Shown here: one piece after another, positions 1-32,000 of the stretch
How positions within the stretch are numbered: position 1 is the stretch's first letter
How the letters are laid out: every line of letters starts with the position of its first letter
Origin: Pseudoalteromonas tetraodonis
GTDB taxonomy: Bacteria; Pseudomonadota; Gammaproteobacteria; Enterobacterales; Alteromonadaceae
Length of the DNA stretch: 32,000 nucleotides
Direction: 5' to 3'
Assembly (NCBI RefSeq): GCF_002310835.1
Contig: NZ_CP011042.1
Span: 60,001 to 92,000, forward strand
Position numbers and translations under genes: made by a program
The notes under the pieces: model-generated
Seen by the model: the letters and a program-made list of their open reading frames with translations, nothing else
What the model was told of the DNA's origin: nothing
Databases searched by the model: none

Positions 1-489
1 GTGTATGTAGCAAAAGCGCCCCCTATGCCTTACTTTGAAACACTTGCGCAGCTAGAGCCAGTAGTTAGTGGGCAAATAAATAGCATAAACCAGCACTGTG
101 GCAATGGCTGGCGAAAAGTTTTTAATGTGTACGCCAAAGTGTTATTTACGCTGCCAAGCGAGTATTACTCATTTGCTAAACAAGCAGTGAGTTGGCAAGC
201 ATATCGAGATGAGCTGTTGTTACAGCAGCATAGCGGGACTGCATTACTCTTTAGTGCGCCGGTGCTTACTGAGCATAAAAATCAATTGCACATTATAGCT
301 GGGCGAACTCACGCTAAAAACTTGATACAACAAGGTAAGTTAAACGCCCAACTTGATTGGCTTGATGATGAGTTTGCTATAGATAAAAGCCAGAATATTA
401 TTGTATGCCCCTATTTTGATTATAGGCAGCTGAGTAATATTAAAATTGCCCGTTTGAGTGAATTAGTGGCTCAGTTGCGAATAATCTAA
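1..489 (+). CDS. hypothetical protein, C-terminal part (5' end probably lies outside the window)
   Basis: The ORF is open from base 1 to the TAA at 487-489. It has no recognisable catalytic motif. Coding is inferred from ORF length and the absence of a competing ORF. Confidence 0.5.
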   Translation: MYVAKAPPMPYFETLAQLEPVVSGQINSINQHCGNGWRKVFNVYAKVLFTLPSEYYSFAKQAVSWQAYRDELLLQQHSGTALLFSAPVLTEHKNQLHIIAGRTHAKNLIQQGKLNAQLDWLDDEFAIDKSQNIIVCPYFDYRQLSNIKIARLSELVAQLRII

Positions 490-503
490 GCCACTTTCGT
501 TTT

Positions 504-1148
504 TTAGGTAAGTGTTACGCTCAGTGTGTTAGCGCTATCAACTAGCATGAGCGAGCCCAAAATAAATAGGATGCAGGCCGATGCACGGCCAAATTTTAGT
601 GAGAGCGCCGGATTATTGCTGAGGATTTTTCTGGCACTTACCCCTATTAACCAATATACCAGCGCACAGCCAACTAAATGAATAATGCTAAGTACCAGCA
701 ATTGTTCAGTAATAGAAAATGACAGTGTTGGTAAAACAAACTGCGGCAATAAGGCTAAAAATAACAGCATCACTTTGGGATTCAAGCCACTAATTATAAA
801 GCCCTTTCTCATCCACTTTAGAGGCGTGTCTGAGGTGTGTTCTTGGCCATCGTTATAGGCTGCAGGCATTGGAGGAAATCGGTACAGTGATACGGCAATC
901 CAAATTATGTACAAAGCACCAAATAAGGTTAACAGCTTTATAAACATGGCATGCGATGCTAATAACGCGCCTAACCCTATCACCACAATCAAACTAGCCA
1001 TTAAATGCCCAAGTATTAACCCCGCTACTGCAGGAATGATTTTATCACCCGCTATACCTGCACTGATTGTATAAGCCCAATCGGCACCGGGGGTAAGTAC
1101 AAACAAGATTGATACCAGCCAAAAAGAAAAAATAATATTAATATCCAT
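504..1148 (-). CDS. LysE/RhtB-family amino-acid exporter
   Basis: A roughly 214-aa polytopic membrane protein with the family-typical N-terminus 'MDINIIFSFWLVSILFVLTPGADW'. I prefer the ATG at 1148 over the TTG at 1172 given by the ORF track. It is divergent from an Lrp/AsnC regulator, which is the classical pairing. Confidence 0.8.
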   Translation of the reverse strand: MDINIIFSFWLVSILFVLTPGADWAYTISAGIAGDKIIPAVAGLILGHLMASLIVVIGLGALLASHAMFIKLLTLFGALYIIWIAVSLYRFPPMPAAYNDGQEHTSDTPLKWMRKGFIISGLNPKVMLLFLALLPQFVLPTLSFSITEQLLVLSIIHLVGCALVYWLIGVSARKILSNNPALSLKFGRASACILFILGSLMLVDSANTLSVTLT

Positions 1149-1262
1149 ACATATCCATGCACTAAAACCCAAAATAAGTGAGCTGCTATTTTATTTCTTT
1201 CTGATGAGTAAAAGTTACTGTATTTTACTGATATAAGCGTTCATTTTAGGAAATAATCAACT

Positions 1263-1715
1263 ATGGATACCATAGATAGGAAAATTCTTGCTGAGTTGCA
1301 AGTTGATGGCAGGCTCACCCTCTCTGAATTGGCTGATCGTGTTGGGTTAAGCGTGTCACCTTGTCATCGTCGTGTAAAAGAGCTTGAGAAAAGCAAAGCA
1401 ATTGTTGGCTACAGAACTGAAATATCACCTGAAAAAGTGGGTTTAAACTTTTCTGCGTTAGTATTTATTACTATTAAAGAAGGTGATAAAGCGTCGTTAA
1501 GCAAATTAGAGCAAGCAGTCGATGCTATCCCTCAGATCACCAATGCACAACGCTTATTTGGCACCCCTGATTACCTGTTACATGTTGTAACTAAAGATTT
1601 AGCCGCGTTTCAGCAACTCTACGATGACAAGCTATCAGCCTTACCGGGTGTACAACGTTTAACCTCAACCATTGTGATGAAAGATATTGTAAGAGCGCGT
1701 AACTTGCACTTTTAA
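1263..1715 (+). CDS. Lrp/AsnC-family transcriptional regulator
   Basis: 150 aa. N-terminal HTH 'RKILAELQVDGRLTLSELADRVGLSVSPCHRRVKELE' followed by a RAM/AsnC_trans_reg-like C-terminal half. An AGGA RBS lies upstream. It is divergent from the exporter. Confidence 0.9.
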   Translation: MDTIDRKILAELQVDGRLTLSELADRVGLSVSPCHRRVKELEKSKAIVGYRTEISPEKVGLNFSALVFITIKEGDKASLSKLEQAVDAIPQITNAQRLFGTPDYLLHVVTKDLAAFQQLYDDKLSALPGVQRLTSTIVMKDIVRARNLHF

Positions 1716-1860
1716 CAGGTTATGTTTTACACGAAGTTTAAAAAGTTAAACCGATGACGCTGCAAAGCCTATGGCAGCGGGCTTTGCCTAAATAGGTAAA
1801 AATAAAGTGTAAATAAAGCTTGTTATAAAGTGTATTGCTGTTATTCTGCTTGCCATCGGG

Positions 1861-1890
1861 TTGATAGAAAGCCCTGTTTATTTGTAAGTA
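1861..1890 (+). promoter_or_regulatory. putative sigma70 promoter of csp copy 1 (TTGATA-18 nt-TAAGTA), implying a 5'UTR of about 110 nt
   Basis: The hexamers and spacing are conserved in the duplicated copy at 2262-2291. The downstream block 'GTACC.CGTTGTT.TTAGTAATAATCCT.CGCGATATCCTCAAGTTAA' is conserved in both copies, as expected for a long cspA-type leader. Confidence 0.35.
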
Positions 1891-2004
1891 CCTCGTTGTT
1901 ATTAGTAATAATCCTTCGCGATATCCTCAAGTTAAATGTTTGTTTTCTTCCTGTTAAACGCCTATTTTAAGGCAAATTTTTTATTATTTTTTTAGGATAT
2001 TATT

Positions 2005-2214
2005 ATGTCTAATACAACTACTGGTACAGTAAAATTTTTCAATGAAGCAAAAGGTTTTGGTTTTATTGAGCAAGAATCTGGCGCTGACGTTTTCGCACAT
2101 TTCAGTGCTATCTCTGGCGACGGTTTCAAAACATTAGCCGAAGGCCAAAAAGTACAGTTTACTGTAACGCAAGGTCAAAAAGGCCCGCAAGCTGAAAACA
2201 TCGTTTGCATCTAA
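2005..2214 (+). CDS. CspA-family cold-shock protein (copy 1)
   Basis: 69 aa. RNP1-like 'KGFGFI' and RNP2-like 'VFAHF' motifs. An AGGA RBS sits 8 nt upstream. Confidence 0.95.
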
Positions 2215-2224
2215 ATAGTTTTAA

Positions 2225-2257
2225 TTGATGGGTTAGTGTTAACCCATCAATATTTAT
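2225..2257 (+). terminator. hairpin after csp copy 1 (weak or partial terminator)
   Basis: The 11-bp stem TTGATGGGTTA (2225-2235) pairs with TAACCCATCAA (2240-2250). The tail TATTTAT is AT-rich rather than a clean U-tract. Confidence 0.4.
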
Positions 2258-2261
2258 AAGT

Positions 2262-2291
2262 TTGAAAGAAGTTTTGTTTTATTTGTTAGTA
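2262..2291 (+). promoter_or_regulatory. putative sigma70 promoter of csp copy 2 (TTGAAA-18 nt-TTAGTA)
   Basis: It is paralogous to 1861-1890 and is followed by the same conserved leader block. Confidence 0.35.
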
Positions 2292-2398
2292 CCCCGTTGT
2301 TTTAGTAATAATCCTACGCGATATCCTCAAGTTAACTATTTTTTCGGCTCAATCGCCTCTTTTCAGGCACACTTTAATTAATTTTTAGGATACATATT

Positions 2399-2608
2399 AT
2401 GTCTAATACAACTACTGGTTCAGTAAAATGGTTTAACGAAGCAAAAGGTTTTGGTTTTATCGAGCAAGAATCTGGCGCAGACGTTTTCGCACATTTCAGT
2501 GCTATCTCTGGCGACGGTTTTAAAACGCTAGCTGAAGGCCAACGTGTACAGTTTACTGTTACTCAAGGTCAAAAAGGCCCGCAAGCTGAAAACATCGTTT
2601 GCATCTAA
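2399..2608 (+). CDS. CspA-family cold-shock protein (copy 2)
   Basis: 69 aa. It differs from copy 1 at only three residues (T8S, F11W, K49R). Confidence 0.95.
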
Positions 2609-2666
2609 TTATAGAGGGAGTGGGCTTTAAAGCGCACTCACTCCGCTTAAACTAGTGTTAAGCAAT

Positions 2667-2701
2667 AAAGCTAATATCATTATGATATTAGCTTTTTTTT
2701 T
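2667..2701. terminator. bidirectional rho-independent terminator between csp copy 2 (+) and the methyltransferase (-)
   Basis: The 13-bp perfect stem AAAGCTAATATCA (2667-2679) pairs with TGATATTAGCTTT (2683-2695). A T-run extends to 2701 and an A-rich stretch flanks the left side. Confidence 0.8.
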
Positions 2702-2710
2702 GACAAAAAT

Positions 2711-3367
2711 TTATACAACGTAACCGCTAAAGCCAAGTGCTTTAAAATAAAGCTTTGGAATACCAAATCCACATTCATTCAGTAGTTCACTAAAGCGCAT
2801 ACGATCTAGGGGGTAAAACTCTCTTTCGAGGTTATGCCCCATTTGAGTTTTGCCAGCTTCAGTTAAGCCTAATTGAGCACAGGTGTTTAATTGTGACTCA
2901 CGCTCAAATGTTGTTTCTGGGCGCATTAAATCAGCAATGTAAAGATTCGCTCCTTTTTTAAGGTTAGTTTTAATGCTTTTAAGAATTTGTTTTTTGTCGC
3001 CGTTATCTTCTACAAAATGCATCACCAGTAAACATAATACGGCGTCTGCTTTCGCTTTTACTTTATCAACTGGGCTACATTCAATAGTGACACGGCTATC
3101 AATACCTTGCTCTGCAAAGCGCTGTTTTGCAATATCGAGCATATCACTGGAGGTGTCTTGGGCAGTAAACTGCCATTTAGGATTTATTTGTGCTAATGCT
3201 AATACTTCCTTACCTGTGCCGGCACCAATCACTAAAATGTGTGCATCGTCGCTTAACGTGGTTTGCAGTTGTGCATTGGTTAGTTGATGAAGTAGCTCAT
3301 AGCCTGGGACTAAACGGGTAATGCGGTTATCATATTCTTGTGCTTCTTCGCCTTTGAAAGTGGGCAT
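2711..3367 (-). CDS. class I SAM-dependent methyltransferase
   Basis: 218 aa. Motif I is 'ILVIGAGTGKEVLAL', with an acidic residue after beta-2 ('FTAQDTS'). Its AAGGAG RBS overlaps the sbcC stop codon, so it is co-transcribed with sbcDC. Confidence 0.8.
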   Translation of the reverse strand: MPTFKGEEAQEYDNRITRLVPGYELLHQLTNAQLQTTLSDDAHILVIGAGTGKEVLALAQINPKWQFTAQDTSSDMLDIAKQRFAEQGIDSRVTIECSPVDKVKAKADAVLCLLVMHFVEDNGDKKQILKSIKTNLKKGANLYIADLMRPETTFERESQLNTCAQLGLTEAGKTQMGHNLEREFYPLDRMRFSELLNECGFGIPKLYFKALGFSGYVV

Positions 3368-3376
3368 GCTGTCTCC

Positions 3377-6300
3377 TTAAATTACGTTTATGGTGGAGTA
3401 TCCACCCGGTTTTTTAGCGACATGAATTTGCGTAGCAACGCGTTCGCTCATTTCACTTACATGTGAAATTACACCGACCTTTCTACCTTGCGCTTGCAAT
3501 GAATCTAGCGCGTCCATGGCAATACTGAGTGTTTCACTATCTAGTGTTCCAAAGCCCTCGTCAACAAATAACGAGTTAATTTGCACTTTGTTCGAAGATA
3601 GTGAGGCAAGTCCCAGTGCTAATGCCAACGACACTAAAAACGATTCACCGCCAGATAGCGTATTGACCGAGCGTTGTTCATCGGCCATATCGCGGTCGAT
3701 AATGGCTATATCAAGTGACTCAGCAATTGCAGTGAGCTCATAACGCTTGTTAAGGGTTTTTAAATGGCTATTAGCATAATGCAGCAATATTTTGAGTGTT
3801 TGTGTTTGCGCTAAATTACGCATTGTTTTACCTGTGGCATCACCTAGTACTTTATTAAGTAAATGCCATTGGTCAACCTGTTGCTTGAGCTGGCTCAGTT
3901 CAGCTTGTTTGCCCTCAAGCGCTTTTGCATTTTGGTTGTGCTGCTCAATCGCGGTGTTGATGGTGAGTAAGCTATTTTGCAATTGTGTTTGCTGGGTATT
4001 TAAGTGGTTTTGTTGCTCAATTAGCTGTGCTTCGCTTTGCGTTGGCTGATTATTTTGTTGATGCTGTTCATTAGCTTGTTGCTGTTGCTTTAACGCGGCA
4101 CTGGCATCAACGACTGCTTGCGATAGTTGCTCGCCTTGTTTTAACTGAGTTTTAATATCGTCGTTGCTGATAGTTAGTAAAAATGTGACTTGCTCATGAC
4201 TGATATCGCCATGAAGGATGTTAAATTCTTTAAACCAGTCGTTGTAACGCGTTTCAAGCATCACTAACTCTTGGTTATTATCTGCCAGACGATGCTCAAG
4301 GTTTTTAAGCGTGATGGCGTGTTCATCGCGCTGTTTTACGGCGCTGTCGTGTGCTTGTTGGCTGGCACTTAATTGGTTTTGGCAGTGCTCTAGCTGTGCT
4401 GACAGTTTAGCTTGGTAGTCATCGGCGCTAATAGTTTGGTTATCAAATAAGGCTAAGCGCTGTTGCTGCGTATTATTGTGCTGTTGCTGTGTTTGAGTTA
4501 ATTCTTCATTGAGCGTGTTAACTCGCTGCTCTGCTTTGGTTATAAGCGGTGTTAGTTGTTGTAACTGTACATTGGCGCTGTCGAATTGTTTTTGACTTTG
4601 TTCAAGCTGTGCTTGGATTTGCTGATATTGTTCTACCTGCTGAGCTAAATCGCTAAGCGGTAACGAGCCTGCTTGCAATGCGTGCCAAAAATCACTGTGT
4701 TCAAAATGTAAATTGAGCTCTTTTATAAGCGCTTCGTTTTGAGTTGCTAGTTCATCGCATTTGTTATTAAGCTGAGATTGCTGATTGCTCAGCTCAACAT
4801 GCTGTGTGTTTAATTGTTGCTGTGTCGCTTGTTCTTTTTTAACTGTGCTTTGCAGCTGGTTAACAGTTTCTTGCAAATTACTGAGCTTTTTTTGCGCCGA
4901 AAAATACTGTGTTTTTTGTTCACTTAATTGCTTATAAGTTTCATCAAGCTGCTCAACTGTTAACTCATTAAGCTCGGTTTTAGCCGCTTGCATGGTATTT
5001 TTAATTTCCAGCATTTTGGCTTGTGCATCACTAATGGCTTGGCTGTACTGAGCATGCTCTGCCACCAAAACCGCGTGTTGTGTTTGGTGCTGATGAAGCT
5101 GTGTTTGAGCATCTTGGTGTTGCTGCTTTTCGTTATTATATGCATTTTCAAAGTCGGTTATTAGGTTTGTAAAAGGTTGGCTTTGATTGCTCGCGAACGG
5201 GTGCTCTGTAGCCCCACAAACGGCACACGACTCATTTGGAACCAGTTGTGCGCGTAAATGCTCAACATGCTCACTGGCACGAAGCCTCGCTTGATTAAGC
5301 GCTTGCTCTGCGTGTTTAAGTGCCTGCTCTTTGCTGGTTAAATGCGTAAGCAGCGTAGTTTTAGTGTGTTCACTGTGGCTGAGCTTTTCTGCCACATCAC
5401 GTTGCTGTTGCACCGTGTGTTTTAATTCTTGGTTAAACTGCTTATAGCGTGTGCGCTGATCTTTTAAATAATCAATGTTTTTAAGCTTAATGTCGCATTG
5501 TTCAATGTTAAATTGAGCGTGCTGCTGGTTTAGCTTATTTAGGCTTTGCTGCTGCGTTGTAAGCGTTTGCTCTGCTTGTTCGAGTTGTTTATTTTGCTCG
5601 CTAAGTTTTGCTGTGAGTATTGTTTGTTGCTCTGCGTGAGCCTGAGCTTGCTGCTGGGTTGCTTTTAGTTGTGTCTGAGTATTAAAAAACTGCTTAAAGC
5701 TATGATGAAAATAGTTCCAATCAGTTGCCAATGGCTTTAATTGACTCTGCTCGTTCAACCAGTGCTGATGCCCTGTGATTTGAGTTTTGGCTTGCTCTGC
5801 GCTTATTTTGTTTTGTTGTAGCTGCTGTTGTAAATCACTTAATTGTTGCTGCTCTTTGGCACTTTGTTGAGTCAGACTTTTTATAGTTTGGTTATATATT
5901 GCTAATTGGCTGTCGAGCTCTCGCGCTTTTGCAATCAGAGGCTCTGCTGTTAGCTTTTGTTGTTTTGCTGTATCTAATTCGTTTTGCTGTTTTTTAACGT
6001 TACTGGCTTGCTCGGTGATCAGCGCGTTGTGATCAAGCTCGTTTAATTGTTTTATTTGTGTATTTAACTGGCTATTTTGCGCTGTTAAGCTTTCACAGCG
6101 CTGGCGGTTATCTTTAATTTCAAGCGCACTTTGCGCTTGTTTTGCTTGCTCAGTTTGCGCTTTAACAGCATTGAGTGCGGCATGTGCTTGTTGCTCGTTT
6201 TGCTGAGCATTTTTTAATGCCAGCTCCAAGCTATGCGCTTGCTTATACCAATTAATGCCTTGCTCTGTCGTTGCTAAAGTTGTTTTAGTGTGTTCAATTT

Positions 6301-7027
6301 GTTGTTTTAAATCAGCCAGCGTTTGTTGTTTTTCACTCAGCTCATCGTCAGACAATAACGTATAACTGGCTAAACTTGCCGTTAGTAATTCAAATTTATC
6401 TTTAATAGCTTTGTTGCGCTCAAATATACGCTGCCCTATTCGACTAAATTTATCGGTGCCAGTCAGGCACTCTAAAAGCTGCGCGCGCTCATCGCCAGTG
6501 GCTTTTAAAAAGGCGGCAAACTCATGTTGTGCTAGTAACACCGCACGCGAGAACTGCTCAAAGGTTAAACCTATTTTATTTTCTATGGCTTTTAAGGTGC
6601 CACTTTTGTCAGCAATTAAGGTTTCATCGGGTAGGCTATGTAAAGTATGTTCGGCCACTTTAAGTTTGCCGGTTACTTTTTTATGCGTACGTTGAATACT
6701 ATAACGTGCTCTGTAAAACTGTTGGTCTTGGCCACTAAAATCTACTTCGGCGTACCCTTCCCATTTGCCACGGCGCAATAAATTGCGGGCATCGTTAAGC
6801 TTAATGTTATCGCCATTAAAATCAATTAGGTTACCTTTATCGCCTTTCAAACGCGCAGTTTTAGTATAAAGTGCTAAGCAGATAGCATCGAGTACGGTGC
6901 TTTTTCCTGCGCCGGTGTCACCTGTAATGGCAAAGAGGCCTGCGTCTTTGAGTGGTGAGGCTAAAAAGTCGATTTCGGCATCGGCAATAGAGGCTAAATT
7001 ATGAATACGAACAGCCGTTATTTTCAT
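3377..7027 (-). CDS. sbcC: exonuclease SbcCD, ATPase subunit SbcC
   Basis: 1216 aa. It has an N-terminal Walker A 'GDTGAGKST', a central CxxC zinc hook 'ESCAVCGATEHP', a C-terminal signature 'LSGGESF' and Walker B 'LFVDEGFGTLD'. The very long Q/L/E-rich region between the two head halves is coiled coil. The start overlaps the sbcD stop (ATGA at 7024-7027). Confidence 0.95.
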   Translation of the reverse strand: MKITAVRIHNLASIADAEIDFLASPLKDAGLFAITGDTGAGKSTVLDAICLALYTKTARLKGDKGNLIDFNGDNIKLNDARNLLRRGKWEGYAEVDFSGQDQQFYRARYSIQRTHKKVTGKLKVAEHTLHSLPDETLIADKSGTLKAIENKIGLTFEQFSRAVLLAQHEFAAFLKATGDERAQLLECLTGTDKFSRIGQRIFERNKAIKDKFELLTASLASYTLLSDDELSEKQQTLADLKQQIEHTKTTLATTEQGINWYKQAHSLELALKNAQQNEQQAHAALNAVKAQTEQAKQAQSALEIKDNRQRCESLTAQNSQLNTQIKQLNELDHNALITEQASNVKKQQNELDTAKQQKLTAEPLIAKARELDSQLAIYNQTIKSLTQQSAKEQQQLSDLQQQLQQNKISAEQAKTQITGHQHWLNEQSQLKPLATDWNYFHHSFKQFFNTQTQLKATQQQAQAHAEQQTILTAKLSEQNKQLEQAEQTLTTQQQSLNKLNQQHAQFNIEQCDIKLKNIDYLKDQRTRYKQFNQELKHTVQQQRDVAEKLSHSEHTKTTLLTHLTSKEQALKHAEQALNQARLRASEHVEHLRAQLVPNESCAVCGATEHPFASNQSQPFTNLITDFENAYNNEKQQHQDAQTQLHQHQTQHAVLVAEHAQYSQAISDAQAKMLEIKNTMQAAKTELNELTVEQLDETYKQLSEQKTQYFSAQKKLSNLQETVNQLQSTVKKEQATQQQLNTQHVELSNQQSQLNNKCDELATQNEALIKELNLHFEHSDFWHALQAGSLPLSDLAQQVEQYQQIQAQLEQSQKQFDSANVQLQQLTPLITKAEQRVNTLNEELTQTQQQHNNTQQQRLALFDNQTISADDYQAKLSAQLEHCQNQLSASQQAHDSAVKQRDEHAITLKNLEHRLADNNQELVMLETRYNDWFKEFNILHGDISHEQVTFLLTISNDDIKTQLKQGEQLSQAVVDASAALKQQQQANEQHQQNNQPTQSEAQLIEQQNHLNTQQTQLQNSLLTINTAIEQHNQNAKALEGKQAELSQLKQQVDQWHLLNKVLGDATGKTMRNLAQTQTLKILLHYANSHLKTLNKRYELTAIAESLDIAIIDRDMADEQRSVNTLSGGESFLVSLALALGLASLSSNKVQINSLFVDEGFGTLDSETLSIAMDALDSLQAQGRKVGVISHVSEMSERVATQIHVAKKPGGYSTINVI

Positions 7028-8271
7028 AGCAGTTGCTCCTGTTCAAGTTCTTCAATTACGTCGGTTAACAGTGCTTTTAATTCATTGGGCACGGTCGCTG
7101 CGGCCATATCTTTATCATTATTAAATGCTTGTTCGAGTAAGCTAATTGGGTTGAGCATTTCCACAAAACTTAAATCTTCAAATACCGTTTCTGAGGAATT
7201 ACTCATTTGCTGGTCACGAACTCGCTCTATGCCACAAAAATTAACCTGTTTTCCTTTAAGTGCTTGCTCGATTTGTTCTCGAAAGGTGGTATCGATATCA
7301 CTTGATTTAAGTTTTACTCGCAAGTAAGGAGCAATGTCGTATTGCTCTGTATCGAGTGCTTTTATTTGCTCACACAGCTGCGCTAAAGGCACACATTCTC
7401 CTTCAGGAAGTACAATGACTTCAGCTAAGCGCGGAATGTAAAGGGGGTTTACAGTGGTGTTTAACGGTTGGTTTTTTTGCTCGCTAAATTCAACCACATT
7501 TACTTGATGGGTATACTTTCTTTCTGAAAACGACATTGGAATAGGCGTGCCGCTGTAACGTATTTGCTCATTTTTAGCTACTAGTTGTGCTTTATGTAAG
7601 TGGCCTAGTGCGACGTAATTGGCTTGCTTACCAAATACCGACGCTGAAATAGCTTCTTCACCGCCAATGACCAAATTACGTTCAGAGTCACCGGAAATAT
7701 TACCGCCTTTTGCATGCAAATGACCCATAACAATTAAAGGCTTATTTTCAGCGTTAAGTGTTAGCGCATGTTCAAGAGCAAGTTCATAGGCTTTTGCAAC
7801 GCCCTGTGCGTAACTGGGGCCATTTTCGGTTTGGCTAAGCGTACTTATGTCACTTGTGCGTAAAAAAGGCATAGCGAGTACCACAGCGCGTTTATCATCG
7901 TTATTAATCGTTACTACAACGTCACTGGGTTTAGCAGGATCAAACCGCCCTACCACATGAGTATCAAACTGGGCTAATAAGGGTTGTGCAGCCAAAATAC
8001 GATTAGCGGAGTCATGATTACCCGCAATAATAACAACGTGTAATTGTGGGCACTGGGCTTTGGCGTTTTTTATAAATTGATAGAGTTGGTTTTCGGCGTT
8101 AGCACTCGGTGTGGCAGTATGATAAATGTCACCTGCAACAAGCAATAAATCGATTTGTTGGTTAACGAGGGTGGTTAACAGCCAAGAGAAAAAAGCATGG
8201 TGCTCATGACGGCGATCATGTTCATAAAATTGCTGACCTAGGTGCCAGTCTGAAGTGTGAAGAACTTTCAT
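7024..8271 (-). CDS. sbcD: exonuclease SbcCD, nuclease subunit SbcD (Mre11-like phosphoesterase)
   Basis: 415 aa. 'MKVLHTSDWHLGQ', 'VAGDIYH', 'IAGNHDS' and 'GHLH' are the calcineurin-like phosphoesterase motifs. The N-terminus is close to that of E. coli SbcD. Confidence 0.95.
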   Translation of the reverse strand: MKVLHTSDWHLGQQFYEHDRRHEHHAFFSWLLTTLVNQQIDLLLVAGDIYHTATPSANAENQLYQFIKNAKAQCPQLHVVIIAGNHDSANRILAAQPLLAQFDTHVVGRFDPAKPSDVVVTINNDDKRAVVLAMPFLRTSDISTLSQTENGPSYAQGVAKAYELALEHALTLNAENKPLIVMGHLHAKGGNISGDSERNLVIGGEEAISASVFGKQANYVALGHLHKAQLVAKNEQIRYSGTPIPMSFSERKYTHQVNVVEFSEQKNQPLNTTVNPLYIPRLAEVIVLPEGECVPLAQLCEQIKALDTEQYDIAPYLRVKLKSSDIDTTFREQIEQALKGKQVNFCGIERVRDQQMSNSSETVFEDLSFVEMLNPISLLEQAFNNDKDMAAATVPNELKALLTDVIEELEQEQLL

Positions 8272-8337
8272 TTTGCGCTCTTAAAAAACCATAAGAGCGC
8301 CAATATACCCAAGGCAATTAAAGATGCAAGTATCGCT

Positions 8338-8574
8338 TTAGGTTAAAGTATACCAAGCTATAAAAATAACGGGCAAAGCAGCGAGCGCGATTGTTAAAGG
8401 CCACTTTAATGCTTTGGCTTTTTTAGCTTGTAATACTTGCAGTGCATTAGTTTCATTACATGCAGCGACTTTATCAATATACAGATAACCCGAGTTTATA
8501 TACTGCTTACAATTTTGCACGTCTGCTGGTATTGCAATTAGTTTTTGCTGCTTTTTTAGGACATAAAAATCCAT
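8338..8574 (-). CDS. small hypothetical protein with a C-terminal transmembrane helix
   Basis: 78-aa ORF with a hydrophobic tail 'WPLTIALAALPVIFIAWYTL' and a GGTGA RBS-like sequence 4 nt upstream. It is on the same strand as sbcD and just upstream of it. I recognise no homology. Confidence 0.4.
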   Translation of the reverse strand: MDFYVLKKQQKLIAIPADVQNCKQYINSGYLYIDKVAACNETNALQVLQAKKAKALKWPLTIALAALPVIFIAWYTLT

Positions 8575-8778
8575 AAACTCACCACACTTGTTACGACTAG
8601 TTAGAACAAAAAATATTTGAGAGAAACGCTAAAAAAATGCTCTCAAATTAAAAAAGTGGGCGATTCTAATTACAAACCATAGTAAAGATCAACCTAAAAC
8701 TGCGTTATTTAGCTTTTTTAATGAAAATAGCTGTGTTTTTTGCTTTTATCTCTACTTTTAGTGATAGCCAGTCTATTT

Positions 8779-8796
8779 TGTAAACCCCCTTTACAG
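8779..8796 (-). repeat. copy 1 (inverted) of the 18-nt hairpin motif CTGTAAA-GGGGG-TTTACA
   Basis: TGTAAACCCCCTTTACAG is the exact reverse complement of the motif at 19002-19019 and 21258-21275. Confidence 0.8.
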
Positions 8797-9001
8797 TTTT
8801 GTTTAGCGTATTAATTGCCTTTGTTTTTTATTCAATTTCTGACGAAATGTCCGTTCTTTTTTGTTGTATAAAACGCTATTTATTGTATTTACAAAAAGGT
8901 GGGGAATATCACCCTATAAAAGCAGGGTTTTATCGCTATTTTATTGAAGCTAAGCTGTAAATTTGTCACAGTAGCGTTACTAAAATCGATCAGGATTAAC
9001 A

Positions 9002-11446
9002 ATGAAGAAAAATTTATTTACACTGAGCGCGTTTGTATTGCCTTTGGCAATGGCAAGCTCTGTGCTTGCCTCATCTGTTGAGCAAACTAAAGGCAGCTAT
9101 GTTGATAAGTTTCGTCAACTAGATGAAGCTTTACCTACGCCTAACGTTTACCGCAGTGCAGCTGGTGCCCCTGCTGAAAATTATTGGCAACAACGCGTTG
9201 ATTACGATATTGATGTAAAGCTTGATGAGCAAAAGCGTCGCTTAACGGGGAGTCAAACAATTGAATATAAAAATAACTCTCCGCATACATTAAAGTATTT
9301 ATGGCTTCAGCTTGATCAAAATATTTTTAAAAATGACTCAATTGCAGAAACCACGCAAACATTTAAAAGTACCCTACAAAACGAACCAGATGCAAAACCA
9401 GCTAAGTTAAGCTTAGGTGATTTACGTCGTCAGCAATTTATGGACGATAATGAACTGGGTTACACCATCAGCAATGTTAAAGATGAAGATGGTAAAGCGC
9501 TGCGCGTGACTGTGGTTGATACCTTAATGCGCATTGATTTAAATACGCCACTTAAACCCGGTAAAGATGTTGAGTTTAGTATGGACTTTGCGTTTAACCT
9601 CGTTGAAGAAGACGCGGTAGGCGCACGTGCAGGTTACGAGCATTTTGAAGAAGACGGTAACGATATTTTTTTAGTTGCACAGTGGTTTCCTCGCTTAGCG
9701 GCTTACACCGATTACGAAGCATGGACAAACAAACCGTTTTTAGGCAGTGGTGAGTTCACTTTAGAGTTTGGTGACTACGATGTTGAAATTACGGTTCCTG
9801 CGGATCATATTGTATCGGCAACTGGTAAGCTTGATAACCCAAGCTCGGTATTGACCAGCACTCAGCGCAAGCGTTTAAAAGAAGCTGAAACAGCAAAACG
9901 CCCTGTGTTTGTTGTTACCGAAGAAGAAGCGCTCGAAAACGAAAAAGCCGGTACAGACAAAACAAAAACATGGCATTTTAAAGCAGAAAATGTTCGTGAC
10001 TTTGCTTGGGCATCATCACGTAAATTTATGTGGGATGCTAAAGGTTACCAGCAAGGTGGTGATGAACAACCACTCGTTATGGCGATGTCGTTCTTCCCTA
10101 AAGAAGGTGGCGACTTATGGAAGAAATACTCAACTGAAGCGGTTGTACACACGATGGAAGTGTATTCACAGTATTCATTTGATTACCCATACCCAACTGC
10201 GCAGTCAGTTAATGGCCCTGTAGGGGGTATGGAATACCCAATGATCACTTTTAATGGCCCACGTACAGATTTACAAGACGATGGTACACGCACTTACTCT
10301 CAAGCAGAAAAACGCTTTTTAATTGGTGTTGTTATCCATGAGGTAGGTCATATCTACTTCCCAATGATTGTAAACTCAGATGAGCGCCAATGGACTTGGA
10401 TGGATGAAGGCTTAAATAGCTTTTTAGACGGTGTTGCTGGGCGTGAATGGGATCCAACCATTCCATGGGGCGTTGAACCACGTGACATTGTTGCTTACAT
10501 GAAGTCAGAGACTCAAGTGCCTATTATGACGCAATCAGACAGCGTGCTACGTTTAGGTCCTAATGCCTATACTAAACCTGCTGCGGCATTAAATATTTTA
10601 CGTGAAGTGATTTTAGGGCGTGAATTATTTGATTTTGCCTTTAAAGAGTACGCTCAGCGCTGGAAGTATAAACGCCCTACTCCCGCTGATTTTTTCCGTA
10701 CTATGGAAGAAGCCTCAGGTGTTGATTTAGATTGGTTCTGGCGTGGTTGGTTCTACACCACAGACCATGTTGATATCTCGCTTGATAAAGTATATCAATT
10801 ACGTTTAGACACCAAAAATCCAGATATCGACTTTAAACGTTTACGTGATATTGAAGCTGATAAGCCAAGTTCATTATTTGTTGAGCGTAATCGCGCTGAA
10901 GGTAAAAAAACGTGGGTTGAACAAAATCCAGATGTGACAGATTTTTATGACGAAAACGATCGCTTTACCGTTACAAACAAAGAGCGTAATACGTACAATA
11001 AGTTTTTAAAAGGCTTAAAGCCGTGGGAGCGTAAAACACTTGATCGCGCGCTAGAAGAAGACAAAAACTACTACGTGATGGAGTTTTCAAACCTCGGTGG
11101 CTTAGTGATGCCAATTCTTTTAGAGCTAACGTATGAAGATGGCACTAAAGAGGAACGTTATATTCCTGCAGAAATTTGGCGTCGTAATCACAAAAACGTA
11201 CAAAAGCTGATTATTACCGACAAAAACAAACCGCTTACCTCAGTAACGGTTGATCCAGGCTGGGAAACAGCAGATGTTGATGTAGAAAATAACCACTACC
11301 CACGTCGTATTATTCCTTCGCGTATTGAAGTGTATAAACGTGAAAAGAGTAAGGCAAAAGTAAGCCGCGATATTATGCAAGATATCAAAACAGAGCTGAA
11401 AAAAGACGAGCCAAAAGACGAAAAAAATAACGACGAGGATCAATAA
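9002..11446 (+). CDS. secreted M1-family (gluzincin) metallopeptidase
   Basis: 814 aa. It has a signal peptide 'MKKNLFTLSAFVLPLAMASSVLA', the zinc motif 'HEVGH' followed by 18 residues and then E ('WMDEGLNSF'), and the exopeptidase-type 'GGMEY' variant of GxMEN. The C-terminal tail is K/D/E-rich. Confidence 0.9.
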   Translation: MKKNLFTLSAFVLPLAMASSVLASSVEQTKGSYVDKFRQLDEALPTPNVYRSAAGAPAENYWQQRVDYDIDVKLDEQKRRLTGSQTIEYKNNSPHTLKYLWLQLDQNIFKNDSIAETTQTFKSTLQNEPDAKPAKLSLGDLRRQQFMDDNELGYTISNVKDEDGKALRVTVVDTLMRIDLNTPLKPGKDVEFSMDFAFNLVEEDAVGARAGYEHFEEDGNDIFLVAQWFPRLAAYTDYEAWTNKPFLGSGEFTLEFGDYDVEITVPADHIVSATGKLDNPSSVLTSTQRKRLKEAETAKRPVFVVTEEEALENEKAGTDKTKTWHFKAENVRDFAWASSRKFMWDAKGYQQGGDEQPLVMAMSFFPKEGGDLWKKYSTEAVVHTMEVYSQYSFDYPYPTAQSVNGPVGGMEYPMITFNGPRTDLQDDGTRTYSQAEKRFLIGVVIHEVGHIYFPMIVNSDERQWTWMDEGLNSFLDGVAGREWDPTIPWGVEPRDIVAYMKSETQVPIMTQSDSVLRLGPNAYTKPAAALNILREVILGRELFDFAFKEYAQRWKYKRPTPADFFRTMEEASGVDLDWFWRGWFYTTDHVDISLDKVYQLRLDTKNPDIDFKRLRDIEADKPSSLFVERNRAEGKKTWVEQNPDVTDFYDENDRFTVTNKERNTYNKFLKGLKPWERKTLDRALEEDKNYYVMEFSNLGGLVMPILLELTYEDGTKEERYIPAEIWRRNHKNVQKLIITDKNKPLTSVTVDPGWETADVDVENNHYPRRIIPSRIEVYKREKSKAKVSRDIMQDIKTELKKDEPKDEKNNDEDQ

Positions 11447-11448
11447 TA

Positions 11449-11943
11449 ATGCGTTTTTTGCTTATTATTGTTTGTTTTTTAATTGCTGCGCCAAGTATGG
11501 CGCATCAATTAAAATCATCCGTTACAACGGTGTTATTTAATCAGCGTACGCACAATATTGAATTGATGCATCGTTTTTATTTACATGACACAGAGCATGC
11601 TGTTGGTAACTTGTTTAAAGGCAAAGTGGATATTATGAGTAACAAGCGTGACCAAAAACGTTTTGCCAAGTATGTTGAATCTCATGTTGCCTTACAAACC
11701 TTGAGCGGTGAGCCCCTCACCCTTAATTATGTAGGTGCACAAGTGGATGGTAAGTTTTTTTGGGTGTACCAAGAAGCTGCTATTCCCGATGAGATTGAGG
11801 GTATTAGAATGAGTCATGGTGCACTGCGTGATTTGTGGCCTGCACAAGTGAATATGGTGAATGTTGAAGGGCGAGGACAGATAAAAACCTTAAACTTTAG
11901 CCAAGACGATACCTGGCTTGAAGCGAAATTTGAGCCGAAATAA
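11449..11943 (+). CDS. small secreted hypothetical protein, translationally coupled to the M1 peptidase
   Basis: 164 aa. The start lies 2 nt after the peptidase stop. Signal peptide 'MRFLLIIVCFLIAAPSMA' with a predicted cleavage leaving His as the first mature residue. I assign no family with confidence. Confidence 0.7.
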   Translation: MRFLLIIVCFLIAAPSMAHQLKSSVTTVLFNQRTHNIELMHRFYLHDTEHAVGNLFKGKVDIMSNKRDQKRFAKYVESHVALQTLSGEPLTLNYVGAQVDGKFFWVYQEAAIPDEIEGIRMSHGALRDLWPAQVNMVNVEGRGQIKTLNFSQDDTWLEAKFEPK

Positions 11944-11953
11944 CCACTATTAT

Positions 11954-11985
11954 TGCGCACCTTTAGAGGGTGCGCACTTTCCTTT
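11954..11985 (+). terminator. rho-independent terminator of the peptidase operon
   Basis: Stem TGCGCACC (11954-11961) pairs with GGTGCGCA (11969-11976), followed by CTTTCCTTTAT. Confidence 0.6.
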
Positions 11986-12194
11986 ATAGCTGATCGAGTT
12001 AATTAATTGCATCGTAAAGTCTTTACTATACCAGTTATACAAACCCAAACTATTACGTTATCAAATGAACTATAATTAAATTTCAATGGACTGAGCTGTT
12101 TTTTATATGTTTATTGATATACTTTTTATTAAAGGTTTAGATAACCTAAGCCAAACCTAGCATACTGAGCTAATTATTTAGCGCAAGGAATGAA

Positions 12195-12812
12195 ATGAAA
12201 ACGCAAATTGAGGCAATCAAAGGTGTTATTTTTGATTTAGATGGAACTTTAGTATCTTCAGAATTAAACTTTTCATTGATAAAAGCCCAAGTAGGTTGCC
12301 CTGCAGAGCAAGACTTACTCGATTACATAGAACAATTGCCTTCCCCCTATATGCGTGAAGAAGCAATGAATATAGTGCATCAGCATGAGTTGTTAGATGC
12401 ACAATCGGCTAAGCTTCTACCTGGCGTTGTAGAGGCTGTTAAAGCGCTACAAGCTAAAAACATACCTATGGCCATTGTTACACGTAATTTTGATAAGGCG
12501 GCGACATTAAAGTTACAGAATAACCCGCTACCAATAGAAACAGTACTCACCCGAACAGACGCACCAGCAAAACCCGATCCGAGCGCTTTATTAACGGTTG
12601 CAACTCAATGGGAAATGCCGGTTGATAATGTGATTTATGTTGGTGATTATTTATACGACATACAAGCGGCGCACAATGCTAATATGCGTGCCTGTTTGTA
12701 TGCACCTGATGTGACCCCCGGGTATGCCGAACAAGCCGATTTTGTTATTCATGCATTTGATGAGTTGGTGTCATTAATTGACAATTACGCTGAAAAAGTT
12801 GAGTTATGTTAA
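12195..12812 (+). CDS. HAD-superfamily hydrolase (phosphatase-like, subfamily IA type)
   Basis: 205 aa. Motif I is 'IFDLDGTLV', motif II 'IVTRN', and motifs III/IV are 'KPDP' followed by 'VGDYLYD'. Confidence 0.85.
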   Translation: MKTQIEAIKGVIFDLDGTLVSSELNFSLIKAQVGCPAEQDLLDYIEQLPSPYMREEAMNIVHQHELLDAQSAKLLPGVVEAVKALQAKNIPMAIVTRNFDKAATLKLQNNPLPIETVLTRTDAPAKPDPSALLTVATQWEMPVDNVIYVGDYLYDIQAAHNANMRACLYAPDVTPGYAEQADFVIHAFDELVSLIDNYAEKVELC

Positions 12813-12966
12813 ATTGAGCTTTGTTTTATTTGTTTAATAACATAATGGGTATTATTTAAATTAATACCCAGCTGCTTTTGCACAGCATAGCATGTTGAAC
12901 CACTAGCCCAATACGGTTTGAATTGGTAAAATATCGCAAACCAAATGTATTCAATAGAGGCACAAG

Positions 12967-13692
12967 ATGGGCAGAGCATTTGAAGTCCGCAAAAGTTCGA
13001 TGGCTAAAACAGCCAACGCAAAAACTAAAGTAAATTCGAAGTACGGTAAAGAAATTTACGTTGCAGCCAAAAGTGGTGAACCTGATCCCGATGTAAATCA
13101 AACATTGCGCCGCTTAATTGAAAAAGCAAAAAAAGACCAAGTTCCTGCGCACGTAATCGAAAAAGCAATTGAAAAAGCAGCCGGTGGGGCAGGGGAAGAT
13201 TACTCTTCAGCCCGTTACGAGGGTTACGGCCCTGGTAATTGTATGGTGATTGTTGACTGTTTAACCGACAACCCAAACCGCACAATTAAAGATGTACGTT
13301 TACCGTTTACTAAAACAGATTCAAAAATAGGTACACCTGGGTGTGTTGCACATATGTTTGATCACCTTGCTGTTTTAGGATTTGCAGGCGATGACGACGA
13401 AGTTGTGTTAGAAGCCCTCATGATGGCTGACGTTGATGTAACCGATGTAGAAGCCGAAGATGGCAAGGTATCGGTGTTTGCACCGCATACTGAGTATTTT
13501 AAAGCTAAAACGGCACTGGAAGAGGCATTTGAAGGCATTAACTTTGAAGTTGATGAAATTACCTTTGTGCCACAAGTACATGTTGAAATCACTGATGAAG
13601 AAGTTATTGCCAACTTTGATAAATTTATCAATATGCTTGAAGATTGCGATGACGTACAAAATGTTTATCACAACGCGACCATTAAAAATTAA
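12967..13692 (+). CDS. YebC/PmpR-family DNA-binding regulatory protein (YeeN-like)
   Basis: 241 aa. The family-typical sequences '[36 protein letters not shown]', 'YEGYGPG' and the C-terminal '[11 protein letters not shown]' are present. Confidence 0.9.
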
Positions 13693-13742
13693 TTCGTAGT
13701 GATTTGAATAGTGATTATTCACTAGCGTTATAAAAATTAGCT

Positions 13743-14321
13743 TAGGGTCTGTTGACCTTTGCGGATTAAAATTTGTTCAAACTAGGGGCGGTTTAATCGC
13801 GGCGCGAGGTTTGTAACCTAGTGGGCTAAGTAAAAACCGAGCAAAGCTTCCGCGTCCTGCTCACGCCCCTTACCTACATCCATGTAGGCAACAAAGAGTA
13901 AATCGCCCCTAGGCAGAACCCGAAGGGCAGCGCCTGTTTGGCATTGATGCTGCGTTATCGCCTATTTATGGGGAATAACCACATTATACCCAAATTGCCT
14001 TAATATACAGAATTCAGCGTTTCACAGGGACTTAATATCAAGGCGTTCCCTTTGCAATAATGGTCCTCCCTTTTAAAAAGGAACAACGAAGGGAGTAAGT
14101 TCCTGTGAAACGCCCTACGGGTTGGTTTAAAAGCTATTTATGCTGCGTTATTGATTTTAACAAGGGAATAACCATTATTTTCAATCAATGCCTTGTCAAA
14201 ATAGCTTTTAATTCCAACTGAAACTCGCAGATTAAGGTAATTTGGGTATAGATAGGCTCTGCCTTGCCTAAATACCAAACAGACTGCTGCAAATTTAACC
14301 TTGAAAGGTCAACAGACCCTA
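13743..14321. repeat. 579-bp non-coding element bounded by 18-bp perfect terminal inverted repeats and extensively self-complementary (MITE-like element or large structured RNA)
   Basis: TAGGGTCTGTTGACCTTT (13743-13760) pairs with AAAGGTCAACAGACCCTA (14304-14321). There are further nested pairings: 13934-13941/14275-14282, 13985-14004/14231-14250 and 14017-14028/14102-14113. The ORF track shows no ORF of 60 aa or more. Confidence 0.75.
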
Positions 14322-14359
14322 GTAAAGCTGATTTTTTTATTTTTAGGTTAAGTTTTAAG

Positions 14360-16537
14360 TTAGTGCTGTGCTTTATATTTCAAGCGGTAGCTGTGTAGTA
14401 GCGGCTCTGTGTAACCGCTCGGTTGGCTAACCCCTTCAAATACCAGTGCTAAAGCAGCTTGATACGCAATACTTTTAGCTAATGTCTGCTCATTAGTTGC
14501 CATTGGCGTGTAAAGGCTGTCATGCTCGTTTTGGCCATCAACAACCTTAGCCATTTTTGCCATCACTTTTTGTACTTGCTCTTTGCTACATACACCATGA
14601 TGTAGCCAGTTGGCGATATGTTGGCTTGAAATACGTAAGGTGGCTCTGTCTTCCATTAAACCAATATGATTAATGTCAGGCACTTTAGAGCAGCCTATTC
14701 CTTGGTCAATCCAACGTACTACGTAGCCTAAAATACCTTGCGCGTTGTTTTCAAGCTCGCTTTGAATATCTTCTTTTGATAGCGTTTCAGGGTTTGGCAT
14801 GAGCGGCGGTGTAAGTAAGCTCTCTAGGCTTGCTATTTGACGCGTGGCAATGCTTTGCTGCAGGCTAAATACATCAACATCATGATAATGCATTGCGTGT
14901 AATGTGGCGGCAGTAGGGGAGGGCACCCAAGCGGTATTTGCGCCAGATTGAGGGTGCGCTATTTTTTGCTCCATCATCATCGCCATTTTATCTGGCATTG
15001 CCCACATACCTTTACCAATTTGCGCTTTATGGCTTAAGCCACAGGCTAGGCCAATATCAACGTTGCGATCTTCGTAAGCGCTGATCCAAGGCTGTGCTTT
15101 AATAGCCGCTTTCGGCAGCACAACACCCGCTTGCATTGAGGTATGAATTTCATCGCCAGTGCGGTCTAAAAAGCCAGTGTTAATAAACACAACACGCTCT
15201 TTTGCTGCATGAATACATGCTTTTAAGTTGGCTGATGTTCGACGTTCTTCATCCATAATACCCATTTTAAGGGTGTTTTTAGGCAAGCTCAGTGCCTCTT
15301 CAACCATACCAAATAAAGTATTAGCAAAGGCGACTTCATCAGGGCCATGCATTTTCGGTTTTACAATATTAATACTTTGCGCGGTTGAATTTTTAATCGT
15401 GTTTTTAGTGTTTAAATCGTGCAAAGCAGCTGTTGCGGTGAACATGGCATCCATAATGCCTTCAAACACATCATTGCCGCTTACATCGGTAATGGCTGGA
15501 TTTGTCATTAAATGTCCCACGTTACGCACAAACATCATACTGCGCCCTTTGAGGGTCAGTTTTTGGCCATCAAGACCTGTATATTGTCGGTCAGCTTGTA
15601 ACGTGCGGTCGACCATTTTGTCGCCTTTTCTAAACGTTTCAACCAAGTTGCCTTGCATTAAACCAAGCCAGTTTTTGTAAACTTGTGCTTTATCTTCTGC
15701 ATCCACTGCGGCAACCGAGTCTTCACAGTCCATAATGGTTGTTAGTGCGGCTTCTAGCACCACATCTTTTAACCCTGCTTTATCAGCTTGACCAATAGGG
15801 TGGTGATGGTCTATTTGCAGCTCAATATGCAATCCATTGTTTTTAAGTAAAATAACACTCGGGTTTTGTGCTTCACCCTGATAGCCAATCAGTTGCTCAG
15901 GGTTTTTAAGTGTGGTGTGCGAACTGTCGCGCAGGGTAATAGCAAGGGCGCCGTCAACAATAGAATAGTTAGTACTTTCAATATGCGAGCCATTTTCAAG
16001 CGGTAATGCTTTGTCTAAAAACTGCCTTGCGTAAGCCATTACTTTAAAGCCACGAACAGGGTTGTATTGGCTGCCTTTTTCGGCGCCGTCGTCTTCGCTT
16101 AATACATCGGTTCCATATAAAGCATCGTACAACGACCCCCAACGTGCATTAGCTGCATTAAGTGCAAAGCGTGCATTACTAACCGGCACCACTAGCTGTG
16201 GCCCTGCAGTCAGCGCTATTTCTGGCTCTACATTTTGAGTTTCAATACTAAAGTTTTCAGGCTCATCAACTAGGTAGCCAATATCTTTTAAAAACGCTTG
16301 ATACTGAGCTTGGTCAGCATTTTTATTTGCAAGGTGGTAGTCATCAATTTGCTTTTGTAGCTGTTCACGCTTAGCCAGTAGTGATTTGTTCAATGGTGTA
16401 AGTGTTTGCACTATGTTGGCAAAGCTTTTCCAAAACTGGTGTTCATCAAGATGGGTACCAGGTAATAATTGTTTTTTAACAAATTCAGCAAGTTGCTTAT
16501 CAACGCTGAGTCCTGAATGGGTGAGAGTGTGGCTCAT
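14360..16537 (-). CDS. glcB: malate synthase G
   Basis: About 725 aa, with length and sequence typical of the G isoform (for example '[14 protein letters not shown]' and '[10 protein letters not shown]'). I chose the ATG at 16537 ('[12 protein letters not shown]...') because an AAGGA RBS lies 8 nt upstream. The ORF-track start at 16603 adds 22 unlikely residues. Confidence 0.95.
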
Positions 16538-16776
16538 AATTAATATCCTTAAACGGTCCGACAGTGTGCAATTTTTTATATGCGTACACCTACCATATCG
16601 CAAAAAAGTGGCTTTGAATGCTTTTTAGTCATTCACTATATGTATAGCCGTAATAAAAACTATAAATTTACTAAATCTAAAAAATAAGCCTAATGTTTAA
16701 TTAAGCGCTACAGAGCTAACGTGATGTAGTCACTCTCTCAACAATAAATATTAATACCCGTTCGAAGGACTTTATT

Positions 16777-18378
16777 ATGACAACATATCAAGGCGAAACA
16801 GATACACTAGCAACATTATGCCAATCACAAGGCAGTGCATGGAAAACAATTAATCCTGAATACGCAACACGTATGCGTTTACAAAATCGTTTTCGCTCTG
16901 GTGTTGATATTGCACAATTTACAGCAGACATCATGCGTGAAGACATGGCTGCATACGATAAAGACACAAGCCAGTACACACAGTCTTTAGGTTGTTGGCA
17001 TGGTTTTACTGCCCAACAAATGATGATGGCAATTAAGCGCCATCAAAAAACAACTAAGCGCAGTTACGTATACCTAAGCGGTTGGATGGTTGCAGCGCTT
17101 CGCTCTGAGTTTGGTCCTCTTCCAGATCAAAGTATGCATGAAAAAACATCAGTACCGGCACTTATCGAAGAAATCTATACCTTCTTAAAGCAAGCGGATG
17201 CACGTGAACTTGACCACTTATTTAATGAACTAGACGACGCAAAAGCAAACGGCGGCGACGTTCAAGCAGTACTTAACAAAATTGATAACTTTGAAACGCA
17301 CGTTGTACCAATTATTGCTGACATTGATGCCGGTTTTGGTAACGAAGAAGCAACTTACCTACTAGCTAAAAAGATGATTGAAGCGGGTGCATGTGCTATC
17401 CAAATCGAAAACCAAGTATCAGATGCTAAGCAATGTGGTCACCAAGCAGGTAAAGTGACGGTTCCACATGAAGACTTTTTAGCAAAAATTAATGCAGTGC
17501 GTTACGCGTTCCTAGAGCTAGGTATTGATAACGGTATTATCGTTGCGCGTACCGATTCACTAGGTGCAAGCCTTACGCAAAAAGTACCGGTTTCAAAAAA
17601 ACCAGGTGACTTAGCAAGCCAATACAATGCATTTTTAGAAACAACCCCAGTAAACAGTGTTGATGACTTAAATGAAGGCGAAACAGCAATGAAGCTTAAT
17701 GGTCAGCTTTGTAAGCCAACACGCCTAGACAATGGTTTATACCAGTTCCGCGAAGGCACTGAAAAAGACCGTGTAGTACTAGATTGTGTAACGAGCCTAC
17801 AGTCAGGTGCGGATTTACTGTGGATTGAAACAGAAAAACCACATGTAAAACAAATTGCTGAACTCGTTAATCGCGTAAAAGAGCAAGTACCAGATGCTAA
17901 ATTAGTATACAACAACTCACCATCGTTCAACTGGACGCTGAAGTTCCGTGAGCAAGTATACCAAGAATGGCAGGAAGAAGGTCGTGACCTGAGCGCTTAC
18001 CCAAGTCTTGATGATAACAAAGCGCTTATGGCTCCAGAAATGGATGCAACAGAGCTTGCAGCAGCTGCTGACTTATTAGTACAAAACTTCCAACGCGATG
18101 GTGCACGTGAAGCGGGTATTTTCCACCACCTAATCACGTTACCAACGTACCACACAGCAGCATTAAGCACAGATATTCTATCTGAAGGTTACTTTGGTGA
18201 CTTAGGTATGCTGGCTTATGTACGTGATGTACAGCGTCAAGAAATCCGTCGTGAGCAAGCGTCTGTTAAACACCAAGACCTTGCAGGCTCAAACATTGGT
18301 GATACACACAAAGAGTACTTCTCAGGTGAGAATGCACTTAAAGCCGGTGGTGAAGCTAACACCATGAACCAATTTTAA
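16777..18378 (+). CDS. aceA: isocitrate lyase (long, roughly 530-aa type)
   Basis: 533 aa. The catalytic-loop signature 'KQCGHQAGK' is a variant of KKCGH. 'DIDAGFG' and 'IENQ' are also present. The size matches the long ICLs of Pseudomonas and Colwellia. It is divergent from glcB. Confidence 0.95.
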   Translation: MTTYQGETDTLATLCQSQGSAWKTINPEYATRMRLQNRFRSGVDIAQFTADIMREDMAAYDKDTSQYTQSLGCWHGFTAQQMMMAIKRHQKTTKRSYVYLSGWMVAALRSEFGPLPDQSMHEKTSVPALIEEIYTFLKQADARELDHLFNELDDAKANGGDVQAVLNKIDNFETHVVPIIADIDAGFGNEEATYLLAKKMIEAGACAIQIENQVSDAKQCGHQAGKVTVPHEDFLAKINAVRYAFLELGIDNGIIVARTDSLGASLTQKVPVSKKPGDLASQYNAFLETTPVNSVDDLNEGETAMKLNGQLCKPTRLDNGLYQFREGTEKDRVVLDCVTSLQSGADLLWIETEKPHVKQIAELVNRVKEQVPDAKLVYNNSPSFNWTLKFREQVYQEWQEEGRDLSAYPSLDDNKALMAPEMDATELAAAADLLVQNFQRDGAREAGIFHHLITLPTYHTAALSTDILSEGYFGDLGMLAYVRDVQRQEIRREQASVKHQDLAGSNIGDTHKEYFSGENALKAGGEANTMNQF

Positions 18379-18400
18379 TTCAACTAGATAGTGTTACTTA

Positions 18401-18422
18401 AGGGCCGCAAGGCCCTTTTTTT
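18401..18422 (+). terminator. rho-independent terminator of aceA
   Basis: AGGGCC (18401-18406), GCAA loop, GGCCCT (18411-18416), then a T-run to 18422. Confidence 0.85.
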
Positions 18423-18448
18423 ATGCTTGCATAAAGGCAAAATTTAAT

Positions 18449-18693
18449 AGATCAGTATTTTACTAGCCATTTGGTTAGTGAGATTTTTCAATGCAATGCA
18501 GGTTAAAAGTGTAAATAAATTTAAAGGATGTTTATGCTCGGCTGTGAGGGCTTTATGTTGATTACGCTTTGACACTGGTAAGCACAATAAATTACCCGCT
18601 TTTTACCACATATAGATCAGAGTTTAACTAACATACTGAAAGCAGATCACGATTTAACTAGCTGCTCTTAATACAGATCAGATTTTAACTAAC
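18449..18693 (+). repeat. direct repeats of type AGATCAG(N)ATTTTAACTAAC, four copies each containing GATC
   Basis: The copies are 18449-18467 AGATCAGTATTTTACTAGC, 18614-18632 AGATCAGAGTTTAACTAAC, 18644-18662 AGATCACGATTTAACTAGC and 18675-18693 AGATCAGATTTTAACTAAC. The last three are spaced 30 and 31 bp apart. Confidence 0.8.
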
Positions 18694-18808
18694 CATGCTA
18701 ATAACGGCCATTTTTTATTATTAAAGGGGGGTATTTGTCTTTCTAACCCACAATTTGGCCACTTAAACGATTAATTTAAAGGTTTTAGGCAGGTATCGAG
18801 AGAGTAAT

Positions 18809-18942
18809 AAACCGATTTTTTACTAACTGCTGCAGCTTATAAAACCTTTTTTTACTAACTGAGGGCTTATAAACAGTGACTCAAACCGATTTTTTACTAA
18901 CTCACAGCACTATTTCTTCTATAAACCGATTTTTTACCAACT
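18809..18942 (+). repeat. direct repeats AAACCGATTTTTTACTAACT, four copies related to the upstream family
   Basis: The copies are at 18809-18828, 18842-18860 (AAACCTTTTTTTACTAACT), 18883-18902 and 18923-18942 (..ACCAACT). The first, second and fourth are preceded by ATAAA (the first two by TTATAAA); the third, at 18883, is preceded by TGACTC. All are in one orientation. Confidence 0.85.
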
Positions 18943-19001
18943 CAGTCTGAAGCTAAGTCCGATATTTAGTTTGAGTATGTAAGGGGTTACTTACATTATT
19001 G

Positions 19002-19019
19002 CTGTAAAGGGGGTTTACA
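19002..19019 (+). repeat. copy 2 of the hairpin motif CTGTAAAGGGGGTTTACA
   Basis: Exact 18-nt match to 21258-21275 and to the reverse complement of 8779-8796. Confidence 0.8.
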
Positions 19020-19024
19020 CTTGT

Positions 19025-19087
19025 GAGCTTCGAGCTTCGAGCTTCGAGCTTCGAGCTTCGAGCTTCGAGCTTCGAGCAACGAGCTTA
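19025..19087. repeat. heptanucleotide microsatellite (GAGCTTC)x7 plus two degenerate units
   Basis: Seven perfect units span 19025-19073, followed by GAGCAAC and GAGCTTA. It is non-coding and lies 29 bp beyond the stop codon of the S9 peptidase gene. Confidence 0.95.
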
Positions 19088-19115
19088 TATAGCTCGTCAC
19101 TCATAACTCTGCGTT

Positions 19116-21134
19116 TTATTTCGAATGCTTATCAAACCACCATTGAATATATGCCACTTTGGTCATTAAGTTAGATGGACGGGCAGTAATACCATGCGAA
19201 GCGTTTGGAATACGCACCATCGCGGTATCAACCCCCTGCAATTTTAAGGCTTGATAAAACTGCTCTGTTTCTGAAATAGGCGTACGGTAGTCTGCCTCAC
19301 CCGTGAGTAACATGGTCGGGGTTTTAACATTACCTACATAACTGATGGGTGAGCGTTTCATGTAATGCTCAATATGATCCCATGGTTTACCTGGGAACCA
19401 ATAGTCAGCAAAGAATGGATAAAAATCGGCAGTGAGTACAAAGCTGATCCAATTTATCACCGGTTTGGCAACCACGGCTGCAGCAAAACGATCTGTATGA
19501 CCTACAATCCACGCTGTTAATGCACCGCCGCCAGAGCCACCGGTTACAAATAACTTAGATTCATCAATAAACCCTTTTGCAATAAGCGCATCAACACCCG
19601 TCATTAAATCATCGTAGTCATTGCTTGGGTAATTATGATGAATGGTTTGCGCAAACTCTTTACCGTATGAATCACTACCACGTGGGTTCATGTATAAAAC
19701 CACGTTCCCTTTAGCGGCAAATAGTTGTACTTCGGCACTAAAGTGGGGGCCATAATTAGCGACAGGGCCGCCATGAATTTCAAGCACTAGTGGGTATTTT
19801 TTTGATTTATCAAAACCCGGTGGGTAAGCAACCCAGCCTTGTATTGGCAGCTCATCGTGGCTTGATTTAAGCCATAATTCTTCAACCTCAGCGAGTTGCT
19901 TGGTTGCGAGTGCATCAGAATTTAAATCGGTTAAGCGCTGCGCTTTACCACGCTTTATTGTGGCTACATCAGCAGGGCGCTGGGTATCGGCCAAGGTAAA
20001 TGCAACATGACCATTTTCACTAATATCAAAATCACCACCAGAATAAGGACGCCCAAACGCCACGCTACCTATTTTTTCGGTAATCACTTTGCGTTTGCCA
20101 CTTCGAGGTTGATAAGCCAGCGCAGTTTGCCCTTCATCGGCATAGCTAAAATAAAGCCCTTTTGAGTTCGCGCTCCACTTAATTTGACCAACACTTCTAT
20201 CAAAATCGGTGGTTAGGCTGTGAGTATTCCCTGTTATTAAATCGCGAATATAGAGTTGGGTGTTTTCGTAATTAGTACGCTTGTCGTCATACCCTGTATA
20301 GGCAAGGTATTTGCCATCGGGTGACACTTTAGGTTGTTGATCAGGCCCATTACGCTCAGTTAGAGGGAGAATGGCTAGCGAGTCTAAATTGAGTTGATAT
20401 ACCTCAGTGTTAGTGGGCTTCAATTCATTATTTTCATTGCGATTAGCAGAAAAATACAAAGTTTTACCGTCTTTACTAAAGCTGACTTCACCACCATTAT
20501 TAAAATTATCGTTGGTGAGTTGTTGAGCATTACCGCCATTGGCATCAAGTGTAAATAATTGACTAAACCCTTTTTCAGTATAACCCCCTCCATCGGCACG
20601 ATAATAAACATCGTCAATATATTTAGCAGGCTCTGCCCACGTGGCACCTTTTGGTTTTCCAGGTAAGCTGACAGGCGCAGACGCCGCCATTGGAACAAAC
20701 ATACTAAACACCAGCTGGTTTGAATCAGGAGTCCAAGTTAGTGAGCTTGGATTGCTAGTTAAATTACTAACCTTAGCGATAGCCCCTGTTTTTAACCATT
20801 TAATATATATTTGGTTGCTACCATCTCGGTTTGATATGAAAGCAAGTCGCTGTCCGTCAGGAGAGACTACTGGCGAGTAATCCATATATACACCAGAAGT
20901 TAATGGTTGTAGTTGCCCAGTGCTGTAATCAACAGACCAAATATTGCCTACTTTACGGTCGGTTTTAATATCCATGCGGTTGCGGACAAAATACACGGTT
21001 TTACCGTCTTCTGTTATGTCTATTTGGTTGGCATATTCAAGATTGAAGATATCTTGAAGTTGTAATGTATCGGTATTGGCAACAGCTAATTGACTGCTGC
21101 CCAGTATAAGACTCATAGCTAAAAGCGTTTTCAT
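19116..21134 (-). CDS. secreted S9-family serine peptidase (prolyl oligopeptidase / acylaminoacyl-peptidase type, beta-propeller N-domain)
   Basis: 672 aa. Signal peptide 'MKTLLAMSLILGSSQLAVA'. The N-terminal half has TolB-like propeller repeats. The nucleophile elbow is 'VTGGSGGG', with a later 'GEADYR' (Asp) and 'NASHG' (His). Confidence 0.9.
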   Translation of the reverse strand: MKTLLAMSLILGSSQLAVANTDTLQLQDIFNLEYANQIDITEDGKTVYFVRNRMDIKTDRKVGNIWSVDYSTGQLQPLTSGVYMDYSPVVSPDGQRLAFISNRDGSNQIYIKWLKTGAIAKVSNLTSNPSSLTWTPDSNQLVFSMFVPMAASAPVSLPGKPKGATWAEPAKYIDDVYYRADGGGYTEKGFSQLFTLDANGGNAQQLTNDNFNNGGEVSFSKDGKTLYFSANRNENNELKPTNTEVYQLNLDSLAILPLTERNGPDQQPKVSPDGKYLAYTGYDDKRTNYENTQLYIRDLITGNTHSLTTDFDRSVGQIKWSANSKGLYFSYADEGQTALAYQPRSGKRKVITEKIGSVAFGRPYSGGDFDISENGHVAFTLADTQRPADVATIKRGKAQRLTDLNSDALATKQLAEVEELWLKSSHDELPIQGWVAYPPGFDKSKKYPLVLEIHGGPVANYGPHFSAEVQLFAAKGNVVLYMNPRGSDSYGKEFAQTIHHNYPSNDYDDLMTGVDALIAKGFIDESKLFVTGGSGGGALTAWIVGHTDRFAAAVVAKPVINWISFVLTADFYPFFADYWFPGKPWDHIEHYMKRSPISYVGNVKTPTMLLTGEADYRTPISETEQFYQALKLQGVDTAMVRIPNASHGITARPSNLMTKVAYIQWWFDKHSK

Positions 21135-21255
21135 TATTTATCCCTGTTTTAAATCACTGCTCTATTTATAGGGTAGGAGAGGTATAATTAACAGTCAGAT
21201 GCGACGAAGCCAGTATTTAAAACTACCAATGAATGAAGGTGATAAAAGAAAGTAA

Positions 21256-21278
21256 AAGCTGTAAAGGGGGTTTACAGC
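21256..21278 (-). terminator. copy 3 of the hairpin motif, here with a 9-bp stem and a T-rich tail on the minus strand; a putative terminator of the GH3-pxpA operon
   Basis: AGCTGTAAA-GGGGG-TTTACAGCT. On the minus strand it is followed by TTTACTTTCTTTT and lies 11 nt beyond the pxpA stop codon (21289-21291). Confidence 0.45.
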
Positions 21279-21288
21279 TTAGAGGAAG

Positions 21289-22023
21289 TTATACGCTTGC
21301 GCTACAAAGAGCCTTAATGTCTTCAATAAGCGCAACACCTTGGGCGTTATCACCGTGCACACAAATACTATCGACGTTAAGTTTTAACGATTTTCCTGAC
21401 TGGGTAGTCACACTGTTACTAGTTAAAAGCTGTTTAACCTGAGCCAATAATGCTGCTTTATCATGCACACTGCCTGCTATATTTCGTGCTACGAGGTGCC
21501 CTTGATCTGTATATAGCCTGTCTGCGAACGCTTCTAAAACAAGCGTTAGTCCAAGGTGACGTGCCATTGTATGGTGGTGTTTAGCATCGGCCGTGGCCAG
21601 TATCATTAATTTTAGATCAGCAGGGTAACTGGCAACCGCGCCCATCACAGCACTAAGTAGTGGCTGGTGTTTCATCATGTCGTTGTAAAGCGCACCATGG
21701 GGTTTGACATAACGAAGGGTTAACCCTTGTGCCTTTGCCATGCCATCAAGAGCAGCTATTTGGTAGTGTAAACACTGAGTGAGCTCGGCCACACTCAGGT
21801 TCATTGAGCGTCTGCCAAATCCTTGTTTATCGGGGTAGCTTGGGTGAGCGCCAATCATAACATTATGCTGTTTAGCGAGCTTAAGAGTATTGGCCATAAC
21901 GCTAGGATCGCCCGCATGAAAACCACAGGCAATGTTTGCCATATCAATATGCGGCATTACTTGATCATCAAGCCCCATTTTCCACGCGCCAAAGCTTTCA
22001 CCTAAATCACAATTGAGTTTCAT
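21289..22023 (-). CDS. LamB/YcsF-family protein (5-oxoprolinase subunit A homologue, PxpA-like)
   Basis: 244 aa. 'NCDLGESFG', 'ANIACGFHAGDP', 'GAHPSYPD' and 'VKPHGALYN' closely parallel E. coli YbgL/PxpA. No pxpB or pxpC is present in the window. Confidence 0.85.
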   Translation of the reverse strand: MKLNCDLGESFGAWKMGLDDQVMPHIDMANIACGFHAGDPSVMANTLKLAKQHNVMIGAHPSYPDKQGFGRRSMNLSVAELTQCLHYQIAALDGMAKAQGLTLRYVKPHGALYNDMMKHQPLLSAVMGAVASYPADLKLMILATADAKHHHTMARHLGLTLVLEAFADRLYTDQGHLVARNIAGSVHDKAALLAQVKQLLTSNSVTTQSGKSLKLNVDSICVHGDNAQGVALIEDIKALCSASV

Positions 22024-22024
22024 A

Positions 22025-23890
22025 TTAGTGGCTCTTTGATTGTTTAATAGTTACCGGTAAGCTGCCTTTAGCAGGGGCTTGACCGAGTAATACTTTAGCA
22101 AGTGCTGTAAACGCAGGCCCAGATACTTGCTCGTTTTTGTCTACGTCAATATTATAAGCATATGAAGCTAATACTGCATCGGCAGAGTCGCCAAACTGAG
22201 CAATATCATAAGGGGCTCGCAAACTAATAAACACGGTGGGTATTTGTTGCTTGTTAGCCATTTTAAGTAATGATTCAAGTGCTTTAGGTTGCTCTGCGTT
22301 ATTGAGGGCAAAGTCTGGGTTATCGGCTAAATCATCCATCCCGCCAATTTCCACCGCGCTTTGATTAGGCGTGGCATTTCCGGCAATAATAATATCAGCT
22401 TGGTTTATATTATGCTGAGCATCAACAGGGTCAAAACCTTGTAAACTGCTACAGCTATAAACTAGTGCGTGTGAGCTCAGTGCCATTATGGCTTGTTGTA
22501 TGGCCATACATTTACGCGTATCGGGCATAATAATATGAATGTGTTGGCCTGCAGTAAGCTTAAGTGGCAAGGTGTTGTTGTTATTTTTTATTTGGGTGAT
22601 CGCCGCTAATGCCAGTGACGCTTCTAATTCGCGATGTGCTTTATTACCAATAATGTGCTTAGCATTGGCTAATGCTTTAATGGGATCTGGCGAAGCGTTT
22701 AATTTAAATTTACTTTTAAGCGAGGTAATACGCTGTGCTGAATGCGCAATTTCCTGTGCGTTTAGTTGCTCTGATTTAACCGCACTGACTAATGACTCAA
22801 TGAGAGCATCGAGCTTTTTAATGTCATCTGGCGTTCTAATCTCTATTGGCATAAGCGCAATATCAACCCCAGCGGCAAAGGTGTTTATAATTGCTTGAGT
22901 TGGACTAAAAAAGTGACTAATACCTGCCATATCAAGTGCATCGGTTACCACCACACCTTGATAGTTAAGTTCTTTACGTAGAATATCGGTCATGATTTTA
23001 CGCGACATTGTCGCGGGCTTGATCATTTGTTTGCCATCAACATTTGTCAACGTACTGCTATCAAGCTCAGGGTATTGAATATGCGCGGTCATTATCATGC
23101 CCGGACTATGCTGCTCAATAATGTGTTTAAAGGGCGCTAAATCTTGTGCGTAAATCACCTCTTTTGAATGCATCACTTTAGGCAAGCCGGTATGACTATC
23201 TACATTGGTGTCGCCATGCCCAGGAAAATGCTTTAGTGCGCTAATAATGCCATTTTTTTCAAATTCACTAACTTGTGCGGCACCTAATGCTGCTACATCA
23301 TTTGGGTTTTCACTAAAAGAGCGGACATTAATGACAGGATTGTCTGGGTTCATGTTTACATCAACGGTTGGCGCGTAATTTACATTAATCCCCAATGCTG
23401 AAAGCTCCGTGGCAAGAACATTCGCGGTTTGAGTTGCGAAATAAGTGCCATGCTCAGGGTAGGTGGCGCCAATTGACATATTACCAGTAAATGAAGTGGC
23501 AACATCACGTGGCAGTCGAGCTACTCGTCCACCTTCTTGGTCAATTGAAATGAAAAGCGGTAAGCCTGATTTAGAGTGAGACGCAGCTTGTTGCAGTTGC
23601 TGATTAAGGCTAATTATTTGTTCAATACTTTGGGTGTTTTCAGAAAATAAAATAACCCCGCCAATATCATAACGGCTAATCGCTTTGGCTAGTGTATCTG
23701 GTAACTCGGTTAATGCTGTTCTGCAGCGCTTACTGCTGCCTTGGTGACAAAAGTAGCGTAAATCGAGCATAAGTTTTTGCCCAAGTTGCTGTTCAAGTGA
23801 CAGCGCAGAATCGGCAAAAGAAGATTTTATTGGCATGAAACATCCGATTAAAAAAAGAGAAGACGACAACAGGTACTTATTTAGCAACAC
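22025..23890 (-). CDS. secreted glycoside hydrolase family 3 enzyme (beta-N-acetylhexosaminidase, NagZ-like with a C-terminal extension)
   Basis: 'KHFPGHGDTNVDSH' and 'SIDQEGGRV' are GH3 N-domain signatures. The start is uncertain. The GTG at 23890 gives a plausible signal peptide 'MLLNKYLLSSSLFLIGCFMPIKSSFA'. The ORF-track TTG at 23953 and the ATG at 23833 are alternatives. Confidence 0.85.
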   Translation of the reverse strand: MLLNKYLLSSSLFLIGCFMPIKSSFADSALSLEQQLGQKLMLDLRYFCHQGSSKRCRTALTELPDTLAKAISRYDIGGVILFSENTQSIEQIISLNQQLQQAASHSKSGLPLFISIDQEGGRVARLPRDVATSFTGNMSIGATYPEHGTYFATQTANVLATELSALGINVNYAPTVDVNMNPDNPVINVRSFSENPNDVAALGAAQVSEFEKNGIISALKHFPGHGDTNVDSHTGLPKVMHSKEVIYAQDLAPFKHIIEQHSPGMIMTAHIQYPELDSSTLTNVDGKQMIKPATMSRKIMTDILRKELNYQGVVVTDALDMAGISHFFSPTQAIINTFAAGVDIALMPIEIRTPDDIKKLDALIESLVSAVKSEQLNAQEIAHSAQRITSLKSKFKLNASPDPIKALANAKHIIGNKAHRELEASLALAAITQIKNNNNTLPLKLTAGQHIHIIMPDTRKCMAIQQAIMALSSHALVYSCSSLQGFDPVDAQHNINQADIIIAGNATPNQSAVEIGGMDDLADNPDFALNNAEQPKALESLLKMANKQQIPTVFISLRAPYDIAQFGDSADAVLASYAYNIDVDKNEQVSGPAFTALAKVLLGQAPAKGSLPVTIKQSKSH

Positions 23891-24091
23891 ACACCTCAAG
23901 GCTAAATAAAAATAAAGTGCATGCAGCTTAACTATTATTGAGCTTAACTGCAAAACCCGACATATATAATAAATGTCATTTTATTATTCCAAAAGTAACA
24001 AAAATTAGGCTACTTAGTTTAATTTCTGTATTATATTTAGGATATATGTAGTATATAGCAGTCGTTTTTATTTGCTTAGGATGATAATAAG

Positions 24092-25660
24092 TTGCGTTTT
24101 CGATCACCATTTACTTTTAAACTTAGGCAATTAATTCTGTTGTTAGCTATCACTGCTACAGCCGCTATTTTGTTCAGTGGTTTATACATTAGTTACCAAG
24201 TACAAAAAGAACGGGTAATAGAAGATACTCTCAAAAGTAACCATGTATTTGCTAGTAAGCTTGCCTCGGCGACCGATCACTTTTTAGCAGCTGCGATGCA
24301 GCAACTTGAGTTTTCAGCCAAAATTATTGCTAAAGACATTACCAATACTGAGTTACTCCAAGCTGAAACCAACCGCCTTTTAAACCAAACACATAGCTTT
24401 AATTCGGTAGCAATTAACATGCAAGGTGTCGTTAAAGCGGCCTCACCTGTTTCATTAAATATTATTAATAAAACCGTTAATTCACCTCATTCTAAACAAG
24501 CCTTTAAACTACAGCGTCCATTGGTTAGTCGTCCTTATGTATCGCTTGCGAATAACTTAATTGTTGTACTTTCTTATCCTTTATTTGACGAGATGGGTAA
24601 TTACTATGGCTATATTGGTGGTAGCTTTTATTTAGAACAACAGAGCATTTTAAACGCCTTATTAAAACAGCATAGTTACGATGGCGGGGCATACTTTTAT
24701 GTGGTGGCTGATAATAAAACCTTACTTTATCATCCTGAGACTGAGCGGATTGGCGAACAAGTCATTAATAACCCAGTAATAGAGCGTGTTTTGCAAAGCG
24801 AAGATGGATACACCCGGGTTTTAAATAGCCAAGGCGTGTCTATGCTTGCTGGATATTCGCCCGTTAAACTTGCTAATTGGGGCGTAGTTGCCCAGCGTAG
24901 TGAAGCGGCAACACTTGCCACGTTAGATACTTTTCAAGGGCTGGTGCTTAAGCGAATGCTACCAATTGTATTAATTACTTTTGTATTGATTGGTGTGTTA
25001 GCGCATTTTATTGCTAAGCCACTTAGGCTCCTAGCTGACAGTGCAAATTTATCGACTGATCAACAAAACGTAGCGAATCTTAAAAGTATTAAATCTTGGT
25101 ACTTTGAAAGTCAGCAACTTAAAGCAGCCATGTTAGAAGGAGTTAATATACTGCAGTCGAAAATGGGGCAATTACGCCAAGATGCACTCACCGATCCGCT
25201 AACTGGTGCGCATAATCGGCGAGGTTTGTATTTATTGTTAGATAAATTAATTCAAGAACAGATCCCCTTTGCGGTTCTAGAAATAGATATCGACTTTTTT
25301 AAACGGGTTAATGACACTTTTGGCCATGATGTGGGCGATGAGGTACTAAAAACTTTAACGTGTGTGATCAAGCAAGTATCTCGCAAAGATGATATTGTCG
25401 CGCGAACTGGTGGGGAGGAATTCTTACTTATATTACCGAACGAAAATAGCGATAGTGCGTTTGTTATTGCTGAGCGGTTACGTAATGAAGTGGCGAATAC
25501 ACCGATGGCCAAAGTTGGTTGTATAAATGTCTCCATCGGCATTGCTACATGGCCGCAGCACAGTGATGATATTGATCAAGTATACAAATGTGCTGACAAA
25601 GCGCTCTATCATGCAAAAGAAACGGGCCGTAATAAAACCGTTATTGCCAGTCTAAATTAA
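24092..25660 (+). CDS. membrane diguanylate cyclase with a periplasmic Cache-like sensor domain
   Basis: 522 aa with a TTG start and an AGGA RBS. TM1 is 'LILLLAITATAAILFSGLYI', followed by an extracytoplasmic domain of about 260 aa and TM2 'LPIVLITFVLIGVLAHFI'. The GGDEF domain has an active site 'GGEEF' and an RxxD I-site ('RKDD') five residues upstream. Confidence 0.9.
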   Translation: MRFRSPFTFKLRQLILLLAITATAAILFSGLYISYQVQKERVIEDTLKSNHVFASKLASATDHFLAAAMQQLEFSAKIIAKDITNTELLQAETNRLLNQTHSFNSVAINMQGVVKAASPVSLNIINKTVNSPHSKQAFKLQRPLVSRPYVSLANNLIVVLSYPLFDEMGNYYGYIGGSFYLEQQSILNALLKQHSYDGGAYFYVVADNKTLLYHPETERIGEQVINNPVIERVLQSEDGYTRVLNSQGVSMLAGYSPVKLANWGVVAQRSEAATLATLDTFQGLVLKRMLPIVLITFVLIGVLAHFIAKPLRLLADSANLSTDQQNVANLKSIKSWYFESQQLKAAMLEGVNILQSKMGQLRQDALTDPLTGAHNRRGLYLLLDKLIQEQIPFAVLEIDIDFFKRVNDTFGHDVGDEVLKTLTCVIKQVSRKDDIVARTGGEEFLLILPNENSDSAFVIAERLRNEVANTPMAKVGCINVSIGIATWPQHSDDIDQVYKCADKALYHAKETGRNKTVIASLN

Positions 25661-25682
25661 ATTTTTTAAAAAATTAATTTAC

Positions 25683-25699
25683 CTTAAGTTTTATTTAAG
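25683..25699 (+). promoter_or_regulatory. candidate response-regulator box CTTAAG-TTTTA-TTTAAG (matches YTTAAK-N5-YTTAAK, the PmrA/BasR-type direct repeat)
   Basis: An exact match to both half-sites with one-helical-turn phasing, 49-65 nt upstream of the operon's first ATG (25748). The adjacent response regulator (30013-30672) is BasR/PmrA/QseB-like. Confidence 0.4.
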
Positions 25700-25747
25700 T
25701 TTCGCCTATTAAATTCTACCTATAGATTTAATACAGGCGATGCTTTT

Positions 25748-26401
25748 ATGCAATTAGCTCAACAACAGTCATCATCAACACTTTTTCAGTCGTTCACACA
25801 GTTTGTGAGCGCCAGAGAATGTGATGAACACCGTCAGCGCCTTGAAGATACAGTAAAACAAGGCTTTTTAGCTGCGTACAATGCCAGCCTAACTTCATTT
25901 ATGCCATTACTCTGTCAGTATAAAACTCAGCAAGGGCATTGCACTTTAGGGCTTAGAAACGCTACTTCTCCTTTATTTATTGAACAATATTTAGCAGCGC
26001 CCATTGAGCAGTTTTTACCAATGGGCACACAGCGCAGTAAAGTGTTTGAGTTAGGTAATCTCTATTCAACACACAGAAAAGCCACGTTATCGCATTTTAT
26101 TATTGTTAATGAAGCTTTAAGAGCTATTGGTGCTACTAATTTGGTTTTTTGTGCCACCAAACATGTACGCGCTTTATTGCGTTTATTAGGGGTAACGTGT
26201 AATGAAATTGCATTGGCTAACAGCAGTGTTGTTGAGCAACCAAAAAGCTGGGGAAGTTACTACGCGAACCAGCCTACAGTATGCATTGTTAATTTAGAGC
26301 AAGCACATCTACAAGTACTTAATACGCCAATGCTACTTGATATTAAACAACAAAATACACATGGCATTACGGCATTAATCAATGCGCTGGAGACGGTATG
26401 A
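25748..26401 (+). CDS. 'thermostable hemolysin' (delta-VPH) family protein, probably an acyltransferase-fold enzyme
   Basis: 217 aa. 'LGLRNATSPLFIEQYLAAPIEQ', 'VFELGNLYS' and 'WGSYYANQP' follow the pattern I recall for the Vibrio delta-VPH / T_hemolysin family. There is no signal peptide or TM segment. Confidence 0.7.
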   Translation: MQLAQQQSSSTLFQSFTQFVSARECDEHRQRLEDTVKQGFLAAYNASLTSFMPLLCQYKTQQGHCTLGLRNATSPLFIEQYLAAPIEQFLPMGTQRSKVFELGNLYSTHRKATLSHFIIVNEALRAIGATNLVFCATKHVRALLRLLGVTCNEIALANSSVVEQPKSWGSYYANQPTVCIVNLEQAHLQVLNTPMLLDIKQQNTHGITALINALETV

Positions 26402-27876
26402 GTATGTTAAATAGCTTAAATGACTTAGCGACTCAGCCGGCGGTAGTTGCGCATTTTGCGAATCAAACACAACAGTTCACAGGTGCTGAGCTGCTTCAAG
26501 AAATAAATAAAGTAGCGGAAATTTTTGCAAATTCAGATGCTGATGCAATTGCATTTCAACTTGATAACACACCTGCTTGGTTGGTACTTGATGCTGCGAC
26601 CAGCGTTGCTAATAAAGTGGCTATACCGATCGCCCATTTTTTTAGTCAACAACAAACGCAATATGTGTTGGCACAGTGTGGTGCACAGCTGTTTATAAGT
26701 GATATGCCAAGGCTTTCTTTGGGTGCGCATACATTGTCTATTACTTTGTTTGATCATTACACCTTATATATTTATCAGCTCAACGTTAAAGAATCGATTA
26801 GTTACTTTGAGGGCACGCAAAAAATCACCTTCACGTCAGGCTCTACAGGCGAGCCAAAAGGGGTGTGTTTATCAACTCATAGCCAAATGCAAGTTGCACA
26901 ATCGTTATGTGAGCAAATAGGTATAAGTAAACCAACTCACTTATGTTTACTGCCATTACCTGTATTACTGGAAAATATTGCAGGTATTTATGCACCATTA
27001 TTAAGTGGCGGTTGTGTACATTTAATGCCGTTAAACGAATTGGGTTTTGTTGGCTCAGGGTTAAAAAATCCTGAAAAACTTATTAGTGCAATTGACAGTG
27101 TAAAACCTAACACCCTTATTTTAGTGCCTGAGTTATTAACGTGTTTAATTGCGTTTGCAAAACAAGGTTGGCAGCCGCCAAAGTCATTACAGTTTATTGC
27201 AGTTGGCGGAGCGCTCGTGAGTGATGCTTTAATTGCCACCGCCAGAGAGCTTAATTTACCTGTTTATCAGGGGTATGGATTATCAGAGGCGGCATCTGTC
27301 GTAAGTTTAAATACGCCCAAAAATGATGATTTAAAGAGTGCCGGCACTGTACTGCCGCACATACAAACCAAAATCGAAAAAGGCCAGTTGTACATAAAGG
27401 GTGAGCTATTTTTAGGGTATTTAAATCAAGCGCCGCATAACCCAAATAACTGGTATGCAACAGGCGATTTAGTGACCCAGCATGGCAATAAGCTCTATAT
27501 AAAAGGGCGACTTAAAAATCTGATTATTACCAGCATGGGCCGTAATGTCAGTGCTGAATGGCCTGAGTCATTAATATTGAGCCAAAGCGCGATTATACAA
27601 GCCGTTGTTTTTGGTGAGGGCAGACCTTTTTTAACCGCGATTATTTATGCAATCCCTGAGTTGAGTGATCAACAACTCAGTGAGCATATGAAATTTATAA
27701 ATCAACAGTTACCCGATTATGCACAAGTTAAAAAGTGGCATCGGTTAGCTCAGCCTTTAAGTGTTCAGCAAGGGTTACTAACGACCAATAATCGTCCTAA
27801 GCGCCAGGCTATTAGCCAGCAATTTAACCTTATTTTTGAACAATTTTACCGACTTGGAGAAGTGATCCATGACTGA
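26398..27876 (+). CDS. adenylate-forming enzyme (AMP-binding / acyl-CoA-ligase superfamily)
   Basis: 492 aa. Core motifs are 'TFTSGSTGEPKGV', 'QGYGLSEA', 'YATGDL' and 'GRLKNLIITSMGRNV'. The start overlaps the upstream stop (ATGA at 26398-26401). Confidence 0.9.
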   Translation: MSMLNSLNDLATQPAVVAHFANQTQQFTGAELLQEINKVAEIFANSDADAIAFQLDNTPAWLVLDAATSVANKVAIPIAHFFSQQQTQYVLAQCGAQLFISDMPRLSLGAHTLSITLFDHYTLYIYQLNVKESISYFEGTQKITFTSGSTGEPKGVCLSTHSQMQVAQSLCEQIGISKPTHLCLLPLPVLLENIAGIYAPLLSGGCVHLMPLNELGFVGSGLKNPEKLISAIDSVKPNTLILVPELLTCLIAFAKQGWQPPKSLQFIAVGGALVSDALIATARELNLPVYQGYGLSEAASVVSLNTPKNDDLKSAGTVLPHIQTKIEKGQLYIKGELFLGYLNQAPHNPNNWYATGDLVTQHGNKLYIKGRLKNLIITSMGRNVSAEWPESLILSQSAIIQAVVFGEGRPFLTAIIYAIPELSDQQLSEHMKFINQQLPDYAQVKKWHRLAQPLSVQQGLLTTNNRPKRQAISQQFNLIFEQFYRLGEVIHD

Positions 27877-28558
27877 TTTTTTTAATACATTAAAAGCACA
27901 AACTCAAAACGAGCGTGAGTACTTATTAGCTGCGCCAATTATACAGCGCGTTTTTAAAGGCCAAGCATCACTTGAAGAGTATGCGTCATTTTTAGCGCAA
28001 GCCTATCATCATGTAAAACACACTGTGCCATTAATGATGTCGTTAGGTGCCCGTTTAACCGACGAACAAGAATGGTTACGTGAAGCCGTAGCCGAATACA
28101 TTGAAGAGGAAATTGGCCATCAAGAATGGGTGCTTAACGATATTGCCGCGTGTGGTTTTGATAAAGAAAGCGTGCGCCATAGTAAGCCACAATTTGCTAC
28201 CGAAATGATGGTCTCGTATGCCTATGACAGTATCGCTCGTAAAAATCCATTAAGCTTTTTTGGCATGGTTCATGTACTCGAAGGGACTTCAATTGCACTG
28301 GCTGATGGCGCAGCTTCAAATATTGCTGATGCAGTTGGTTTACCTAAAAAAGCATTTAGCTATTTAACCTCTCATGGTGCGCTTGATATAGAGCACGTAA
28401 AGTTTTTTGAAAACTTGATGAACAAAATTACTAATGAGACCGATCAGCAAGCTATTTTACATGGCGCAAAATGTTTTTATCGTTTGTACGGTGATATTTT
28501 CCGCGCTTTAGATGACGAGCCGTTCTTTAAAGCATCAGCGCAAGAGCAACACGCATGA
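27869..28558 (+). CDS. heme-oxygenase-like diiron oxidase/oxygenase (HDO) superfamily protein ('iron-containing redox enzyme family')
   Basis: 229 aa and predicted all-helical. Candidate metal ligands are E81-x2-H84 (28109-28120), E138 (28280-28282) and H169-x3-D173-x2-H176 (28373-28396). The start lies inside the last 8 nt of the ligase gene. Confidence 0.75.
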   Translation: MTDFFNTLKAQTQNEREYLLAAPIIQRVFKGQASLEEYASFLAQAYHHVKHTVPLMMSLGARLTDEQEWLREAVAEYIEEEIGHQEWVLNDIAACGFDKESVRHSKPQFATEMMVSYAYDSIARKNPLSFFGMVHVLEGTSIALADGAASNIADAVGLPKKAFSYLTSHGALDIEHVKFFENLMNKITNETDQQAILHGAKCFYRLYGDIFRALDDEPFFKASAQEQHA

Positions 28559-29325
28559 ATACCGGCTTATGTGTTTTAACAGGAGCCACAGGGGGAATTG
28601 GCCAAGCGATTGCCAAAACACTGCACGCACAAGGTTGGCAATTACTATTAGTAGGGCGTAATGGCGATGCGCTAAATGCGCTAAGTAGCCAGTGCCCAGG
28701 TAGTATGACTTTTGTGGGAGATTTAACCGTTGCAGAAAACATGCTGGCATTGGCAATTAAAGCCAAAAAATTGGGCGGTGCTAAATTACTTATAAACAAT
28801 GCAGGCATTAATGTTATGCAAAGCTTAAGTAGTTGTAGTAGTGAACAAATTGATAATCTACTGAGCACTAATTTAGCCGTCCCGATGAAACTATGCCAAC
28901 TGTTTTTAGAGCAGCTGCAAGCGAATAGAGGCACCATAGTTAATGTTGGGTCGTCTTTTGGCAGCATAGGTTACCCATATCAAACACTTTATTGTGCCAG
29001 TAAATTTGGTTTGCGTGGTTTTAGCGAAGCGTTATCACGAGAGCTTTCAGACACTGGCGTTAGAGTTACTTATTTGGCACCTAGAGCAACTGATACCGAC
29101 ATTAATGATGCTCAAACGCGGGCAATGAACAAAGCGCTTGGTAATCAAATGGACTCTCCGCAGTTGGTGGCTGATGAGTTAGTTGCGTTATTAAACTCAA
29201 ATAAAACCAGACGATTTATTGGTTTTCCTGAGAAACTTTTTGCACGTATCAATGGCGTTTTTCCACGTATTGTAGATAACGCAATTGCTAAACAACTCCC
29301 TAAAATAAAAAGCTTTTTAGGTTAG
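28555..29325 (+). CDS. short-chain dehydrogenase/reductase (classical SDR)
   Basis: 256 aa. Cofactor motif 'TGATGGIGQAI', 'NNAG', and catalytic 'S..YCASK' (YxxxK). There is an ATGA overlap with the upstream gene. Confidence 0.9.
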   Translation: MNTGLCVLTGATGGIGQAIAKTLHAQGWQLLLVGRNGDALNALSSQCPGSMTFVGDLTVAENMLALAIKAKKLGGAKLLINNAGINVMQSLSSCSSEQIDNLLSTNLAVPMKLCQLFLEQLQANRGTIVNVGSSFGSIGYPYQTLYCASKFGLRGFSEALSRELSDTGVRVTYLAPRATDTDINDAQTRAMNKALGNQMDSPQLVADELVALLNSNKTRRFIGFPEKLFARINGVFPRIVDNAIAKQLPKIKSFLG

Positions 29326-29353
29326 TTGTTCACTAAATAATAGAGGATTTATT

Positions 29354-30001
29354 ATGAAAAAATTTACTTTAGCAGCTTATTTAAGCATTGTTAGTGTGTT
29401 TTCATCGCCGGTATTTGCAGACGAACAAAGCGACTTACTCGCTATTCAACAGCAGTGGGCGGTCGCTAATTATGAGCTTAAGGATGACGCACAAATCAAA
29501 GCCTTTACTCAACTGAGTGAGCAAAGTGCTCAATTTATCGAAAACTATCCTAATTCAGCAAATAGCTATACATGGAACGGCATTGTGCTGGCAAGTTTTG
29601 CGGGTGCAAAAGGCGGCTTAGGGGCGTTGGGTTATGCCAAAGATGCAAAGGCATCATTAGAGCAAGCCCTTAAAATAGACGACAGTGCTTTAGGTGGCTC
29701 AGCGTATGCTAGCCTTGCAACCTTATACAGTAAAGTACCAGGGTGGCCAATTGGCTTTGGTGATGATGACACCGCCGATAAGTTTTTTAAGCAAGCACTC
29801 GCTTTTAATCAAAAAGGCATTGATACTAATTACTTGTATGGTGAGTTTTTATACGACGAACGTGAATATAAGCAAGCCAAAGCCCATTTGTTAGTTGCAC
29901 AAGCGGCCGGTATTCGTGATACTCGCGCTAAAGCGGACAAATATCGTCAGCAAGCAATTAGCCAATTATTAGCTAAAGTTGATAAAAAACTAAAGAGATA
30001 A
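29354..30001 (+). CDS. secreted/periplasmic helical-repeat (TPR-like) protein
   Basis: 215 aa. Signal peptide 'MKKFTLAAYLSIVSVFSSPVFA'. The remainder is Ala/Leu/Lys-rich with TPR-like 'A..Y..AL..D' periodicity. An AGAGGA RBS lies 6 nt upstream. The family assignment is tentative. Confidence 0.6.
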   Translation: MKKFTLAAYLSIVSVFSSPVFADEQSDLLAIQQQWAVANYELKDDAQIKAFTQLSEQSAQFIENYPNSANSYTWNGIVLASFAGAKGGLGALGYAKDAKASLEQALKIDDSALGGSAYASLATLYSKVPGWPIGFGDDDTADKFFKQALAFNQKGIDTNYLYGEFLYDEREYKQAKAHLLVAQAAGIRDTRAKADKYRQQAISQLLAKVDKKLKR

Positions 30002-30012
30002 CAAAACAAACA

Positions 30013-30672
30013 ATGCATTTATTATTAGTTGAAGATGATCATCTTGTGGCGCAAGGGCTTTGCCGCTCGTTGCGCCAAGAAGGCTACAGTGTAGAACACA
30101 GCGCAACGGTTAAGCATGCGTTGCAATGTTTAGGCAGTGGCGAAATAGAGTTGGTTATACTTGACCTAGGCTTACCTGATGGTGATGGTTCGCAAATTTT
30201 AAAGCACATAAAAGCACAAAAAAAAGTCATTCCGGTGGTGATACTAACCGCTCGCAGTAGCATAGATGACAAAGTGCAAGGGCTTGATATGGGGGCTGAT
30301 GATTATTTAGCTAAGCCATTTGAACCAGCCGAATTATTTGCTCGTTTGCGCGTAGCGAGCCGACGTGTAAATCAAGCTCAGTCGAGTTTATTACAATGTG
30401 GTGATGTTACTATGGATACGTCAGCGCACAGTGTCACACTTAACGATGAGCTACTTTCTCTGCCGCGAAAAGAGTACATGCTGCTAAAAGCGTTACTGGA
30501 AAACCAAGGTCGCGTGCAATCTAAGCAGCAGTTAGAAAATAAACTCTATCAATGGGGTGAAGAGGTTGGCTCTAACACCATTGAGGTGCATATTCATCAC
30601 CTACGAAAAAAATTCCCCAGCGATTTTATTAAAACTCTCCGTGGTATTGGCTATGTTGTGGGAAAGAGATAG
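30013..30672 (+). CDS. OmpR/PhoB-class response regulator, BasR/PmrA/QseB-like
   Basis: 219 aa. 'LLVEDD', 'LVILDLGLPDGDG' (phospho-acceptor Asp), 'ILTAR', 'GADDYLAKPF', and a winged-helix C-domain 'TIEVHIHHLRKK...TLRGIGYVV' that closely parallels E. coli BasR. It starts 11 nt after the preceding stop. Confidence 0.9.
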   Translation: MHLLLVEDDHLVAQGLCRSLRQEGYSVEHSATVKHALQCLGSGEIELVILDLGLPDGDGSQILKHIKAQKKVIPVVILTARSSIDDKVQGLDMGADDYLAKPFEPAELFARLRVASRRVNQAQSSLLQCGDVTMDTSAHSVTLNDELLSLPRKEYMLLKALLENQGRVQSKQQLENKLYQWGEEVGSNTIEVHIHHLRKKFPSDFIKTLRGIGYVVGKR

Positions 30673-30735
30673 CTCACGTGATTAAAACGCCCCCTAGATT
30701 GCACAAACTTGAATTTACAAAGGTAACCATGCTCT

Positions 30736-32000
30736 ATGTCAATTCGTAAGCGTTTAACACTTATCTTACTGTCAATGATGGTGTTAACCTGCTTTTTAGC
30801 TTTAGTAAAAGGCTATCAAAAAAGTATGAGCCATGGTGAGCAATTACTCGATAGTGAGCTAAAAGTGGTGGCTGGAGTCTTGATGCAACAGCCTCTATCT
30901 ATTAACGCTATGGCGCCAAAAATGCAAGAAAGCGCCCAGTTACTGTATCAAATTTGGCAAAGTGGTGAGCTACTTAGCGGTTCTGACGAATTAAATCTTG
31001 ATTTGAGCCAATATCAAGCGGGTTTTCAAACGCTTAATATTGCAGGGCAGCGAATGCGGGTATTCGTTTTTGCTACTTCTTTACGCACTGTTATTGTTGC
31101 CGAGCCGATTGCTAAGCGGTTTGAGCTTGCCGAGGCGGTGATTTTATCAGCCATGTTACCCATGTTATGGGCGGTTCCTTTGCTTGCGCTATTTATTAGC
31201 TTTTTTGTTAAATATGCACTGGCACCGTTAACCCGTTTATCAAAACAGTTAGCCCTGCGCCAAGCAAATGATTTCACAGCGATCAATTGGCAGGTGACGG
31301 ATGAAGAAATAAAACCAGTGATCAGCCGCTTAAACGACTTATTTAAACGCGTAGAAACGGCCTATTTACGAGAACGTTTTTTTGCCTCAGATGCCGCCCA
31401 TGAATTACGTACTCCCCTGAGCAGTTTAAAAATTAATGTGCATAATTTGGCCGCCCAACAAGGCGATAACCAAGAATTACAAGCCATGACTCAAGGTATT
31501 AATCGACTCACCAATATAGTGGAGCAAATGCTAATACTAGGGCGTACTCAGCCAGAGCAGTGGCAAAAGCAGTTTAAAGAACAGTCATTATTAGCGATCA
31601 CGCAAGAAGTAGTTAGCCAACTATATGAAAAAATAGAGGCTAAAAATCACACTATTAGCCTTGAGGGAGATGACTTTACTATTAACGGTGATGAGTTTAC
31701 CTTAGTGACGTTGATTTCAAACCTACTGAGTAATGCTATAAAGTACGCGCCTGCAAACGGACAAATAAAAATTACCCTAAAGCAGATGCACAGGCAGCGT
31801 ATTTGGCAAATAGAAGACAGCGGTCCAGGTATGACTGACGATCAAAAACAACGGATATTTAACCGTTTTTATCGCGTTGGCGGTGACCAACATCCTTCGG
31901 GTGAACAAGGTGCGGGCTTAGGCATGGCAATAGTCCAGCACATTATTGCTATTTATAGCGCTGAAATTAATTTAACAGACAGCGATTTGGGCGGCTTAAA
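30736..32000 (+). CDS. sensor histidine kinase (PmrB/QseC-like), 3'-truncated by the window end
   Basis: I translated this frame by hand; it is absent from the ORF track because no stop is reached. TM1 is 'LTLILLSMMVLTCFLALV', followed by a periplasmic domain of about 115 aa and TM2 'AVILSAMLPMLWAVPLLALFISFF'. H-box 'SDAAHELRTPL', N-box 'LISNLLSNAIKY', G-boxes 'EDSGPGM' and 'GAGLGMAIV'. Confidence 0.85.
   Translation, partial: MSIRKRLTLILLSMMVLTCFLALVKGYQKSMSHGEQLLDSELKVVAGVLMQQPLSINAMAPKMQESAQLLYQIWQSGELLSGSDELNLDLSQYQAGFQTLNIAGQRMRVFVFATSLRTVIVAEPIAKRFELAEAVILSAMLPMLWAVPLLALFISFFVKYALAPLTRLSKQLALRQANDFTAINWQVTDEEIKPVISRLNDLFKRVETAYLRERFFASDAAHELRTPLSSLKINVHNLAAQQGDNQELQAMTQGINRLTNIVEQMLILGRTQPEQWQKQFKEQSLLAITQEVVSQLYEKIEAKNHTISLEGDDFTINGDEFTLVTLISNLLSNAIKYAPANGQIKITLKQMHRQRIWQIEDSGPGMTDDQKQRIFNRFYRVGGDQHPSGEQGAGLGMAIVQHIIAIYSAEINLTDSDLGGL

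Follow-up and report, generated by a model that had tools for sequence, protein, structure and literature searches.

A predicted PmrA/QseB-controlled ten-gene operon for a putative N-acyl amide in Pseudoalteromonas tetraodonis

Results and discussion

Five consecutive genes of P. tetraodonis, lying at 25748–30001 of the window (the 32-kb stretch of DNA that was analyzed in full), open an operon of ten genes and make up its predicted biosynthetic half; the other half consists of a response regulator, a sensor kinase and three metal-transport-like genes (Table 1). We give an even chance to the reading that a PmrA/QseB-like system here governs production of an N-acyl amide with oxidative tailoring, and that a periplasmic lipid-binding protein deals with this product, all inside a metal- and envelope-response module. 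In the proposed pathway, the operon's own two-component system would switch it on through the PmrA-type box. The ligase would then activate a carboxylic acid, most simply to the acyl-CoA, because no carrier protein is encoded in any of the variant loci examined. Thl, a putative cytoplasmic GNAT-like enzyme with the fold of AHL synthases and N-acyl-amino-acid synthases, would move the acyl group onto an amine to give a mono-acyl amide, a lipoamino-acid-like amphiphile; the diiron HDO and the SDR would oxygenate one moiety and then oxidize or reduce it, and the TatT/BstC-like P5 may hold the hydrophobic product in the periplasm. Downstream, the operon is predicted to encode the two-component system, then a cupredoxin, an FTR1-type permease and a secreted protein of about 237 residues, so that the product would be made within a metal- and envelope-stress response. 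The CoA intermediate, the formation of the amide, the choice of moiety for oxidation, ligand binding by P5, the signal that induces the operon and the physiological function are all points that we infer. No defined product for this gene combination was found in the searchable literature, in agreement with the preliminary description of the locus.

Table 1. Features of the operon within the window
Feature	Position	Strand	Description
PmrA-type operator	25683–25699	+	direct repeat CTTAAG-TTTTA-TTTAAG
Thl	25748–26401	+	T_hemolysin-family protein, 217 aa
Lig	26398–27876	+	ANL-superfamily adenylating ligase, 492 aa
HDO	27869–28558	+	heme-oxygenase-like diiron oxidase/oxygenase, 229 aa
SDR	28555–29325	+	classical short-chain dehydrogenase/reductase, 256 aa
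P5	29354–30001	+	all-helical TPR-like protein, Sec-type N-terminus by reading, 215 aa
Response regulator	30013–30672	+	OmpR-family, PmrA/QseB-like
Sensor histidine kinase	30736–32000	+	QseC/PmrB-like; gene cut short by the window end

Extent and conservation of the operon

The coordinates of all five open reading frames in the preliminary description were borne out, as were the features that couple them: ATGA overlaps between Thl and Lig (26398–26401) and between HDO and SDR (28555–28558), an 8-nt overlap of Lig and HDO (27869–27876), a 28-nt gap between SDR and P5 that contains AGAGGA at 29342–29347, and a response regulator start 11 nt past the end of P5. Profile searches with Pfam and NCBIfam models likewise upheld the T_hemolysin, ligase, HDO and SDR family assignments. 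The tight coupling of the proposed five-gene operon therefore stands, but its boundary at the fifth gene does not, since the regulator, the kinase and three further genes join it. In a locus from a 98–100% identical genome (L068), the kinase has 433 residues and is followed, with overlapping starts, by the genes for the cupredoxin, the FTR1-like permease and a 237-residue protein; in Methylophaga and Salinivibrio, the start of the response regulator gene overlaps the end of P5. Carrier protein, thioesterase and NRPS/PKS genes were not found in the window, as described previously. The accompanying claim that the window holds no transporter gene was not strictly correct: a LysE-type exporter is encoded at 504–1172, about 25 kb from the operon and unrelated to it.

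A gene-neighborhood survey found the five genes syntenic in other genomes, with the order Thl-Lig-HDO-SDR-P5 recurring across Gamma- and Betaproteobacteria, in some 20 genera. The order is shared by loci from Pseudoalteromonas, Marinomonas, Rheinheimera, Colwellia, Cognaticolwellia, Thalassotalea, Alteromonas, Porticoccaceae, Lysobacterales, Xanthomonadales, Pseudomonas, Methylophaga, Vibrio, Salinivibrio, Aeromonas, Pantoea and Variovorax. As it is identical in essentially all complete loci recovered from other genera, the arrangement is not due to chance. Variants at the oxygenase position include a single ligase–HDO fusion protein in Novosphingobium and TauD/TfdA dioxygenases in place of HDO in Acinetobacter haemolyticus, Streptomyces and Paracoccus.

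A PmrA-type box upstream of Thl

The direct repeat upstream of the operon ends 48 nt before the first ATG and is the sole exact match to YTTAAK-N5-YTTAAK in the window, where 0.48 matches are expected. In most genera, a PmrA-type box precedes the T_hemolysin gene, with a nearly constant spacing to its start codon; of 66 exact matches counted over 1.15 Mb of loci, 41 lie no more than 200 nt upstream of this gene. Without prior bias toward any motif, CTTAAG emerged as the top enriched 6-mer, occurring in 19 of the 24 upstream regions compared at genus level, where 1.07 were expected. The half-site and spacing are identical to those of the pbgP (arn) operators of Salmonella and Klebsiella (CTTAAG-N5-YTTAAK), the Salmonella PmrA box consisting of CTTAAG and XTTAAT with a 5-bp spacer (PMC3973317).

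The response regulator contains Response_reg and Trans_reg_C domains, and the kinase contains 2CSK_N (a generic sensor domain), HisKA and HATPase_c. The best NCBIfam models for the regulator were PmrA (232.8 bits, cut-off 330) and QseB (207.5 bits, cut-off 345), so that its assignment as an equivalog of either was rejected. In Pseudomonas aeruginosa, the PA4773-PA4775-pmrAB transcript joins pmrAB to genes for small-molecule synthesis. The present operon is like such PmrAB envelope operons in that biosynthetic genes are predicted to share one transcript with the regulator and kinase, but it differs from them in its enzymes, which bear no relation to Arn, EptA or the enzymes of spermidine synthesis, and in a regulator that scores below NCBI's PmrA cut-off.

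Ligase, diiron oxygenase and dehydrogenase

The ligase belongs to the ANL superfamily, with matches to AMP-binding (PF00501, 2e-39) and AMP-binding_C_3 (PF23562, 5e-7) and with the core motifs TSGSTGEPKG, GYGLSE and TGDL readable in its sequence; it is probably an acyl-CoA synthetase. Its closest solved structures are MenE ligases (about 1e-16), so the activated acid may be something other than a fatty acid. The closest NCBIfam model is also menE (152.8 bits, cut-off 330.15), and assignment as a MenE (o-succinylbenzoate-CoA ligase) equivalog was rejected on that score.

HDO matches PF14518 (Haem_oxygenas_2) at 4.9e-32 (111.6 bits, cut-off 28.9) and is the most conserved protein of the set, with 48–68% identity across orders. 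H48, E80/E81-x2-H84, E138 and H169-x3-D173-x2-H176 are invariant in 25 orthologues and form a 3-His/3-carboxylate pattern; from the known HDO pattern we take these residues to be the diiron ligands, and the predicted ligand set is intact. Both the PF14518 membership and this pattern are shared with CADD, UndA, BesC, AetD and MboA, whereas the sole close structural relative is 3dde (2.4e-20), a structure without an assigned function. Profile comparison gave E values of about 0.002 for CADD/4-aminobenzoate synthase (1rcw, 8va9) and 0.06 for MboA, and a CADD-type 4-aminobenzoate synthase was rejected as an assignment (TIGR04305, 35.8 bits, cut-off 200). No paper returned by the literature searches mentions a partnership of an HDO with an ANL ligase, such as the one fused into a single protein in Novosphingobium. 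The SDR matches adh_short at 4.7e-43, with readable TGxxxGIG and YxxxK motifs, and exceeds the cut-off of NCBIfam NF006565 (309.7 bits against 238; PRK09072), a family without an assigned reaction.

Thl resembles an acyl-transferring enzyme

Thl is a clear member of PF12261 (T_hemolysin; 2.6e-37, 128.8 bits against a gathering cut-off of 27). Its AF2 model (pLDDT 89) has a GNAT-related synthase fold of the LuxI type: the top Foldseek matches in the PDB were the AHL synthases TofI, MesI, LasI, RpaI and BjaI (E 1e-5 to 3e-4), and chains of the N-acyl-amino-acid synthase FeeM were matched at E values of 1e-4 to 1e-3 with TM scores of 0.52–0.56, the similarity being moderate overall (TM about 0.5). 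The preliminary description had suggested such a comparison with GNAT and N-acyl-amino-acid-synthase folds; siderophore-pathway GNAT-type acyltransferases (e.g. NcdE) were among its weaker matches. G68, F77, E79, Y81, R96, E101, W168, G169, Y171 and Y172 are invariant in 25 orthologues, with E101, a candidate for the catalytic Glu that FeeM-type synthases carry on strand beta-4, falling in a strand of the Thl model. At the sequence level, Thl has no Autoind_synth Pfam match, hhalign against LasI gave a probability of 1.2% with the central region alone aligned and the N-terminal SAM-binding region left unaligned, and sequence-profile comparisons of Thl to solved structures gave no significant match. 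On these grounds, assignment as a LuxI-type AHL synthase by sequence signature was rejected.

Judged by its model, the protein named thermostable hemolysin resembles enzymes that transfer acyl groups more than it does a toxin, and it is probably an acyl-CoA-dependent N-acyltransferase. It is akin to FeeM (2g0b) and to choA-like NAS/OlsB-type genes as a small cytoplasmic enzyme of GNAT-related fold, but has no detectable sequence relationship to them. Known NAS enzymes use acyl-ACP from fatty-acid synthesis and require no ligase, whereas Thl is always paired with one, and the ANL ligase, HDO, SDR and periplasmic TPR protein are obligatory partners here. The fold and the constant ligase coupling favor the N-acyl or fatty-acyl product proposed previously, although the class of that product is something we only infer.

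That Thl is instead a secreted, membrane-damaging toxin of the delta-VPH type, with neighbors that are unrelated or merely modify or activate it, is improbable in our estimation. The family name derives from a cloned hemolytic activity, Pfam describes the family as a secreted pore-forming or membrane-damaging toxin, the cluster has been called a "potential virulence cluster" (PMC6262041, 2018), Thl occurs without its partner genes on plasmids of Photobacterium damselae and Rhizobium, and purified recombinant delta-VFH from Vibrio fluvialis was reported to be secreted, cytotoxic in itself and PS/PA-binding (PMC11033176). Against this, no signal peptide was found by reading Thl, its fold is like that of GNATs and AHL synthases and unlike that of a pore-former, and its conserved residues are grouped like an active site; moreover, the Thl stop overlaps the ligase start in free-living bacteria of at least 12 orders from the sea, from soil and from plants, and the Streptomyces Thl lies within a polyketide-type cluster. 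The earlier suggestion that delta-VPH hemolysis is an effect of the product fared unevenly: it has a good precedent in commendamide, where choA, a hemolysin-annotated N-acyl-amino-acid-synthase gene, confers hemolysis by way of the lipid that it makes (PMC5643525), but it is contradicted by the reported cytotoxicity and PS/PA binding of purified delta-VFH itself.

The AHL-synthase folds also allow a self-contained circuit for signaling between cells or back to the producing cell, in which Thl, Lig, HDO and SDR would make a diffusible acyl-amide autoinducer, possibly similar to an acyl- or aryl-homoserine lactone, P5 would be a periplasmic receptor or co-sensor for the kinase, and the regulator would autoinduce through the box. 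We consider such a circuit unlikely. Its appeal is that the best folds include the CoA-dependent RpaI, BjaI and MesI, for which a CoA ligase supplies an acyl-CoA-using synthase as it would here, that the ligase is MenE/aryl-like, that a single operon, predicted to be autoregulated, carries the synthase, the binding protein and the two-component system, and that the loci examined lack the second O-acyltransferase expected for a bilayer lipid. However, no LuxI sequence signature was found in Thl, and FeeM, an enzyme that does not make a signal, fits Thl about equally well. LuxI-type systems also differ in their LuxR, which is absent here, with a two-component system instead; the sensor domain of the kinase is generic; and P5 stays with the enzymes in Marinomonas and Pantoea, where no two-component system is adjacent.

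P5 and the metal- and envelope-related genes

P5 from the window has no Pfam match, whereas its Novosphingobium counterpart passes Pfam TAtT. By reading, its N-terminus is of the Sec type (MKKFTLAAYLSIVSVFSSPVFA/DE) and does not indicate a lipoprotein. The AF2 model (pLDDT 90.7) is all-helical, with nine helices, and its top Foldseek matches place it in the TatT/BstC fold: the TPAT T-component 8g52/8g53 (TM 0.69 for 8g52), the sterol binder BstC (7t1s, 0.66) and TatT (3u64, 0.60). More than 6,000 relatives were found at E ≤ 1e-5, and W35, W74, P129, W131, P132, F135 and G136 are invariant. P5 thus resembles in fold and secretion a set of proteins that bind hydrophobic ligands, and the model makes it a probable periplasmic binder of such a ligand; TRAP (TatP/TatQ-M), Bst or RND transporter partners were not found next to it in the loci examined.

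HDOs also take part in the synthesis of fluopsin C, and the operon could, as a further alternative, make a small metal-binding product, a metallophore, that is used with the cupredoxin/FTR1 system. This appears distinctly unlikely, if somewhat less so than a toxin. It would account for the cupredoxin and FTR1 permease in the operon, for the VIT-family, cytochrome b561, P-type ATPase and FecR/TonB genes that recur nearby, for PmrA-type control, and for the siderophore-type acyltransferases among the weaker Thl matches. It is countered by the absence of an NIS synthetase, NRPS or N-hydroxylase of known kinds and of a conserved TonB receptor or exporter, by the likeness of P5 to lipid and sterol binders rather than to siderophore-binding proteins, and by the absence of the FTR1 trio from loci of Vibrio, Salinivibrio, Aeromonas, Pseudomonas and Marinomonas in which the five genes are retained. 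For the favored reading, an N-acyl amide made within a metal- and envelope-stress response, it is not obvious how induction of an FTR1-type importer alongside a PmrA-like (ferric-iron-sensing) response would be coherent. Also weighing against that reading are the moderate fold similarity of Thl and its non-significant profile comparisons, the MenE-like ligase, the reported activity of delta-VFH by itself, the stand-alone Thl genes, a regulator below the PmrA and QseB cut-offs and the lack of a neighboring two-component system in Marinomonas and Pantoea.

The link to the envelope and to PmrAB, proposed originally from the secreted fifth protein and the adjacent two-component system, gains support from the conservation of the PmrA-type box, from the likeness of P5 to TatT and BstC in fold and from Arn-like GT2/GT39 genes that adjoin the module in Alteromonas macleodii with a PmrA-type box of their own. 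Boxes of this type precede GT2-VTT-GT39 and Trx-DUF4266-DUF3570-ApbE genes adjoining the module.

Organization of the five-gene operon

ORF listing and direct reading of the window confirmed the arrangement given in the preliminary description: five consecutive genes, all on the same strand, encode a T_hemolysin-family protein (Thl), an ANL-superfamily adenylating ligase (Lig), a heme-oxygenase-like diiron enzyme (HDO), a short-chain dehydrogenase/reductase (SDR) and a secreted all-helical TPR-like protein (P5), and they are coupled by two ATGA overlaps and one 8-nt overlap. The AGAGGA motif was likewise found (29342-29347) within the 28-nt gap before the P5 gene, and the response regulator does start 11 nt past it. 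Profile searches upheld the family assignments of genes 1-4, with gene 5 matching no Pfam family; they also characterized the response regulator as PmrA/QseB-like, yet under both equivalog cut-offs, and the kinase, whose gene runs past the window end, as a 2CSK_N/HisKA/HATPase_c protein. Strain MQS005 has proteins 98-100% identical to those of the window and the same synteny upstream. The remainder of the window consists of housekeeping genes without relation to the operon; the statement that it holds no transporter was not literally true, as a LysE exporter lies at 504-1172. A dCache_1-GGDEF diguanylate cyclase gene ends 87 nt 5' of the operon and probably lies outside the unit, because its position is not conserved in other genera.

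Features of the operon, its surroundings and related loci. Plain positions refer to the window; L numbers denote loci from other genomes, L068 being the near-identical MQS005 locus.
Feature	Position	Strand	Assignment or remark
Thl, gene 1	25748-26401	+	T_hemolysin, PF12261, 2.6e-37
Lig, gene 2	26398-27876	+	AMP-binding + AMP-binding_C_3
HDO, gene 3	27869-28558	+	Haem_oxygenas_2, PF14518, 4.9e-32
SDR, gene 4	28555-29325	+	adh_short; NCBIfam NF006565 above cut-off
P5, gene 5	29354-30001	+	no Pfam family
PmrA-type box CTTAAG-TTTTA-TTTAAG	25683-25699		within the 87-nt region upstream of Thl
Cupredoxin/FTR1/~237-aa trio after kinase	L068:16255-18060; L066:11627-13418; L067:11671-13563		overlapping starts; outside window end
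Boxed thioredoxin-DUF4266-DUF3570-ApbE block	L002:12274-15229; L037		Cognaticolwellia beringensis, Colwellia polaris
GT2-VTT-GT39 genes	L065:3493-6797		Alteromonas macleodii pBGP9
GT39, GT2 and epimerase genes	L064:357-3965		Paracoccus
Stand-alone Thl	L056:6908-7501		Photobacterium damselae plasmid p1
Lig-HDO fusion	L063:7522-9555		Novosphingobium pentaromativorans pLA3
Diguanylate cyclase	24092-25660	+	dCache_1-GGDEF
cspA thermoregulator	1855-2254	+	Rfam RF01766
Malate synthase G/isocitrate lyase	14360-18378	-/+	divergent pair
Lrp/AsnC-type regulator/LysE-type exporter	504-1715		divergent pair

Conservation and variant loci

The genome scan, covering one genome per species, yielded 49 loci, and further ones came from contig look-ups and from annotated records of plasmids and chromids; because the scan demanded the peptide PLFIEQYL, it samples one part only of the Thl family, which numbers 1,163 representative clusters. 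The proposed survey of other genomes showed the five genes to be syntenic, the order Thl-Lig-HDO-SDR-P5 being present in essentially every complete locus: in Pseudoalteromonas, Marinomonas, Rheinheimera, Colwellia, Cognaticolwellia, Thalassotalea and Alteromonas; in Porticoccaceae, Lysobacterales, Xanthomonadales, Pseudomonas and Methylophaga; and in Vibrio, Salinivibrio, Aeromonas, Pantoea and Variovorax. In most lineages the regulator and kinase genes come immediately after P5; in Marinomonas and Pantoea neither lies within 10 kb. Sequence conservation in the set is highest for HDO (48-68% identity between orders) and lowest for Thl (26-38%).

Departures from this order are informative about the pathway. 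Pseudoalteromonas denitrificans carries Thl, Lig and P5 with the two-component system and metal genes, and without HDO and SDR. A TauD/TfdA dioxygenase takes the place of HDO after Thl-Lig in Acinetobacter haemolyticus (L058), Streptomyces sp. NBC_00708 (L060) and Paracoccus sp. AK26 (L064), the Streptomyces pair lying within a ketosynthase-rich cluster with MFS exporters; no characterized close relative of these replacements was found that would name a substrate, amine and amino-acid hydroxylases matching weakly. In Novosphingobium, Lig and HDO form a single 678-aa polypeptide with the Haem_oxygenas_2 domain at residues 496-661, and the counterpart of P5 is recognized by Pfam TAtT. Stand-alone Thl genes were found on one Photobacterium damselae plasmid and one Rhizobium plasmid. 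Because of these variant loci, we infer that the core consists of Thl and Lig, that iron-dependent oxygenation would be an optional yet recurrent step that non-homologous enzymes can supply, and that ligase and oxygenase would work on the same or consecutive intermediates. Small ORFs tested in the variant loci gave no carrier protein in any of them; a 70-aa candidate in A. haemolyticus was ruled out as a ligase fragment, and a 95-aa ORF in Paracoccus was without any match.

Protein models and the proposed pathway

The predicted model of Thl is confident (pLDDT 89). Among PDB structures it comes closest to the AHL synthases TofI, MesI, LasI, RpaI and BjaI and to FeeM, an N-acyl-amino-acid synthase, with generic GNATs next. 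The resemblance to AHL synthases and FeeM is moderate (TM about 0.5); Thl sequence and profile searches against PDB sequences found nothing, and we do not claim the conserved AHL-synthase catalytic residues for Thl, since its hhalign comparison with LasI was not significant. The protein is without a signal peptide. That Thl is a literal toxin, as experimental claims would have it (PMC11033176), is very unlikely: neither the fold nor the cytoplasmic nature of the protein suits such a role well, and nor does the fact that Thl is universally coupled to a ligase in non-pathogens. How a hemolysin score can arise from an acyltransferase gene is illustrated by commendamide (PMC5643525).

Lig has canonical ANL motifs, its nearest relatives being MenE-type ligases, under cut-off. 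HDO has the invariant His/carboxylate set, spaced HxxxDxxH as is usual in diiron HDOs; among solved structures only 3dde, whose function is unknown, is a close relative, the CADD-type 4-aminobenzoate synthases and MboA being remote. The P5 model (pLDDT 90.7, nine helices), from a very large family of >6,000 clusters, resembles TPAT T-components as well as TatT and BstC, the latter a sterol binder.

The most economical reading is a five-step scheme. Lig would form an acyl-CoA, or an acyl-adenylate that is handed over, and Thl would join acyl group and amine to an amide, of which HDO and SDR would hydroxylate, then oxidize or reduce, one moiety. The mono-acyl product would arrive in the periplasm and be bound there by P5, and the operon's own two-component system would co-induce the pathway and the cupredoxin/FTR1 system. 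With no conserved second O-acyltransferase, a mono-acyl amide, surfactant-like or signalling, is a likelier product than a bilayer lipid. The tyrazolone/tryptazolone pathway, which combines an N-acyl-amino-acid synthase with tailoring enzymes, is an analogy to the Thl pathway and not a relative of it.

The description of the gene combination as lacking a defined product held: no pathway paper was found in the literature, nor any study of this HDO clade, coverage being incomplete and absence therefore not proof. A Pseudoalteromonas carrageenovora plasmid cluster of QseBC, iron transporter, acyl-CoA synthetases and thermostable hemolysin has been called a 'potential virulence cluster', conserved in 24 Pseudoalteromonas genomes and without pathway assignment (PMC6262041). 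On the proposed reading the operon would carry out acyl-amide biosynthesis by a GNAT-like synthase, a known kind of chemistry, with an unusual enzyme set, a probable toxin mis-annotation and a conserved regulatory circuit. The delta-VPH/dth 'thermostable hemolysin' gene is a routine virulence marker in Vibrio genomics, which would need re-reading if Thl is an acyltransferase in a conserved, regulated small-molecule pathway. If the scheme is true, a widespread uncharacterized metabolite (lipoamino acid, signal or metallophore) is to be found, and an unstudied diiron HDO clade acquires a genetic context, being ligase-fused in one lineage and substituted by TauD-type enzymes in others.

A PmrA-type box upstream of Thl

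The box upstream of the operon, a direct repeat of two CTTAAG-like half-sites with an N5 spacer, is the single exact match to YTTAAK-N5-YTTAAK in the window, with 0.48 expected over the whole 32 kb. The experimentally verified Salmonella PmrA box consists of CTTAAG and XTTAAT, 5 bp apart (PMC3973317). The direct repeat of the window recurs 30-150 nt 5' of Thl in almost all loci from Gammaproteobacteria, and similar half-sites are present in Marinomonas (CATAAG), Methylosinus (CGTAAG) and, as CTTAAT/GTTAAT, in Variovorax and a Burkholderiales MAG. Across 1.15 Mb of loci, 41 of the 66 exact matches fall within 200 nt before Thl, many loci being closely related, so that these are not 41 independent events; in an unbiased count over 24 genus-level representatives CTTAAG was the top 6-mer (19 of 24 against 1.07 expected).

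Exact boxes also head other genes. On A. macleodii pBGP9, such a box precedes the GT2, VTT/DedA-like and GT39 (ArnT-like) genes that separate the two-component/FTR1 block from the T_hemolysin operon; in two Colwelliaceae a boxed thioredoxin-DUF4266-DUF3570-ApbE block is inserted between P5 and the regulator; and the stand-alone P. damselae Thl has an exact CTTAAG-N5-CTTAAG upstream. From these motifs we conclude that the operon is probably controlled directly by a PmrA/QseB-type regulator, in the simplest case by the one it encodes, and the conserved operator would be an immediate handle to induce the pathway. An autoinducer circuit built on the Thl/Lig/HDO/SDR product would fit both such an autoregulated operon and the AHL-synthase resemblance of Thl; we consider it rather unlikely, given that Thl is without any LuxI sequence signature.

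Separately, GT39, GT2 and epimerase genes adjoin the module in Paracoccus, and the P. damselae plasmid p1 is mobilizable, with gamma-mobile-trio and recombinase genes adjoining its Thl. A CarR ChIP-seq 'hemolysin' promoter of V. cholerae (VC0489) was rejected as a lead, since the T_hemolysin gene dth is VCA1111.

Metal-transport-like genes after the kinase

The unit extends beyond the five genes first described. On the MQS005 contig, genes with overlapping starts follow the kinase and encode a Cupredoxin_1 protein, a 246-aa membrane protein and a 237-aa protein. Orthologues of the membrane protein from Methylophaga and a Xanthomonadales MAG match Pfam FTR1, and that of A. macleodii is named an FTR1-family iron permease by NCBI; the Pseudoalteromonas copy gives a weak Pfam match, and the Rheinheimera orthologue a weak EfeU match only. 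The trio travels with the module and two-component system in 32-33 of the 61 clustered loci. This iron context would fit a metallophore pathway, which we nonetheless regard as quite improbable, because the usual assembly enzymes are missing and the five genes are kept where FTR1 genes are absent.

An unlikely but more far-reaching proposal takes all ten genes as a new type of autoinducing circuit, in which Thl, the CoA ligase, the diiron oxidase and SDR would make a new class of oxidized acyl-amide signal, the TatT/BstC-like protein would capture it and present it to the QseC/PmrB-like kinase, and the regulator would induce signal synthesis together with FTR1-type iron uptake. If true, a quorum- or self-sensing system extends across at least 12 orders of Proteobacteria, masked by a toxin annotation.

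The ~237-aa secreted protein, without family, ends in ..EYEF and resembles a small outer-membrane barrel. Genes for VIT-family (iron/manganese) transporters and cytochrome b561-type proteins recur beside the module in Variovorax, Pantoea, Paracoccus and Salinivibrio (L057, L061, L064, L070).

Other features of the window

Elsewhere in the window, the Rfam match to the cspA thermoregulator reaches 80.1 bits, the gathering score being 78. The genes of the glyoxylate shunt, malate synthase G (minus) and isocitrate lyase (plus), are divergent, as are those of an Lrp/AsnC-type regulator and the LysE-type exporter.
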